DNA of 64,000 nucleotides from Patescibacteria group bacterium (GCA_023473585.1 JAMCYU010000001.1:66507-130506), one strand, 5' to 3'. Counted from the first letter of the stretch, positions 1 through 64,000 are shown. A program made the numbers and translations. The notes: generated by a model from the sequence alone, not told the origin.

Positions 1-7
1 TAACGGT

Positions 8-535
8 TTGCCGATTATTGCTTCCTTTTATATCGTTCTTTTATTGCATAAAAAAATTAGACCTCTTGTTTTTTTCACTCTAACTCTTCCCTTAGCCCTA
101 TTGGTCTTAATCTTAAGTTATTCAAAAGTTTTTTTAGACGGAGAGGGAATCCGTCGTTTTTTTGGTATTCAAAAATGGATATTCTTATATCATCAAAGCA
201 AGCTTATTTTGCCTTTTTCTATTTGGCCCTTAATTCTTCTTAATAAATGGTATGTTTGGTGGGGAGACAAACCGATACTCTCCGATTCACAGTGGCAGAT
301 TACCTGGCCTCTTGTCTTTATTGTCAGCTTGATAACCATTGCGCTTTATTTCTTAAAAAAAATTCCGCAAAAACTGGAGTTTGAAGTTTTAGCCGTCTGG
401 ACAATATGTTATGTTTTCTTTTTTAGTTTCGGACAAATAACAACACGTTATTTAATTCTTTATCTACCGATTCTTTATCTGGTTGCGGTTTTTGGCTTAA
501 AAAATCTTTTTTTAAAAGAACAATATGGAAAATAA
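8..535 (+). CDS. Polytopic membrane protein, C-terminal fragment (start probably upstream of window); paralog of CDS 38425-39516
   Basis: Hydrophobic multi-TM sequence; shares C-terminal motifs G(I/V)QKWI and (S/E)xWQITWP(L/I)(V/L)FI with the 38425-39516 protein; ORF abuts window edge. Confidence 0.45.
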   Translation: MPIIASFYIVLLLHKKIRPLVFFTLTLPLALLVLILSYSKVFLDGEGIRRFFGIQKWIFLYHQSKLILPFSIWPLILLNKWYVWWGDKPILSDSQWQITWPLVFIVSLITIALYFLKKIPQKLEFEVLAVWTICYVFFFSFGQITTRYLILYLPILYLVAVFGLKNLFLKEQYGK

Positions 536-1355
536 TCCTTTAGTTTCTGTCGTTATTCCCGCAAAAAATTCCGGTACGGTTTTAGAGACCTGTTTTAAAT
601 ACATCAAAAACCAAACTTACCCCAATATCGAAATAATTGTCGTTGACAGCCATTCGAAAGATAAGACGCAGAAAATTTGCGAACAATATAAAGTAAGGCT
701 TATTCAGTTTGACGACAGTAAAACCAGAGGACATTTTGACGCTACCTATAAAAGAAATTTGGGGGCTAAAGAGGCTAGGGGCTCTTTTGTTTATTATCTA
801 GATGCCGATTTTGAACTGACACCAAACGTTATTGCCGAAGCCGTCGCTATCTGCCAAAAGAGGAATGACGCCGTTATTGTCAAGGAAATTGTCAAAGGAC
901 AAGGTTTTTGGACCCGTTGCAAATGGCTGGAGCAAGAAACTTATTGGGGCGATGATAATGTCGAGGCTCCTCGTTTTTTTAAAAAAGAGGTTTGGGATAA
1001 ATTGGGGGGTCTTGATGAAAATTTGGGCGCCGGCTGTGACGATTGGGACCTATATCAAAGATTTAGACAAAAGGGTTATAAAGTCTTTCGGATAAAAGCA
1101 CCGCTTTATCATAATGAGGGCAAAATCACTCTTTCTCATTTATGGAAAAAGGCTTTTCTTTACGGCAAAGACGCTTCAAAATTTGTTAAAAAAAACCCGA
1201 GAGGCGGCTTAATTTATTTTTTCCCGATAAGGCCTGCCTATTTAAAACACTGGAAAATGTTTGTAAAGTATCCTTTAGAGGGAATTGGCCTTATTTTTAT
1301 GAGGATTTTTGAATATTTAGGAGGTTTTGCGGGCATTGTCGCTTCGAAAATTTAA
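525..1355 (+). CDS. Glycosyltransferase family 2
   Basis: ATG at 525; N-terminal VSVVIPAKN...IEIIVVDSHSKDKT and YLDADFEL (DxD-like) motifs typical of GT2; 11-nt overlap with upstream ORF. Confidence 0.7.
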   Translation: MENNPLVSVVIPAKNSGTVLETCFKYIKNQTYPNIEIIVVDSHSKDKTQKICEQYKVRLIQFDDSKTRGHFDATYKRNLGAKEARGSFVYYLDADFELTPNVIAEAVAICQKRNDAVIVKEIVKGQGFWTRCKWLEQETYWGDDNVEAPRFFKKEVWDKLGGLDENLGAGCDDWDLYQRFRQKGYKVFRIKAPLYHNEGKITLSHLWKKAFLYGKDASKFVKKNPRGGLIYFFPIRPAYLKHWKMFVKYPLEGIGLIFMRIFEYLGGFAGIVASKI

Positions 1356-1365
1356 AAAGTTATCT

Positions 1366-2280
1366 ATGACAAATTATTGGCAAGGTAAAAAAGTTTTGGT
1401 TACCGGAGCTTCCGGTTTTACCGGCGTACGCTTATGTTTAGAACTTCACAAAAAGGGTGCCAGGGTCAGGGCTCTAACCCATAAAGATGTTGACTTAACT
1501 AACTACAATCAAACAAAACAAGCCATTACCGACGAAACCATTATTATCCACGCTGCCTGTCTTGATGGCGGAGCCGCTTTCAAAAAAAAGTTTGCCAAGA
1601 AAATCTTTTTTGATAATTTAAAGATGACCCAGAATCTTGTCAGGGCTCTTGAGAATAAAAATATTGAGAAATTTGTTTATATAAGCTCCGCCGAAGTTTA
1701 TGGCAAACCGGCAAAAAAAGGAAAAATCAAAGAAGAAGATTTAAATAATTACCCACCATTTATCCCGGAATATTATTATGCTTGGTCAAAAATTATTAAT
1801 GAGTCCTTATGTCAAACACTGGAAAATCCTGTCAAGGTTATAATCATAAGACCCGCCAATCTTTATGGGATTGGTGACCGCTACGAACGAGGCAGGCTTG
1901 TACCAACGATTCTCGAGAAGATTAAAAGAGGCCAAAGATCGCTTCTTTTAAAAGGCGACGGTCGGCAAGAAAAAACTTTTCTTTATCTTGATGATTATAT
2001 CAAAAATCTGCTTCAGTTAGTCGAAAAAAGCAAGGGAGGAATTTATAATTTTGCCGGGGAAAAGATTATTAAGATTAAAGACTTTGTTAGAATTTTTAGC
2101 AGAATTTCTGGGTTAAAAATAACCTTCAGCGATAAAAACCAAACGCCTCAATCGCCTTTTGTTTTAGACATTACGAAAGCGAAGAAAATTGTTGACTATT
2201 GGTATGACTCAACTTACGAAGAAAATATTAAGAATCTCGTTAAGAAAACAAATTCCGCAAAAGCTTCACTAACTCCTTAA
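1366..2280 (+). CDS. NAD-dependent sugar epimerase/dehydratase (extended SDR)
   Basis: KKVLVTGASGFTG Rossmann motif, YAWSK (YxxxK) catalytic motif; track ORF begins at TTG 1327 but first ATG is 1366 directly before the Rossmann fold. Confidence 0.65.
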   Translation: MTNYWQGKKVLVTGASGFTGVRLCLELHKKGARVRALTHKDVDLTNYNQTKQAITDETIIIHAACLDGGAAFKKKFAKKIFFDNLKMTQNLVRALENKNIEKFVYISSAEVYGKPAKKGKIKEEDLNNYPPFIPEYYYAWSKIINESLCQTLENPVKVIIIRPANLYGIGDRYERGRLVPTILEKIKRGQRSLLLKGDGRQEKTFLYLDDYIKNLLQLVEKSKGGIYNFAGEKIIKIKDFVRIFSRISGLKITFSDKNQTPQSPFVLDITKAKKIVDYWYDSTYEENIKNLVKKTNSAKASLTP

Positions 2281-3097
2281 CGCTTAAGAAAGCAACGTCG
2301 GTTAAGTAGTCTTCGTGTGTTTTTTCGCCAGTCTTCGCCCCGATAACTTTTATTTCTGTTTTTTTATCACCAAAAACTTCTATAAAAGCCTTACCCAGAT
2401 CATCAAGGTGAAATTTTTTGGTAAATTCCAAAGGATAATAAATTTTGGCAGGATTTAAATTATCCTCAAGGCTTTTCTCCACAATAAATTTAGCTGCGTC
2501 CGGCAGGGTTATGAAAAACCTGGTCATTTTAGGATCGGTGATTTCGATTTTATTTTGCTTTTTTATTTGTCTTTGCCAAAGATCCAAAACGCTTCCTCGT
2601 GAACCAAGAAAATTAGGGCAACGAATATTAATAAATTTTCCTTCAAAAAAATTATTTGTTTCCGAAACCAAATACTCGCCTAAAAGCTTCGAAGCACCAT
2701 AGCAGTTAACCACTCCTATGGCCTTATCCGATGAAATATTAATAAATCTTGAGACATTTTGAGACTGTTCCAGTAAATTTAAAATCCCAAAGATATTAAT
2801 TCTTAAAACTTCTCTCGGATATTTTTCTGCCAAGCTAACGTGCTTGATAGCCGCCGTGTGATAAACAAAATCAATCCCCTTTAAAAGGTATTTAACAGAT
2901 TCCGTGTCGGCAATATTGCCCACTCTCCAAATAACACGCCTGTCATTTATTTCCGCTTCGGCTTCTTTAATCAACCCTTCGTCACGGGAAACTGAAACGA
3001 TATTTTCCGCTTTTCTTCCCAAAAGCTCTTTAATCAATTGCCTGCCTAAACTTCCAGAACCACCGGTAATCAGAATTTTTTTATTTTTTAAGTTCAT
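2240..3097 (-). CDS. UDP-GlcNAc 4,6-dehydratase-like (CapD/PseB/FlaA1 family) short-chain dehydratase
   Basis: KILITGGSGSLG, SRDE, HTAAIKHV, ISSDKA, YGASKLLGE motifs match PseB/CapD family; convergent with and overlapping (41 nt) the epimerase gene. Confidence 0.55.
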   Translation of the reverse strand: MNLKNKKILITGGSGSLGRQLIKELLGRKAENIVSVSRDEGLIKEAEAEINDRRVIWRVGNIADTESVKYLLKGIDFVYHTAAIKHVSLAEKYPREVLRINIFGILNLLEQSQNVSRFINISSDKAIGVVNCYGASKLLGEYLVSETNNFFEGKFINIRCPNFLGSRGSVLDLWQRQIKKQNKIEITDPKMTRFFITLPDAAKFIVEKSLEDNLNPAKIYYPLEFTKKFHLDDLGKAFIEVFGDKKTEIKVIGAKTGEKTHEDYLTDVAFLSVKELVKLLRNLFS

Positions 3098-3098
3098 T

Positions 3099-4598
3099 TT
3101 ATTTCCTAAATTCCCAAAGTTTGGCTAGATACTTTAGTCCCTGAAAGCCCACGTATTTTACCCCGTCAAGAGAATTTAATTGTTTTAAAGTGTTAAAGAT
3201 AAAACGCGGCGTCCAAATGGACCGGCTATAAAGACTCCTGACCGCCCTTAGTAATTTTTCTTCATTGATCCCCGTTTTAATAATCGGTTCGCGCATATCA
3301 TACCGCTCCCAGTCTTTGGTTTTAAGTAAGTTATTCTCATCGCAATATTTAAAAAGCGGCGTCCCGGGATACGGAATCACCACGGTTGCCTGCAGGGAAT
3401 CTGCCAAACCCTGTTGAAAGAAATCATGAGCTAAAGAAATCGTTTTCATAACCTCTTTTTCTTTCTCCCAAGGATAACCAACCATCACCGTTAAATGGGG
3501 CATCAGTCCGGCCTCTTTAGCCCATTGAAGAACCTGGCTAATTTGTCCAACTTTTAAGTTTTTATTGATCTTATCAAGAGTCGCCTGTGAAGCCGATTCT
3601 AAACCGTAAAGGATAAATCGGAAACCGGCTTTTCCCATTAATTGGTAGTCTTTCTTGCTAAGTCCAGCGTTAAATCTCATATTGCAGTTTATTCTTATTT
3701 TTTTAGCATAACCGCGTTTAATCATTCCTTCGCAGAATTCTTTAAGCCATAAACCTACTGGAAAAGTCCCGCTATCGTCCATAATTTCCCTGATTTTATA
3801 TTTATTGATCAAAAATCCTATCTCGTCAAGAGCTTTTTCTACTTTAACTACCCGCCAATAGGCTCCCGGATAAAGAGTTGTCCACGAACAAAAGGTACAC
3901 CTGCCCCACCAACAATCTCTGCCAAACATTGTATAGGCCCCCGGAGCTCGATAGAAATTGGAGTTTTTATAAGCGTAAAGTTCCCATTTCGTCAGTTTTC
4001 TGTCAATTGTCGGCAAACTATTAAGATCATGATTTAACTGAAACTTTCCCGTATTTTTTATTTCAGATTTCATGTCCAAAGTTTCATTTCTATACCAGAT
4101 CCCCGGCTCTAATTTTTCTCCTTTTATTAAATGATTAACCAAATTCAGAAGTAAAAAATCATAATCGCCACCGGTCAAAATATAATCTACTTTAGAATTT
4201 TCCATCGATTCCTCTGGCAAAGCCGTCACGTGATCCCCAACTAAGATATATCTGGTTTTATTTCTTTTGTCTTTTAAATTATCGATAATCTTCCAATAAC
4301 GTTTGACAACGGGCGTTTTTGTTTCAAAAAAAACTAAATCTGGTTTTATTTTCTGTAATTCTTTTTCCCATTTTTTATAGCTCCATTTCTCGGCAATCCC
4401 GTCTAACCAGTAAATTTCGTGTCCCGCCTTTTTAAGAAGCGTCGCGGCCGAAGCCGGAACGACCGGATAAATACTGTAAGTCGTCAAAAGACTGGGAAAC
4501 CACTGAAATTGCCGGTTTTGAGAAAGAAGGGGCACTCCTTTTTCTGATTCAAGCGGCGGATAGGCAATAGCAATCTTCATCTTGTTTCTAGGACTCAT
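3099..4598 (-). CDS. B12-binding-domain radical SAM protein (class B-like), variant cysteine motif
   Basis: N-terminal B12-binding-like domain (KIAIAYPP...ILVGDHVTALPE...DYILTGGDYDF), then GRDCWWGRCTFCSW (Cx4Cx2C rather than canonical Cx3Cx2C) followed by TIM-barrel-like region. Confidence 0.55.
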   Translation of the reverse strand: MSPRNKMKIAIAYPPLESEKGVPLLSQNRQFQWFPSLLTTYSIYPVVPASAATLLKKAGHEIYWLDGIAEKWSYKKWEKELQKIKPDLVFFETKTPVVKRYWKIIDNLKDKRNKTRYILVGDHVTALPEESMENSKVDYILTGGDYDFLLLNLVNHLIKGEKLEPGIWYRNETLDMKSEIKNTGKFQLNHDLNSLPTIDRKLTKWELYAYKNSNFYRAPGAYTMFGRDCWWGRCTFCSWTTLYPGAYWRVVKVEKALDEIGFLINKYKIREIMDDSGTFPVGLWLKEFCEGMIKRGYAKKIRINCNMRFNAGLSKKDYQLMGKAGFRFILYGLESASQATLDKINKNLKVGQISQVLQWAKEAGLMPHLTVMVGYPWEKEKEVMKTISLAHDFFQQGLADSLQATVVIPYPGTPLFKYCDENNLLKTKDWERYDMREPIIKTGINEEKLLRAVRSLYSRSIWTPRFIFNTLKQLNSLDGVKYVGFQGLKYLAKLWEFRK

Positions 4599-4638
4599 AT
4601 AATAACAATTTTATAAAAAATTTGGTATGATAACATAG

Positions 4639-4664
4639 CGATTAATTCGTTTCACTCATTATAT
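4639..4664 (-). promoter_or_regulatory. 26-nt conserved promoter/leader motif (minus-strand reading ATATAATGAGTGAAACGAATTAATCG, contains perfect TATAAT) upstream of radical SAM gene; identical copy at 53714-53739
   Basis: Exact 26/26 nt identity between two intergenic loci, both about 40-65 nt upstream of a minus-strand start codon. Confidence 0.4.
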
Positions 4665-4680
4665 CATAATATCATACCCT

Positions 4681-6462
4681 ATGGCTCTCACTCATTCTCA
4701 AAAAAAATATCTCAAGAAAAATCTCAAAAGATTTTCGTTGACTAAAATTGCCGCTGATTTAAATATCTCTCAAAAAGAGATCAGTGATTATTTAAAAAAT
4801 TCTTTGCCAGAAAATAAGTACCAAAGAATTCTTCACAATAATGAAACGGTTGTCAATAAAAAAATTTCTTGGAAATCTCTTATTTTTTTATTATTTTTAG
4901 TTTTGGCTGTCTATTTTAATAGTTTATCCGGCGATTTTCTCTCCGACGATATTGCCGCTATCAGCCATAATCTCACTATCGGTCATTTTTCTCATTTCCT
5001 TTTTCCTTATCTGCCCTTCTTTTCTCCGCCCAACTTCTTTGAGTCAATCATTTATCTTCTTTTCGGTCCGACGCCAATTTTTTATCATTTACTCAATGTT
5101 TCTTTCCATCTCGGAGCGGTTTTAATCATTTTTATCCTTAGCGATCTTTTGTTTGCTTTTCCAGCCAGTCTTTTTATCGCCAGTCTTTTCGCTGTCCATC
5201 CGCTTTTAACGGAATCTGTTACCTGGATTTCCGGAATTCCATATACTCTTTCTTCTTTGTTTCTGCTTTGGTCGCTTCTTAACTATATTGCAGCTAAAAA
5301 CAGAGTTGTTTATTTTTTCTCTTTTCTTGCTTTCTTTTTAGGATTAGCTTCGAACGAAAAAACGGTTGTTTTTCCTTTTGTTTTATTTTTGTATGAATTT
5401 TCTTTTGGAAATTTTAAGAAGCACTGGCCAAAATTGCTTCCTTATTTTGCCTTGTCCTTTTTTTGGGCTTTCTTGTATCTTGGCAGTATCGGACAAAGAG
5501 CCTCTATCTTACAGACATCCTTTTACCAAGAACCCGGGATAAATAATCCTTTCCTACAAATTCCTGTCGCCCTCAGCTCTTACTTAAAACTGCTCTTTTT
5601 CCCTATAAATTTAAGTTTTTATCACACGGAGCTTAGTTTCTCCCGAAATCAATATTTTTTAATGTTGGGAGTTTTGTTTTTCTTCTTGATAGTTCTTTTT
5701 TATGCGTTTTTTAAAAACCGCCGCATATTTTTTGGGCTTTCTTTTTTTCTAATTCTTCTCTCGCCAACCTTAACTCCCCTGAAAATAACCTGGGTGGTTG
5801 CAGAAAGATATGTCTATTTGCCTTCATTAGGAATAATTATCCTTATTGGTCTGGCGATCAAAAAAATCGGGGAAATTTTAAAAAGTCAAAACGTTTCTTA
5901 TTTTCTTTTCTTTCTTCTCCTTGTTCTTTTGTCTTTCCGAACAATCATCCGCAATTTTGATTTTCAAAATCAAGACAATCTTTGGCTGGCAACCGCCAAG
6001 ACTTCCCCCTCGAGTCCGCAAAATCATAATAACTTAGGCGATCTCTATAGCCGCCGGGGAGAGCTAAACGAAGCCTTATTCCATTTCAAAAAAGCCATTG
6101 AACTCCAACCTAATTATGGCGATGCTTATCACAACCTTGCCAACACTCTTAATCAAATGGGGAAAACAGAAGAGGCCATTGCTAATTATCAAAAGGCTTT
6201 AACTTTAAATCCCGGTCTTTGGCAGTCATACCAAAACCTGGCCGCAATTTATTTTAATCACGGAAATTTCCAAGAAGCCGCTGTAAACCTGGAAAAAGCC
6301 ATTAAAATTAATTCTCAAGATTTTAATTTATACACCAATTTAGGGTTCACCTACCTTAAACTTGGCAATAAAGAAAAAGCGGTCAAAAATTTTCAACAGG
6401 CTTTAATTCTTAATCCTCAAGACCAAAAAGCACAAGTGGGTCTGGAAGAGTCTTTAAAATAA
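4681..6462 (+). CDS. TMTC-like membrane protein: N-terminal HTH-like segment, polytopic GT-C/PMT-like core, C-terminal TPR repeats
   Basis: About 10 TM helices followed by at least 4 TPR units (AxxxFxxAIELxPNYGDAYHNLAN..., NPGLWQSYQNLAAIY...); N-terminal LTKIAADLNISQKEISDYL resembles HTH; no SD upstream (possibly leaderless). Confidence 0.55.
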   Translation: MALTHSQKKYLKKNLKRFSLTKIAADLNISQKEISDYLKNSLPENKYQRILHNNETVVNKKISWKSLIFLLFLVLAVYFNSLSGDFLSDDIAAISHNLTIGHFSHFLFPYLPFFSPPNFFESIIYLLFGPTPIFYHLLNVSFHLGAVLIIFILSDLLFAFPASLFIASLFAVHPLLTESVTWISGIPYTLSSLFLLWSLLNYIAAKNRVVYFFSFLAFFLGLASNEKTVVFPFVLFLYEFSFGNFKKHWPKLLPYFALSFFWAFLYLGSIGQRASILQTSFYQEPGINNPFLQIPVALSSYLKLLFFPINLSFYHTELSFSRNQYFLMLGVLFFFLIVLFYAFFKNRRIFFGLSFFLILLSPTLTPLKITWVVAERYVYLPSLGIIILIGLAIKKIGEILKSQNVSYFLFFLLLVLLSFRTIIRNFDFQNQDNLWLATAKTSPSSPQNHNNLGDLYSRRGELNEALFHFKKAIELQPNYGDAYHNLANTLNQMGKTEEAIANYQKALTLNPGLWQSYQNLAAIYFNHGNFQEAAVNLEKAIKINSQDFNLYTNLGFTYLKLGNKEKAVKNFQQALILNPQDQKAQVGLEESLK

Positions 6463-7437
6463 TTATCTTCGGAGCTTTCTGGAGAAAAAACCCTTGATAA
6501 ACAAAAGACCATAGGTAAAATGGGTCACAAAAATTGAAAGGCCAACCAAAATCCCCAGTTTCAAATTTTTTTCCAAAAGGGAAATCTTAAAAGAAGTTAT
6601 CAAAAGAAGCAAGAAATAAAAGGACAAGGTCAGCAAATAAAAAGGCCAAAGCGGTCTTAGGATAAAAGAAACAGGTATCCCCCCAATAAGTCCCAAAGCA
6701 AAAAGGGTCGGCAGAAGATAACCCAAGCGGAAAGAGGTTTTAGGCAATGTTTTGGCAAAGTATCCTCGATGGACGGCATAGCGGCTGATTTGTTCAAGAT
6801 GTGCTCTAAAAACCGCGCGCCGATGATGATAAACTAAAATACGAGGGTCATAAATGATTTTTTTGTTTAATTTATAAACCAAATCATAACATAATTTTGT
6901 GTCCTCCCCCGGCCAGAAATGGGAATCAAAACCGCCGATTTTCACAAAATCTTCTTTGCGAACTAAGAAATTAACCGTCGGATAGTCATTAACTTCACGC
7001 CTTTTACTTACAAGACAACGATATGTCCCTGCTCCACCACTGCCTAACCAACTAGACCAGACATATCCCGAAGCTTTTTGGAATAAATTATCAGAAGGAG
7101 GAGTTACAGTCGGACCGCAAAGCCCCGCTATTCCTTTATTATTTTTGAATAACTCCAGGGCATTTTTTAGCCAGTTTTGGTCCGGATAAGAATCATCGTC
7201 TAAAAAGGCCAAAATCTCACCCTTGGCTCTTTTCGCTCCCAAATCTCGTTTATCGGCCGGTCCGCTTTTTTTTGCGTCTACTAAAATCGTCGTTTTGGGA
7301 AATTTTTCCAAAGACTCTTTATCGACGACAATCAGTAATTCAAAATCTTTTTCTGTTTGAGATAAAATTGCCGGAATTGTCTCTTGACGAAGAAAGTCAT
7401 TAATTTCTTTAACCGGAATAATAATTGAGGCTTTCAT
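6463..7437 (-). CDS. Glycosyltransferase family 2 with C-terminal TM region
   Basis: ASIIIPVKE...LLIVVDKES and AFLDDDSYPD motifs; stop codon back-to-back with stop of 4681-6462 (taatta). Confidence 0.65.
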   Translation of the reverse strand: MKASIIIPVKEINDFLRQETIPAILSQTEKDFELLIVVDKESLEKFPKTTILVDAKKSGPADKRDLGAKRAKGEILAFLDDDSYPDQNWLKNALELFKNNKGIAGLCGPTVTPPSDNLFQKASGYVWSSWLGSGGAGTYRCLVSKRREVNDYPTVNFLVRKEDFVKIGGFDSHFWPGEDTKLCYDLVYKLNKKIIYDPRILVYHHRRAVFRAHLEQISRYAVHRGYFAKTLPKTSFRLGYLLPTLFALGLIGGIPVSFILRPLWPFYLLTLSFYFLLLLITSFKISLLEKNLKLGILVGLSIFVTHFTYGLLFIKGFFSRKLRR

Positions 7438-7450
7438 TTTGAGTAAAGCG

Positions 7451-7486
7451 AAAAAAGTAGCCCTGCCCTAGGCGGGGCGTCTTTTT
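7451..7486 (-). terminator. Rho-independent terminator candidate (GC-rich hairpin GCCCTGCC-cta-GGCGGGGC with U-runs on both strands)
   Basis: Only GC-rich hairpin in an AT-rich 49-nt gap between two minus genes; 7/8 bp stem, 3-nt loop, flanked by A6 (7451-7456) and T5 (7482-7486). Confidence 0.45.
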
Positions 7487-8359
7487 CTAGCCAATATTGA
7501 CCCGATAATCTAAATCTTTATCATAGCGCCATTTGCGCTTATTGGAATTATCGTAATAATGAAGAATTTTAAGCCGATAAAAAACCGCCGCCGTATCCCA
7601 AAGAGTACTAAAAATTGCCCTTAAAATTGACTGGGAAACAATACTTCCTTCCAGATTCCAGACAAGACGAATGGGCGCCTCAAAAATTCTTTTATAACCC
7701 AATCTGTGAGCTACCGCTAAAATCTCAATGTCAAAAGCGTACGTTTTGACGATAAGACGCGGCAAGACATTTTCCAAAACTTCCCTCTTGAAGAATTTTA
7801 TACCTGCTTGAGTATCACGGACATTTAATCCGAAAAGAATTCTCACCATCATTTGATAAACCCGACTGATAATCTTTCTTTGCCAAGGATAATCTATTTG
7901 AGAAGCAGGGTGACGTTTCGAACCAACAATGATGTCTGCGTTGTACCATTCAAAATGTTCCAAAAGCATGGAGAGACCATTAGGATCTAAATCCATGCCT
8001 GCGTCAATAAAAGCTACGATGTCTCCTTTGGTTCTGGCCATACCGAATCTGACAGCGTAACCTTTTCCATGATTAGTCTCGTAGCCAACAACCTTGATTT
8101 TTTTATCTTCGATTTTTTTAGCCCGGCTAAAGGTTTTATCGTCTTTCCCATCGACAACCACAATAATTTCATAATCATATCTGATTTTTTTAAGAACAGC
8201 GTTTATTTTTTTAACGTCTTTAACAATGATTTTTTCTTGGTGATAAGTAGGAATTACGACAGATAAGAAGCGGTGATTAATGTTTTTCATTTCGAAGGTA
8301 ATATAACAGAAGCGTAAATAATAGTAAAGTCGCTTGATGCTTATGTTCTTTTTGACCAC
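7487..8359 (-). CDS. GT2, polyprenyl-phosphate sugar synthase-like (DPM1/GtrB-like)
   Basis: LSVVIPTYHQE...YEIIVVVDGKDDKT...VAFIDAGMDLDP; DPM1-like spacing. Confidence 0.6.
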   Translation of the reverse strand: MVKKNISIKRLYYYLRFCYITFEMKNINHRFLSVVIPTYHQEKIIVKDVKKINAVLKKIRYDYEIIVVVDGKDDKTFSRAKKIEDKKIKVVGYETNHGKGYAVRFGMARTKGDIVAFIDAGMDLDPNGLSMLLEHFEWYNADIIVGSKRHPASQIDYPWQRKIISRVYQMMVRILFGLNVRDTQAGIKFFKREVLENVLPRLIVKTYAFDIEILAVAHRLGYKRIFEAPIRLVWNLEGSIVSQSILRAIFSTLWDTAAVFYRLKILHYYDNSNKRKWRYDKDLDYRVNIG

Positions 8360-9597
8360 GCGTAATACAACGAGAGAAAGGAAAAGAGCAGAGTTGAAGT
8401 TAAAATAAAAATTGAAAGTATTTGCAAGAGTGATTGATGAAAAATAATAATTAAAACAATCTGTAAAATTGCCGCCGTCACGGCCAGTATGGTTGGAAAA
8501 ATAATTTTTAGGGCTAAAAAGATATTGAGGATAACGACGTTAAGAGTGTATAAAGAAATTCCCACAGCAAAATAAATTACATACGGCTCCATGGAAAGAT
8601 AGCTTTTACCGAAAAGCATAAGGATCATTAATTTCGGGAAAAAACCAAAGATAATAAACGATCCTCCGATAATGAGACCGATTAATAAGATGCCGAAAAG
8701 GGCAACTTCTTTAACATTTTTATTCGCCGCCTGAGCTTCAGAGATGGTGGGGAAAATGACACTGACAACCGGAAGGGCGGCAAAATAAATTATTTTTCCC
8801 AGAGTAGAAAGGGCAGCATATAAACCCGCCTCAAGCGGAGGAAGAAAATGGCGTACTAAAATAACATCCGAGGTAATTAACGAAGTGATACTTAAATTGC
8901 TGAAAAAAACCGGAAAGAGAAAAGAAAAGATTTCTTTTTTTTCCGGAATGGGTTCTTTTTTTTCTCCGCCAATCAAATCCTTGACTAGGAAAAAAACAAG
9001 ACCAATAGAAAATAAAGACAGAAGAAAGAAAGGAAAAACCGCTCCGGCTAAACCCCAACCGATATAAAGAAGAAAAATCGTTGCTAATAAGCGAAAAATT
9101 CCTTCGGCAATCCCGGTAACTGTTAGGGCGCCAAAACGACCAAGCCCCTGGAGAAAACTTTTTCCCAAGATCGCAAAAACTCCCAAGATAAAAGATAAGG
9201 CAACCCAAATAAATAAGAAAGGCGAGGGCAAGTGTAAAAAATTGACGACAATTGGGGTAGCCAAGATCATTATTAAAATAACTAGGGGTAATATAAAAAA
9301 TAATTTTTTATTTATTTTCCAAAAAAAAGATTCTATGGTTGTTACCCTATTTTGACCCTTAAACGAAGAAACATATTTAGTAATAACTAAGGAAATCGTA
9401 CTTAAAGGAACGCCCAGTTGATAAATAAGAGAAATTAAACTGTCTAAAATTCCATAATCACTCGGTCCTAAACTGCGGGCGATAACCAAGTGGTATAAAT
9501 AATTAGTCAGGCTCCCGATAAAACCACCAATGACCATGATAAAACTTCCCGAAATAACCTTGTTTTCTTTAATTAAGGAAAAAACTTTTCTGATCAT
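8341..9597 (-). CDS. Wzx/MOP-family oligosaccharide flippase (polysaccharide biosynthesis protein)
   Basis: About 12 TM helices, N-terminal GSFIMVIGGFIGSLTNYLYHLVIARSLGPSDYG typical of Wzx flippases. Confidence 0.5.
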   Translation of the reverse strand: MIRKVFSLIKENKVISGSFIMVIGGFIGSLTNYLYHLVIARSLGPSDYGILDSLISLIYQLGVPLSTISLVITKYVSSFKGQNRVTTIESFFWKINKKLFFILPLVILIMILATPIVVNFLHLPSPFLFIWVALSFILGVFAILGKSFLQGLGRFGALTVTGIAEGIFRLLATIFLLYIGWGLAGAVFPFFLLSLFSIGLVFFLVKDLIGGEKKEPIPEKKEIFSFLFPVFFSNLSITSLITSDVILVRHFLPPLEAGLYAALSTLGKIIYFAALPVVSVIFPTISEAQAANKNVKEVALFGILLIGLIIGGSFIIFGFFPKLMILMLFGKSYLSMEPYVIYFAVGISLYTLNVVILNIFLALKIIFPTILAVTAAILQIVLIIIFHQSLLQILSIFILTSTLLFSFLSLYYAWSKRT

Positions 9598-9610
9598 AAT
9601 TTATCAGCTT

Positions 9611-10705
9611 TTAGGAGACGAAATAACCACGAAAAAAAAACATTGTTATCAATATTAGCAACAAAAGACTTAAAGATAAAGAGATTATTTTTACTTTTCC
9701 TTCTAACCGACCCAAGATAATCATCAGGGGAAAATTAATCAAAAGGTAGCGCGGTAGAGAAGAAAGGGTCCCCGACAGTGTCGGTGTAAGAAGAACTAAC
9801 CAGCCGAATAAAAGATAAGATAGGGAAATTTGCTTATAATATCTTAACAATAAATAAACCGCTAGGATAAAAACCACAAATTCAAAAACGGCAATTAAAT
9901 AATCATAAGATAATTGCGCTGTCGTAAAAATCTTAAGATATCGATATAAGACTTGCGGCAATAAAATAATCTTTTCGCCGCTTCGACCCGCGCCAAACGC
10001 CGGTTGGACATGGAAAAACATTAAGGGGTCAGCGTAAGTTCGCCAAAGATAAAACATATAGAAAAGAAGTCCCATGGGGCTTATTAAAATTGCCAGGAAT
10101 TTAAGAATTGGCTTCTTTTTTTCTTTCCACCATTCATAGAAAAAAACCGGCAGCAAGAATATTCCCACCAATCTGGTAGCACTGGCTAACCCTGCCAGAA
10201 TCCCCGCCAAGAGCCATTTTTTCTTTGCCAGGTTGTAGATACTGCCTATCGTCAAAAAGAAAAATAAACTTTCCGTATAAACGCCGGCAAAGAAAAAAGA
10301 GGTCGGAAAAACCAAAAGAGAAATGATTACCCATTTGGTCACTTTTAAAGAAAACTCTTGCCCTAACAGTTTGTAGAGAATAATAAGACTCCCTAAAAAG
10401 GAAAAATGAGAAATAAGAAGAGCGCTTAAAAGATAATTACTCCCCAAAAGATTACCAAAAAATCTTATTAATAAAGGGTAGAGAGGGAAAAAGGCCTGCT
10501 CGAATTGAAAATAACCGTTTTGAGCAATGGAAAGATAGTGTTGACCATCCATATTCGCCCACCCCCAAAGTAAGGGATTTTGAAGATAATTTTCCGTTCC
10601 CCCCCCTAGAAAACCAAAACGGACAGGAATGACTAACAGACTTAAAGAGGTTATAACAATTAAAAATATTCTCCAGATGAGAAAACTGACGATAACGAAT
10701 TTCAT
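9611..10705 (-). CDS. GT-C membrane glycosyltransferase, PIG-V/GT76-like mannosyltransferase family
   Basis: Multi-TM; WANMDGQHYLSIAQNGYFQFEQAFFPLYPLL matches the conserved WDxxHFLxIAExGYxxExxxAFFP block of PIG-V-type mannosyltransferases. Confidence 0.45.
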   Translation of the reverse strand: MKFVIVSFLIWRIFLIVITSLSLLVIPVRFGFLGGGTENYLQNPLLWGWANMDGQHYLSIAQNGYFQFEQAFFPLYPLLIRFFGNLLGSNYLLSALLISHFSFLGSLIILYKLLGQEFSLKVTKWVIISLLVFPTSFFFAGVYTESLFFFLTIGSIYNLAKKKWLLAGILAGLASATRLVGIFLLPVFFYEWWKEKKKPILKFLAILISPMGLLFYMFYLWRTYADPLMFFHVQPAFGAGRSGEKIILLPQVLYRYLKIFTTAQLSYDYLIAVFEFVVFILAVYLLLRYYKQISLSYLLFGWLVLLTPTLSGTLSSLPRYLLINFPLMIILGRLEGKVKIISLSLSLLLLILITMFFFRGYFVS

Positions 10706-12357
10706 CGTTTATTTTTTAGCTTAATATCTTTATAGATAAAGGTAAGTAAAATCATCAACCCAATCAGGCTTACCAAATTTGACGTTTTTCTGATTAAAGT
10801 TTCGGTAAATTTTGCTTCAAGAGTGAGTTTGTCTTTGGGAATCGGTATCTCCATTACCCCCTCCGAAGACATAACCCTGGTTTGTTCTTTCTGATTGAGC
10901 CAAACCTGCCAGCCGGGGTAGTAAGCGATATTGAGCTTAATTAAGCTCTTTTGATTTGCCTCTCCTTCCAAGAAAAGATAATTTGAGGAAGAAATTTCTT
11001 TTTCAAGATTGATTTCTTTTTTAGAAAATTCAACCCTTTCTCTTTTGACTTTTACATACTCATGATTAAGAGTCTTGGCTCTGTATTCATCGAATTGATT
11101 GGTTGTCTGGAGGTTGTTAATATAAACTTCATCATGATTGTAGACATACTGATTAACGCGCAAATGGTTTTTATTGGTATAGAAAGCCAGAGAGATAAAA
11201 AAAATTACCACCAGCCAGACACGCTCTTTTAAGTGCTTGGCCACCAGGGCCGCGCCCAAACTGCCGCTAAAAACAGCCAAACTTAAAAATCTCCAGGGAA
11301 AATCAAAGTAACTGTATTTCGTAATTTGTTCCCAGGCCGGTTTGGAAACTGAAATCATCATGATTATGGAAAAAACAAAACAACCGACAGCAAAAAAACC
11401 CAACCAGTCGATTTTTTTCTGACGGAACCAGGTTATTAAGCTTAGAATCGCCAAAAGAATCATGGCCAGCCATTGAGCAATGCCTACCTGAAACGACATC
11501 TCGTCATTGACCGTTCCCGGAAAGTCAAAACCATAACCCCATTTTGAATAGATTAATTGCTTTAAGGTGACGAAGTGATCCAAAAAATGAGACTGTAATA
11601 TTTGTGTGGCAACCGTAAACTGTTTTTCAAAAATAGCGGGGATCAGATAATACGAAGAAAGGATTATCCCTAAAAACGACCCGGCAATTATTCCCCCAAT
11701 AAAGAGTTTGTTATTTTTGGCCTCTTTCCCTTGAAGTAAAACCCAAAAGAAGAGAGGCAAAGCAAAAATAATAAGAACCATTAAGTGAGAGAGAATTACT
11801 CCGGCTAGTCCCAAACTTACTAAAATTATTCCCTTCGTTGTTTCTCGTTTTTCCCTGACTTTCCATATCCCCCAAAACACTAAGGGTATAAATATAAAAG
11901 CTGTTGCTTCTCCCAACGAAGCTCTGACAAAAATATTGGAAAACCGGTAAGGCGCCCAAAGATAAAGGACCGAACCTAATAATCCCGGAAAAAGCCCCAG
12001 CATTTCTTTGAGCCATAAATACATGAAAATTCCAGATAATAAATAACCAATAATAAAAACTCCTTTTATGGCGTCGGTCAGTGACAATCCTACTTTCAGA
12101 AGAGGAATCCCGATAAACCATGGGGATTGATAAGAAAAAATGAAGAGCGGATAACCATAACCATTATCAGCCGTCCCGGCCCAACGAGGAGGAACCTGGC
12201 CGTCCTTTAAGGCCTGATTAAAATGATAAAGCCTGATAACCTGATGCTCGCCATCATGACTGGTATAAAAACCACTGTGAAATAAAGCTTTCACCCCGAA
12301 AAAACCAATTAAAATAACTAAAAGAAGAAAAACGTTTTTTTTTAAAATATTCATCAT
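10702..12357 (-). CDS. Polytopic membrane protein, putative GT-C glycosyltransferase (HSGF/HDGEH/PPRW/GYGYP family, copy 1 of 3)
   Basis: N-terminal FHSGFYTSHDGEHQVIRL...DGQVPPRWAGTADNGYGYPLFIFSYQSP conserved with CDS 31295-32998 and 32991-34556; 12 or more TM helices plus C-terminal soluble domain. Confidence 0.4.
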   Translation of the reverse strand: MMNILKKNVFLLLVILIGFFGVKALFHSGFYTSHDGEHQVIRLYHFNQALKDGQVPPRWAGTADNGYGYPLFIFSYQSPWFIGIPLLKVGLSLTDAIKGVFIIGYLLSGIFMYLWLKEMLGLFPGLLGSVLYLWAPYRFSNIFVRASLGEATAFIFIPLVFWGIWKVREKRETTKGIILVSLGLAGVILSHLMVLIIFALPLFFWVLLQGKEAKNNKLFIGGIIAGSFLGIILSSYYLIPAIFEKQFTVATQILQSHFLDHFVTLKQLIYSKWGYGFDFPGTVNDEMSFQVGIAQWLAMILLAILSLITWFRQKKIDWLGFFAVGCFVFSIIMMISVSKPAWEQITKYSYFDFPWRFLSLAVFSGSLGAALVAKHLKERVWLVVIFFISLAFYTNKNHLRVNQYVYNHDEVYINNLQTTNQFDEYRAKTLNHEYVKVKRERVEFSKKEINLEKEISSSNYLFLEGEANQKSLIKLNIAYYPGWQVWLNQKEQTRVMSSEGVMEIPIPKDKLTLEAKFTETLIRKTSNLVSLIGLMILLTFIYKDIKLKNKR

Positions 12358-12375
12358 CAGGTTCGTGATAAAAAT

Positions 12376-13116
12376 TTACTGACTGAAAATTTTATCTTTG
12401 CTAAAACCCCATTTATTAAGAGTGAAGCGCAAAAGAACGAAAAGTGTTTGCAGTAAAAACTTTGTCCCTTTGATAAATCTGATTGAGGAGCTTTCAGAAA
12501 AATAGCGGACAGGAACGGGAATTTCTCCGACTTTAAACCCCAGGGCAATCGCCGAAGCCATCATTTCCTGGTCAAAAACAAAATCATTGGAAAAACGCTG
12601 GTACGGCACTGTTTCTAGAACTTTTCTACTGTAAGCTCTAAAACCGCTGAAATGCTCGGAGAAATTGACGCCAAGAATAATGTTTTCGATAACGCAAAAA
12701 AACCTGTTAAGAAAATATTTGGTTAACGGCATGCCTCCCCGGAGAGTTTCTTCCCGCGTGCGAATACGAGACCCGAACATTAAGTCGTATTCACCTTGTA
12801 AAATTGGTTCAATAAGAGCTTTGGTTTTAGTTCCATCATACTGATAGTCGGGGTGAAGCATAACGATAACATCGGGATTTTTCTTTAAAGCCTCTCGATA
12901 ACAGGTTTTCTGATTTCCCCCGTAACCTAGATTTTGCGAATGGACAAAAACTTTAAGCCCTAATTTTTGAGCAATAGCTACGGTTCTATCCACGCTTTTA
13001 TCGTCAACAACGATAACCTCGCTGATTATCTCTTTCGGTAAATCCCGGTATGTCTTTTCTATGGTCTTTTCGGCATTAAACGCCGGCATGACAATAATGA
13101 CTTTAGATTTTCTCAT
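12376..13116 (-). CDS. Glycosyltransferase family 2
   Basis: VIIVMPAFNAEKTIEKT...VIVVDDKSVDRT GT2 N-terminal signature. Confidence 0.65.
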   Translation of the reverse strand: MRKSKVIIVMPAFNAEKTIEKTYRDLPKEIISEVIVVDDKSVDRTVAIAQKLGLKVFVHSQNLGYGGNQKTCYREALKKNPDVIVMLHPDYQYDGTKTKALIEPILQGEYDLMFGSRIRTREETLRGGMPLTKYFLNRFFCVIENIILGVNFSEHFSGFRAYSRKVLETVPYQRFSNDFVFDQEMMASAIALGFKVGEIPVPVRYFSESSSIRFIKGTKFLLQTLFVLLRFTLNKWGFSKDKIFSQ

Positions 13117-14167
13117 AGATTTTTTTATAAATTCGCATCGTTTCTTTTGTTGTTTTTTCCCAACTGAATTTGCTTGCCTGGATTAACCCCTTTTCCACCA
13201 AAAGATTTCTTTCTTTAGTATCTTTTACCACTTTTTCTATTGCTTTGGCAAGATTTTCTCTGTCATAGGGATCAACCAAAATGGCCGCCTCACCGCAAAT
13301 CTCCGGTAGGCTGGATGTTTTGGAGGCAACTACCGGTGTCCCACAGGCCATGGCTTCCAAAACCGGTAAACCAAAACCTTCGTAAATTGAAGGCATGACA
13401 AAAACAGTCGCCAAATTATACAAAACCACTAAATCTTCTGTTGGCACAAAACCTAATCTTAAAATCCGAGTGTTGTTTTTGGCCAAGGTTTGGACTTTAA
13501 CTAAATCCTGATTCCAGACGTTATCTTTATCATAATTATCCGCCGTCAGGGCCTTACCCACCAAAACCAACGGAAAGTCTAGCGTCTTAACCGCCTCGAG
13601 CAATCGCGGTAAGTTTTTGTTCCAGGTTACGTCACCCACATAAAGGACAAATTCTTTTGGTAATTTGTATTTTTCTCTAATCCTGTCTAGTAAAAGGGTG
13701 TCTTTAATTTGTCTAAATTCAGCCGCCGGAGCAAGATAAACCACATGAACCTTTTCTTTGGGAAAACCAGTCAAACGAACGATGTCTTGTTTTGAGTTTT
13801 CCGAATCGGTAATAATCGCTTCGGCTTTCTTTAATAAACATTTCTGAACTCCCCATTTTAATCTGCCTCTTATCCCCGAAGGAAAATACTGGGGAAAAAC
13901 CAAGGGAGTCAGATCATGAACCGTGACGACGGTTTTTTTTCCTTTAAAAATCGGTAGGCTTAAAAAAAATGGCTCAAAATAAGGATAATGAATTAAATCA
14001 ACGTCTTGAGGTAATTTTTCTTTGCGAGTAAAAAAAAGATATTGATTTTGCGGAAAGTATGTTTCTAATGACTTTTTCAGGTTTTCTATATAAAAACCAG
14101 TCCCTCTGACCCTATGCCATAAAACTCTTTCTTCTTTGAGAGGCGTAATATCAATGGCAATTTTCAT
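13103..14167 (-). CDS. Glycosyltransferase family 4 (GT-B, retaining)
   Basis: C-terminal EGFGLPVLEAMACGTPVVASKTSSLPEICG motif (EX7E GT4 signature). Confidence 0.7.
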   Translation of the reverse strand: MKIAIDITPLKEERVLWHRVRGTGFYIENLKKSLETYFPQNQYLFFTRKEKLPQDVDLIHYPYFEPFFLSLPIFKGKKTVVTVHDLTPLVFPQYFPSGIRGRLKWGVQKCLLKKAEAIITDSENSKQDIVRLTGFPKEKVHVVYLAPAAEFRQIKDTLLLDRIREKYKLPKEFVLYVGDVTWNKNLPRLLEAVKTLDFPLVLVGKALTADNYDKDNVWNQDLVKVQTLAKNNTRILRLGFVPTEDLVVLYNLATVFVMPSIYEGFGLPVLEAMACGTPVVASKTSSLPEICGEAAILVDPYDRENLAKAIEKVVKDTKERNLLVEKGLIQASKFSWEKTTKETMRIYKKIYEKI

Positions 14168-14943
14168 TTTTTAAAAAAATAAATTTTAAGATATTTTAGA
14201 TAGCCGACTGGAAATCTCAGAGCCGAAAAGAAGGAAAAAACAAAACCCTGCCAAGAATCCACAAATCCCTTATGACGAAGATAGGTTAACAAAAACCACC
14301 AGGTTGGTTTGATAAAAAGAAATTTAAGGCTCTCGTAAAATTTAGAAACCGCATCTTTTTGTGCAGATTCTTGTTTCAATTCACTGGCCATCAGATCTGT
14401 ATAGCGATCCCAGCGTCTTAAATATCGACGAAAACTTGTATCGGCCATATGAATCAGGGGATTTTTGAGATAACCTACTTCGCCCTCCACCACGGCTTGC
14501 TCATGGACACTTTGACAAGGCAGTTTCCCTTTCCCCTTTCGGAAAAGCCGTAAAGTATAATCCGGATACTGACCACCTTTGGTTAAGAATCTTCCCAAAA
14601 ACCAATTCTTACGAGGAATCCAATAGCCGTTGGCAGATAATGGATTATTGATCGCTGATCGTATTTCTTCCTTAAGCTCCGGTGTCACCCGCTCGTCAGC
14701 ATCTAACTGTAAAATCCAATCACCCAAAGCCAAATCAATAGCTTTTTGTTTATTAAGATGAAAGATCGGCGGGTTATCGGCAACAATAACTTTTGCGCCG
14801 TATTTCTTGGCAATTTCCACGGTTCTATCCGAGGATCTTCCGTCGACAATAACAATCTCGTCAGCGATATCTTTTATAAGATTAAGGCATGATCCAAGAT
14901 TTTTTTCCTCATTGTATGTTGCTAACACTACTGACAGTTTCAT
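14164..14943 (-). CDS. Glycosyltransferase family 2 (paralog set with 23948-24706 and 28220-29134)
   Basis: MKLSVVLATYNEEKNLGSCLNLIKDIADEIVIVDGRSSDRTVEIAKKYGAKV; same architecture/motifs as the two paralogs. Confidence 0.6.
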   Translation of the reverse strand: MKLSVVLATYNEEKNLGSCLNLIKDIADEIVIVDGRSSDRTVEIAKKYGAKVIVADNPPIFHLNKQKAIDLALGDWILQLDADERVTPELKEEIRSAINNPLSANGYWIPRKNWFLGRFLTKGGQYPDYTLRLFRKGKGKLPCQSVHEQAVVEGEVGYLKNPLIHMADTSFRRYLRRWDRYTDLMASELKQESAQKDAVSKFYESLKFLFIKPTWWFLLTYLRHKGFVDSWQGFVFSFFSALRFPVGYLKYLKIYFFKK

Positions 14944-14954
14944 CTTTCTCCTTT

Positions 14955-16562
14955 TTACATGCCGGCAATTTTTATGGCTTCGGTGCCGTCAAGATAATAA
15001 ATGGTTTTAAAGGCTTTTTCTGATAGTTCTCTTTGGGTTCCAACTAAAAGCGTTCTCGGAGGGAATTTCTCATTATCGGCAATCGGTCTAAATTCAAACT
15101 TGGCAAATTTATTTCTATGGTCGGCAAAACCTCCGGTAGCGGTTCCACCCTCCCTAAGATATTTTTGAGGATCATATTTAAGGTAAAAAAGGAAAAACAT
15201 ATTGGGTTGTTCAAGTTTCGTGGAAACGATAATCTTGTCGTAATGATCATAAACTTTTTTAACTTCCTCAACGGCCTCTTGATAGCCGTACTGCCAGTAT
15301 TGAGAGGTTTCAATTGGTAAATGAACGTAGTATTGATGAAAATAATAAAAAATATTAAAAGGAATAAAAAATAAAAACGGCACAATCAATAATTTCTTAA
15401 GTAAACCAAGAGAGGGGAATTTTTTTAAAGCTGCCAATAAACCATAGGCAATCATTATTTGGAAAGTCGGTAAAAAAGTTAAGGTCCTTACGGCATGAGG
15501 CAATTCTGTCGTCGGGGAAGCAGCGACGGGCGCCATCAAAAACCACCAAAAGATGATTTTCCTCGCCTCCTTTTCCTTAAAAGCTATTTGATAAATCCCT
15601 ACAAAAAGAAACGGCAGTTCCCATAAATATAAAATTCCTAATCCCGGCGCGTGGTGCCGAGGAATATCACCGTCTAAAAACAACCATTTCAAATCAAAAT
15701 GTCGTAAGTATCCGTCGATCACAACCAAAGCGTAAGTTAATCTTCGATTATGGATTAAATTGACAAAAGGAAACCCGTTTTTCTGATCATCTTCAATTTT
15801 AATGATATCTCTTCTTAAAACCCCTGTTTGGTCAGCCAAAGCGCTTACCCCCTTAAGCCTTAATCTTCCCTCGGGAGAAAGAAGGGTTAATCCCAAGGGA
15901 ATCGTTATAATCAGTAAGAGCAATCCAAAAGTCATAGCCCATTTTTTGTTTTTGAAAAGATTAATTCTGAAGAAAAAAACCAAACCCATGATCAAAAGTG
16001 GCGTAAAAACCCGGGCACTATGATAAGTATAGGGTGCTAAAGCAAAAGAAATGGCTGAAAGCACCCATAATTTTGGCCGAGTTAATCCTTCCAGAAAAAG
16101 CCAAACACCGGCAACATTAAAAAACAAAGCGGCATTGGTTTCAAAAGCGACACGCGAAAACTGTAGGTGCCATGGCGAAATGGCTAAAAGCAGGGCGCTT
16201 AAAAAAGCCAGGTTTTTATTTTTAAACAATCTCCTGACTAAAAGATAGGTGATAATAACTGTCAATGTCCCTAAAACAACCGAAGGAAATCTGACGGCAA
16301 AAGTATTCAAACCAAAAACCGCAACCGAAGGAATAGTTAAATAAATATAAACAGGCGGCTTATAATCGTCAAAAGACCTAAAAACAATAGGCAGGAATTT
16401 TCCGTATTCGTCTTTACCGGTCTTTAAAATTGAATAGGCATTGTAACCTAAGGCCGCTTCGTCCCAATCGGGACTTGGAGGAATGACCCCCAATTTATAG
16501 ACTCTTAGGCTAAAAGCCAAAATTAGTAAAAAAACGATCAGCAGTAATTCTTTAATTTTCAT
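14955..16562 (-). CDS. PMT/ArnT-like GT-C glycosyltransferase (GT39/GT83-like, polyprenyl-P-sugar dependent), tandem copy A
   Basis: LRVYKLGVIPPSPDWDEAALGYNAYSILKTGKDEYGKFLPIVFRSF N-terminal loop with DE motif; 11 or more TM helices. Confidence 0.55.
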   Translation of the reverse strand: MKIKELLLIVFLLILAFSLRVYKLGVIPPSPDWDEAALGYNAYSILKTGKDEYGKFLPIVFRSFDDYKPPVYIYLTIPSVAVFGLNTFAVRFPSVVLGTLTVIITYLLVRRLFKNKNLAFLSALLLAISPWHLQFSRVAFETNAALFFNVAGVWLFLEGLTRPKLWVLSAISFALAPYTYHSARVFTPLLIMGLVFFFRINLFKNKKWAMTFGLLLLIITIPLGLTLLSPEGRLRLKGVSALADQTGVLRRDIIKIEDDQKNGFPFVNLIHNRRLTYALVVIDGYLRHFDLKWLFLDGDIPRHHAPGLGILYLWELPFLFVGIYQIAFKEKEARKIIFWWFLMAPVAASPTTELPHAVRTLTFLPTFQIMIAYGLLAALKKFPSLGLLKKLLIVPFLFFIPFNIFYYFHQYYVHLPIETSQYWQYGYQEAVEEVKKVYDHYDKIIVSTKLEQPNMFFLFYLKYDPQKYLREGGTATGGFADHRNKFAKFEFRPIADNEKFPPRTLLVGTQRELSEKAFKTIYYLDGTEAIKIAGM

Positions 16563-18189
16563 AAACTCTTAAAATAATTTTCCCGTCTGGCAAAAAAATG
16601 TCTTTTAAGGGTTTTTTATCTTGAGGCAGATCTTGTGACGAGACGACAGAAAGAGTTTTTTTGTCTCTATCGGTTTGAAGAAGATCCAACCCTCCGAAAA
16701 CGTATTTGTCAAAACTTTTAACGTTAACAAAGCCGAAAGCATTACGTTCGACAACGGCTGTTTGCCGAAACTTAAGCGGTGAATATTTTTTATAAAAAAG
16801 AAAATAAATGTAAGGTCGGCCCAAATTATCCGTAAAGGTAATCCGCTCGTAATTTTCATACTGGCTATTTAGATAACCAATCGCTTCTTTATAACCATAC
16901 TGCCACTCGCTGGCAAACTCCTTCGGGTAATGAACATAATAATGATGGAGATACCAAAAGAAGTTTAAAACCAAAACTATTCCCAGAATGACCGCTCCCC
17001 CTTTCTTTAGAGTCTTGTTTTTACACCACAGGAAAAGTTCCAGCCAACCTATGGCGAGAATAATTTGCCAGGTAGGCAGGGTCTGCAAAATTCGCAAGGC
17101 ATGAGGTGTCTCCCGAGCCGTCGCGGCCGGAATAAGACCGACCAGCAACCAAAGAAAAATTAATTTCGCCTGTTTTGGATATTTTTTAAGCAAAAAGAAC
17201 AAACCGGCGATAAAGAAAGGCAAATCGATTAAATAAAGATGACCAACGTCTTGAATAGAAAACTTAGGATTTATATCTCCATGAAGAAATAAAAAGTTTA
17301 GATTAAGGTTATCGGTATAATGTCTTAAAAACTCTGTCGTAAACATCCATCTTCGATTGTGGAGAATTCGCGACCACCAACTGTCTTGATCTATGGCTAT
17401 CCTGGAATTGCTTAACTCTATCGGCTTAAGGTCAGAAAAAATATTCACTTCTCTGAACCTAAGATTAGCCTGAGGAGAAATAAGATGGGGAACAATAGGT
17501 AAAAGTAACAGTAAAAAGAAAATGGCAAAGAAGAGACTCTGCTTCCAAAGTTTTTTTCCTTCTTTAAAGAAGAGGAGAACTAGTCCAGCCAAAAAAATAG
17601 GCACGAAGGCCCGGGTGCTGTTAAAAGTATAAAAAGTAGCGGCAAAAGGCAACGCCGATAAAAATAAGCTTATTTTCCCCCCGTTTAAACCACGAAGAAA
17701 AAGATAGACACCTAAAACGACCAAAAAAAGGCCTAAATTGGCTTCAAAAGCAACTCTGGACATCTGCAGATGCCAGGGAGAAATGGCCATAAAGAAAGAA
17801 GTCAGTAAAGCCAGGATCTTTTTATTTTTATTTTTGAAAAACATTTCCTCAACCAAATAATATGACAAAAGTACCGTTAATGTTCCGAAGAAAGCGGAGG
17901 GAAATCTGGTAGAGAATTCGTTTAAGCCCCAAATTTTAACCGGGATGACGGCCATATAGGTATAAAGAACAGGCTTAAAGTCACCAAAAGACTCCAAATA
18001 ATCCAAAGGAAGAAATCGCCCAAATTCGTCTTTACCGGTCGTTCCCAAGCTATAAGCGTTATAACCTTGGGCAACTTCATCCCAAGACAACGCCGGCGGA
18101 ATTTCCCCAAGTTTGAAAAATCTTAGGATTCCCGCTAAGATAAGTATCAGTAAGAGTAAAATCCGGGGTGAGGTAATTATTTTTTTCAT
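16552..18189 (-). CDS. PMT/ArnT-like GT-C glycosyltransferase, tandem copy B
   Basis: LRFFKLGEIPPALSWDEVAQGYNAYSLGTTGKDEFGRFLPLDYLESF; clear paralog of 14955-16562. Confidence 0.55.
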   Translation of the reverse strand: MKKIITSPRILLLLILILAGILRFFKLGEIPPALSWDEVAQGYNAYSLGTTGKDEFGRFLPLDYLESFGDFKPVLYTYMAVIPVKIWGLNEFSTRFPSAFFGTLTVLLSYYLVEEMFFKNKNKKILALLTSFFMAISPWHLQMSRVAFEANLGLFLVVLGVYLFLRGLNGGKISLFLSALPFAATFYTFNSTRAFVPIFLAGLVLLFFKEGKKLWKQSLFFAIFFLLLLLPIVPHLISPQANLRFREVNIFSDLKPIELSNSRIAIDQDSWWSRILHNRRWMFTTEFLRHYTDNLNLNFLFLHGDINPKFSIQDVGHLYLIDLPFFIAGLFFLLKKYPKQAKLIFLWLLVGLIPAATARETPHALRILQTLPTWQIILAIGWLELFLWCKNKTLKKGGAVILGIVLVLNFFWYLHHYYVHYPKEFASEWQYGYKEAIGYLNSQYENYERITFTDNLGRPYIYFLFYKKYSPLKFRQTAVVERNAFGFVNVKSFDKYVFGGLDLLQTDRDKKTLSVVSSQDLPQDKKPLKDIFLPDGKIILRVYEN

Positions 18190-19754
18190 ATGGAAAATTT
18201 CATTAGCTTTATTCCCTCAAGCTGCCAAACCTCAAGTTCCTGCAACTTGTCTTTTCTAATAAAAAGAGGGGTATCATTATTTTCTCTTTTCACCCGTATA
18301 TAATCATACTGCCATTTTTTAAACAAATCCATATTTTGTTCGTCATATAAAAATTCGGGGGGAGATTTTTCCCAATACTCATAAAGTTCTTTTTTATATT
18401 TCGGGTTAATAAAAAGATAAACATATAAAAACCTGCTTGCGTGCGGAAGACCAGATTGCCAGTAAATCAGCTGCTCGGCCGGTAGAACCATCAATTTGTC
18501 ACCTGGCTTTGATAAAATCTTAATTGTTTGACCAAAATCATAAAGTCTGGAAAAATTAACATACCAATCTGTTTCCCGATTAGTTTTTCGATAATAGTCG
18601 TTAATTAAAAAAGAACCAAAGCGCCAAAAGCCCACGACACAAATTAAAACCAAGACATAAGAGACAAGGTTTTTCCGCATCATTTTTTTACCGACATTGT
18701 CATTTGGCAAAGAGAATAGTTGCCATATCGTCAGCCATAAAAAAAGTCCCAGCCATGGAAGCCCATGAAAACCGCCATAGAAGGTTGCCTCGGGATCAGT
18801 AATCCTTAAATTCGCTAGTCCCAGAAAAACAAAACCGGCAAAAAGAGTCTTGCGGAGTTCCTTTTTGGTTACGAATAAAAGAAAGAAGGAAAAGAGATAG
18901 ACGATTGATAGTCCTTTTTGAAAAACTAACCAGTCAGACATTCCCCTTAGCCTCATTATTTCTGCTGGCCTTAAGACTGAATTCAGAATCATTTTCCCTG
19001 GACCGCCGACACTGTTGCCTGTCAAGTATATAGATGAAATCGCATTTTTAGTGTTTACCAAATATTCCCGGTAATCAACAAAAAAACCGATCGTGACGAA
19101 AAAGATGAGTCCCAAGAAAACCGTAAAAAAGAAAAAATAGCGTTTTTTCTTCGTGATCATGAGTGTCGTCGTTAAGGCCGCCACAACTAAAGGAATAAGC
19201 GTAAATTGCAGGAAAATTATTAAAATTGAGCTTAGCGAAATCAAAGACAAATCCAGATGACTGCATAGGGTTTTCTTTTTTATAATTTTAATAAGTAACC
19301 CGATTAAAAGAACGAGGGGAAATAAAATTAACGATTCGGACAGAAATAAATTTCCTAATAAAAATTGTTTAACAATTTCGACAGACAGACTAAAAATTAA
19401 ACCCACGCTTCCAAAGGCTAAAATTAAAATAACGCTCCAAATAAAAGAATAAAAATAAACGAATTCCCGATGGCGTTTTATAAGAAGATAAAGACTATTG
19501 GGACGTTGGATTTTTTGCTCCGCCATGCTTATTACCGCCGGAAGGGGCTGCTTATGGGAAAAAATATCGCTGTATAATTTTTCGCCTTTAGTCATGTAGT
19601 AACCGGCAACGATATTTTCGTCTTCGTCAACAAAATGAAAATTAAAAATATGAGACTGAAAAGCACGCCAGCTTATGATTGTAAACAAGAAAAAAATAGT
19701 TAAGAAAAATACTTTTTTAATCATCGAGAAACAATTCTTTGTCTTTTTTAACAA
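18186..19754 (-). CDS. Polytopic membrane protein, function unknown (start uncertain; ATG at 19724 also possible)
   Basis: Long hydrophobic ORF in operon context; no motif recognised. Confidence 0.35.
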   Translation of the reverse strand: MLKKTKNCFSMIKKVFFLTIFFLFTIISWRAFQSHIFNFHFVDEDENIVAGYYMTKGEKLYSDIFSHKQPLPAVISMAEQKIQRPNSLYLLIKRHREFVYFYSFIWSVILILAFGSVGLIFSLSVEIVKQFLLGNLFLSESLILFPLVLLIGLLIKIIKKKTLCSHLDLSLISLSSILIIFLQFTLIPLVVAALTTTLMITKKKRYFFFFTVFLGLIFFVTIGFFVDYREYLVNTKNAISSIYLTGNSVGGPGKMILNSVLRPAEIMRLRGMSDWLVFQKGLSIVYLFSFFLLFVTKKELRKTLFAGFVFLGLANLRITDPEATFYGGFHGLPWLGLFLWLTIWQLFSLPNDNVGKKMMRKNLVSYVLVLICVVGFWRFGSFLINDYYRKTNRETDWYVNFSRLYDFGQTIKILSKPGDKLMVLPAEQLIYWQSGLPHASRFLYVYLFINPKYKKELYEYWEKSPPEFLYDEQNMDLFKKWQYDYIRVKRENNDTPLFIRKDKLQELEVWQLEGIKLMKFSI

Positions 19755-20637
19755 ATAATTTTACTGTTTTTAATCGGTGAACAAGAATCGTCGGCAATTT
19801 TCCTATCGCCATCATAAAACCTAACCAAAAAGGCAAATCCAAAGAGATAATTCTTCTTATGAGGTGATACGACAACCAAAGAAAATGGCTTCTTAGCAAA
19901 TCATAATCTGTAATATTTTTCCAAATAAAGATGAACTGATTACGGTAGGATATGGTTTTTATATAAAATTGGCTGAATTTTTGTTTGATAATTCCCTCTT
20001 CATGTCGGTGGATTACCTGGCTTAAAGGCTCGAAAATAATTTTATAACCAGACTTTCGAGCCCGGTAGGAAAGATCAATATCTTCCCAATAAAAGGGGTT
20101 ATATAAAGAATCAAGTCCGCCGAGTTTTTCCCATAAGTCTTTTCTAAAAGCGCCGCTGCCGCAGGATACCCAAAAGGTCTCTGTTTTATTTACTTCCCCT
20201 CTTTTATGAATAAGAAACCCATGGTGCCATTTGGCTAGTCCCCGGCCTCTTTGAATTTCTTTCTCTCCCTCAATACTTATGTCCAAACAGCCAACGGCAA
20301 AAACTTGTAAGTCAGTGAAGTGTTGAACCAGCGGCCTAAGGAAGTCGGCTTTAGGCGTAACGTCGGTATTTAGCAAAACCACAATCTCGCCGATTGCTTC
20401 TTTAACTCCTCTATTAATCGTTGAAGAAAAACCAAGGTTCTTTTTATTTTCTATAATTTTGACTTTTGAACTGTAATTTTGCTTTTGAATAAACTCCCGG
20501 AGGATTGAGCTTTGAAACTGTTCCGAACCATCATCAACAACGATGACTTCGGAAGCTCCCGTTTCTAAAATTAAAGGCAAGTTTTTAACTAAATCGTCAG
20601 TTCGGTTGTAATTAGGAATGATAATGGAAACTTTCAT
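19717..20637 (-). CDS. Glycosyltransferase family 2
   Basis: MKVSIIIPNYNRTDDL...EVIVVDDGSEQ; LLNTDV DxD-like. Confidence 0.65.
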   Translation of the reverse strand: MKVSIIIPNYNRTDDLVKNLPLILETGASEVIVVDDGSEQFQSSILREFIQKQNYSSKVKIIENKKNLGFSSTINRGVKEAIGEIVVLLNTDVTPKADFLRPLVQHFTDLQVFAVGCLDISIEGEKEIQRGRGLAKWHHGFLIHKRGEVNKTETFWVSCGSGAFRKDLWEKLGGLDSLYNPFYWEDIDLSYRARKSGYKIIFEPLSQVIHRHEEGIIKQKFSQFYIKTISYRNQFIFIWKNITDYDLLRSHFLWLSYHLIRRIISLDLPFWLGFMMAIGKLPTILVHRLKTVKLFVKKDKELFLDD

Positions 20638-22931
20638 AAGAAACTCATGCTAAATTCGATCTCGTGCTTCCCTCGGGGAACGAAAACTCCGCGGAAAGCG
20701 TAATTAGTACGATAAATTTTCGTTTCCAAACTATCGATGGTGGCTTTCCAGGCCGGATAATACGGATCCATTAAAACCAAAAAACCGTCTTCTGTATTTT
20801 GTGTTTTGATAATTATCTTATTTTCAGAGTATTCCTTTATTTCTGCTTGACAATTATTGCAATTCGACTTTAAATCCGAATCGTTAGTTTCGATTCTCTC
20901 CAGGGAAACTATTTTTTTCCGATTAAAATCCTGGGTAAAGATTGACTCAATGGCCTCCTGTTTATTACCAGCCACCTTAATACCATCGGCAAAAAACGTT
21001 CTCGGCAAAACATCGGCATTTTCATAAACTCTTGTTTGGCCTTCTTGAAAGACTAATTTAAGTTTTGGTGATTTTTCCTCCTTAAGGCTCAAAATATATT
21101 TTACATTAAGTAAATCGGTTAGCTTCGAGTCGTAATCCTGGGGGGTTAATATCCGATTAAAGGACAAAGGTTTAATATCGGCCCTCCCTCGATACCAGGC
21201 GCTGGTAAACTCTCCGTAATCACGAAGATATAAAGGATCGTAACCAGCCACGTCTTCTAGTTTGTAAAAGGTCGCAAAATTTGGGGGGAAAATTCTTCTG
21301 TCGGTAGTCATAAAGCGAAAAGGTTTAGGTTGATTTTTTAAAAATTTAATTGTTTCCGTTTGGGGAAAAAGCCATTCTTTATCGGTAAAAGGCGTAAATT
21401 TCCAGCCAAACCGGAAAAGATCTAAAATCGTCAAGATTAAAATCCCCCCATAAAAGAAATTCCGAACGGGAAAAGAATTGTTTAGTTTCTCTAGACGATA
21501 TTTTAGTCCGTGATAGACACCAACAAGACAAAGAAAAATTAAGAAAGTCAATGATGGGAAAATTAAATTTCGTTTCGCAATTAATAAATTTTCCAAACTC
21601 AGTGCTTTAAACCAGGTGGGGCCGGTTAAAACAAAAAGCCATAAGCTAAAAAGAAGAAGGCCCAAAAAAACAAGAACCGCTCCGGCTTTTTTCCTGTGCT
21701 TTAAATTTTTTATCAAAAAATCTAACCCTAAACCGGCCAAAACAGACAAGGAGAAGTCAGTCATAAATAAAAGTCTCGTCGGCTGGCTGGTTGACATTAA
21801 CGGCAGGCGCCACTGATACGGCAATTTAGCCAAAAAAGTCGGCAGGGCAAAAATTAAGGAAAGAAATGTTATTCCGCCAAAAAATAACGTTTTTTTATCA
21901 CGACGCCAAAGAATGGCCAAAAGAGCAAAAAACAGAGGAACAACGCCGATATAACTCACAAACTCTCCATAATTCCACTCTCCCCAGTAATTTAGGGTCG
22001 CCGGATTACCGAAAAAATCCGGAACCAGAAGCTGGATGAGATTTTGCCAGGGAATAAACCACCCCGGTTGCTGCCAATCAATCTGATCAAGATTGCGGGC
22101 GCTTTGACTTATAAATTGTAAAGTAGGAAACCATTGAATAACCGTTATTAAAGAAAAAAACAAAAAACAAAAAGAAAAAAGCAAGAACATTTTTTTTGAT
22201 CTTCCGTTTTGCCACCATCTAAAGATTAGGTAAAGTAATGAAAAAATGATAACGTAAAAAAAGACCTGTAAATGACCGGCAAAAAACGAAGAAATCAGGC
22301 TTAAAAATAAAAGACCGCTCCAAATCACAAGATTTTTGTTTCTTGACTGAAAAATTTTATCTATCGAAAGTAAAATTAGAGGTAACCACAATCCCGTGTG
22401 AATAATTGTATTCCATTCCAACCAGGCAATTGAAAATCCGGAGAAAGAAAAGACAATAGCCCCTAAAAAACTTGCCCACTTATCTATTTTTAAATTTCGT
22501 AAATATTGATATAAAAAAAGGCCGGCTAAAAAAGGCTGAAGCATGACCATTATTGCCCAACCAAGATTAAAAGGAAAAATTAAGAAGAGAATATTCAGAG
22601 GATAAAAGACGGCGCTTTGAAAATTAGCCAAAAGTGGCATTCCGGAAAAATTATACGGATTCCACAATGGAAGATGATTATTTTTCAATTGATCAAAAGA
22701 CAAGGATCGCCAAACATATTGCTGACGAACAGGGTCGGTTACTAAAAAATTCTTAAAGGGAATACCGCTGGGATAATCCTTAAGATAATAATCTCGCCAA
22801 GGATGATACAGACCAACAATCGTATCGGCCGGAAGGGGTAATTTATTCTCAAAGATAACCGGCTTAAAAAAGAAAAGAGAAAGAATAAGAAAAAAAACAA
22901 TCGGGAAAATTTTAACTAAAAATAATTTCAT
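20634..22931 (-). CDS. YfhO-like large polytopic membrane protein (GT-C-like), copy 1
   Basis: N-terminal GLYHPWRDYY...PLWNPYNFSGMPLLANFQSAVFYPLN pattern shared with CDS 34525-36921; 765 aa, many TM helices plus C-terminal domain. Confidence 0.4.
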   Translation of the reverse strand: MKLFLVKIFPIVFFLILSLFFFKPVIFENKLPLPADTIVGLYHPWRDYYLKDYPSGIPFKNFLVTDPVRQQYVWRSLSFDQLKNNHLPLWNPYNFSGMPLLANFQSAVFYPLNILFLIFPFNLGWAIMVMLQPFLAGLFLYQYLRNLKIDKWASFLGAIVFSFSGFSIAWLEWNTIIHTGLWLPLILLSIDKIFQSRNKNLVIWSGLLFLSLISSFFAGHLQVFFYVIIFSLLYLIFRWWQNGRSKKMFLLFSFCFLFFSLITVIQWFPTLQFISQSARNLDQIDWQQPGWFIPWQNLIQLLVPDFFGNPATLNYWGEWNYGEFVSYIGVVPLFFALLAILWRRDKKTLFFGGITFLSLIFALPTFLAKLPYQWRLPLMSTSQPTRLLFMTDFSLSVLAGLGLDFLIKNLKHRKKAGAVLVFLGLLLFSLWLFVLTGPTWFKALSLENLLIAKRNLIFPSLTFLIFLCLVGVYHGLKYRLEKLNNSFPVRNFFYGGILILTILDLFRFGWKFTPFTDKEWLFPQTETIKFLKNQPKPFRFMTTDRRIFPPNFATFYKLEDVAGYDPLYLRDYGEFTSAWYRGRADIKPLSFNRILTPQDYDSKLTDLLNVKYILSLKEEKSPKLKLVFQEGQTRVYENADVLPRTFFADGIKVAGNKQEAIESIFTQDFNRKKIVSLERIETNDSDLKSNCNNCQAEIKEYSENKIIIKTQNTEDGFLVLMDPYYPAWKATIDSLETKIYRTNYAFRGVFVPRGKHEIEFSMSFL

Positions 22932-23967
22932 CCATTCTCCTTAAAAAAACTTCCCTGGAAAAATCCTCGGCCCTTTTTATTCCCTCTTTTGCCATTTTTA
23001 TTCTTAAATCCTCATCTTGAGCAACAGCCAATGTCTGATCAATTAATTCTTTTTCGTTTTGCCATAAAAAGCCGCTCACCCTGTCATTGACTATTTCTTT
23101 CTGTCCGCCGGCATCATAAACCAAGGGCACACAACCGGAAGCCATCGCTTCTACCGTCGAAATCCCAAAATGTTCCATCCCGGCCGGATTGTTTTTTTCA
23201 TCTTCGTTAAAACCGGCCGCATGCCAATAAATTTTAGCTTGAGAATAGTGTTTTTTAAGATTAGCAAACGGCTCATTGGGAAAAAGTTTAACAGGGAAAC
23301 CCTTGGCTAATTGTTTAATTTCGTTAAAATAGGCCATGTCTTGCTCAAGCAATCCCCCGATTAAATATAATTCCCAACCTCCAAGAATCTGGTGAAGTTT
23401 TTTGAAAAAAATAATCATTTCTTTTTGTTTTTTACCGGCGTCTTTACTGAACCTGCCTACCGAGACAATTAAGTTTTCCTTCTCTTGCGGTTTGAATTGC
23501 CCGACATCGACGGGCGGATAAACAACTGAAGAGTTAACACGGTATTCCTGGTCAATATAATTTTTGGTAAAGAAAGAGTTACAGATAATTTTTTGATAGC
23601 GACTTAACTTAACTCTGTCCGTTAGACTTTGCGTCTTGATCTTTGTGAAAGGACGTTGGAAATGAAGAATGTTTTTTTTGGCTAGGGTCGTAGGAAGACT
23701 ACCGTCACTTAGAATAAAAATGAGGTCATATTGAGAAGTCATTCTTAATTTTTGCCATAAATTTAATCTTTTGGAAAAAACATTACGATAAAATTCAGCT
23801 TTATCTAAATTTATCGCCAGTCTTTCTTTAATTCTTTCCTTAATTTCTTCTTCGTCCCAAAAAATCCTAACCAGATGATTTTCGCTTAAGTGTTCGGCCA
23901 GGGTTAAAACATAACGTTCTCCCCCGCCCAAACTGTCTAAATAAGGATCAAAAATTCCGATCTTCAT
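22912..23967 (-). CDS. Glycosyltransferase family 4
   Basis: FGISTVEAMASGCVPLVYDAGGQKEIV GT4 motif; start moved to internal ATG 23967 (MKIGIFDPY) to avoid 83-nt overlap. Confidence 0.6.
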   Translation of the reverse strand: MKIGIFDPYLDSLGGGERYVLTLAEHLSENHLVRIFWDEEEIKERIKERLAINLDKAEFYRNVFSKRLNLWQKLRMTSQYDLIFILSDGSLPTTLAKKNILHFQRPFTKIKTQSLTDRVKLSRYQKIICNSFFTKNYIDQEYRVNSSVVYPPVDVGQFKPQEKENLIVSVGRFSKDAGKKQKEMIIFFKKLHQILGGWELYLIGGLLEQDMAYFNEIKQLAKGFPVKLFPNEPFANLKKHYSQAKIYWHAAGFNEDEKNNPAGMEHFGISTVEAMASGCVPLVYDAGGQKEIVNDRVSGFLWQNEKELIDQTLAVAQDEDLRIKMAKEGIKRAEDFSREVFLRRMDEIIFS

Positions 23968-24706
23968 TTTGCCTTTCCCAAAGACGAACGTAGGTAATAA
24001 AAATACTGAATGACTGATAAAGGCTTTCAATAAGACCGACGGTCCCGAGTTTCCATCCTCCTTGTCCCAGGTAATATTTAAGGAATTCTGTTAACATCAT
24101 CCGGGGAAATCTCCACCAGGTCATTTTGGGATGACCAGCTTTAAACCGTAAGTCTGCTTCTACTTTCGACCACTCGATGGTTTTTTTAAGCATTGAGGAA
24201 AGATCACGATGGGTATAATGATTTAAATAACCCTTTAATTCCCCAATTTTACCGCTGATTATCGGACTTTCGTGGAGTTCTCCATACCAACCTTTCAGTT
24301 GATCTTTTTTAAAAAATCGTTCAAGTTCTTCGATCTTTGGCCATTCGTGATCACCCAAATAAAAGTTTTTTCTCTTAACCCTGTAGGCCACAAAATTATT
24401 ATTGGTGTTTTCCGTTTGATCTTTTATGCTTGACGCTAATTCCGGTGTCACCCTTTCGTCTGCATCCAGATATAAAACCCAACGACAAGAAGCTTTAATC
24501 ATGGCAAAATTACGCTGACCGGCGAAATCTTTAAAAGGATTAAGAAAAACTTGGGCGCCTGTTTTTTTGGCAATTTCTCCGGTTTTATCCGAAGACTCCG
24601 CATCCACAACGATTATTTCGCCCGCCAACTGACGGGTAGATTCAATGCAGGCAAAAATATTTTTCTCTTCGTTTTTTGTCAGTATCAGAATAGAAATTCT
24701 ATTCAT
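23948..24706 (-). CDS. Glycosyltransferase family 2 (paralog of 14164-14943, 28220-29134)
   Basis: NRISILILTKNEEKNIFACIESTRQLAGEIIVVDAESSDKTGEIAKKTGAQV. Confidence 0.6.
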   Translation of the reverse strand: MNRISILILTKNEEKNIFACIESTRQLAGEIIVVDAESSDKTGEIAKKTGAQVFLNPFKDFAGQRNFAMIKASCRWVLYLDADERVTPELASSIKDQTENTNNNFVAYRVKRKNFYLGDHEWPKIEELERFFKKDQLKGWYGELHESPIISGKIGELKGYLNHYTHRDLSSMLKKTIEWSKVEADLRFKAGHPKMTWWRFPRMMLTEFLKYYLGQGGWKLGTVGLIESLYQSFSIFITYVRLWERQNEDRNF

Positions 24707-26655
24707 AAAAATTTAAGAATTAAAGCCGAATTATTTTCGAAAACGACATTATAAGGAATATAAATATTTTCCCTAAAACCCTCTTCTTCTTTCTTTAAAT
24801 ATAACGTATTTAGATGATATTTGGAAATAAACTCCTTCTGAAAAATTAGCCCGTCTTTCTTTTTTTCCGGATTAAAAAACTCTGAAAGCTCTTTTTCCCT
24901 CTGAACATTATTTTTTAAGGTGTTTTCTGCCATCAGTTTATGAGAATAATAGGTATTTCTTTCGGAAACTACGGAAACATACATCGAGAAAAGATTCTCT
25001 CCGGTTGGCGGTAAAAGGATAATATCGTCAGGTTTGGTTATTTTTTTAAGAGTTAAAAGACTTTCGGTCGTACTTTTATCCAAGACAAAATAAGTTCTGC
25101 TCGCTGCGGTCCTTACGGTCGTTGGAAGGGAAAGTAAAATAATAAAAAGACTCCCAATAACGGTTAAATACTTATCCCTTGAAAAAAAGTGTTTGAGGAC
25201 AAAAACCGTGAGAATATTGCCGATTATTAAACTGTAATAAAAAAATTGAATCGTATTGCCGACACTGCCTTTTTGAATAAAAAAAAGCGGTAGTATCATC
25301 CCCGTTATAAAAGCCGTTAATAAAAAGAGGGAGAATTTCGAAAAGGGAAGTTTTTTTAAAAGATACAAAGGCATGATAAAAAAACCGACGACTCTTATCC
25401 CTAAGTTTCCGGCAATAAAAAGAAAAAGTTCGGCAATTCTTAATCTGACAACGGCAAAGAGATTATGGGTTGCCCAATAATATTGTTCTTTGAGAGCCCA
25501 TTCCGGAACATTCAATCTGTCTTTATTTTCTACCATCGTGTGTAAAAACCAAAACGGTGCATACGTAAGAAATGACGAAGAATCCTTTCCGGACACGGGT
25601 AAAAAAACCAAGAGGCCACAAAGCAAGGTAAAAAAATAAACGATTAGAAAATCATGTCTTTTTTTGAAGATGTTAACCATCGCCACTGCCCCTAAACCAA
25701 TCAAGAGTATTATCCCCGCATAAACTTTAAAAGAAATTAAGAAACCGGCAAGAATTACAAGCGGAATTTCCATTCTTTCTTTTTCGATTAAATATTTATA
25801 AAGGCAAAAAATAATAAGGTAGAAAAGACTAAGAGAAAGGATTACCGACGGATTGAGAATACTGCCAAATGTTTGGCTGCTCCAGAAAGTTGATTCACCC
25901 CAAAGAAAATTCATCCCCAGCCAAAAGGGCAAAAGATAAGAAAAACTGCCGGCCACATAAGTTAAAATAACCAAAATATCGGCAAAAAAATAGCTTTTAA
26001 ATAATTTACGGCCCAAAACAAAAGCCGATAATCCCAAAAACAACGAAAAGAAAAACAAAAAATAATTATAATAAAGATTGATTATCGGTATTTGGGTAAA
26101 ACGATAGATTGTCCCGATAAATAAATGAGTAAAATAATGGTAATTAGTCACAACTTCAGGGGCGAATCCGGGGTGTGTCGGTGGGACATTTTTAGACAAT
26201 TCGCGACTTAAGCTGATAATCCACATGGAGTCACCAGAATCTTTCATTTTTATTGTCCCGCTGTTTTCGTCATAGCCACAGCCCGGGAAAGAAGAAGATT
26301 GGAAAAGGCTAAGAATCATTATCAGCAGTAAGGAAACTATTATGGGCAGTGATTTTAAGTTCTTGAGCAGATATTTTTTCTTAAACAACTCGATAAGAAA
26401 AACAATGAAGGCAACCGCAATCATAAAATCTGCTAAAAATTTGATTTTAAAAAGACCGGAAAAAAAATATAAAGCTGAAGAAACCGTTATTCCCATTCCC
26501 AAACTTAGGACTAATCTTTCTAATTTCGTCAGATTGATTTTTAAAAAAGAGAGAACAACAAAACCCGGTGAAACGGCAAAGATAATAATTGAAAGGAAGA
26601 ATAAGACGAATCGCCAAATAGTACTAAATAGTTCCATAAGATTTACCCTTCCCAA
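24703..26655 (-). CDS. Large polytopic membrane protein, function unknown (possible GT-C)
   Basis: 650 aa, mostly hydrophobic; operon context only. Confidence 0.35.
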   Translation of the reverse strand: MGRVNLMELFSTIWRFVLFFLSIIIFAVSPGFVVLSFLKINLTKLERLVLSLGMGITVSSALYFFSGLFKIKFLADFMIAVAFIVFLIELFKKKYLLKNLKSLPIIVSLLLIMILSLFQSSSFPGCGYDENSGTIKMKDSGDSMWIISLSRELSKNVPPTHPGFAPEVVTNYHYFTHLFIGTIYRFTQIPIINLYYNYFLFFFSLFLGLSAFVLGRKLFKSYFFADILVILTYVAGSFSYLLPFWLGMNFLWGESTFWSSQTFGSILNPSVILSLSLFYLIIFCLYKYLIEKERMEIPLVILAGFLISFKVYAGIILLIGLGAVAMVNIFKKRHDFLIVYFFTLLCGLLVFLPVSGKDSSSFLTYAPFWFLHTMVENKDRLNVPEWALKEQYYWATHNLFAVVRLRIAELFLFIAGNLGIRVVGFFIMPLYLLKKLPFSKFSLFLLTAFITGMILPLFFIQKGSVGNTIQFFYYSLIIGNILTVFVLKHFFSRDKYLTVIGSLFIILLSLPTTVRTAASRTYFVLDKSTTESLLTLKKITKPDDIILLPPTGENLFSMYVSVVSERNTYYSHKLMAENTLKNNVQREKELSEFFNPEKKKDGLIFQKEFISKYHLNTLYLKKEEEGFRENIYIPYNVVFENNSALILKFL

Positions 26656-27553
26656 GTCTGCCTAAAAAGAAATCAGAGACGGCCCAACGTTCAACGTCGC
26701 TCTTGAAATAAAGTCTTATCGATTCTCTAAGAAGAGCTAATTTTGTTCTCAAGGAAGCATGGCGCATCCCGAAAATTAAACGATTTCTGGTCAAATAATA
26801 GGTATGCAAGGGTGATCCTGGCTGCCCGCTTGATTGGGCATTTTTATGCCAAACGATTCCCTGGGGTTTATAAAGTATTTTAAAACCCGCTTTCCGGGCT
26901 CGAAGACATAAATCGACGTCTTCTAAATACATAAAATATTTTTCGTCAAGAAATCCAATTTCTCCAAAAACCTCCTTTTTAACCAACATGGCGCAGCCGG
27001 TCGTAAAAGCTGTTTCCTCAACTTTATCATATTGTCCAATATCAACCTCATCGACCCCCCGATGAGAAGCATAAACATTACGCCAATCAATCAAACCCCC
27101 GGCATACCAAATAATCCTGCCAAGTTCAGTCTCTTTATAGCGATGTCGATGGTATTCATAGCCCTTGGCAAAATAAATTTTGGGACCAACGATACCAACG
27201 TTTTTATTCTGTTCCATCGCTTTCAATAATTCCGTCATGAGATTTTTATCAACTTGAGTATCATTATTAATAAGCATCACGTAGTCCGCTTCGTTTTCTA
27301 GGGCGTGTTTTATCCCGATATTGTTCCCCCCCGCAAACCCCAGATTTTCCTGATTCTCTACCAACTTTATCGCTGATTTTTCCGAATCAATAAATTTTTT
27401 AATTCTATCAACCGAATCATCGGTCGAACCGTTATCAACCACAATAACTTTAAGGTTAAATGTTCCCTGTTCCATGTTTTGTATCGATTCCAAACATTCA
27501 AGCGTATCTTCTTTTCCATTCCAATTAAGAATAATAACGGCAATTTTTTTCAT
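26624..27553 (-). CDS. Glycosyltransferase family 2
   Basis: MKKIAVIILNWNGKEDTLECLESI...KVIVVDNGSTDDS; MLINNDTQV. Confidence 0.65.
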   Translation of the reverse strand: MKKIAVIILNWNGKEDTLECLESIQNMEQGTFNLKVIVVDNGSTDDSVDRIKKFIDSEKSAIKLVENQENLGFAGGNNIGIKHALENEADYVMLINNDTQVDKNLMTELLKAMEQNKNVGIVGPKIYFAKGYEYHRHRYKETELGRIIWYAGGLIDWRNVYASHRGVDEVDIGQYDKVEETAFTTGCAMLVKKEVFGEIGFLDEKYFMYLEDVDLCLRARKAGFKILYKPQGIVWHKNAQSSGQPGSPLHTYYLTRNRLIFGMRHASLRTKLALLRESIRLYFKSDVERWAVSDFFLGRLGKGKSYGTI

Positions 27554-27577
27554 TTTGGCAAAAACTAAACTTTTGTC

Positions 27578-28216
27578 TTATTCGTAAATAATTCTAATCC
27601 GGGCATTATCAAGAAAAACTTCGTAGCCTAAACTGGAATAAAGCTGAACTCGGTAAAGTCTATTTCCTAAAGCAAAAGAAATCTTTTCTGACCTTACCAT
27701 ATTTCCGGCTTGACCCTCTACCCAAACCTCGCTGTTCCAAACAGGATGATCGTCGTTAACGTTATAAAGTCTGGCGTAAGCTCTCCCGTTAGCGGTCGGA
27801 ATACGCAAAGCTGCCTCAAAGTTTGCTTCTTTGATCTTGGTATATTTAGAAGTGTCAATATATGTTTCTATTCCGCCGATGTTTACCCAAGAAGTGTTTT
27901 TTGTCGAACCGCTGCCTAGGGGAATAAAAATTTCTTTTGTGGCCACAGCCTTATTTTGAGCTTCTTTTTCCGCCGTTGGCAATTTAATTGAGGCCGTGGC
28001 CGTTTCAATCGCTTGCAAACAAGCCGGTGAACAATTCATTATTTCTTCGTTTATTATGGCTGAGGGGGTCGGGGTAACCGGGGACTCCGTCACCGTTTCT
28101 GTTTTTTCTTCTGGCTCTTTGGTTAAAAACAACTTTATGTCAAGAATAATAAGATTAAAGGCCAGTAAAAAAAGAAGAAGGAATATCCCCATGGTTATAA
28201 TTTTAGTTTTATTCAT
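27578..28216 (-). CDS. Membrane-anchored secreted protein with Pro/Thr linker, function unknown
   Basis: N-terminal TM (IITMGIFLLLFLLAFNLIIL), PEEKTETVTESPVTPTPS linker, soluble C-terminal domain. Confidence 0.3.
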   Translation of the reverse strand: MNKTKIITMGIFLLLFLLAFNLIILDIKLFLTKEPEEKTETVTESPVTPTPSAIINEEIMNCSPACLQAIETATASIKLPTAEKEAQNKAVATKEIFIPLGSGSTKNTSWVNIGGIETYIDTSKYTKIKEANFEAALRIPTANGRAYARLYNVNDDHPVWNSEVWVEGQAGNMVRSEKISFALGNRLYRVQLYSSLGYEVFLDNARIRIIYE

Positions 28217-28219
28217 AAA

Positions 28220-29134
28220 TTAAAGGCTAAGTTTCCTTTTAATTTTTAACACTAATTTTTTAAAAGGATTTTTTGTTTCCTCAAGGTAACTTTCGCTAAA
28301 CCAATAATTTAAATCTTTTTTTGTCTTGGCAAATTCGCCCTCCACCTTTTTTAAAAAGTCTTCTTCTTTCGGTTCCCAAAATCCTTGTTTCTCCCAAATC
28401 TTAGCAAAGACTATTTCTGCATAAAAAGCCTGTAAAAGGCTCAAAACTAGTCCATGTAAGCCGTCTTTGTAGCCCTTTTGGGCAAAAAAGGTTTTTAAAA
28501 AATCTTCAACGGGCCACGTTATGGCGTCCGTCCATTTTAATTTTTTCCCACTTCGTAAAAAAACATCGGTTTCGTTTTCGGTATAAATTTTATCGAGTTT
28601 ATAAAGAAATTGAGAAACAGAAACGTAATTTAGGTGTGTCAGCGGATTTTTCAAATGACCCGTTGAACCGTTAACCTCAAGAGCTTCATGAATATGCTTT
28701 TCGGGAAATCTGCCCCTGCCCTTACGAAAGAGCCGTAGCTGCTCATCCGGCGACCAAAGAGAATGCTGAATCCATTTTCCAAAAATAATATTTTTCCGGG
28801 GAATCCAATAACCGTCGACGCTTGATGCTTGATCCTTAACACTTGCTGCTATTTCATCTCTTAATTCCGGAGTAACGCGTTCGTCGGCGTCCAAATTAAG
28901 AAGCCAGTCTCCGCTGGCCTTCTCAAAGCCAAAATTTTTATTAATATTGAGCATTAAATTATTCGGTTGGGTATAAATTTTTGCTCCATACGCCTGACCA
29001 ATTTCCTGTGTTTTATCCGTGGAGTTATTGTCAATTAAGATAATCTCATCTCCTAATTGTCTTACGGATTCAAGACAATCCTTGATGTTTTTTTCCTCGT
29101 TATAGGCAGAAATTACGACCGAAAGTTTTGCCAT
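28220..29134 (-). CDS. Glycosyltransferase family 2 (paralog of 14164-14943, 23948-24706)
   Basis: MAKLSVVISAYNEEKNIKDCLESVRQLGDEIILIDNNSTDKTQEIGQAYGAKI. Confidence 0.6.
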   Translation of the reverse strand: MAKLSVVISAYNEEKNIKDCLESVRQLGDEIILIDNNSTDKTQEIGQAYGAKIYTQPNNLMLNINKNFGFEKASGDWLLNLDADERVTPELRDEIAASVKDQASSVDGYWIPRKNIIFGKWIQHSLWSPDEQLRLFRKGRGRFPEKHIHEALEVNGSTGHLKNPLTHLNYVSVSQFLYKLDKIYTENETDVFLRSGKKLKWTDAITWPVEDFLKTFFAQKGYKDGLHGLVLSLLQAFYAEIVFAKIWEKQGFWEPKEEDFLKKVEGEFAKTKKDLNYWFSESYLEETKNPFKKLVLKIKRKLSL

Positions 29135-30564
29135 AAAGTTTTCGCCTCCTCAAAAATTCTCCCTTTGGTCAAAATATAAACCGAAACTAAATAAATTATA
29201 CTCCCCATCAAAAGAACAAAGATTAACCAGGTCATTTTGGTCGTTAAAGCCAATGTCAGATAAAAAAAGACGGCTAAGATCATTGAGGCAACCAAAGATG
29301 GCATAATATTGGCAACCAGATGAAAACGAACAAAGCGTTTGACCATAAGAACCGGAATAACGACGGTTAAACCGATCATGGCCGAAGAAACGGCCACCCC
29401 ATTAAAGCCTAACTTAAAAACCAAAAACGGCCCTAAAAGCCAAGTCAGAACAGTCCAAACAATCATCAGATAAAGGGTTATTTTTATTTTGCCGATCGCA
29501 TTTAAAACATTGGTTAAGGGCGTGGAGAGGCCGGCAAAAATGCTGGCAATAACGAAAAGGTAAAAAGAGAAAAGTGCCGGTTCCCACTTAAGGTACTTCG
29601 GGATGAAAAAGACGAGCGGTTTGATGGCAAAAACAAAAGCCACGCTTAACGGTAGAATCAAAAACGAAAGAAAAAAGATTGATTTATCCAAGGCTTTACC
29701 TAAATACTCGGGTTTTTCCTGAAGTCTGGCGTAGGCGGGGAAAGTAACCTTAATGACATTGTCCATAACAAGCCTTAAAGGAAATTCGGCCCATTTTTTC
29801 GCCCAGCCGATATAACCTATCTGATTAAAAGGCAAAACTTTCCCTAAAAAAATCGTAAAAAGATCATCCTTAATCAGGGCTAAAATTGAGTTTGCCTGAA
29901 AAGGTAAACCGAAAGATAATAGCCTTTTGGCTACCGTTTTGGAAAAACCGATACCTATTTTCCAGGGAGAAAGAACATAAATGGCTGCTAGACCAATAAC
30001 GCCCCTTGCCAAAACCGCCCAGGTAAAAGAGGTCAGACCAAAACCCTTAACGGCCAAAACAACCACGATGAGGCTAAAGGCGTTGGTTTCGAGAATCTGC
30101 GGGATAACCAATTTATTAAAAGCTAATTTCCGCTCGAGAAGAATGGAAGGAATGGTTTTTAAGGAAGACAAAAAGAAAGAGACTACCAGTGCCCGAAAAA
30201 GCCAAAGACCAGCCGTGTCTAAATTATAAAAACTTGAAAGCTGCCTTGAAAGGAGTAAGGCTATAATCACGATTGCTCCCACTAAGACCTGTTGAATGGT
30301 AAAGGTCGTTTTTAAGTCGTCCTCTGTAACCGCTTCTCTTTTTTGAATTAAGGCTGCCGCCAGACCAATATCAGAAAAATAACCCAGAAAGGAAATGACG
30401 GCGGAAACGACAAAAAAGACACCAAAAACCGAAGGCGCCAAGAAAATGGTTAAGAGAAAGGTCGTAAGAAAAGAAATTATCTGTAGAAGAAAAGTCCTTG
30501 AGGTTAAAGCCAAAACACCGCCTACAGCCCGTTTTTTCACCTCTTCAAGACCAATTTCATCCAT
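29113..30564 (-). CDS. Wzx/MOP-family polysaccharide flippase
   Basis: 483 aa, 12 or more TM; N-terminal RAVGGVLALTSRTFLLQIISFLTTFLLTIFLAPSVFGVF typical of polysaccharide biosynthesis protein family. Confidence 0.55.
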   Translation of the reverse strand: MDEIGLEEVKKRAVGGVLALTSRTFLLQIISFLTTFLLTIFLAPSVFGVFFVVSAVISFLGYFSDIGLAAALIQKREAVTEDDLKTTFTIQQVLVGAIVIIALLLSRQLSSFYNLDTAGLWLFRALVVSFFLSSLKTIPSILLERKLAFNKLVIPQILETNAFSLIVVVLAVKGFGLTSFTWAVLARGVIGLAAIYVLSPWKIGIGFSKTVAKRLLSFGLPFQANSILALIKDDLFTIFLGKVLPFNQIGYIGWAKKWAEFPLRLVMDNVIKVTFPAYARLQEKPEYLGKALDKSIFFLSFLILPLSVAFVFAIKPLVFFIPKYLKWEPALFSFYLFVIASIFAGLSTPLTNVLNAIGKIKITLYLMIVWTVLTWLLGPFLVFKLGFNGVAVSSAMIGLTVVIPVLMVKRFVRFHLVANIMPSLVASMILAVFFYLTLALTTKMTWLIFVLLMGSIIYLVSVYILTKGRIFEEAKTLWQNFRS

Positions 30565-30588
30565 AGTCTAAATTATACCAAAGTAGCC

Positions 30589-31311
30589 TTACTTTCTCCA
30601 AGGACGACTAAAGAAGAGACGAAGAAGACCTTTTAGATCTCCAGAGACTGTTTTGAGGACACGGACGGTTGAACCGGGATTATCGGTCCAAATTACCGGC
30701 TCTTCATAAAGCTTGTAACCGGATTTTTCTCCGGTAATTAAAAGCTCGCTGTCGAAAAACCACTCGTTATCTATTATTTTGGGCAAAAGTTCGCTTACGA
30801 CTCGTCTATTAACAGCCTTAAATCCGCATTGGGCGTCTGAAAAACTGATCTGGAAAAGAAGTTTGACGATGAGATTGTAGCTTCTTGAAAGAATTTCTCT
30901 TTTAAGAGTTCTGCCGCTAACCCTTGATTTCGGCAAGAGCCTTGAACCCAAAGCGATATCAAAACCATTCTCAAGGGCCTTGATGATCGCCGGCAGATGA
31001 CCTAAATTGGTTGAAAGATCTATGTCCATATAACAATAATAATCAGCCCTATAAGATGCCCAGGCTTTTTTAAGAGCCAAACCTCGGCCTTTTTCTTCAA
31101 GACGCAAAAAACTTATTCTTGGGTATTTTTGTCCTAAATTCTTACCGATCTCTCGTGTTTTATCTGTCGAGGCATTATCAACAATCATAATCTGGAAGTT
31201 TTTTTCACCTAACGGCGCGATAAAATCCTTAATTTTTAAGACATTTTTTTCCAGTTCTTGTTCTTCGTTATAAACCGGCAAAGCGATCAATATTTTAGGA
31301 CCGTTTTTCAT
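30589..31311 (-). CDS. GT2, polyprenyl-phosphate sugar synthase-like (DPM1/GtrB-like)
   Basis: ILIALPVYNEEQELEKNVLKIKDF...QIMIVDNASTDKT...YMDIDLS. Confidence 0.6.
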   Translation of the reverse strand: MKNGPKILIALPVYNEEQELEKNVLKIKDFIAPLGEKNFQIMIVDNASTDKTREIGKNLGQKYPRISFLRLEEKGRGLALKKAWASYRADYYCYMDIDLSTNLGHLPAIIKALENGFDIALGSRLLPKSRVSGRTLKREILSRSYNLIVKLLFQISFSDAQCGFKAVNRRVVSELLPKIIDNEWFFDSELLITGEKSGYKLYEEPVIWTDNPGSTVRVLKTVSGDLKGLLRLFFSRPWRK

Positions 31312-32998
31312 GTTTAGGCAAAAATAATAGCATAATCAGGCTAAAAAAACTAATTACCGACGCAAAATTACCCAAGGTCCTTAATGGTGTATCGTTAAAG
31401 ACGACCTCAACCAAATGACTCCCTTTGGGAACAGCGACGGTTATCAATTTAAATTTATTGTTGTCGTCAATTTTGGTTTTTTGACCGTCGATTTTAACCT
31501 CCCAGCCGGGAAAATTATAGGTGTTAACCGTTAATTTCCCTCCTTCGCCAAAGACTTCATATTTTTTCTCATGAGGTAAAATTTGTTTTTCTTTAACCTG
31601 AAGCCTACCATCCGAAACAAAAGAATTTATCGGTATTTCTTCCCTTTTAATATCAACTTGAGTCGTTTGAATATCCGAAAGCACGGTCGCAATTCCCTTT
31701 GGGACATATTCAAACGACATTTTGCTTACCCGCCAATTTAACTCTTCTTTTGTCGTGTAGTCTTTATCCGTAACTTCAAGATAACGGGCCGGCCGAAAAT
31801 AATCCCTATTAAGGAGGACAACAAAGGCAATCAAGAAAGCTAACATTAACCATTTGGTAAAAGGCTGACGAATTTTAGAGACGTAACTTGCCAAACCGCC
31901 CGCCAAAAGAGAGGAAAAAAGAGCGGTAAAAACTAAAAACCGCCAGGGAAATTGAACATACCAAAGCGGCTGCAGCTTATCCCAAATGAATTGGGAGTAA
32001 AAACTCGCCATGAATAAAGAAAACATAAAACATAAAACATAAAACATAAAAACTTGCCACTCTTTTCTCTTTTTCAAAAAAAGATATAAACCGAAAACGC
32101 CTCCCAAGAAACTTAAAAGCAGGTGCAATTTGCCCACCTCAAAGGAGATCCCGTCGTTTAGTCCGTAAATTGACCCTCCATAACCCCAGGGAGAACTTAT
32201 AAACTGACGTAAATAAACAAAGTGAAGTTTATAAGATGCCAACTCTCCGGTTAAAATCTGATCAACCAGAGTATATTGCCGTTCAAGAAGGGCCGGCAAC
32301 CAAAAGTAAGCGCTTAAGCCTAAAAATAGCATGAAGGAACAAAGAAAAGACAGGATAATTTTTTTCTTATCCTTCTTTGGTAAAACTAAAAAGCCGGCAA
32401 AGGCAAAATAAAATGGCAAAAAGATTAAAGCTATCAGATTGTGGCTTAGAAGCAGTAATGACAAAAAACAACTATTGATAACTAGCCAATTTCTGTTTCT
32501 TTCTTTAATTAATTTGAAGGTCGACCATAAAACCGCCGGTAAGAAAACAAAAGCGTAAAATTCTGCCAAGGCTCCCCGAACATAGAGATCAAGCGAATGA
32601 TACGGCGCATAAAGATAAAAAACCGCCGTAACCAAGCCGCCGCTTTTGCCAAAGAATTCTTTAGCCAGAAGATAACTGAAAAGTCCCGATAAAAGAAACC
32701 CCAGTCCCATCACTATCTTTGTGGAGTCAATTAAAGAAATTCCCAGAAGATGGAAAATCTCTCCAAAGTAATAAACAAAGGGCGGATAAAAATTGAAAAA
32801 AGGATAACCAAAACCAAAGCCTAATCCGTCAATCCACCTTGGTGGAAATTGACCGGCGGAAAGGGTTTGGTTCAGCTCAAAAAGTCTGGCAATCTGTTCA
32901 TCGTCATGCATGGGGAAAAATCCCGAATGAAAAAGAGGGAAAACGGCCCAAAAGCTTAAAAACAAAAGAAGAAAAAACGGCAATAATTTTTTAAACAT
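31295..32998 (-). CDS. Polytopic membrane protein, putative GT-C (HSGF/HDxEQ/PPRW/GYGYP family, copy 2)
   Basis: FHSGFFPMHDDEQIARL...GQFPPRWIDGLGFGFGYPFFNFYPP; paralog of 10702-12357. Confidence 0.4.
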   Translation of the reverse strand: MFKKLLPFFLLLFLSFWAVFPLFHSGFFPMHDDEQIARLFELNQTLSAGQFPPRWIDGLGFGFGYPFFNFYPPFVYYFGEIFHLLGISLIDSTKIVMGLGFLLSGLFSYLLAKEFFGKSGGLVTAVFYLYAPYHSLDLYVRGALAEFYAFVFLPAVLWSTFKLIKERNRNWLVINSCFLSLLLLSHNLIALIFLPFYFAFAGFLVLPKKDKKKIILSFLCSFMLFLGLSAYFWLPALLERQYTLVDQILTGELASYKLHFVYLRQFISSPWGYGGSIYGLNDGISFEVGKLHLLLSFLGGVFGLYLFLKKRKEWQVFMFYVLCFMFSLFMASFYSQFIWDKLQPLWYVQFPWRFLVFTALFSSLLAGGLASYVSKIRQPFTKWLMLAFLIAFVVLLNRDYFRPARYLEVTDKDYTTKEELNWRVSKMSFEYVPKGIATVLSDIQTTQVDIKREEIPINSFVSDGRLQVKEKQILPHEKKYEVFGEGGKLTVNTYNFPGWEVKIDGQKTKIDDNNKFKLITVAVPKGSHLVEVVFNDTPLRTLGNFASVISFFSLIMLLFLPKHEKRS

Positions 32999-34556
32999 CT
33001 TTTAATTTCCTCCTGAAGAGCAAACCCAAAATTAAACCTGTAAAGGTGACGAAACTTAAAATATCGCTTAACTTCCGCAGGGTCGTTTCTTCCCATAAAA
33101 CTTCAATTTTATGTTTACCCTGGGGAACTGATAGAAAAATCAGCCCGCCTTCATTCTCAAAAAAAATTGCGGTCTTAACTTCGTCGATTTCAGCCAGCCA
33201 GCCGGGGAAATAAACGAGATTAACTTTGATTGTTGTTTCTGTCTGGTTTTCTGTCGTAAAAATAATTCTTCGCGAATTTTGCAAAATCAGGTTTATTTGG
33301 CCTTGACCAGAAACTAATTCGATCTTTTTTCCCGGATGATTAGCGGGAAAATTTTTTACCCATCGCGGGGTGTATTCTCTTTTTACCGTCGTCGTGTCTT
33401 CATTAGTCGTATAAAACTCTTCTGTTCTTAGCTCATATTTTATTTGGTTAAGACGCGGCCATGAGGAAAGAAAAAAGACAACAAGGATTAAAATTCCGAC
33501 ACTCAATTTAGTTTTCGAAGACAGAGTATTAAGCGAAAAAGCGGTTAAAAAACTTAAACAAATGATCGCTAAAGAAAGAAAACGCCAGGGAAACTGAACC
33601 AGTTTGGGTAGCGGTATAACCTGCCAAACAACGCTAGATAGCGGCATGGCCAAAAAAATAGAAAGAAGAAAAATTATTAAAAATAATAAAGCTTTTTTGT
33701 CTCTTTTCTTTAAAAGAATTAATAAAGAACCTGAAGCCAAAATAAGACTCTCCCAACCCAAAAGAGAGAAATTTTTGCTGTTTAGGAAAAAGTTTTGCCA
33801 TTGGGAAACCGTTACCTGACTAAAAATGGTGTCTTGTTGATCCCAAAGGGCCGGTACCCAGAAAAAAGCGGAAAGAAGAAAGGCAAGAAGAAAGGAAAGT
33901 ATCAGACCGGAGGTCTTAAACATTTTTCCCAAAAAACCGTAGAGAAAAATTACCGGTAAAAAAATCAGAGCCAGGGTGTTGTGCGAGGTAATTAAGATTG
34001 CGGTAAAAAGGGCGGTCAAAAAAATATTTTTCTTTTCCACCAACCAGAAAATTAACGGTAAAATGGCCAAAGCTACCGCCTCGCCCAACGAACCTCTGGT
34101 ATAAATGTCGAAAAGATGATAAGGAGCGTAAAGATAAACAAAACTGCCAACCAAAGCCGGCCAAGAAGGAAACAATTTCCTAAGCCAAAGATAACAAAAG
34201 ATACCCGAGAAAATGAGACTTAGACCAAAGAGTATTTTAATCGACAAAATAAAATTAAATCCCAAAAGATGGATCATTTCTCCCAAATAAAGAGCTCCGG
34301 GGTAAAGAAAATTGAAAACAGGGTAACCATACCCGAAGTTTAAACGGCCGGCCCAGCGAACCGGAAATTGGCCATCACGAAGACTACGGTGAAAATCAGA
34401 CAGCCTAACAATCATCCAACCGCCGTCATCACTCACAAACATCCCTGGCCGAAAAAGTGGTAAAAGCAAAGGAACAGTCAAAACAAAAAGAAGCAAAAAC
34501 GGCCAAAGGTGAGTTTTGTTTTTTTTAAGATAAGTTTTTATTTTTTCCATAGACAT
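32991..34556 (-). CDS. Polytopic membrane protein, putative GT-C (same family, copy 3)
   Basis: FRPGMFVSDDGGWMIVRL...DGQFPVRWAGRLNFGYGYPVFNFLYPG; tandem with copy 2. Confidence 0.4.
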   Translation of the reverse strand: MSMEKIKTYLKKNKTHLWPFLLLFVLTVPLLLPLFRPGMFVSDDGGWMIVRLSDFHRSLRDGQFPVRWAGRLNFGYGYPVFNFLYPGALYLGEMIHLLGFNFILSIKILFGLSLIFSGIFCYLWLRKLFPSWPALVGSFVYLYAPYHLFDIYTRGSLGEAVALAILPLIFWLVEKKNIFLTALFTAILITSHNTLALIFLPVIFLYGFLGKMFKTSGLILSFLLAFLLSAFFWVPALWDQQDTIFSQVTVSQWQNFFLNSKNFSLLGWESLILASGSLLILLKKRDKKALLFLIIFLLSIFLAMPLSSVVWQVIPLPKLVQFPWRFLSLAIICLSFLTAFSLNTLSSKTKLSVGILILVVFFLSSWPRLNQIKYELRTEEFYTTNEDTTTVKREYTPRWVKNFPANHPGKKIELVSGQGQINLILQNSRRIIFTTENQTETTIKVNLVYFPGWLAEIDEVKTAIFFENEGGLIFLSVPQGKHKIEVLWEETTLRKLSDILSFVTFTGLILGLLFRRKLKDV

Positions 34557-36921
34557 AAACCGCCAGAACGGTCATAAAACCAAAAACCAACGTGATAGTA
34601 AAACCGGCCTTCAGCGAATCAGGCTCATAGGCAAACTCAACTTTATGCTCTCCCTTAGGAACAATAATCCCTCTAAAGGAATAATTTGTCCTGTATGTTT
34701 TCGTTTGCTTCCCGTCAACTCTGGCATACCATCCGGGATAATAATTATCGGTAAGAACCAAAAGGCCGCTTTTGTCATTGACAGTTTCCATTGACATCTT
34801 GTTGGGAGAGGAAACGGTTAATTTAATTTTTCCCCCAGATTCTACGGGTGGCGGATTGATTTCTTCCTCTAAAACAGCGATTTTTTCCTTATAATCCTTC
34901 TTTAAAAGTTCATCAATAATCTCCTGATTATTGTTTTTGACGATTATTTTTTCGGCAAAATAGATCCTCGGATAGGCTTTTTTATTCTCATAAATCTTAA
35001 ATTTCCCGTCCTGCCAAAGAAGTTCATAACGTTCTGGGGGAAATTTCCATAATTCCGGCTCAAAATTTTCTTTGGGGATATCATTTTTGTCTAAAATGTA
35101 TTTTATGCTCAAGAGATCAAGCATTTTTTCCTTATACTTCCACTCTTCTTTATTGGGATCTAAATTGACATCACTTCTGGGAATAGTTGCCGGAATTTGG
35201 CCATTTCTGGCCGAATAAACAAACTCGCCGTATCTTTTCATAAATAAGGAGTCATAACCATCAGAATAATGCAAAGAGTAAACGGTCGGAAAATTAGTCG
35301 TCACGTAGGTTGCGGCCTGTCCCCAAAATCTGTCAATGCCTGCCTTTTCTTGCAAATAAGTAAAAACCGGATGTTCGGGGAAAAGATATTCTTTTTTGGC
35401 CATGGGCAAATATTTATTGCCAAGATACAAGTATTCCAAAGCGGTAAGGGCAATAAGGCCGTAAAAACAATATCTTCGTAACGCCCCAAATTTGGTCAGA
35501 AACAAGAAAAATAAACCGGCGCCAAAGATTACCGAGGAAAAAGCGAGATTTCTGTAAGTCACCTTAGAAATCTTCAGAACATAGACATTAAGAGAATATT
35601 TGGAGAGAAAGAAATACGTTATGGTCAAAAGCGCGGTCAACAAGAAAAGGAATAGGGCCGGTTTTAGAGAAATTTTTAAATCTTTATTCTTTATCATTTT
35701 GTCTAGGCTTATGGCCGCAACGATAACCAGACAAAATTGAAAAATAAATAAAAATCTGGCCACAACGCCGGTTGAAAGAATGGGAATTTTAAAAATCATG
35801 GGAAAATAACCAAGAGGGGTTTGAAGAGAAAAAATCCAGGCCACCAAACCCATGATTAAAAACCACTTGCCTACTCCCAGCTCAATCTTTTTTTTGTACC
35901 AAAGGTAAAGCCCCGTAAGGGTAACCATTAAAGGGACGCAACCAAACCAGTGATTAAAGTCGGTGTGTTGGTCTCCCCAATAATTATGGGTAGCCATATT
36001 GCCGAAAAAATCTGCCGAAAGCAAGGTTAAAATATTTCTTGGCGGAGCCAGTGATTTTTCATAAAGACTCTCCGAAAAGGTTCCTTCCCTTGCGGAAAAT
36101 TTATAAATTTCCCAGGTCGGAAAAAGTTGAATGGCGCTTAGACCTAAGGCCAAGATAAAAACAAGGGTTCCAAAAACAAAAAGCGAGGTTTTTTTGGCCC
36201 TGTCTTTTTCTAGGGCTACCTTCAGAAGCAAAAAAGAAACGCTGATAAAAAGAACATAGAGACTTGTTTGTGAATAACCTCCCAGAATTGAAAGAGCGGT
36301 CGCGATAATGCCGACGAGAAACCATTTTTTCTTCCCTTCGCTCATTTTTTGAAGAGCAAGAAGAATTAAAGGAAGCCATAGGGTTGTATGGCCGATAATC
36401 ATTTGTTCCATCCAGAAAAGTTCAAAACTCATAAAGGCAAAACCCAAACCTCCTAAAAGAGAACTTTCCTGCCCTAATTTTTGGGAACGAAGAAAAAAAT
36501 ACATAAACAGAACCGAAAGAACGGGCTGAATAAGAACAAGAATTGTCCAGGCAATCTTCGGATTGATGAAAATAAACAAAAGATTAAGGGGGTAAAATGT
36601 CCCTGTTTGAACATTGGCGGTTAAGGGGTATCCCGAAAAAGCATAAGGATTCCAAAGCGGTAATTCACCCTTCTTTATTTGAGTTGTATAAAACATTTTC
36701 CAGGGATATTGTTGCCGAAGAGAATCGTCGGCAACTTGGGCTTTATTAGGAACCCAAGAAGAGTATTCCTTAAATCCTCCTGAAGAGAAAGGAAAATAGA
36801 AAGAAACAAGAAGATCGGAGGGAATCGGAAGAAGGCCTCCAAAAATTACTTTTCTGAAAAAAATCAGGAAAAAAAGAACCAAAAAAACCAGAGGAAATCT
36901 TTTTTTAAAGGTTTCAATCAT
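34525..36921 (-). CDS. YfhO-like large polytopic membrane protein, copy 2
   Basis: QQYPWKMFY...ELPLWNPYAFSGYPLTANVQTGTFYPLN; paralog of 20634-22931. Confidence 0.4.
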   Translation of the reverse strand: MIETFKKRFPLVFLVLFFLIFFRKVIFGGLLPIPSDLLVSFYFPFSSGGFKEYSSWVPNKAQVADDSLRQQYPWKMFYTTQIKKGELPLWNPYAFSGYPLTANVQTGTFYPLNLLFIFINPKIAWTILVLIQPVLSVLFMYFFLRSQKLGQESSLLGGLGFAFMSFELFWMEQMIIGHTTLWLPLILLALQKMSEGKKKWFLVGIIATALSILGGYSQTSLYVLFISVSFLLLKVALEKDRAKKTSLFVFGTLVFILALGLSAIQLFPTWEIYKFSAREGTFSESLYEKSLAPPRNILTLLSADFFGNMATHNYWGDQHTDFNHWFGCVPLMVTLTGLYLWYKKKIELGVGKWFLIMGLVAWIFSLQTPLGYFPMIFKIPILSTGVVARFLFIFQFCLVIVAAISLDKMIKNKDLKISLKPALFLFLLTALLTITYFFLSKYSLNVYVLKISKVTYRNLAFSSVIFGAGLFFLFLTKFGALRRYCFYGLIALTALEYLYLGNKYLPMAKKEYLFPEHPVFTYLQEKAGIDRFWGQAATYVTTNFPTVYSLHYSDGYDSLFMKRYGEFVYSARNGQIPATIPRSDVNLDPNKEEWKYKEKMLDLLSIKYILDKNDIPKENFEPELWKFPPERYELLWQDGKFKIYENKKAYPRIYFAEKIIVKNNNQEIIDELLKKDYKEKIAVLEEEINPPPVESGGKIKLTVSSPNKMSMETVNDKSGLLVLTDNYYPGWYARVDGKQTKTYRTNYSFRGIIVPKGEHKVEFAYEPDSLKAGFTITLVFGFMTVLAVYVYGKNKNLS

Positions 36922-36924
36922 TTT

Positions 36925-38415
36925 TTAGGGCTTAATTTGATAGACGTAGTTGTATCTATCCGTTGTCCCTTTTTTTGTTTTTAAAATAAGTTCAGCCAGC
37001 CAACCCGGTGGTGGTTGATTCTGAAAGAAAATAATATAGGTAGGTTCTGTTTTTGCTTTTTCCATAACCTCCGCCGTCGGTTTGTCCGGTATGGGCCAAA
37101 TTCCCTTAATAAAGACATTGGTATCGTCAACCAGGTATAATTCTATGGCCGCCGGCAATAAACCAAAAGTCCCTTCGGTAAACACCGCAATTTTCTCTTG
37201 CCTGGCTTTCTCCTTAAAAAGGTCAACGCTCTCTTTTATCCCCCAACCCGATGGCCAGTCGTTAAAATACTGATGAGAGTCCGAGCGGGGAATTGGTGCT
37301 TCCGTGGGATTAACGAAAAGTTCATAATCCGTCTTTAAAGGAACAATAAACAAAATAACCAGCAAAAAAATGGTCACTATTTTTTTCTTAAGAAGAGTCC
37401 CTAAATTAAAAAGGGTCTTGGCGCTTAATAAGAAAAGCGGTAGCGTCATAAAAAATATAAAGCGAGGATAGATAACTTTGCCAAATAAGGCTAAACCGAC
37501 AAACGGCACCATAAACCAAGAAAAAAGAAGCAGTTTTTCCCTGAAGAATTTCATCGCCAGAAAACTTAGAAAAACAGTCACAACCAATGGCCAACTTAGA
37601 TAACCAATTATCCAACTCCAAAGGCCCGCCAAATTTCCATAGAAAAAAGTAAACGGATGATTCAACCATTCGGATAATGGGTAAATAAAGGTTGTGTCTT
37701 TTTGAGAAACCATGTGAAAAAACGGGGAAAGACGTAAGACCGAATAGATCATCTGGGAAACAAAACAACTTATTAAAACAAGACATAACCACTTACTTAA
37801 TCTTTTAAGTCTCTCTTTGCAACTGAAATCAAAAAGCAATAAGGAAAAAGGTAAGAGATAGAGAGAGATGAAGCCCGAGGTCTTCGTTAGCATGGTAAAG
37901 CCCATCAGGCCACCCAAAAGGAGGGCGATATCTAAACGCAGGTTTTTCATAAGAAGAATCTCCAGAATTAAGGCCCAAAGCATCAACATGGCCAATAATC
38001 CATCCATGAGCGCCATTCGATCGTAAACCATCGCAAACGGAGAAATCAGGTATAAAAAGCCGGCAATTATCCCAACCTGCCATTTTTGAAAAATGAGTTT
38101 TCCGCCAAAGATTAAACCTAAAATAGACCCCGCTCCGGCCAAAACCGAAATAAATCTGCCGGCCGTGATCGGATCGGAAATTACCCTCATGGCCATCATG
38201 GTTAACCAAATAAAAAGAGGTTGCTTGCCGTCAGTTAGAGAAATAAAACGCCAGTTGGCATCATTCTTGGCAATTTGCGCCCAGCGAAGATAAATCGCCT
38301 CATCAGTAAAGATCGGGAAATTATTCAGTGACAAAAATCGCGAGAAAAAATAAGCTACAAAAATAACAAAAACGGCAAAAATCTCAATTTTCCTAAGATC
38401 CTTAAAAATGGCCAT
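36925..38415 (-). CDS. ArnT/PMT-like GT-C glycosyltransferase (GT83/GT39-like)
   Basis: FPIFTDEAIYLRWAQ (DE loop motif), multi-TM, FISVLAGAGSILGLIFGGKLIF; ArnT-like layout. Confidence 0.5.
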   Translation of the reverse strand: MAIFKDLRKIEIFAVFVIFVAYFFSRFLSLNNFPIFTDEAIYLRWAQIAKNDANWRFISLTDGKQPLFIWLTMMAMRVISDPITAGRFISVLAGAGSILGLIFGGKLIFQKWQVGIIAGFLYLISPFAMVYDRMALMDGLLAMLMLWALILEILLMKNLRLDIALLLGGLMGFTMLTKTSGFISLYLLPFSLLLFDFSCKERLKRLSKWLCLVLISCFVSQMIYSVLRLSPFFHMVSQKDTTFIYPLSEWLNHPFTFFYGNLAGLWSWIIGYLSWPLVVTVFLSFLAMKFFREKLLLFSWFMVPFVGLALFGKVIYPRFIFFMTLPLFLLSAKTLFNLGTLLKKKIVTIFLLVILFIVPLKTDYELFVNPTEAPIPRSDSHQYFNDWPSGWGIKESVDLFKEKARQEKIAVFTEGTFGLLPAAIELYLVDDTNVFIKGIWPIPDKPTAEVMEKAKTEPTYIIFFQNQPPPGWLAELILKTKKGTTDRYNYVYQIKP

Positions 38416-38424
38416 AATCTTTTT

Positions 38425-39516
38425 TTATTTTGTTTTAACTATTATATTACTAAACTTTTCTTTAACCAAATAAGTCAGGAATAAATAAAGGAAGGGCATT
38501 ATTAAAAGAAAATATCTGGGCCAAACGGGAATAAAAAATAAAAACACAAAATAAATCACTAACCAAATGACGATTAGAGAAAGGCTATCGCGCTTCCTTT
38601 TTAAAAGATGAGAGACCAAATACCAGCTGCCGGCGATAAATAAAATCGGCCAGGTAATTTGCCACTCAGAAATATTGACAACGCCATCCCACCAAGTAGG
38701 CCATCGATTTAAAATCATCATGGGAAAGACCATTCCCATTTCCCCTTTAGCCCCCACCGTATAAAAATTCAAAATCCATTTTTGAACTCCCAGAAATTCA
38801 CGAAAGCTATGGCCTAAGAAAAAATAACGGCCATAGGTTAACAAAAAAACGATTATGGCCAAAGGTAAACTTCGAAGAAAATTAATTAGATTCTTCCTTT
38901 TGCTCACAAAAAGATACAGGCCGCAGGTAGCTCCGACTAAAAGACCTGTGGAAACCGTATTTTTTGTTCCGGCCATTAACCCAAAACAAACGGCAAAGAG
39001 AAAAAATTTTTCCTTAAGAAGAAAATAAAAAGTCAGAATAAGAAACATTAAATAAAGCGTATCCAAGTAAGGAGCCCGAAGCTGTTTGTAAAAAAGCGGC
39101 TCGAAAGAAAAAAAAGTTACGGGCAAAAGACTCCAAAATTTATCTTTTAAAAAAAAGAGGTTCAGTTTGTAAAAGCAAAATAAGACTAAGATGCCGGTTA
39201 AAAGCGCAAAAATGTTTTGGTTTTGGAAAATAATAATGGACAAACCGATAAGATATTTCCCAAGCGGCGGCATTTCGGCATTTAAAATACTGGGGTCTTC
39301 TCCGTTAACATAAGCCCAGCCCGCATAAGCGTAAAGACCATCGTCACCGATCGATTCCTTTGACTGCGGATCAACCCATTGTGATTTTAGATAGCGATTT
39401 TGCCAATAAACCGGATCAAATTTCGTTAAGTATTCCTGCCGATATTCAAAAATCCGGAAAAAGAAATTAAAGATAAGAATAAAAAGCAAAATAAAAAGGC
39501 CCAGTTTCTGTTTCAT
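38425..39516 (-). CDS. Polytopic membrane protein; paralog of window-edge fragment 8-535
   Basis: Shares GVQKWI and EWQITWPILFI motifs with CDS 8-535. Confidence 0.35.
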   Translation of the reverse strand: MKQKLGLFILLFILIFNFFFRIFEYRQEYLTKFDPVYWQNRYLKSQWVDPQSKESIGDDGLYAYAGWAYVNGEDPSILNAEMPPLGKYLIGLSIIIFQNQNIFALLTGILVLFCFYKLNLFFLKDKFWSLLPVTFFSFEPLFYKQLRAPYLDTLYLMFLILTFYFLLKEKFFLFAVCFGLMAGTKNTVSTGLLVGATCGLYLFVSKRKNLINFLRSLPLAIIVFLLTYGRYFFLGHSFREFLGVQKWILNFYTVGAKGEMGMVFPMMILNRWPTWWDGVVNISEWQITWPILFIAGSWYLVSHLLKRKRDSLSLIVIWLVIYFVFLFFIPVWPRYFLLIMPFLYLFLTYLVKEKFSNIIVKTK

Positions 39517-40694
39517 GATTTTCTTTTTGAAAATTTAAGAGAATAAAATCCGGTGATGATCCAGATTAATAAAGAAATCCCTAACGGGATAAGAGTTAAC
39601 CAAAGAGTTAAGTCAGACACGGGCGGTTGATAATGGCCAAAATAAAGAAAGGGCGCATAGCGCAAAAGTAAACCCAAAGTTAAACCCATCGTCATCATCG
39701 TTACGAACCTGCTTTCGGCAATCAGGCTGGCCATGCCGATAACGGTTATAAAATACCAGGGATACGATTCTCTTTGCACGATAACCGGTATTAAAGAAAC
39801 GAGAAAACCAAAAAGTAGCATTTTGATAAACAAAAACCAATTCACGTTTTTCCTCAGTAAGGCGAGAAAATAAAAAGGGAGAAAACTTACGGAGATAAAT
39901 TTAATGCCAAAAGAAAGAAAAAGAAAGAAAAAAGAACTTATTTTTTTTCTTAAAATTAATAAATAAAAGGACACCAGGGCAAAAAACAACATTAAAATAT
40001 CATTATGACTGCTCACTAACGATTCAATGATAATCAGCGGATTAAAGGCAAAAAAAACAAGGGAAAAAAGTTTATCCTGGGGTTTTATCTTTTCCATGAT
40101 TTTGCTTATAAAGAAAGCGCTGCCCAAATAGCCAAGAGTCATTAAGAGTTTAAAATTAAAAAGAGTTAAGGTAAATTTACCCAGACCCAAAAACGAGGGA
40201 ATTAAAGAAAGTCCCAGGAAAACCGGTCCGTGATTATAGGTCGTATGGGTCCAACGCATAAAACGAATCCAAGAATCATCGGGAAAATCAAGCGGTCTAA
40301 ATTGATACGGAGAAAGTCCGTAATGAGTAAAAATTCTTGCCCAAAAAAGATAATTGAAAAGGTCATAAGAAAAGGCAGCGTAGGCAAAAAGTAAAATTCC
40401 GGAGAGGAAAATAAGCAAAAACCATATTTTTCTTTCCGTAAATTTATTTTTCCTAACTAAAGATAAAAAGAGGAAATAAAAAAGAATCAACAATAAAATG
40501 ATGATCAAAAAAATGACTGCGGAAAGCGGACGCTGAAAATACCCAATTTTTATAAAGATGTTTTGTAAGTCACGTGTTATCGGAAAATTGGGAAGAGTCA
40601 GATTAAGGTCTACTTGAGTAAACGAATAAAAAAACAAAGCAAAAATAAGAATTAAGTAGCTTATGGCCAGTATGAAATAGCTTTTATTATTCAT
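39513..40694 (-). CDS. Polytopic membrane protein, function unknown
   Basis: 393 aa hydrophobic ORF, operon context. Confidence 0.35.
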   Translation of the reverse strand: MNNKSYFILAISYLILIFALFFYSFTQVDLNLTLPNFPITRDLQNIFIKIGYFQRPLSAVIFLIIILLLILFYFLFLSLVRKNKFTERKIWFLLIFLSGILLFAYAAFSYDLFNYLFWARIFTHYGLSPYQFRPLDFPDDSWIRFMRWTHTTYNHGPVFLGLSLIPSFLGLGKFTLTLFNFKLLMTLGYLGSAFFISKIMEKIKPQDKLFSLVFFAFNPLIIIESLVSSHNDILMLFFALVSFYLLILRKKISSFFFLFLSFGIKFISVSFLPFYFLALLRKNVNWFLFIKMLLFGFLVSLIPVIVQRESYPWYFITVIGMASLIAESRFVTMMTMGLTLGLLLRYAPFLYFGHYQPPVSDLTLWLTLIPLGISLLIWIITGFYSLKFSKRKS

Positions 40695-41442
40695 ACAATC
40701 CCTGGAGACTCTTCAGGCGAATTTTAAGCAAGTCACAAAAAGCCTGCCACGAATCCTTCAGGGGACTGACTCTTCTTGTCTCGACATAATGCCATTCAAC
40801 CGGAACTTCTTTGATTTTAAAACCTAATTTCTTGGCGACAAACAGGATCTCGATATCAAAACCCGCCGTCACCATTGAACCGGAGACCAGTTTTTTTTGA
40901 CCATAGAGTTTAAGACGATTAAAGATTTTCTTGGCGACTTCATTTTTAAAGATCTTAAAACCACATTGTGTATCGGTTATGCCCGACAAACCAAGAATAA
41001 GGGTTCTTAAAAACATAAATCCCCTGGCCATAATGATTCTTGAAAGGGGCGCCCCTTCTCTTTCCGTATTTCTTGAACCGATAACAACATCATAGTCTTT
41101 TTGAATCAGGGGAAGAAGTTTTTCCAACTCATTAATTGGCGTAGCCTGATCTAAATCGCAAAAGAGAACGTATTGTCCGTTGGCCCCAACCATGCCCGTA
41201 ATAACGGTCGCCGCTTTCCCCTGATGCTTATTTTTAATCAAAGAAAAACCAAGATGGCTTTTCCTAAATTCTTCAATTAAACTTCTGCTTTCATCTTCCG
41301 ACCCATCATCAACAATGATGACTTCCCATGAATACGGCTGTTTTTGTAAATAATCAGAAACTTTTCCCAAGGCGCCAAGTCTGATATTTTTTTCTTCGTT
41401 ATAACAAGGGATAACGACTGATAAAAAGATTTCCTTGTCCAT
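40687..41442 (-). CDS. GT2, polyprenyl-phosphate sugar synthase-like (DPM1/GtrB-like)
   Basis: FLSVVIPCYNEEKNI...EVIIVDDGSEDES...FCDLDQATP. Confidence 0.6.
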   Translation of the reverse strand: MDKEIFLSVVIPCYNEEKNIRLGALGKVSDYLQKQPYSWEVIIVDDGSEDESRSLIEEFRKSHLGFSLIKNKHQGKAATVITGMVGANGQYVLFCDLDQATPINELEKLLPLIQKDYDVVIGSRNTEREGAPLSRIIMARGFMFLRTLILGLSGITDTQCGFKIFKNEVAKKIFNRLKLYGQKKLVSGSMVTAGFDIEILFVAKKLGFKIKEVPVEWHYVETRRVSPLKDSWQAFCDLLKIRLKSLQGLYE

Positions 41443-41450
41443 ATCTTTTT

Positions 41451-42242
41451 TTAATTAAGTTTAACTAACCTTCCATGCTCGCGAGCATTTTCAAACATCC
41501 AATTAAAAAATAATAATGACAGAACCAAATAAATGATGTTCAAACCAAAGCTTATCATTAAGTTGCCAGTATTTATTGACCCTGTCATAATCACTCTTCG
41601 CATTTCTTCAAAAATATAGGTTGAGGGAAGCATCTGCCCGATTTTTTGAGCCCAAGTGGGGATCGAAGAAAGAGGATAATAGATACAAGAAAAGGGAGAC
41701 ACCCAAGCTAACAAAGCCCACGCCAACTCTTGAGCTCCAAAACCAAAACGAACAATTAAGCCATTGATGATAACGCCGAAGGATAAACCGAAGATTAAAA
41801 GATTGATAATCAAAAAAGGAAGATAGAGACCATAAAGACCAAAGATATTAAATTTATAAAAAATAAATGCTCCCAAGAGCATAACCAGCATTGTCAATGT
41901 TAGTTTAATTAAGCCCAAGATTACGCTGGCTAACAAAAATTCAGCCGTGGTCAGCGGTGTCGAAAAGATATTAATTAAGTTTTGATTCCAGGCCTCATCT
42001 AGGAAATTAACCGACATTTCTCTTTGGGAAATTGAGGTGAATTCCCAAAAAATAACTCCTCCTAAAAGAAAAGCGATAATTGAAAAACCAAAGGAGGCAT
42101 TTTTCTCAAAAAAAGACATCGTCATTCCCCAACTGATCAGTCCTAAAAGCGGCCAGCCCAAAGATCCCTGCCACCTCTCCAGGCTTCTGGGCCAAATATA
42201 AAGATGACGGATAACAACGGCCACGATTCTTTTTAAGCTCAT
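41451..42242 (-). CDS. ABC-2 type transporter permease (Wzm/TagG-like)
   Basis: 263 aa, 6 TM, N-terminal RHLYIWPRSLERW typical of ABC-2 permeases; 4-nt overlap with ATPase gene. Confidence 0.55.
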   Translation of the reverse strand: MSLKRIVAVVIRHLYIWPRSLERWQGSLGWPLLGLISWGMTMSFFEKNASFGFSIIAFLLGGVIFWEFTSISQREMSVNFLDEAWNQNLINIFSTPLTTAEFLLASVILGLIKLTLTMLVMLLGAFIFYKFNIFGLYGLYLPFLIINLLIFGLSFGVIINGLIVRFGFGAQELAWALLAWVSPFSCIYYPLSSIPTWAQKIGQMLPSTYIFEEMRRVIMTGSINTGNLMISFGLNIIYLVLSLLFFNWMFENAREHGRLVKLN

Positions 42243-43171
42243 GTCATTTTCTCCCGAGTGACTTTTAGAAAAAAATCCTCTAATGTTGGTTTTTCGATCG
42301 TAATTTGCGAATATTTAAGCTTCGCTAATGACAATCTTCCCAGGAGCTGGCCTATTTTTTCCTCTTCGATCTCAATAATCGTTTCGTTTCCCTCTAATAA
42401 ATATTGATAACCGTAATTATCAAGCAATAAATTAACTTTTTCTTGTGTGACTAAAAAAAGCAATCGCACTTTACAGGTTTTTATTTTCTGCGACAAACCA
42501 ACGGGGGTATCTTCAGCAACGATTTTACCTTTATGTAAGAAAATTACCCGATCACAGATTTCCGTTATTTCCGCCATATTGTGTGAGGTAAAAAGAACGG
42601 TCGTTTTATCTTCTCTGACTTTCTTCAAAATAAATTTTCTGGTTAAATCGGCCACATCGGGATCTAAAAAAGCCGTCGGTTCGTCCAGAAGAAGAAGCTT
42701 AGGGTTATTAATAAAGGCTTTACACAAATAAAGACTGGTTAACTGACCGGACGACAAATCATTGGTTGTTTTATTCTTCAAATGAAAAATTTTAAATTCC
42801 TGTAAAAGTTGATCTGTTTTTGCCTTATAGTCGCTTACCTGATAAAGCCTGGCAAAAGTGTATAAATTCTCACAAACCTTAAGCCGCCAGGGAAGATTAA
42901 CGTAAGCGGCAGAAAAATTCATGTTTCCTAAAATTTCGACTCTATTTTTCTCAAGCGGCAGATTAAAGATCTTAATCTCTCCGCTGGTTGGCTTGGTTAA
43001 ACCAAGCAGCATGTCTATCGTCGTGGTTTTTCCGGCACCATTTGGGCCCAACAATCCCAAGATCTCCCCTTCTCTCATCTCAAAAGAAATATTGTTAACA
43101 GCCACAAATCCGTCGGTTGGCGAACCGAATCTTTTTATCAGGTTTTTAACTTCTAAAACGGGCTTTTCCAC
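42239..43171 (-). CDS. ABC transporter ATP-binding protein (Wzt/TagH-like) with C-terminal extension; GTG start
   Basis: Walker A GPNGAGKTT, signature LSSGQ, Walker B LLLLDEPT, H-loop TSHNM. Confidence 0.75.
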   Translation of the reverse strand: MEKPVLEVKNLIKRFGSPTDGFVAVNNISFEMREGEILGLLGPNGAGKTTTIDMLLGLTKPTSGEIKIFNLPLEKNRVEILGNMNFSAAYVNLPWRLKVCENLYTFARLYQVSDYKAKTDQLLQEFKIFHLKNKTTNDLSSGQLTSLYLCKAFINNPKLLLLDEPTAFLDPDVADLTRKFILKKVREDKTTVLFTSHNMAEITEICDRVIFLHKGKIVAEDTPVGLSQKIKTCKVRLLFLVTQEKVNLLLDNYGYQYLLEGNETIIEIEEEKIGQLLGRLSLAKLKYSQITIEKPTLEDFFLKVTREKMT

Positions 43172-43178
43172 AAATTTA

Positions 43179-43207
43179 ATTGTAGACTATAGATATTCAT
43201 TTTGCAA
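43179..43207 (-). promoter_or_regulatory. Candidate sigma70-type promoter of the ABC/GT mega-operon (TTGCAA-17-TACAAT, 7 nt before GTG start; possibly leaderless)
   Basis: Minus-strand TTGCAA (43207-43202), 17-nt spacer, TACAAT (43184-43179). Confidence 0.3.
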
Positions 43208-43285
43208 AGATAAAACGTCATTACTACCCGTAGGGGAATTGTGTTTTTCCTGGATGGATCGTCCTCCTTTTCTTGCCTCATTTTC

Positions 43286-43314
43286 TTGACATAAAATAAA
43301 TATCCCACTATGAT
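43286..43314 (+). promoter_or_regulatory. Candidate promoter of YerC/TrpR-like regulator gene (TTGACA-17-TATGAT)
   Basis: TTGACA 43286-43291, 17-nt spacer, TATGAT 43309-43314; repeat element 43324-43350 lies in the leader. Confidence 0.35.
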
Positions 43315-43323
43315 AATCTTAAT

Positions 43324-43350
43324 GAATTCTTTTCAATGATTTGAAACATT
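43324..43350 (+). repeat. 27-nt direct repeat copy A (GAATTCttttcAATGATTTGAAACATT), candidate operator
   Basis: 22/27 identical to copy B at 43878-43904; core AATGATTTGAAACATT is an imperfect palindrome. Confidence 0.45.
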
Positions 43351-43368
43351 GAGTGTAAGTCAGAATTT

Positions 43369-43815
43369 ATGAGTCAGGTTTCTAAAAGATTCATTTCTAA
43401 AGAAATCGAGGACAGGATGCTAGAGATTTTTTGGCAGTCACTGGCCTCTTGCTCGACAAAGGAAACCGTGGCTTCTTTCCTGGAAGATCTTTTAACTCCC
43501 ACCGAAAAAATTATGCTATCTAAAAGAGTCTCTATTGCTCTGCTTTTATTGAAAGGTTACGATTACAAATCTATTAATAATATCCTCAAAGTCAGTGCTC
43601 CGACTATTTGGACAGTCAGTCTTTGGCTAAAAACAAAAGGCAAGGGCTACCGCATGGTCTTAAAAAGGATAATTCAGAATGAAAAATGGGATAAATTATG
43701 GCAAAACGTAGAAAAACAGATTCAAGACATTCTGCCTCCTAGGCCAGGAACGAATTGGGCTGAAGTCAGAAAAAGACAATGGGAGAAACGCCGCCAGCAA
43801 CAAAAACCCTATTAA
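43369..43815 (+). CDS. YerC/YecD (TrpR-like) family DNA-binding protein with C-terminal basic extension
   Basis: LLTPTEKIMLSKRVSIALLLLKGYDYKSINNILKVSAPTIWTVSLWLK matches the LLTPxE...RxxIAxxLLxG...I...LxxSxATIxRxSxxLK YerC/TrpR-like signature. Confidence 0.45.
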   Translation: MSQVSKRFISKEIEDRMLEIFWQSLASCSTKETVASFLEDLLTPTEKIMLSKRVSIALLLLKGYDYKSINNILKVSAPTIWTVSLWLKTKGKGYRMVLKRIIQNEKWDKLWQNVEKQIQDILPPRPGTNWAEVRKRQWEKRRQQQKPY

Positions 43816-43877
43816 ATTTCCATATTCATACCTCTTAATACCTCGTTTATATACTGACCGTACACCGTACCTGATCT

Positions 43878-43904
43878 GAATTCGCTTAAATGATTTGAAA
43901 CATT
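43878..43904 (+). repeat. 27-nt direct repeat copy B (GAATTCgcttaAATGATTTGAAACATT)
   Basis: See copy A; located in the 180-nt convergent gap downstream of the regulator gene. Confidence 0.45.
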
Positions 43905-43994
43905 TAAGTTGATTCATAAATTATCGTTCTTTTTTTTCATTGTTCTAAAACCATTTTTGATAACGATTTTCTCTTTGTCATCGGCAGGAAAAGC

Positions 43995-45500
43995 TTATTC
44001 GCCTTTGTAATGACCGAGTTTAACGACGCGGACGACGGAGACCTGCCATTCGCCTTCAATTTCAGCCCGGCCGAAACCGGCAATCTCCCAAAGAGAATGA
44101 CCCAGTGGCTGGCAGGAAGAAACTTCACAGATAACAAGAAGTTGACTCGTGACTGTTTTTCTTTGCGGGTCGACTTCCTGATTCTCGATGGTGACCGGCT
44201 TATTCCCCCAGATTTCGAAAAAATAACGATAGGCATGATCCGAATTCTGGCCCGTAATTAAGGCAAAATTAAAGGGTTGACCATTCGTTTTGTCCAGAAC
44301 AAAGCGGCTGATGGTTTTTGTCTGTAATAATTGACGATTAGGGGTAAACTTAAATGGCCTGCCTTCCCAATTAATCCAAGCTAAGATTCCGACAAAAAGA
44401 AGGGCAATTATTTTTACAGGCCGATATTTAAAGTGGAGAAAAAAAGAAGCTGTTTGCCCAACCAGTAAAAATGGCAGGGAAAACATAAAACCAAAATAAT
44501 AATCATAAATTGGTTTTTTATAAAATCCGAAAAGAAAAACACCGACTGTCAACCAAAGAAAAAGAAGAACTCTCGCTTTATTGTTCTTTTTAAGAAAGAG
44601 GTAAAAGAAGATCGGTAAAGTCACCGCCATAACGAAGTAAGTTAACCAAGAACCCGAATTGGGAAAATAAGAAACTAATCTTCCAAAGAGCCGAAAGAGA
44701 ACATCCCAACTAATAACCAAAAAATTTTGACCGGTAAACCCGGTTTCTCCGGAAGAGAAAATAAATTTAATAACGGTTTGCAGATTAGTAAAGCCATGAC
44801 GAAGTTCAAAGGCTAAAAAGGGTGAAAAACCCACCAAAAAACCCAAAATCGCCAGAAAATAATATTTTATTTTGGTAAAATTCCGACCATAGATTAAAAA
44901 ATAAATAAAGGCTACGGGGACGAGAAAAACAAAAAGGTAATGAAGCTGCAAACCAATGCCTAAAACAATCCCTAATAAAAATAAATAAGACCATTTTTGT
45001 TTTTCCACAATCAGCCAAAGAAGATAAATAAAGAGAGTCGAGAAAAACGGCACCAAGTTCGGATTCCACGAGGCGCGCGAATAGGCGATAACCAGGGGCG
45101 ATAAAGTAAAAAGAAGAGCCGCCAAAAGACCAGCCCAAAGATTAAAAAGGTCCTTCCCTACTTTATAGACTAAAAAAATCGTTAAGATGCCAAAGAGGGC
45201 CACCATAACGGCAGGCCCCACAGGATCAAGTTTAAAAAGCCACAAAAAGGGCAGCATAAAATAATAGTAAATCGGACCTAAGAAAAATCCTCCCACCGAA
45301 GCCGTAGGCCCCAAAAGCGTCAATTTATGATCAACGATCATCCTTTTAACGACCAAAACATCTCTGCCCTCATCGCCCAAAAAGGTTAGATAGTCGGCGA
45401 TTCGGTAAAGCCGAAGATAGGCCCCCAAGAGAAGAATGGCAAAAACTAATAACGGAAGAAGAAGTTTTTTAAAATTTATATTTCTTGTTCCACGTTCCAT
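43995..45500 (-). CDS. ArnT/PMT-like GT-C glycosyltransferase (polyprenyl-P-sugar dependent)
   Basis: YLRLYRIADYLTFLGDEGRDVLVVKRM...FFLGPIYYYFMLPF N-terminal loop with DE motif; 501 aa multi-TM. Confidence 0.5.
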   Translation of the reverse strand: MERGTRNINFKKLLLPLLVFAILLLGAYLRLYRIADYLTFLGDEGRDVLVVKRMIVDHKLTLLGPTASVGGFFLGPIYYYFMLPFLWLFKLDPVGPAVMVALFGILTIFLVYKVGKDLFNLWAGLLAALLFTLSPLVIAYSRASWNPNLVPFFSTLFIYLLWLIVEKQKWSYLFLLGIVLGIGLQLHYLFVFLVPVAFIYFLIYGRNFTKIKYYFLAILGFLVGFSPFLAFELRHGFTNLQTVIKFIFSSGETGFTGQNFLVISWDVLFRLFGRLVSYFPNSGSWLTYFVMAVTLPIFFYLFLKKNNKARVLLFLWLTVGVFLFGFYKKPIYDYYFGFMFSLPFLLVGQTASFFLHFKYRPVKIIALLFVGILAWINWEGRPFKFTPNRQLLQTKTISRFVLDKTNGQPFNFALITGQNSDHAYRYFFEIWGNKPVTIENQEVDPQRKTVTSQLLVICEVSSCQPLGHSLWEIAGFGRAEIEGEWQVSVVRVVKLGHYKGE

Positions 45501-45503
45501 GTT

Positions 45504-46631
45504 TTAATGATTGGTCTTTTTCCAAATGACTCGAGAATAAATAAACCAACTGTAGGGAACAACAAGAAAAATAACGGCTCCGGCCATAAAGATCATTCGA
45601 TATTGATCGCCGAAAAAATTAGTTCCCAAACCGACAACGATACCTTGAATAATGACGGCTCCTATCGAAGTAAAATTAAACTGAATAAATTTAGCAATGA
45701 GAGTTGTAATTTTACTTACTTTTTGATCATTAAAGGTCCAAAAATTATTAAGAGTAAAATTGGAGATAATGGCCATTTCTGCTCCCAGGGAAGCCGCCGG
45801 ACCGGGTCTTAAACCAAATTTGTAAAAAATTTCCAGCCCTAGGGCGTTAATGACAAAACCAATCGTCCCGACGATAAAAAATTTTAAAAAACCGCTTTCC
45901 CAAAGTTCTTTTGTCCTTGCCGTAATCAGATATCTTAAAAGATTCGTAATATATTCCATGGGAGTCAGTTTTGATCGCCCGTAATATCTTTCGGAAAAAG
46001 TAATGGGGAATTCGGCGATCTTTGCCCCGTTTTTAAGACTCTTGTGCAGGAAAGCAACTTGAAAAGTATAGCCGCTGACGTTTTGAAGTTCATTTTTGGC
46101 TTTTTCAAAAAAATTCTTCTTAATCGCCCGGAAACCGCTTGTCCACTCGTGTATCCAAAAAATACCCAAAAGAGTGCGCACGATTAAATTCCCAGCTCTG
46201 CTAAAAATCTTGCGATGAAGTCCCCATCTTTTGGGGATGGAACCACCCTTTACATAGCGACTGCCGACAACGAAATCGGCCCCTTCCTCGATTTTTTTTA
46301 AAAACTCGGGGATTTTTTTAGGATCGTGAGAAAGATCAGCGTCCATTTGGACAATAATGTCGGCTCCAAGTTTTTGGATCGCATAATCCATACCAATAAC
46401 CAAGGCTCTCCCCAACCCGACTTTTTCCTTATTTAAAAGTAAAAAAAGATTGTGATATTTATTTTTTAAATCTTTAATAACCGAAGCCGTTCCGTCGGGA
46501 GAAGAGTCGTCAACGACGAGAAGATCAAATTGATAAAAAGGTAATTTTTTAGCTACTTCTTGTATTTCCCTAATCAACTTCTCGATATTACCTTTTTCAT
46601 TATAAGTGGGAAGAAGAACAACGACTTTCAT
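45504..46631 (-). CDS. Polyprenyl-phosphate sugar synthase, GT2 catalytic domain fused to C-terminal GtrA-like TM domain (Ppm1-like)
   Basis: MKVVVLLPTYNEKGNIEKLI...DLLVVDDSSPDGT...QMDADLSHDP (DPM1 signature) plus about 4 C-terminal TM helices (GtrA-like). Confidence 0.65.
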   Translation of the reverse strand: MKVVVLLPTYNEKGNIEKLIREIQEVAKKLPFYQFDLLVVDDSSPDGTASVIKDLKNKYHNLFLLLNKEKVGLGRALVIGMDYAIQKLGADIIVQMDADLSHDPKKIPEFLKKIEEGADFVVGSRYVKGGSIPKRWGLHRKIFSRAGNLIVRTLLGIFWIHEWTSGFRAIKKNFFEKAKNELQNVSGYTFQVAFLHKSLKNGAKIAEFPITFSERYYGRSKLTPMEYITNLLRYLITARTKELWESGFLKFFIVGTIGFVINALGLEIFYKFGLRPGPAASLGAEMAIISNFTLNNFWTFNDQKVSKITTLIAKFIQFNFTSIGAVIIQGIVVGLGTNFFGDQYRMIFMAGAVIFLVVPYSWFIYSRVIWKKTNH

Positions 46632-47584
46632 AGTGATCGAAAATAGGCTATGGTTTGTTTTAATCCTTCTTCAAGACTGACTTTCGGCATCCAACCTAAA
46701 ATTTGTTTAATCCGCGTAATGTCCGGCTGACGACGGGTTGGGTCATCTTCGGGAAGATCGGTAAATTTAATTTCTGAAGACGATTCGGTTAATTGTTTAA
46801 TAAACTTGGCAAATTCCAGGATAGTGTGCTCTTCGGGATTCCCTAAATTAAAAACTTCACCCCTGGCTTTTTCGTTTTCCATAAGAATCAGAAAACCCGA
46901 AACTAAATCATCCACGTAACAGAAGCTTCGGGTTTGACTGCCGTCGCCGTAAACCGTAATCGGCATCCCCGAAAGCGCCTGAACCGTAAAGTTAGAAACA
47001 ACCCGGCCGTCGTCTTTGTCCATGCGCGGTCCATAGGTATTGAAAATTCTGACGATTCTGGCATCAAGGTCGTCTTTCCTTACATAAGCCATGACCATGG
47101 CTTCGCCAAATCTCTTGCCCTCATCGTAACAGGATCTCACCCCGATCGGATTAACATTCCCCCAATAAGATTCACGCTGCGGATGCTGCTGAGGATTGCC
47201 GTAAACTTCACTTGAGGAGGCATATAAAAATTTCGCTCCGTTGGCTTTGGCAATTTCCAAAAGATTAAAGGTTCCTAAAGAATTGGCTAAAAGTGTTTCC
47301 GCCGGATATTTTTGGTATTGACCGGGACTGGCCGGCGAAGCCAGATGGTAGATAAATTGAACGCCTGATATTAAAGATTGGGAAGTTTTGTCTAAGGGTT
47401 TGGTGACGTCGCCCTCGACCAGATGGAATAAGGGATTATTTATCATGGGTTCTACATTTTTCCGGTTGCCGGTTATAAAATTATCCAAACAAATGACCTC
47501 GAGATCTTGAGCAAGAAGAGTTTCGCAAAGATGAGAACCGATAAAACCAGCGCCGCCGGCGATTAAACATTTAACTTTTGACAT
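46628..47584 (-). CDS. UDP-glucuronate decarboxylase (UDP-xylose synthase)-like
   Basis: CLIAGGAGFIGSHL, NFITGNRKNV, YASSSEVYGNPQQHPQRESYWGNVNPIGVRSCYDEGKRFGEAMVMAY closely matches UXS signature block. Confidence 0.65.
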   Translation of the reverse strand: MSKVKCLIAGGAGFIGSHLCETLLAQDLEVICLDNFITGNRKNVEPMINNPLFHLVEGDVTKPLDKTSQSLISGVQFIYHLASPASPGQYQKYPAETLLANSLGTFNLLEIAKANGAKFLYASSSEVYGNPQQHPQRESYWGNVNPIGVRSCYDEGKRFGEAMVMAYVRKDDLDARIVRIFNTYGPRMDKDDGRVVSNFTVQALSGMPITVYGDGSQTRSFCYVDDLVSGFLILMENEKARGEVFNLGNPEEHTILEFAKFIKQLTESSSEIKFTDLPEDDPTRRQPDITRIKQILGWMPKVSLEEGLKQTIAYFRSL

Positions 47585-47594
47585 TTGTAATTTC

Positions 47595-48548
47595 TTAAAC
47601 CCTGGCCCGCCAATAATTCAGAAGATCTTCCATGGTTTTTGCAAACGGAATTTCCGGCTTCCAGCCTGTAGCCTGACGAAATTTACTGCAGTCTCCCAAA
47701 AGAATAGAAACATCTGACGGTCGCAGCCGGGTTTGATCCTCTTTGACTTTAACCTTAACCTTGCTCATCTTTAAAAGCATATTTAACATATCGCTGACCC
47801 TAACCGCTTTTTCCGAACAGATATTATAGACTTCTCCCGGGCTGCCCTTTTTAACCGCTAAAAGATAAGCCCTAACCATGTCCCGAACGTCAGTCCAGTC
47901 CCGTTGTGATTCTAAATTGCCGACTTCAATGACGGGTTCTTTTTTCCCTTTTTCAATTTCGGCAATTTGTTTGGCAAAATTACTGGTGACAAAAACCTCG
48001 CCTCTTCTTGGACCGGTATGGTTAAAACCTCTGGTTCTTATAATTTTTATACCGTAACTTTGAAAATATTGATAACCCAAATAATCCATAGCCACCTTAG
48101 AAACCGCATAAGGAGACTGCGGACGTAGCGGATTCTCTTCCTTGATGGGAATTTCGTCAGGATGCACCAATCCGTACTCTTCCGAGGAACAGGCGATTTG
48201 AATGACTGGACTGATTTCCGCCCTCCTTAACGCTTCAAACAAATGAACGCTGCCGACAACATTCATTTCCATTGTCGTCGCCGGTGAAGCCCAGGATGTC
48301 TGCACAAACGACTGTGCCGCCAAGTGGAAAACATAATCCGGTTTAACGTTTATAAAAATGGAGTAAAGGCTGTGTGAATCTAAAATATCGGCATCGTAAA
48401 GCTTCAGCTTGTATTTGATGTCGTCAATATTATCGGTTTTACTCCGCGGTCTGGTGGTACCAAAAACCTCATAACCCTCCTTAAGAAGAAGTTCTGCCAA
48501 ATGACTGCCGGCAAAACCTGTAATCCCAGTAATTAAAGCTTTTTTCAT
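47595..48548 (-). CDS. GDP-mannose 4,6-dehydratase family (Gmd/Rmd-like)
   Basis: ALITGITGFAGSHLAELLLKEGYEVFG and FNHTGPRRGEVFVTSNFAKQIAEIEKG match Gmd/Rmd conserved blocks; 317 aa is closer to Rmd length. Confidence 0.5.
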   Translation of the reverse strand: MKKALITGITGFAGSHLAELLLKEGYEVFGTTRPRSKTDNIDDIKYKLKLYDADILDSHSLYSIFINVKPDYVFHLAAQSFVQTSWASPATTMEMNVVGSVHLFEALRRAEISPVIQIACSSEEYGLVHPDEIPIKEENPLRPQSPYAVSKVAMDYLGYQYFQSYGIKIIRTRGFNHTGPRRGEVFVTSNFAKQIAEIEKGKKEPVIEVGNLESQRDWTDVRDMVRAYLLAVKKGSPGEVYNICSEKAVRVSDMLNMLLKMSKVKVKVKEDQTRLRPSDVSILLGDCSKFRQATGWKPEIPFAKTMEDLLNYWRARV

Positions 48549-49837
48549 CTTCCGACTCCTTTATAAATAAAACCAAGTTTTATAATTTTTTCCGGATCGT
48601 AAATATTCCGACCGTCAACAATAATCGGCTGATTCATTAATTTTTTGATTTTAACCAAATCCAATTGTTTAAACTCATTCCATTCTGTCATAATCAAAAG
48701 AGCATCCGCACCTTTAACGGTTTCTTCGGGATTTTTACAGTATACCACATTTTTAAGAATTTCCTGGGCCTTAGAAATAGCAACCGGATCAAAGGCGCGA
48801 ATTTTGACTCCCTTACTTTGAAGAGCCTCGATAACCTTAATTGAGGGCGCTTCCCGCATATCATCGGTATTAGGTTTAAAGGCAAGACCTAAAACCGCCA
48901 CGGTTTTCCCTTTGACAGGATCAAGAAGTTTTATGACCTTATTAACAAAGTTCTCGGCCGCCTGCCGGTTAATTTCTTCAACTTCTGCAAAAAGGTTAAC
49001 TTTTATTTGCGCTTTTTTAAACATGGCGTTTAAAGCTTTAACATCCTTAGGAAAACAACTCCCCCCATAGCCGACTCCGGGATTAAGAAAACTACGGCCC
49101 AGACGTTTATCCAAACCCACTCCGTCTAAAACCTGAAGGACGTCAGCCCCGACTTCTTCGCATAAAAAGGCGATGGCGTTGGCAAAAGAAATCTTGGTTG
49201 CCAAAAGCGAGTTAGAGGCGTATTTAATCATTTCCGCTGAAGGAATATTCGTTAAGACGAAATGTCCGTTGATGGGTTTATGAAGTTCCATAAGAATTTT
49301 TTGGGCTGATAACGAATCCGTTCCGATCACAATTCGGTCGGGTTGCAAAGTGTCAGCAAGGGCGGTCCCTTCACGCAAAAATTCGGGGACAAAAGCAACT
49401 TCAAGATCGGCCCCTTTGGGCTTAACCTTCTTGATAATTTCGGCAACTCTTTTGGTCGTCCCGACCGGCACCGTGCTTTTAACCACAATCACTTTTTGGC
49501 CTTTACCCAAATTTTTCCCGATCGTTTCGGCAGACGCATAAACCTGGGAAAGATCAGCCTCGCCGCTTTGAAGAGAGGGTGTACCAACGCAAATAAAAAT
49601 AATGTCCGATCCGGAAATGGTTTCTTCGTAAGAAAGAGTGAACCTAAGTCTTTGGGCAGTGGCGTTTTTCCTAACCACCTCTTCAAGTCCGGGCTCAAAA
49701 AAGGGAATCATTCCCTTTTTAAGCTTTTCAATTTTTTCTTTGGTTCTTCCGACACACCAGACATCGTTGCCTAAATCCGCAAAAACCGCGGCGGTGACTA
49801 AACCAACGTAACCGTTGCCAATAACCGTTATTTTCAT
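48545..49837 (-). CDS. ugd: UDP-glucose 6-dehydrogenase
   Basis: MKITVIGNGYVGLVTAAVFADLGNDV N-terminal NAD fold; GGSCFPKDVKAL catalytic Cys motif; 430 aa. Confidence 0.75.
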   Translation of the reverse strand: MKITVIGNGYVGLVTAAVFADLGNDVWCVGRTKEKIEKLKKGMIPFFEPGLEEVVRKNATAQRLRFTLSYEETISGSDIIFICVGTPSLQSGEADLSQVYASAETIGKNLGKGQKVIVVKSTVPVGTTKRVAEIIKKVKPKGADLEVAFVPEFLREGTALADTLQPDRIVIGTDSLSAQKILMELHKPINGHFVLTNIPSAEMIKYASNSLLATKISFANAIAFLCEEVGADVLQVLDGVGLDKRLGRSFLNPGVGYGGSCFPKDVKALNAMFKKAQIKVNLFAEVEEINRQAAENFVNKVIKLLDPVKGKTVAVLGLAFKPNTDDMREAPSIKVIEALQSKGVKIRAFDPVAISKAQEILKNVVYCKNPEETVKGADALLIMTEWNEFKQLDLVKIKKLMNQPIIVDGRNIYDPEKIIKLGFIYKGVGR

Positions 49838-50715
49838 CGCCTTTGCCCTTTCAAAACCATTAAACCCTGCTTAAGGGTTAACATCTCAACTTTTAATTTT
49901 TTCAGTTTATCATTTTTTAATCTTAAAGAAAAGGGGCGAGGGGCTTTATTTTGGTAGTAAGTAATTCTGTCTATTTCTTTAATTAAAGATTTATCCAAAG
50001 AAAAGGTTTCGGCAAGAAGTTGGGCAACCTCAAAAGGCGTGTGGAAACTGCTGCCAACGACATGGAAAATACCTTCGGCCTCCTTAGCGATTAGGCAATC
50101 AATGGCGATGGCGATATCGTCAATAAAAGTCGGTGTCATGAACTGATCCGAAACCATTTTCAGTTCTTCGTGATTTTTGAGTTTTTCCAAAAGTCCCCTG
50201 ACGAGGTCTTTTTTGGGAGCGAAATTAGCTCTGTAAGGAAAGGCTAACCGGCAAATTAAATAAGGTAAGCCGGAACTTTGAACGATTTTTTCTCCCTCAT
50301 ATTTGGTGACGGCATACCAGTTAATCGGATTGGGCATATCTTCTTCTTGGTAAAAATCCTTATTCCCGTCAAAAACGAAATCGGTTGAGATATAAATAAA
50401 TTTCTTTTTTGTTTTTTGAGCCGCTTCAAGGAGATTCCTCGTCCCCTCAACATTAATAAGCCACGCGCTTCCTTGGTTTTTAAGTTCCCTGTCTTTTTCG
50501 CAGGCATCAACGTCGGTTTTAGCGGCAAAATGCAGGATTATTTTTGCTTTAGAAGCAAAAACGGCGTTTTTAACTTGTTCTTTATTGGTGATGTCAATAC
50601 CGGTTTCATAGCTTAAGTTTTCAAATTCGTATTTCTTTTCCAGAAGTTCGACGATTCTTGAGCCGACCAATCCTGTTAAACCCGTCCCTAAAATAGAAGT
50701 TTTATCTTTCGCCAT
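49834..50715 (-). CDS. rmlD: dTDP-4-dehydrorhamnose reductase
   Basis: ILGTGLTGLVGSRI, HFAAKTDVDACE, YISTDFVFDG, NWYAVTKYEGE motifs; start set at internal ATG 50715 (MAKDK) instead of track start 50907, which would overlap rmlB by 200 nt. Confidence 0.6.
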   Translation of the reverse strand: MAKDKTSILGTGLTGLVGSRIVELLEKKYEFENLSYETGIDITNKEQVKNAVFASKAKIILHFAAKTDVDACEKDRELKNQGSAWLINVEGTRNLLEAAQKTKKKFIYISTDFVFDGNKDFYQEEDMPNPINWYAVTKYEGEKIVQSSGLPYLICRLAFPYRANFAPKKDLVRGLLEKLKNHEELKMVSDQFMTPTFIDDIAIAIDCLIAKEAEGIFHVVGSSFHTPFEVAQLLAETFSLDKSLIKEIDRITYYQNKAPRPFSLRLKNDKLKKLKVEMLTLKQGLMVLKGQRR

Positions 50716-51715
50716 ATTGCTTTTGGTAATACTTTTGATACTCTCCTGATTTAACTTTCTTCCACCAGTCTTCGTTGTTTTGATACCAAGCCACGGTTTT
50801 TTCAAGCCAACTGTCAAAAGCAAATTGCGGTTGCCAACCGAGCTCGTTTTTGATTTTTGACCAATCCAAAGCGTAGCGACGATCATGACCTGGCCTGTCC
50901 TTAACAAATTCTAAAAAGCTTTCGTCTTTGCCTAAGATCTTTAAAATTTTCTTAATGACACTTAGATTATTAATATCTTCTGTTAAACCGCCAACGCAAT
51001 AGGTCTCCCCGAGTTCTCCTTTTTCCAAAACCAAATCAATGGCCCGACAATGATCTTCAACATAAAGCCAATCGCGAACGTACAAACCGTCGCCGTAAAC
51101 CGGAACTTTTTTACCCTCTAAAAGATTCGTAATGGTTAAAGGAATAAATTTTTCCGGAAACTGGAAAGGACCGAAGTTATTAGAACAATTCGTGATTGTG
51201 ACCGGCAGATTAAAGGAATGAAAGTATGCTCTGACCAGATGGTCAGACGCGGCTTTGGTTGCGGCGTAAGGACTTCTGGGATTATAGAGAGTTTTTTCGT
51301 TAAATTTATGAGGATCGTCAAGCTTTAAAGAGCCGAAAACCTCATCGGTTGAGACATGATGAAACCTTTTAACGTTATTTTGCAGGGCATTTTCCAAAAG
51401 AATCTGCGTGCCCAAAACATTGGTTTTAACAAAAACCGCAGGCGTCAAAAGCGACCGGTCCACATGAGATTCGGCGGCAAAATGAACGACAATGTCGGTA
51501 CCCTTTATAACCCTGCTCACCATTTCTTGGTCGCTTATATCGCCTTTAATAAATTGGTAATTGGGGTTATCTTTGATAGATTCTAGATTAGCTAAATTCC
51601 CGGCGTAAGTTAATTTATCAAAATTGATGATTTGATCCTGGGGATGATTTTTGAGCCAATATAAAATAAAATTGGCACCAATAAAACCAGCTCCGCCGGT
51701 CACTAAGATTTTCAT
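50702..51715 (-). CDS. rfbB: dTDP-glucose 4,6-dehydratase
   Basis: MKILVTGGAGFIGANFILYWLKNHPQDQIINFDKLTYAGNLANLE..., YAATKAASDHL, classic RmlB blocks. Confidence 0.8.
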   Translation of the reverse strand: MKILVTGGAGFIGANFILYWLKNHPQDQIINFDKLTYAGNLANLESIKDNPNYQFIKGDISDQEMVSRVIKGTDIVVHFAAESHVDRSLLTPAVFVKTNVLGTQILLENALQNNVKRFHHVSTDEVFGSLKLDDPHKFNEKTLYNPRSPYAATKAASDHLVRAYFHSFNLPVTITNCSNNFGPFQFPEKFIPLTITNLLEGKKVPVYGDGLYVRDWLYVEDHCRAIDLVLEKGELGETYCVGGLTEDINNLSVIKKILKILGKDESFLEFVKDRPGHDRRYALDWSKIKNELGWQPQFAFDSWLEKTVAWYQNNEDWWKKVKSGEYQKYYQKQYGER

Positions 51716-51722
51716 AAATTTT

Positions 51723-52445
51723 TTATTTTTCGACTTTTTCCGCCCAATAACGGCTGGCTAAATAGAGAGTTTTAAAAGTCCCGGCATCAGACCAAAAGCC
51801 GTCAAGCTTAGCCCAACGTAATTTTCCTTCACGAAGATAACAATTATTGACATCCGTTATCTCCAGTTCCCCCCTGTCTGAAGGTTTAATACTTTTAATA
51901 TGAGAAAAAACTTTATTGTCGTAAAGATAAAGACCGGTCACCGCAAAATTACTTTGCGGTTTTTTGGGTTTTTCCTCAATCGCCATAATTTTTTTAGAAT
52001 CTTCTTTGTCAAAAACCGGCACGCCAAAACGCTCGGGATCCGGAACCTCTTTTAGGAAAACCATCGCCCCGTCTTCAAAAGACTTAACCTGCTCGGAAAT
52101 ATCAACATCGGTCGTATTGTCGCCTAAAATGGCCGCGATTGACTCCCCGTCAGCAAAATCCTCAGCCAAAGCCAAAGCCTGAGCGATCCCTCCTTCTTTT
52201 TCCTGATAGGCAAATTCTAAATGCTTAACTCCTAATTGTTTACCGTTTCTTAAAACCTGAATAAAATGACCGGCGTGAGGTCCGCCGACAACCACCAAAA
52301 TTTCCGAGATATCGGCCCGCAATAAAGTTTCCAGAGGATAAAAAACCATGGGTTTATTGTAAATAGGTAAAAGATGCTTGTTCGTGGCGTAAGTTAAAGG
52401 ATAAAGCCTGGTTCCCAAGCCTCCGGCTAAAACAACCCCTTTCAT
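51723..52445 (-). CDS. rmlA: Glucose-1-phosphate thymidylyltransferase-like sugar nucleotidyltransferase (short form)
   Basis: MKGVVLAGGLGTRLYPLTYATNKHLLPIYNKPMVFYPLETL; start at internal ATG 52445 with AGGAGG about 8 nt upstream; the track's 36-aa N-terminal extension rejected. Confidence 0.65.
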   Translation of the reverse strand: MKGVVLAGGLGTRLYPLTYATNKHLLPIYNKPMVFYPLETLLRADISEILVVVGGPHAGHFIQVLRNGKQLGVKHLEFAYQEKEGGIAQALALAEDFADGESIAAILGDNTTDVDISEQVKSFEDGAMVFLKEVPDPERFGVPVFDKEDSKKIMAIEEKPKKPQSNFAVTGLYLYDNKVFSHIKSIKPSDRGELEITDVNNCYLREGKLRWAKLDGFWSDAGTFKTLYLASRYWAEKVEK

Positions 52446-52696
52446 AGTAAAATCCCTCCTAATAAAATGATACTTAAGAGCCCAATAAGCGTATATTCTA
52501 TCACAATTTTTAAATTTAGGTTCTTTTCCCAAAGATGATGAAAAATTCCCCAAAAAATGTAAGTTAGGGCCATAAGGAGGGAAATTTGAAATTTAACGAT
52601 TTTATCGGGATGATAAATAAAACAAGTCACGCCTAAACCTATTAATAAAACTAAAATCAGATAATGCCAAAAATGAGTTTTAATTTCTTCCATCAT
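52442..52696 (-). CDS. Small membrane protein (2-3 TM), function unknown
   Basis: Hydrophobic 85-aa ORF translationally coupled (4-nt overlaps) between CAP-domain gene and rmlA; start chosen at MMEEIK. Confidence 0.3.
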   Translation of the reverse strand: MMEEIKTHFWHYLILVLLIGLGVTCFIYHPDKIVKFQISLLMALTYIFWGIFHHLWEKNLNLKIVIEYTLIGLLSIILLGGILL

Positions 52697-53664
52697 ATAA
52701 TCACTCCTTGACTCGTCACCCAAAGAACCCCCAAAAGAGCTCCCAGGAAAATCAAATGAGCCAGGTTATGACCGCTGACTCTCACAATCCGTCGACGCCA
52801 GATAAGAATACCGTCCGAAGCTAAAATGAGTAATAACCCACCGGTTAAGAGACTGGCTAAATTTTTAGAAGTGGCAAAAAAATTAACTAAGGGATGACGC
52901 GAAACGCCGGCGACCCTAAGAGCCGAAAGGGCCATCGGCGGAAGATTCTGGCTGATAATAACGGGTCTTTCTGTGGGAGAGGGTGAGGGTTCCAGGGTGG
53001 CCCCAGGTGAAGCGACGGCTTCAGACGGCGAGGTTGGTAACGGTGTTTGGGTTTGGGCGGCCCGGGGCGAAATCGTGACGGGTTTTTGGACCAAAGTGTT
53101 CCGTTGTCTGGCGCCAAACATCTGCACAACCAAAGTTGTCTCCTCTCCTCCTAACCGATTATTAACCACGGCAAAACCGATTTCCTGATATTCTCTTTTT
53201 AAGATATTTTCCTTATGTGAGGGCGAACCCATCCAAGCCGACACAACCGATTCGGAATCGTTAAAATCACGGGCCAGATTTTCACCGGCGTAAAGATATT
53301 GGTAACCGGCCTGACTTATAAAAACCCACGGCGTTGTCCCGTCCGGAGCGTTATGAGCCCAATAATTTTTACTGAACATATCATTGGCTTTAGCCAAAGC
53401 GGCGTCTGAGAGTTGACCGTTTAAAGAAACCGGCTGCAAACCTGCCTCCGCCCTTCTAAGATTGGTTAAATTTAAAAGTTTTTCGACATTAATGTCGGTC
53501 GCGTAACCTAAAATATCGGGCCGTGTCAGTTTCAAAACCCTGAAGGAAAGCTGCAGTAATAAAAAAAGCGTTATGTAAAAAATTAAAGCGGAAAAATGAA
53601 GCGTTTTTGGACGAAAATTATTACTTTCGTGGGGCAAAAAATAATGAGCAGCCAAAGTTTTCAT
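52693..53664 (-). CDS. CAP/SCP/PR-1 (YkwD-like) domain surface protein with Pro/Ser/Thr linker and C-terminal TM anchor
   Basis: N-terminal signal-anchor, CAP block (GENLARDF...SAWMGSPSHKENILKREYQEIGFAVV), TPLPTSPSEAVASPGATLEPSPSPT linker, C-terminal hydrophobic helices. Confidence 0.6.
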   Translation of the reverse strand: MKTLAAHYFLPHESNNFRPKTLHFSALIFYITLFLLLQLSFRVLKLTRPDILGYATDINVEKLLNLTNLRRAEAGLQPVSLNGQLSDAALAKANDMFSKNYWAHNAPDGTTPWVFISQAGYQYLYAGENLARDFNDSESVVSAWMGSPSHKENILKREYQEIGFAVVNNRLGGEETTLVVQMFGARQRNTLVQKPVTISPRAAQTQTPLPTSPSEAVASPGATLEPSPSPTERPVIISQNLPPMALSALRVAGVSRHPLVNFFATSKNLASLLTGGLLLILASDGILIWRRRIVRVSGHNLAHLIFLGALLGVLWVTSQGVII

Positions 53665-53688
53665 GTAGATATATTATATCGAAGATAA

Positions 53689-53739
53689 ATGAGTGAAACA
53701 AGAAAAGCATCTTCGATTAATTCGTTTCACTCATTATAT
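53689..53739 (-). promoter_or_regulatory. Promoter/leader element upstream of CAP gene: 26-nt motif (53714-53739, TATAAT on minus strand) plus 11-bp inverted repeat ATGAGTGAAAC/GTTTCACTCAT forming a leader hairpin
   Basis: 26-nt exact repeat of 4639-4664; inverted repeat arms 53689-53699 and 53723-53733. Confidence 0.4.
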
Positions 53740-53772
53740 GGCCAAAAGTTGTCTTTGGTCAAGCAAAAGAAG

Positions 53773-55107
53773 CTAGCGGCAGATTCCTGGCAGGAGCAAA
53801 CACCACCATGGTTTTTGGTTTTCTGAAAGCGAACTTACTTGTGAGGCAACGCTCGGCACAAAATCGGTTTTGACGGGGTTATTAATCACTTCCGCTCCGG
53901 CTGTTTTCGGTTCGGAAGAAGGCAAGGCGATCCCTGGAATGGCGGCTATAGCCTTATAAGCGTTAATTCTGCCTTTTAACCAATAATTACCGGTTCCGGC
54001 AATTTTATCGGTATTTTCCTCAATCAGATTACGAACTTGACTGGAGGAAAGAGTCGGATCCGCGCCGAACAAAAGACCGGCTAAACCTGAAACCAGGGGC
54101 GTGGCCATCGAAGTTCCCGAACCCAAGTCATAGTTTAACTGTTTGTTAATTTTATAAGTGTGGTTGGGAAAGGTGGAAAAGATGTTCACGCCCGGCGCCG
54201 CCAGATCGACCCAACTGCCGAAACTGGAAAAATCGGCTTTCTGATCGTTCTCGTCAGTCGCGGCCACGGCCAAACAATTTTTATAATAAGCCGGGTAGGT
54301 CGGCGATTTGTTCGCCGAGTTGCCGGCCGCACACGCCAAAACCACCCCTTTCCCCCAGGCATAATCAACCGCTCTTTCTAAAGTTTTGGAACGATTCTGA
54401 CCCCCAAGACTTAAATTAATAACCTTAGCGCCGCTGTCAGCTGCCTTATAAAGGCCTTCGGCAATCCAGGAATAATAACCAAAACCCTTATCGTCCAAGA
54501 CTTTAAACGATAAAAGACGCGCGTTAAAACCTAAACCGGCAATCCCTAAAAGATTATTGGTCTCGGCGGCGGCAATACCGGCCACGTGGGTCCCGTGACC
54601 GTAAAGATCATCGTTAGTTTGACTTGAAGTTAAATTAACCCTTAAGTCAACTTTATTTTTCAAGTCTTCGTGATCCTCGTCAATGCCGCTGTCTAAAATA
54701 GCGATTTTGGCACTTTGCGAACCCTTATTGATATCCCAAGCCTCGGGCGCCAGAATTTTGCCCAAAGACCATTGTTTACTAAAATAAGAGTCATTGGGCA
54801 CAAAACTGCCATAAGCTTGCGCTAAATAATCCGGTTCGGCGTATTCAACGAAAGGATTTTTTTCAAAATTCTTCAGATGTTTGTCAATGTCCTGATCGGG
54901 AATTTTAATGGTAAAGGTCTGGGGTAAAGATAACTTCCGTTCAATGCCTAAGCCTAATTTCTTACTGACTTCATCTATCTGTTTCTCATTAACCTCATCC
55001 TGAAATTTAACGATAATTTCGTCCGTGGCTGATTCTGTCTTTTGGGCCAAAACAGGCGAAGGGAAAAGGAGAAAAAAGCTTAAAACTAAAAAGATTTTCT
55101 TAAACAT
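53773..55107 (-). CDS. Secreted subtilisin-like serine protease (peptidase S8) with N-terminal propeptide
   Basis: Signal peptide MFKKIFLVLSFFLLFPSPVLA; catalytic triad blocks DSGIDEDHEDL (Asp), HGTHVAGIAAA (His), GTSMATPLVSGLAGLL (Ser). Confidence 0.8.
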   Translation of the reverse strand: MFKKIFLVLSFFLLFPSPVLAQKTESATDEIIVKFQDEVNEKQIDEVSKKLGLGIERKLSLPQTFTIKIPDQDIDKHLKNFEKNPFVEYAEPDYLAQAYGSFVPNDSYFSKQWSLGKILAPEAWDINKGSQSAKIAILDSGIDEDHEDLKNKVDLRVNLTSSQTNDDLYGHGTHVAGIAAAETNNLLGIAGLGFNARLLSFKVLDDKGFGYYSWIAEGLYKAADSGAKVINLSLGGQNRSKTLERAVDYAWGKGVVLACAAGNSANKSPTYPAYYKNCLAVAATDENDQKADFSSFGSWVDLAAPGVNIFSTFPNHTYKINKQLNYDLGSGTSMATPLVSGLAGLLFGADPTLSSSQVRNLIEENTDKIAGTGNYWLKGRINAYKAIAAIPGIALPSSEPKTAGAEVINNPVKTDFVPSVASQVSSLSENQKPWWCLLLPGICR

Positions 55108-55174
55108 AAAAATAACAATGTTAAATTAATATAATAAAAAAGATTCTTTGTCAATGGAGCAAAATTATATAGGA

Positions 55175-55966
55175 TTAGTGTCTGGAAATGACTTCAACCA
55201 AATCAATTCTTTCTTGCTGAAGATAATCATTTTTAACCCATGAAAGGTCTAATTCAACTTTCTTAACGACCTCTTTTCCGGGTTCTGACTGGTAGATGAC
55301 TTCACCAAGCGGCGAAACTACCAGGGAGGGTTGTGTTTGAGGCACCTCGGCATTATTAACACTACAAACAAAATATTGATTTTCAAAAGCTCTGGATATT
55401 ACCAAATGACTTTTGAGAGAATCTCCGGGTTTAATGGCATTATTAAGATGAAAAACTACTTGTGCGTCTTGTTTTTTTAAATATTTCCACTGCTCGGGAA
55501 AAACAAGTTCTCTGCACATTTGTATACCGAATCTGACGCCATTTTCTTCATAAACTTCTAATTTATTCCCTTGCTTAAAATGTTTTCTGTCTAAAGTAGC
55601 CAGATTATTCTTAAAATAATATTTTGTTCCTGATTTGCTAACAATAACCGTGGCATTATACCAATCATTAGTGAATTTATAAGCAGTCCCAAAAAGACAG
55701 AGACAATTTTTTTCTTTAACAACAGCTTCTATTTTTAAAATCCCCTCTTTTATCTCTTTAAAATTAAGCTGTCCCGGGTAATTATCGTCTTCTGGATAGT
55801 AACCAGACAACATGCCTTCAGGAAAAACTATCCATTCATTTTTTTCTGAACCATAAATGATTTTTAAAATTTTATTAAGATTATGGGCTATTTTTCTTGT
55901 TACTATAAGCTGAGCAATTTTAACTATCATTAACTGAATTATAGCAAAAGGCTTTATCTTTCCCAA
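55175..55966 (-). CDS. Carbon-nitrogen hydrolase (nitrilase superfamily) protein
   Basis: E-K-C triad context: WIVFPEGMLSGY (Glu), LDRKHF (Lys), GIQMCRELVFPE (Cys); 9-nt gap after adhesin gene. Confidence 0.5.
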   Translation of the reverse strand: MGKIKPFAIIQLMIVKIAQLIVTRKIAHNLNKILKIIYGSEKNEWIVFPEGMLSGYYPEDDNYPGQLNFKEIKEGILKIEAVVKEKNCLCLFGTAYKFTNDWYNATVIVSKSGTKYYFKNNLATLDRKHFKQGNKLEVYEENGVRFGIQMCRELVFPEQWKYLKKQDAQVVFHLNNAIKPGDSLKSHLVISRAFENQYFVCSVNNAEVPQTQPSLVVSPLGEVIYQSEPGKEVVKKVELDLSWVKNDYLQQERIDLVEVISRH

Positions 55967-55975
55967 AGAAGAGCA

Positions 55976-58900
55976 TTACGAAGAGCGGCGGGAGAAAAAG
56001 TAGAAAGCTAAAGCTAAAAGTCCTAATCCGCCCAGAACCCAAATTAACTTACTGCCTCCGCCTAAAATACCGTTCGTGGCGCCGGTATTCGTCCCCGACG
56101 ATGGCTGTGTCCCCGCTTGAGGCTCTGCTCCGGCCGCTGGACTGCCTTCGGTTCCTTGTCCGAGCACTTCTCCGCCGGCCACACCACCGGCCACCGGTAA
56201 GGGCTGGGTCTCTCCGGCTGATTGGGTTCCCGGCGAGGGTGAAACTTCAACATAAGTTATTGAGCCGCCGTCGCCGACTAAATCTGAAGCATTCCCGGCT
56301 TTATCAATGGCGCGAAGAGCATAATAGGTTTCTCCACTCCAGGGAATACTATTATCAAGGTAATTTATGTCTTCGTTCGGCACTCCGCCTCGTTCTCCAA
56401 TTTTCGTTCCGTTGTCCGCTGTAAAGTCACGCTTGTCAGAACGGTAGATAAAAACTTTATAAAAATCGCTACTGTCCGGATTTTTCCAGAATATTTTAAA
56501 GGCGTTGGCCCCGGCTCTGTCTTTACGGTAATTAGTGGGTGTTTTGGGATTGTTCCAATCAACCGTTGTTGAAGTTTCGCTTGATGCTGATTCTCCTCCG
56601 CCGGTCGCCGCCACTTTAAAATAATATTTTCCCTGCTCATTGACGATCGCGGTGGTTGTTTCGATTGAACCGGTTTCGCCGTTTAATAAACTCCCGAAAG
56701 CCAGTTCCGGACCACCCTCTTTATGATAATAAAATTGGGCCTGAATCGGCTCGCCCTTAGTTTGCAGCGCCGTATAGGAAAGTTTAAAAACCGGGGTGTT
56801 TTTATATTCGGGTAAAGTGGTGATTTGCACGGTCAAATTAGCGGCTTGAGCCGGTTTCGCGTAAGTTAAACCGAAAAGCAACGGTGCGACCAAAATCATC
56901 ATCTTGATTAATTTTCTTAATTTACCCAGGTTTTTCAAAGCCAAGCCCAGGAAAATCATTAAAATAGCTAAGATCAACCAGCCTGTTTCCGCTCCGGTCG
57001 CGGCGCCTAAAACTTTTCCTGTTTCAGTTGAGGCTCCCAAAACTTGCTGGATTGTTCCGCCAATACCGGCGGAAAGACTGACTCCGGGTATTAAGTTAAC
57101 CCAAGACCAAGCCGGATCAGTATAAGTTTTGTAATTATCCGCAGCATTTAAAACCCGATTATTACCCCAGGCCAGAGCGACATTAGGATATTTGCCTTCC
57201 TGTAAACTGCTGTCTGTTTTGGCTTGATAAGTGATCGTCACAATCGCATCCGGATTAAGATTTCCCAAACTCCAAACAATATTTTGACCGGTAACTGTCG
57301 GTTCAGAAGCGCCAGTCGTACTGCTTGCCACATAACCAAACCCAATCGGTAAAGTATCCCGAACCGAAACATCTCTAGCGATAATTTTTGAAGTATTGGT
57401 TACGGTTAAAGTATAAGTTACGGTTCCTCCCGGACCCATTGAACCAAGAATATTATTAATTTTACTTAAGGTCAAAGTTATTGGCTGAAGTTCGTTACCA
57501 AAATTCGTGCAAAAAGGCTGTCGAACGAGATTAGTTACGAATTCGCCACCACGTGGCTGACCGTTACATTCCTCACCACCGTAAGAAGACCCGGAATTAA
57601 TCGTCAAATCGTAGTAATTCGGATCAACCGGCCAAGTTTGATCCCAACCCGGTTGAGCGGTTTCGGTCAGACGATAATTACCAGCTCTTAATCCGGTAAA
57701 TTCAAAGTAACCATTATCATTTGTCTGCACACAATTACCATTATCCTGCTCGGTAAACCTAAAGGTCGGTTCTTCACTCGGGCTTAAACAAATTTCCCAA
57801 CCACTTAAGGCCGGTTCTCCTTCATCCCAAAAACCATTACCATTATAATCATCCCACTTCCAGCCACTAACTTCTCCTAACTTGAAGTTGCCAAAATTCA
57901 TATCAGTTGTTTCTTGACCGGGATTAACGACAACCGTCTGACAATCGGAATCTGTCGGTTGAGTTCTTTGCCAACCTTTTTGAGATTCTTCACAAACCTG
58001 ATAAGTTCCGGAAATAACGTTTTCAAAGGTGTAAGTTCCGCTTTCCGTCGCTGTTGTCGTCGTTCTCAAAATCGTGCCTTCGATATCCTTTAATTGAATT
58101 GTCCATTCCGATAACCCTCCTTCATTTTCTTCTCTAGAACCATTAACATTAATATCCTCGTATTTCAAACCGGAAATCGAACCGTAATGAAGATTGCCGA
58201 AATTTTTACCGGTGTTATCTCTGTCTCCGGAATGATTAATAATCGCTTTCCGGCATCTTGGAGCTTCATCGGTTGCTCGCGACTGATTGGCAAAACCCTC
58301 TTTTCCTCGAGGATCAGTCTGAATCCACCCTGATGGTAAAACTTCACAAAGGTAATATGTTCCCAAAGACAAACCATCAGCGCGATACTGACCGGTGATT
58401 CCGGTGTGTCCAGTTATTAATTCATCAACTTTATTCCAACCCTCTTCTGCCGCTTTGTAAACTCTGATTGTCCATTGATCTAAATAAGGCTCTCCCGCGT
58501 TATATTTACTATTATCATTTAAATCTTCATATTTTTTGCCTTGGATCATTCCTAATCTGAAATTACCAAACTTAATGATTTTTTCCTCTCCCAAGGTCAA
58601 ATCAACGTTCTGGCAAAGATCGGTCGTGTTCGTCCAACCCTCCGTTAAGTTTTCTTCTCTAACTGAATATTCTCCCGGAACCAAATTGGGAAAAACCGCA
58701 TTCCCGTTTTGGTCGGTGTCCTCCGTTCCTTCCCCAATCATTTGACCTCCACAGTCGAAACCCTCGTAAACTCCCATTTCCCAACCAGCTAAACCACGAT
58801 CATTACCGTTTTCCAAACCATCCTGATTATTATCTTCAAATTTATGAGCCGTAATTTGACCTAACTTGGTATTGATAAAAGTACAGGTGCCTCCGTCTTC

Positions 58901-61900
58901 GGTAACGGTCAAAGTCGCGGATCGGTCTTCGGTATTTAAATCACTGCATAATCCGGCCACTGATTCGGCTTGATAGGTTAAATCATTTTCCGAACTTTCC
59001 CTCACCCTATAAGTGCCAACCGGAATAACGGCGTCCTGACCGGTAATAAAAGATCCATCAATTCCGTCTATAGCAAATGACCAAGAGTTAGGTGAAGCGT
59101 CTCCTTGAGAAACGACTTTTTCAAAGGTAACTCTTCCGTAAGTTGTGGCCGGAGCATTCCCAAAATCTTTACCGGTTGCGTTTGATCCTTGAGTTATTGT
59201 CCAGTAACCGTCAGGCATTGGATAAGTTTGGGTGTAGCCGTTTTGCGTTACCTCACCGATAATGACATTGCCAGAAATGTTGGGCAAAGAAAACGTATAA
59301 TTACCGGAATCATCAGTTAACGTCTGGGTAATTACTTTATAGATCTCAACATGCAAAGCTCCCGTATCGTTGCTTGGGTAAAAATCACTGATTTGAAATT
59401 TAAGAGCCGCGCCGCTACCGGTTACCATCTGCCAATAAACATGGCTTGCATTGTACGCTCCCCAATTCGGCGAAGTTCCGTCGATCTGCAAATCAAGCAG
59501 GGTTGGCCCGTAACTTTCGTAATGCTGAACATAATCCGTCCAACCGGTATTGGGCGCGCGTTTGGAATATTTGGCGTCGGCCGTAATCCCATCACCCGCG
59601 TCATAGGTGTTGGAAACCCTAATGGCATAAGCGATCCCGCTATTTAATACAGGCGAAGTAACTTCAGGCGTATTTAAAGCCTGGACATCGCTTTCCCATG
59701 CTTTCTGTCCGACAAAAATCGTCCAATCCGAAAGACCCGATTCTCCTTCATCTTTAATTCCATCCCCATTTAAATCATTGAATTTCACCCCAGTGATTTT
59801 CTTATTAAGCGGATCGTTTTCAAAATTATAAGTTTCCTGTCTATTTACTTGATAAACACCACCTTCTGGGGCAACTTGAATCCACCCTGGACGAGAACCT
59901 TCAGCAACATAAATTCCATCATTAACTACCTCACAAATCCTTCCAAATTCATAACCACCTTCTTCATCGGTCGGGGTCTTGGAAATAATTCTGTAGATGT
60001 TAACCGTTAATGAACCAGAATTGTCCCCATACCCGCTGTCCCAAATGCTAAAGTTGGCCGGTGAACCACTGCCGGTATAAATTGTTGAGTAACGATGAGT
60101 GGGATTATATTCGCCCCAATCAATGTTTGAACCACTGATTAAGACATCTAAGGCATTCGTCCAGACTGGTGGAAAAACATCCTCTCCTTTTTTCCATCCC
60201 GGCCCATAACTCCAATCTGGTCTATCTGAATATTCAGCATCGGCTTGGCCAGAACTTCCACCGGCTCCTGGAGTAATATAAGTATAAGTTCCCGAAACTT
60301 CTACATAATAATCTTCACTATTGTTAAGGGAAACCGAAGAAGGATAACTGTTACCATTAGGCAAAACATTAACAGTGTCAATTTTTTCCAGAAGATAAAT
60401 TGGCCAATCTTCGACTCCTTCTTCGGTGTCAGCATTTATTTTCCGCCCGGAAATTTCACCACACCACTTACATTCGTATCCCAAAGCTTCTACCCAGTTA
60501 ACGGCAATTTGACCCCATGTTTGACATCCTGACCAAATCGTGTTGGTAGCATGAAGTCGAACATTTATATCACCAGTTAAATTAGGAACTGCAACCTCAA
60601 TCGTGTTCCAAAGCTCGGTACTATCTAAAACATCAGTGTAGTGAGCCGTTAAAACTCCATTGACATAAACATCATAATCATCAAAATTTGAAAGACCATC
60701 TAAAGCCCGAATTTTGAGTTTATTAACATATTTGTTACCCGCATGAATGACAAAAGAGGCATCTCTTTCTACTTCACTTCCACCACATTCAGTATTTCCT
60801 ACAATTAAGCCGAAAGCAGGAACGGGCGTTCCGTCTCGCCCGCCATAATTCCCCGTCCCCGGATCAGCTCCCCAACCGGAAGCATTATGAGCAATTTCAC
60901 TGTCACTATTCCCCAAATCAATAGAATCTACCAGTCCATCATTAGTTGGCTCACCAACCTCACAAATACCACTTTGTTCGATTAGCTCACAGGAAGAATT
61001 GCAAAGAAATCCTTCTTGCCCATTATTCGCCTGCCCATAGTCACATTTCTCGCTTGACTGATTAACAATTCCGTCTCCACAATAAGGACGAGTACAATCA
61101 TATCCGGAAACTTCTGCCCAGTTAACTGTCACTTGTCCCCAACCGTTACATCCTCCCCAGGCCGGATCGGTTGACTTCAGTGTCACCATCACTGGACCCT
61201 CTAACCCATTTCCGGAAGGACCAGGCACTGGAAATATCTGTGTTCCCCAAATCTCTCCACCTTGACCGTTATCTTTATAATGCGCCAGGAAATTCCCATT
61301 GACTAAAACATCAAAACCGTCTGTTCCGCTAATACCATCAAGCGCTCTAATACTCAATGAAGTAATATATTTACCAGTTTGCCCTATGGTAAATCCTGCC
61401 GTTGCCGAAGTTGGACTAATACATTCATCGCTTCCTGGACCAACTACCATCCCGACCCATTCATGACCATCCCATCCTCCATAGGTAGAATCTGAAGGAT
61501 TTCCGTTCGCTGGTCGCCAACCATTCCTATTAAACGGATCACCATTATTTCCGTCAATATCAATCTTTTGAGAAAAGGTTTGAATTTGGGATTGATTTGG
61601 ACAAGAAGAAGTTGCGTTGTTCCACGTACACGAAGTGGAACAAGAAGTTGTAGAACCGTTATTTTGCCCGAAATCACACTGTTCACCTGAGTCTAAAATT
61701 CCATTACCGCAGAGTTGTTGATCTGGATCAACTTGATAATTATCTTTTTTGTTCTCAAAATCAACGCCATATTCGCCACAGTCGTTATTGGCAACTGTGT
61801 AAGCGTCAAAACAAAAGCCGCCATTTATATCTGTTTGACGAGATCCTGAAGCTACGATTTGATTCGGATCACAAGAAGCTCCCTCTGGTTTACCTTCAAT

Positions 61901-62875
61901 ATTCCAATCGTAGGAAGTATTCGGGTTGAAACCACTACCGTTGATATAAACATGATGACCTTTGGGATAATGATTTATATCTTGCTGGTCTGTTCCACAA
62001 CTTCCATCTGTGGTCCAAATTGACCCACTACCTCCATTTACCGACGTATCAGCATCAGTAAATGTCGTTGCGGCGACAATTCTATCACCATCTTTGATTT
62101 CGGCTTTATAATTCGGCCTGTAGGTTCCGTCTAATTGGTAAGAATAGAAAAGATTACCTTTATCATCTGCTGTCACTTTGGTTTCGAAATTAACCGAAGG
62201 CAAGTCTTGGGAAGTAATAATTAAGGTGTAGCCTTTATTTGGCATAAAGCCCGTGCCGGTGATTAAAACCGTATCCGTCGGCGCGTAGTCGAGTTTGTCG
62301 GTGACAATTTTGGCGCTGCCTTCGGTTTGGAAATCTAAGTCGAGTTTGTCAATCGAGGCGGCCTTGGTATCTTCTAAAATAATCGCTGCTAAATGGCCGT
62401 TTTCTTTTGGTTCCGGAGTAGTTGTGGGTTCGGGCGAAGTTGTGGCTTGGGTTTGATCGCCGTTAACTTGGGGCGTGCTGCTTGCGGTTTCTTCTGGTGG
62501 CGCCTGCGGTTGATTGGCAGGAGAAGTCGTTTCCGGTTTTGGAGCTTCTGAAGGCTGCGGACTATTCGTCAGTTCCGGTGTCACGCTTGGTTTAACCGTT
62601 ATCTCCGGCGTCGGACTCACGTTCGGGGTTGGACTTACTTTTGGAGTAATTTCCGGTTCGGGAGAAGAAGTTATCGCTGGTGTCTCTGTTGGTATTGGTG
62701 TTGGTTCAGCCGTAACGGTCGGTTCCGGTGTCGGCGTTGCCCCTTGAGAATAAACCGGCTGATATAAAAAAATGCCGCTGGAAATTTGGAAAATTAAAGA
62801 AAAAATAGAAAAAACGGAGAAAATCCTTTGCAGTTTTTTAAGTTTCCTTTGACTTAGGTTAAGAAAACTGACCAT
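55976..62875 (-). CDS. Giant (about 2300 aa) multi-domain cell-surface adhesin-like protein, probable sortase substrate
   Basis: Signal peptide; Pro/Thr/Glu-rich linker; 2 Myxococcus-type Cys-rich repeats (CGNGILDSGEQCDFG, CGDGIVNQSSEKCDYG); duplicated about 170-aa modules ending WGQ(V/I)xVNW(A/V)E(V/A)xGY(D/E)C; 5 SdrD-B/CnaB-like repeats (DxNxDGxxDxGExGLxxW(T/E)I); DUF11-like domain; Fn3-like domain; two TM-plus-basic sorting-signal-like segments; track start TTG 62932 rejected in favour of ATG 62875. Confidence 0.7.
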   Translation of the reverse strand: MVSFLNLSQRKLKKLQRIFSVFSIFSLIFQISSGIFLYQPVYSQGATPTPEPTVTAEPTPIPTETPAITSSPEPEITPKVSPTPNVSPTPEITVKPSVTPELTNSPQPSEAPKPETTSPANQPQAPPEETASSTPQVNGDQTQATTSPEPTTTPEPKENGHLAAIILEDTKAASIDKLDLDFQTEGSAKIVTDKLDYAPTDTVLITGTGFMPNKGYTLIITSQDLPSVNFETKVTADDKGNLFYSYQLDGTYRPNYKAEIKDGDRIVAATTFTDADTSVNGGSGSIWTTDGSCGTDQQDINHYPKGHHVYINGSGFNPNTSYDWNIEGKPEGASCDPNQIVASGSRQTDINGGFCFDAYTVANNDCGEYGVDFENKKDNYQVDPDQQLCGNGILDSGEQCDFGQNNGSTTSCSTSCTWNNATSSCPNQSQIQTFSQKIDIDGNNGDPFNRNGWRPANGNPSDSTYGGWDGHEWVGMVVGPGSDECISPTSATAGFTIGQTGKYITSLSIRALDGISGTDGFDVLVNGNFLAHYKDNGQGGEIWGTQIFPVPGPSGNGLEGPVMVTLKSTDPAWGGCNGWGQVTVNWAEVSGYDCTRPYCGDGIVNQSSEKCDYGQANNGQEGFLCNSSCELIEQSGICEVGEPTNDGLVDSIDLGNSDSEIAHNASGWGADPGTGNYGGRDGTPVPAFGLIVGNTECGGSEVERDASFVIHAGNKYVNKLKIRALDGLSNFDDYDVYVNGVLTAHYTDVLDSTELWNTIEVAVPNLTGDINVRLHATNTIWSGCQTWGQIAVNWVEALGYECKWCGEISGRKINADTEEGVEDWPIYLLEKIDTVNVLPNGNSYPSSVSLNNSEDYYVEVSGTYTYITPGAGGSSGQADAEYSDRPDWSYGPGWKKGEDVFPPVWTNALDVLISGSNIDWGEYNPTHRYSTIYTGSGSPANFSIWDSGYGDNSGSLTVNIYRIISKTPTDEEGGYEFGRICEVVNDGIYVAEGSRPGWIQVAPEGGVYQVNRQETYNFENDPLNKKITGVKFNDLNGDGIKDEGESGLSDWTIFVGQKAWESDVQALNTPEVTSPVLNSGIAYAIRVSNTYDAGDGITADAKYSKRAPNTGWTDYVQHYESYGPTLLDLQIDGTSPNWGAYNASHVYWQMVTGSGAALKFQISDFYPSNDTGALHVEIYKVITQTLTDDSGNYTFSLPNISGNVIIGEVTQNGYTQTYPMPDGYWTITQGSNATGKDFGNAPATTYGRVTFEKVVSQGDASPNSWSFAIDGIDGSFITGQDAVIPVGTYRVRESSENDLTYQAESVAGLCSDLNTEDRSATLTVTEDGGTCTFINTKLGQITAHKFEDNNQDGLENGNDRGLAGWEMGVYEGFDCGGQMIGEGTEDTDQNGNAVFPNLVPGEYSVREENLTEGWTNTTDLCQNVDLTLGEEKIIKFGNFRLGMIQGKKYEDLNDNSKYNAGEPYLDQWTIRVYKAAEEGWNKVDELITGHTGITGQYRADGLSLGTYYLCEVLPSGWIQTDPRGKEGFANQSRATDEAPRCRKAIINHSGDRDNTGKNFGNLHYGSISGLKYEDINVNGSREENEGGLSEWTIQLKDIEGTILRTTTTATESGTYTFENVISGTYQVCEESQKGWQRTQPTDSDCQTVVVNPGQETTDMNFGNFKLGEVSGWKWDDYNGNGFWDEGEPALSGWEICLSPSEEPTFRFTEQDNGNCVQTNDNGYFEFTGLRAGNYRLTETAQPGWDQTWPVDPNYYDLTINSGSSYGGEECNGQPRGGEFVTNLVRQPFCTNFGNELQPITLTLSKINNILGSMGPGGTVTYTLTVTNTSKIIARDVSVRDTLPIGFGYVASSTTGASEPTVTGQNIVWSLGNLNPDAIVTITYQAKTDSSLQEGKYPNVALAWGNNRVLNAADNYKTYTDPAWSWVNLIPGVSLSAGIGGTIQQVLGASTETGKVLGAATGAETGWLILAILMIFLGLALKNLGKLRKLIKMMILVAPLLFGLTYAKPAQAANLTVQITTLPEYKNTPVFKLSYTALQTKGEPIQAQFYYHKEGGPELAFGSLLNGETGSIETTTAIVNEQGKYYFKVAATGGGESASSETSTTVDWNNPKTPTNYRKDRAGANAFKIFWKNPDSSDFYKVFIYRSDKRDFTADNGTKIGERGGVPNEDINYLDNSIPWSGETYYALRAIDKAGNASDLVGDGGSITYVEVSPSPGTQSAGETQPLPVAGGVAGGEVLGQGTEGSPAAGAEPQAGTQPSSGTNTGATNGILGGGSKLIWVLGGLGLLALAFYFFSRRSS

Positions 62876-62903
62876 AAAAAATCTTCTGGGCAGAATTACG
62901 GTG

Positions 62904-62932
62904 ATTATATAATTAAAAATACGGGTTGTCAA
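62904..62932 (-). promoter_or_regulatory. Consensus sigma70-type promoter for the adhesin gene (TTGACA-17-TATAAT)
   Basis: Minus strand TTGACA at 62932-62927, exactly 17-nt spacer, TATAAT at 62909-62904, 28 nt to ATG 62875 with AGAAGA SD-like element. Confidence 0.5.
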
Positions 62933-62939
62933 GACTGCC

Positions 62940-63527
62940 TCATTTTTTGGCCAAAACCAAAAGACGATAAAGAGTGGTTCCGGCTGGATAACAGGTTTGC
63001 AAAGTTAAAGTTTCTCCCTGAAGATTTTGTAATGTTTCGGCGACTTTATCGGGACTGACAATTTTTTTATCGGTTACCCTATAGGCGTATTTAAGAGAAT
63101 TATAGTAAACGATAATCTCGTCATTTTTTTCCAGTTTGGAGATGAGATAAAAAACGGCGTTATAACGACTGACGTTTAAGGGCGTATCGCTTGAATGGCC
63201 GAAAATAAAAACATTACCCGTCTCATTTGGCAGGATGCTTCCCTTAGCGTGAGCCACGCCTTTGGTTAAAATCGGTAAATATTCCTGAGGGTTGTTCGCA
63301 TCAACGTTGCTAAAAACTTTCACATTGAGTTCCAGCTTAGGGATAACCAAACCGAATTCTTCGGAAACCGGGGTTATTGTTTTGGGAATGGTTAATTCTT
63401 TGCCTCTTTTATTTTCCAGGTTTCGGTAGCGGATTTCCTCATTGACAATCGGCCAATAAACTAAAGCCAAAATAAGAAGACCTCCGCCAAGCAAAATCAG
63501 CCAGACATAATTTAAAACCTTAGTCAT
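62940..63527 (-). CDS. Sortase family transpeptidase (membrane-anchored)
   Basis: N-terminal TM anchor; IFGHS (His), LTLQTCYP (TLxTC catalytic Cys), LYRLLV (Arg) in canonical order and spacing. Confidence 0.7.
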   Translation of the reverse strand: MTKVLNYVWLILLGGGLLILALVYWPIVNEEIRYRNLENKRGKELTIPKTITPVSEEFGLVIPKLELNVKVFSNVDANNPQEYLPILTKGVAHAKGSILPNETGNVFIFGHSSDTPLNVSRYNAVFYLISKLEKNDEIIVYYNSLKYAYRVTDKKIVSPDKVAETLQNLQGETLTLQTCYPAGTTLYRLLVLAKK

Positions 63528-63825
63528 ATTTCGGTTCCACCGGTTCGCCGAGTTTACCCCCGTTTAAGGGGATTTTTAAAGCCCAGCCTAAAGTTTGGGC
63601 AACGGTTATTCCGACGCGAATCCCGGTAAACGAACCTGGCCCGGTTTCCACTTCAATTTCTGTTAGGTCTTCTAATTTAGTTTTATTCTTTTTGAGGATT
63701 TCGTCAACTAAAGATAAAACTTGTTGCGATTTATCAGGACCCGTCGCTTTTTCCAAACGCTCGTGATTTAACCCGACAATCGTTTTCTGATTATCTCTGG
63801 TGTCAATATAAAGTTTATTGCTCAT
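63520..63825 (-). CDS. TsaB/YeaZ-like N-terminal domain protein (short, 101 aa; possibly truncated)
   Basis: GPGSFTGIRVGITVAQTLGWAL matches TsaB/TsaD family glycine-rich block; only about half normal TsaB length; 8-nt overlap with sortase start. Confidence 0.4.
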   Translation of the reverse strand: MSNKLYIDTRDNQKTIVGLNHERLEKATGPDKSQQVLSLVDEILKKNKTKLEDLTEIEVETGPGSFTGIRVGITVAQTLGWALKIPLNGGKLGEPVEPKYD

Positions 63826-63845
63826 AATCTTTTATCGGTTCTCCT

Positions 63846-63871
63846 GATACTATGATTTAAATCATAGTATC
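63846..63871. promoter_or_regulatory. Perfect 26-bp palindrome GATACTATGATTT|AAATCATAGTATC overlapping the stop of the upstream partial ORF and directly before the tsaB-like RBS
   Basis: 13-nt arms, zero spacer, 26/26 self-complementary; AGGAG RBS follows on minus strand. Confidence 0.3.
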
Positions 63872-64000
63872 AACGGCACCCTGGCGGATGATTTTCCAAG
63901 GCTTAACCGAACAATCAAGAACCGTCGAGGCTTTTTTTAATGAACACTCGCCGGGCAAGACCAAATCGACTAACTTAACTAGCTCTGGATCCAAATCGGT
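63857..64000 (-). CDS. C-terminal 47 codons of an unidentified gene continuing beyond the window
   Basis: Only frame open from window edge; ends ...GAVDTMI-TAA with stop in palindrome centre. Confidence 0.25.
   Translation of the reverse strand, partial: TDLDPELVKLVDLVLPGECSLKKASTVLDCSVKPWKIIRQGAVDTMI

Follow-up and report, generated by a model that had tools for sequence, protein, structure and literature searches.

In the flavivirus prM-E polyprotein, host signal peptidase cleaves internal signal peptides located after a transmembrane (TM) anchor. A bacterial case is FbcH of Bradyrhizobium japonicum, which Thony-Meyer et al. reportedly described in 1991 as a cytochrome b-c1 precursor that is split at an internal signal peptide; other bacteria keep its two genes separate. 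Episymbionts among the Patescibacteria are thought to depend on cell-cell attachment. Host signal peptidase also cuts internal signal peptides after a TM anchor in the bunyavirus Gn/Gc polyproteins, according to PMC7926653, and sortase is near-ubiquitous in Microgenomates (PMC6744442). In the literature we found no description of a bacterial sorting signal joined to an internal signal peptide. Such an arrangement is encoded in the window (the whole 64-kb stretch of DNA that was analyzed), whose host is a Microgenomates-type Patescibacteria bacterium. This locus holds a genuine, inherited in-frame fusion of a giant adhesin gene with the small membrane-anchored tandem-Fn3 gene of a sortase operon, and we consider it likely that the precursor would be cut by both signal peptidase I and sortase.

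The giant reading frame and its junction

On the minus strand, an open reading frame of 2318 codons extends from a TTG at 62932 down to 55976 with zero in-frame stops. The NCBI annotation (MCL5095216.1, from a Patescibacteria MAG) starts instead at the ATG at 62875, which gives a protein of 2299 aa (55976..62875, minus strand); the TTG is an alternative start giving 2318 aa, and the residue numbers used here follow the 2318 numbering. The upstream part of this protein, module 1, opens with a signal-peptide region read from the sequence (MVSFLNLSQRKLKKLQRIFSVFSIFSLIFQISSGIFLYQPVYSQ, 62744..62875, minus strand), and this N-terminus aligns with that of a split ortholog, L001. Four SdrD_B and three SpaA-type beta-sandwich domains (Pfam, E=1.4e-32 and E=2.6e-20, respectively) precede a DUF11/CLIPPER domain (57125..57433, minus strand, residues 1834-1936; Pfam PF01345, E=2e-12), which is the last folded domain of module 1. 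The matches exceed the gathering scores for SdrD_B (112.7 bits), SpaA (72.8 bits) and DUF11/CLIPPER (47.8 bits) alike, and on these Pfam matches module 1 is assigned to the giant isopeptide-domain adhesin type.

Directly upstream of the giant reading frame lies a sortase gene of 195 aa (62940..63527, minus strand; Pfam Sortase, E=1.3e-23) that holds the catalytic His (FGHSS) and Cys (TLQTC) motifs. The protein exceeds the cut-off of NCBIfam TIGR01076, while no class-level model reaches its own. Sortase homologs hold the same position in L001, L002, L006, L013 and L025. A signal peptidase gene was not found in the 64-kb window by tblastn with two signal-peptidase queries.

The junction between the two parts of the protein reads VLGAATGAETG-WLILAILMIFLGLAL-KNLGKLRKLIK-MM-ILVAPLLFGLTYAKPAQA|ANLTV and contains no stop; residues 1975-2035 break down as LGAATG-AETG-WLILAILMIFLGLAL-KNLGKLRKLIK-MM-ILVAPLLFGLTY-AKPAQA|ANLTV. 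This agrees with the earlier note, which had described a hydrophobic helix, a basic tail, MM and a signal peptide ending in AQA|ANLTV within one uninterrupted frame, and its position for the MM codons (M2011/M2012, minus strand, 56897-56902) is exact. The hexapeptide LGAATG (L1975-G1980, 56993..57010, minus strand) resembles a sortase motif and stands where aligned relatives have LPATG, LPAAG or LPDTG. It is the only sortase-type signal found within the 64-kb window. LPXTG itself is not present at the junction; LGAATG is not a canonical LPXTG motif, and we know of no sortase that uses it. The hydrophobic helix 1 (WLILAILMIFLGLAL, 56936..56980, minus strand), which would be the stop-transfer part of the sorting signal, begins 4 residues past LGAATG and is followed by the basic loop KNLGKLRKLIK (+5; 56903..56935, minus strand). 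No NCBIfam model recognizes this sorting signal.

The internal signal peptide (56843..56902, minus strand) consists of the h-region MMILVAPLLFGLTY and the c-region AKPAQA. Together with the loop, the segment has the three signal-peptide regions (KNLGKLRKLIK / MMILVAPLLFGLTY / AKPAQA|A), and the basic loop appears to double as the positive tail of the sorting signal and as the n-region of the signal peptide that follows. Cleavage by signal peptidase I is predicted in the region LFGLTYAKPAQAANLTV, after A2030, between nucleotides 56843 and 56842, and would create the neo-N-terminus ANLTVQ, opening ANLTVQITTLPEYK. The internal signal peptide is not N-terminal, as 2010 in-frame codons precede it, and the sorting signal, which is C-terminal in split orthologs, is here followed by 308 in-frame residues. 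Chance is no issue for this junction because homologs repeat its anatomy.

Folding the downstream 308 residues with AlphaFold2 gave beta-sandwich domains at residues 24-115 and 123-210 of this segment, module 2. The first Fn3-like sandwich (56558..56833, minus strand; pLDDT ~88-97) carries a conserved LPEY motif and the second (56273..56536, minus strand; the same pLDDT range, which applies to residues 24-210 as a whole) contains W.NP..SDF...IYRS (YYALRAIDKAGNAS). They are followed by a disordered Gly/Pro/Thr-rich stalk of ~70 aa (56042..56245, minus strand; pLDDT < 50), in which the motif GGEVLGQG (56153-56176, minus strand) is conserved in the alignment, and by a C-terminal TM helix (WVLGGLGLLALAFYFFSR) with the short basic tail RSS (55979..56041, minus strand), identified in the sequence and in the model. 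The top PDB matches in Foldseek are tandem FnIII pairs, namely integrin beta4 1qg3 (E=9.5e-9) and V. cholerae RbmA. The modeled module 2 is thus a tandem FnIII fold made of two seven-stranded beta-sandwiches that match solved structures, although no sequence model of Pfam or NCBIfam matches it. Its two sandwiches, its helix and the Foldseek matches bear out the claim of the earlier note that an independent Fn3-like module with its own C-terminal anchor follows the junction. An LPXTG-like motif is absent beside the C-terminal helix, and by its sequence features module 2 is a TM-anchored protein and no second sortase substrate.

Fused and split relatives

The 90%-identity cluster of MCL5095216.1 contains three other junction-spanning sequences, and all are in frame: a partial protein from a second NCBI MAG (P0021), a 2318-aa protein from a Logan assembly (P0023) and a 408-aa ENA protein (P0024). 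An exact search for the 30-nt junction in JGI metagenome contigs gave zero matches. The ENA contig, L003 (sample ERZ27237563), represents a strain with 97% DNA identity to the window, so that ~3% of the bases differ, and its junction DNA is identical. Between the two there are many synonymous differences; four residues of the h-region are changed and AQA is retained. Across the mature module 2, the window and L003 differ by 14 synonymous and 6 non-synonymous changes, corresponding to a dN/dS of ~0.13, which indicates that module 2 is under purifying selection while fused. L003 also carries a TAA at Q1903 (corresponding to 57224-57226 of the window), ~80 codons before helix 1 (which starts at W1985); if this TAA is real, module 2 would depend on internal initiation in that contig.

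A more diverged fused ortholog (P0026/L025) is found on a 788-kb contig in the order TsaD, sortase, giant gene, S8 protease, CAP and NTP-transferase, and the order of genes around the giant gene is the same as in the window. Its module 2 is intact, with 84% amino acid identity, and is joined through an in-frame junction with a different sequence, in which IF replaces MM and TTA replaces the TTG of L1999. From helix 1 to the predicted cleavage site, L025 contains no ATG, GTG or TTG, nor is there an in-frame one in the same interval of L006. Because a start codon is absent from this interval, module 2 of L025, as read from its codons, can only arise as part of a long precursor.

The closest split relatives of the window, L001, P0003 and P0005, have an adhesin of 1889 aa that ends with VLGAATGSETYWLVLAIAMIIGGFLLINRKRFIK; its stop, a TGA in L001, overlaps the start codon of a separate module-2 gene of 313 aa (ATGA). 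In the closest stand-alone module-2 proteins (P0005/L001 and P0012/L002) the gene directly follows one of ~1890 aa, whose product contains SpaA, SdrD_B and CLIPPER domains and can be aligned to module 1 as far as the sorting signal. In L002 the adhesin ends with ELPATGSATW...KNKNEEN and overlaps the module-2 gene by 14 nt. The earlier note had proposed a comparison of orthologous loci for a stop codon at this junction, and in split relatives there is one, as in the ATGA overlap of L001. Its suggestion that two adjacent genes for sortase substrates had been joined is right in part: the split L001, P0003 and P0005 point to two genes for secreted proteins, but only module 1 has a sortase-type signal.

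Among GTDB species representatives we identified 14 clear relatives (Woesebacteria, Shapirobacteria and Microgenomatus), 9 split and 5 fused. In 8 of the 9 split loci the upstream protein ends with LPATG, LPDTG or LPAAG followed by a helix and a basic tail, and the adhesin stop is -1 to +14 nt from the module-2 ATG; the ninth is without upstream sequence and hence outside this tally. A giant sortase-type adhesin gene precedes each stand-alone module-2 locus that has upstream sequence, and the synteny common to the split orthologs is sortase, giant adhesin, module 2, CAP and NTP-transferase. The two split reading frames are in different frames, with the stop either 1 nt before the ATG or overlapping by 4-14 nt, and the stand-alone module 2 homologs have their own basic n-region with a Met-Lys-Lys (MKK..) start. 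Because the stop overlaps or abuts the ATG (-1 to +14 nt), a single 1-nt indel would be sufficient to interconvert the fused and split states.

To estimate the spread of the fusion, 1.84 billion cluster representatives were searched with a module-2 profile. This search gave 365 matches at E<=1e-30, and the best 150 were classified into 58 fused proteins (400-2650 aa long and ending in a complete module 2 with its signal peptide), 53 split proteins (~300 aa), 31 generic Fn3-repeat proteins and 8 fragments. All but one of the fused proteins (57/58) have two hydrophobic segments with a net-positive loop between them (median charge +3), and 54 of the 58 have a sortase-like motif, which is LGAATG in 30, LPxTG in 18 and LPxAG in 6; a Met is found near the loop in 20 of 57. 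A small-x-small signal-peptidase site is present in 56/58 fused compared with 45/47 split proteins and Ala occupies position -1 in 53/56 and 44/45, respectively, the median length of the uncharged h-region being 19 residues in fused and 17 in split proteins. In 56 of the 58 fused proteins, Ala at -1 and Val/Ala at -3 sit at a fixed distance of ~10 aa ahead of the first Fn3 domain. On a simple neighbor-joining tree of 97 module-2 sequences (~190 columns) we counted ~19 fused/split changes (bootstrap 17-21; shuffled labels 24-39), and entire fused clades are present at <50% identity. Since whole fused clades exist, the fused/split state is heritable, yet it has been switched many times on this tree. 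The counts indicate that the fused architecture is common among module-2 relatives and no one-off accident. The earlier note had favored loss of a single stop codon and named, as the observation that would speak against it, orthologs with the same continuous architecture and a conserved internal segment. Such orthologs were found: 58 of the best 150 representatives share the continuous architecture with motif, basic loop and AxA.

Proposed processing and rival readings

In the processing route that we propose, the N-terminal signal peptide would start the export of module 1 until helix 1 halts the transfer, spanning the membrane from out to in and leaving the Lys/Arg loop in the cytoplasm. Helix 2 would then re-start export, spanning from in to out and presenting AQA to signal peptidase I, so that the junction as predicted is a two-helix membrane hairpin with a self-consistent topology. 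A cut by signal peptidase I after AQA would free module 2, which like module 1 would lie outside the cell and would stay tethered by its own C-terminal helix, spanning back in. The adjacent sortase would cut module 1 at LGAAT|G, linking it to the wall. Apart from a membrane peptide of ~50 residues, this would yield the very two mature proteins that split relatives make from two translationally coupled genes. As the end products would be the same either way, lineages could switch freely, and fusion and fission look nearly neutral. Processing is supported because the AxA site, the sortase-like motif and the adjacent sortase are conserved and because L025 and L006 are without internal starts. This conservation suggests that cleavage by signal peptidase and by sortase probably takes place.

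A rather unlikely alternative is that the fusion is real and the junction is never cut, which would leave one three-helix membrane protein with two ectodomains and a permanent TM hairpin. Its topology would be self-consistent with the positive loop inside, the h-regions, at 16-20 uncharged residues, are among the longer ones for signal peptides, and cleavage is a prediction from sequence. A permanent hairpin would however give no reason for the placement of Ala at -1 and Val/Ala at -3 described above, which is as in stand-alone signal peptides, nor for retaining a sortase-like motif together with an adjacent sortase gene. We regard as improbable that module 2 comes mainly from internal initiation on the same mRNA, at ATG 2011/2012 or TTG 1999, with read-through being incidental. 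The earlier note had offered an internal start as one option. Both ATG codons and the TTG are indeed present in the window, a start at TTG 1999 would supply a normal basic n-region, the A/T-rich leader is like that of many genuine starts in a genome that rarely uses Shine-Dalgarno sequences, and L003 has an intact module 2 despite its upstream TAA. The duplex energy of -0.4 kcal/mol at M2011 is uninformative, as the median for the real starts of the genome is only -1.1. An internal start is not needed in L025, where IF stands for MM and TTA for TTG 1999, and L006 is likewise without any start codon; moreover a Met close to the loop occurs in only 20 of 57 fused relatives, and initiation at M2011 would yield a product without the basic n-region that all stand-alone homologs have.

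It is very improbable that the fusion is a recent and mildly harmful accident in which module 2 is decaying and its proper production has ceased. L001, P0003 and P0005, as the nearest split relatives, do place the origin of the fusion within the sub-lineage of the window, but the low dN/dS of module 2 between the window and L003 speaks against decay, as do the intact module 2 of L025, which shares the fusion, and the whole fused clades at <50% identity. The remaining option raised by the earlier note, a sequencing or assembly frameshift between genes that are really separate, has a practically negligible probability. It would take one 1-nt indel near ATCAAGATGATGA to bring back an ATGA-type overlap of stop and start, and the +1 frame over the MM codons holds TGA TGA. 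Against a frameshift, the identical junction is present in P0021, in P0023 and in the ENA contig that differs by ~3% elsewhere, and L025 is in frame with a different junction sequence, so that a second NCBI MAG, a Logan assembly, an ENA contig and a diverged ortholog all have the in-frame junction. Two further ideas were considered and rejected. No in-frame stop is present at the junction under any code, which dismisses an alternative genetic code, and programmed frameshifting was discarded because the +1 TGA TGA, which may be left over from an ATGA overlap, is absent in L025.

Returning to the cleaved in-frame fusion, the anatomy of the junction and its spread are solid, and the processing step is what we infer from them. 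On balance we lean towards the broader proposal that Microgenomates-type Patescibacteria widely use a secretory polyprotein in which a sorting signal is placed head-to-tail with an internal signal peptide through a shared basic loop. Signal peptidase I and sortase would convert it to a wall-linked adhesin and a membrane-tethered tandem-Fn3 partner, with ~20 switches between one gene and two genes and, in many cases, the previously undescribed sortase motif LGAATG. If this is true, LGAATG is a candidate new sortase recognition motif, and what is annotated as one giant "hypothetical" protein in uncultured Patescibacteria may comprise two mature surface proteins. Sorting signals at the C-terminus and signal peptides at the N-terminus would then be complementary topological modules, which evolution can join or separate by a single-base indel. 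The conserved pair of adhesin and Fn3 partner may act in cell-cell attachment.

Comparison with known systems

The split orthologs (L001, L002, L004, L007, L008, L011, L012 and L015-L017) have the same operon, sorting signal, module 2 signal peptide and tandem Fn3 domains as the window, but in two reading frames that are out of frame with each other, and their module 2 begins with a Met-Lys-Lys n-region of its own. Gram-positive LPXTG adhesins and pilins (SpaA, SdrD and CLIPPER) share with module 1 the signal peptide, the tandem beta-sandwiches, the succession of motif, helix and basic tail, and the adjacent sortase. In contrast to these proteins, the sorting signal of the window is internal, has LGAATG in place of LPXTG, and has a tail that continues directly into another signal peptide and another protein. 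FbcH is said to be alike in that a bacterial gene fusion carries an internal signal peptide after a membrane segment, whose cleavage reportedly gives two mature proteins. FbcH, however, reportedly comprises subunits of a respiratory complex and has no sortase signal, whereas a surface adhesin is encoded here.

The viral glycoprotein polyproteins, in the account of PMC7926653, have the same succession of a stop-transfer helix, a short cytoplasmic loop, an internal signal peptide with a small-x-small site and the next ectodomain. On that same account, one precursor gives several membrane-anchored ectodomains in the viruses, as it would in the window. The case described here differs in being cellular and bacterial and in relying on Sec and signal peptidase I; a sortase would also release the first product, and cleavage is deduced from conserved sequence features. 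If the precursor is processed as proposed, it would be a widespread natural bacterial counterpart of the viral glycoprotein polyproteins. The component parts (a sortase signal, a Sec signal peptide, an isopeptide-domain adhesin and Fn3 domains) are ordinary, and by analogy their arrangement would work like that of viral polyproteins.

Module 1 repeats and a possible stop codon in a related strain

Module 1, the adhesin part of the giant ORF (minus strand, 55976-62932), carries in its N-terminal half two stretches of cysteine-rich acidic repeats at about 60960-61090, which match NCBIfam TIGR02232 (myxo_disulf_rpt) and correspond to residues 616-657 in the 2318 numbering or 597-638 of the 2299-aa protein starting at ATG 62875. 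These repeats flank a domain that is about 150 aa long, occurs twice and ends in WG.V.VNW.E..GY.C.

Further downstream, the 97% identical ENA strain (L003) has a TAA (L003:82-84) in place of the window's CAA codon for Q1903 of the giant ORF (57224-57226). The position lies within the DUF11 domain, about 80 codons upstream of helix 1 (W1985), and because TAA replaces CAA there the gene caller divided the L003 ORF at this point. If this TAA is real, the module 1 anchor would be lost in that strain and module 2 would depend on an internal start.

Gene order, translation starts and signal peptidases

From 2240 to 63825, that is from about 2.2 kb to the window end, the ORF lists place almost every long ORF on the minus strand. 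Stop/start overlaps are frequent among these minus-strand ORFs. Shine-Dalgarno complementarity is weak, with a median duplex energy of -1.1 kcal/mol. The giant ORF is separated from the S8 protease gene by a carbon-nitrogen hydrolase gene (55175-55966). The diverged fused ortholog locus L025, otherwise syntenic with the window, has no such gene: there the S8 protease, CAP and NTP-transferase genes come right after the giant gene.

A signal peptidase I of the archaeal/SipW type (101 bits to NCBIfam TIGR02228) is encoded at some related loci, namely L022 (1137-1808) and the split relative L002. In L002 a Peptidase_M73 (camelysin/TasA-family) gene also adjoins the adhesin and module-2 genes; the intervals concerned in L002 are 7930-8616 with 7169-7795. 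These genes hint at a dedicated peptidase in the lineages that carry them. For L022, no sortase gene turned up within 6 kb.

Motifs at and near the putative sortase site

Homologs keep a [GQ][EQ]VLG motif in both modules: in module 1 as QQVLGAST (57026-57049), often duplicated and just upstream of the sorting motif, and in module 2 as GGEVLGQG within its disordered stalk (56153-56176). The hexapeptide at the putative sorting site is LGAATG (56993-57010), usually in the context VLGAATG[SA].T. It is also found in the homologous proteins P0001, P0002, P0004, P0006 and P0007, in the split relative L001 and in 30 of the 58 fused representatives drawn from the best 150 module-2 cluster matches, and in the window, L001 and L025 a sortase gene still lies next to the gene that carries it. 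LGAATG takes the place of LPXTG at the sortase site in many of these proteins and may be a sortase recognition motif not described before.
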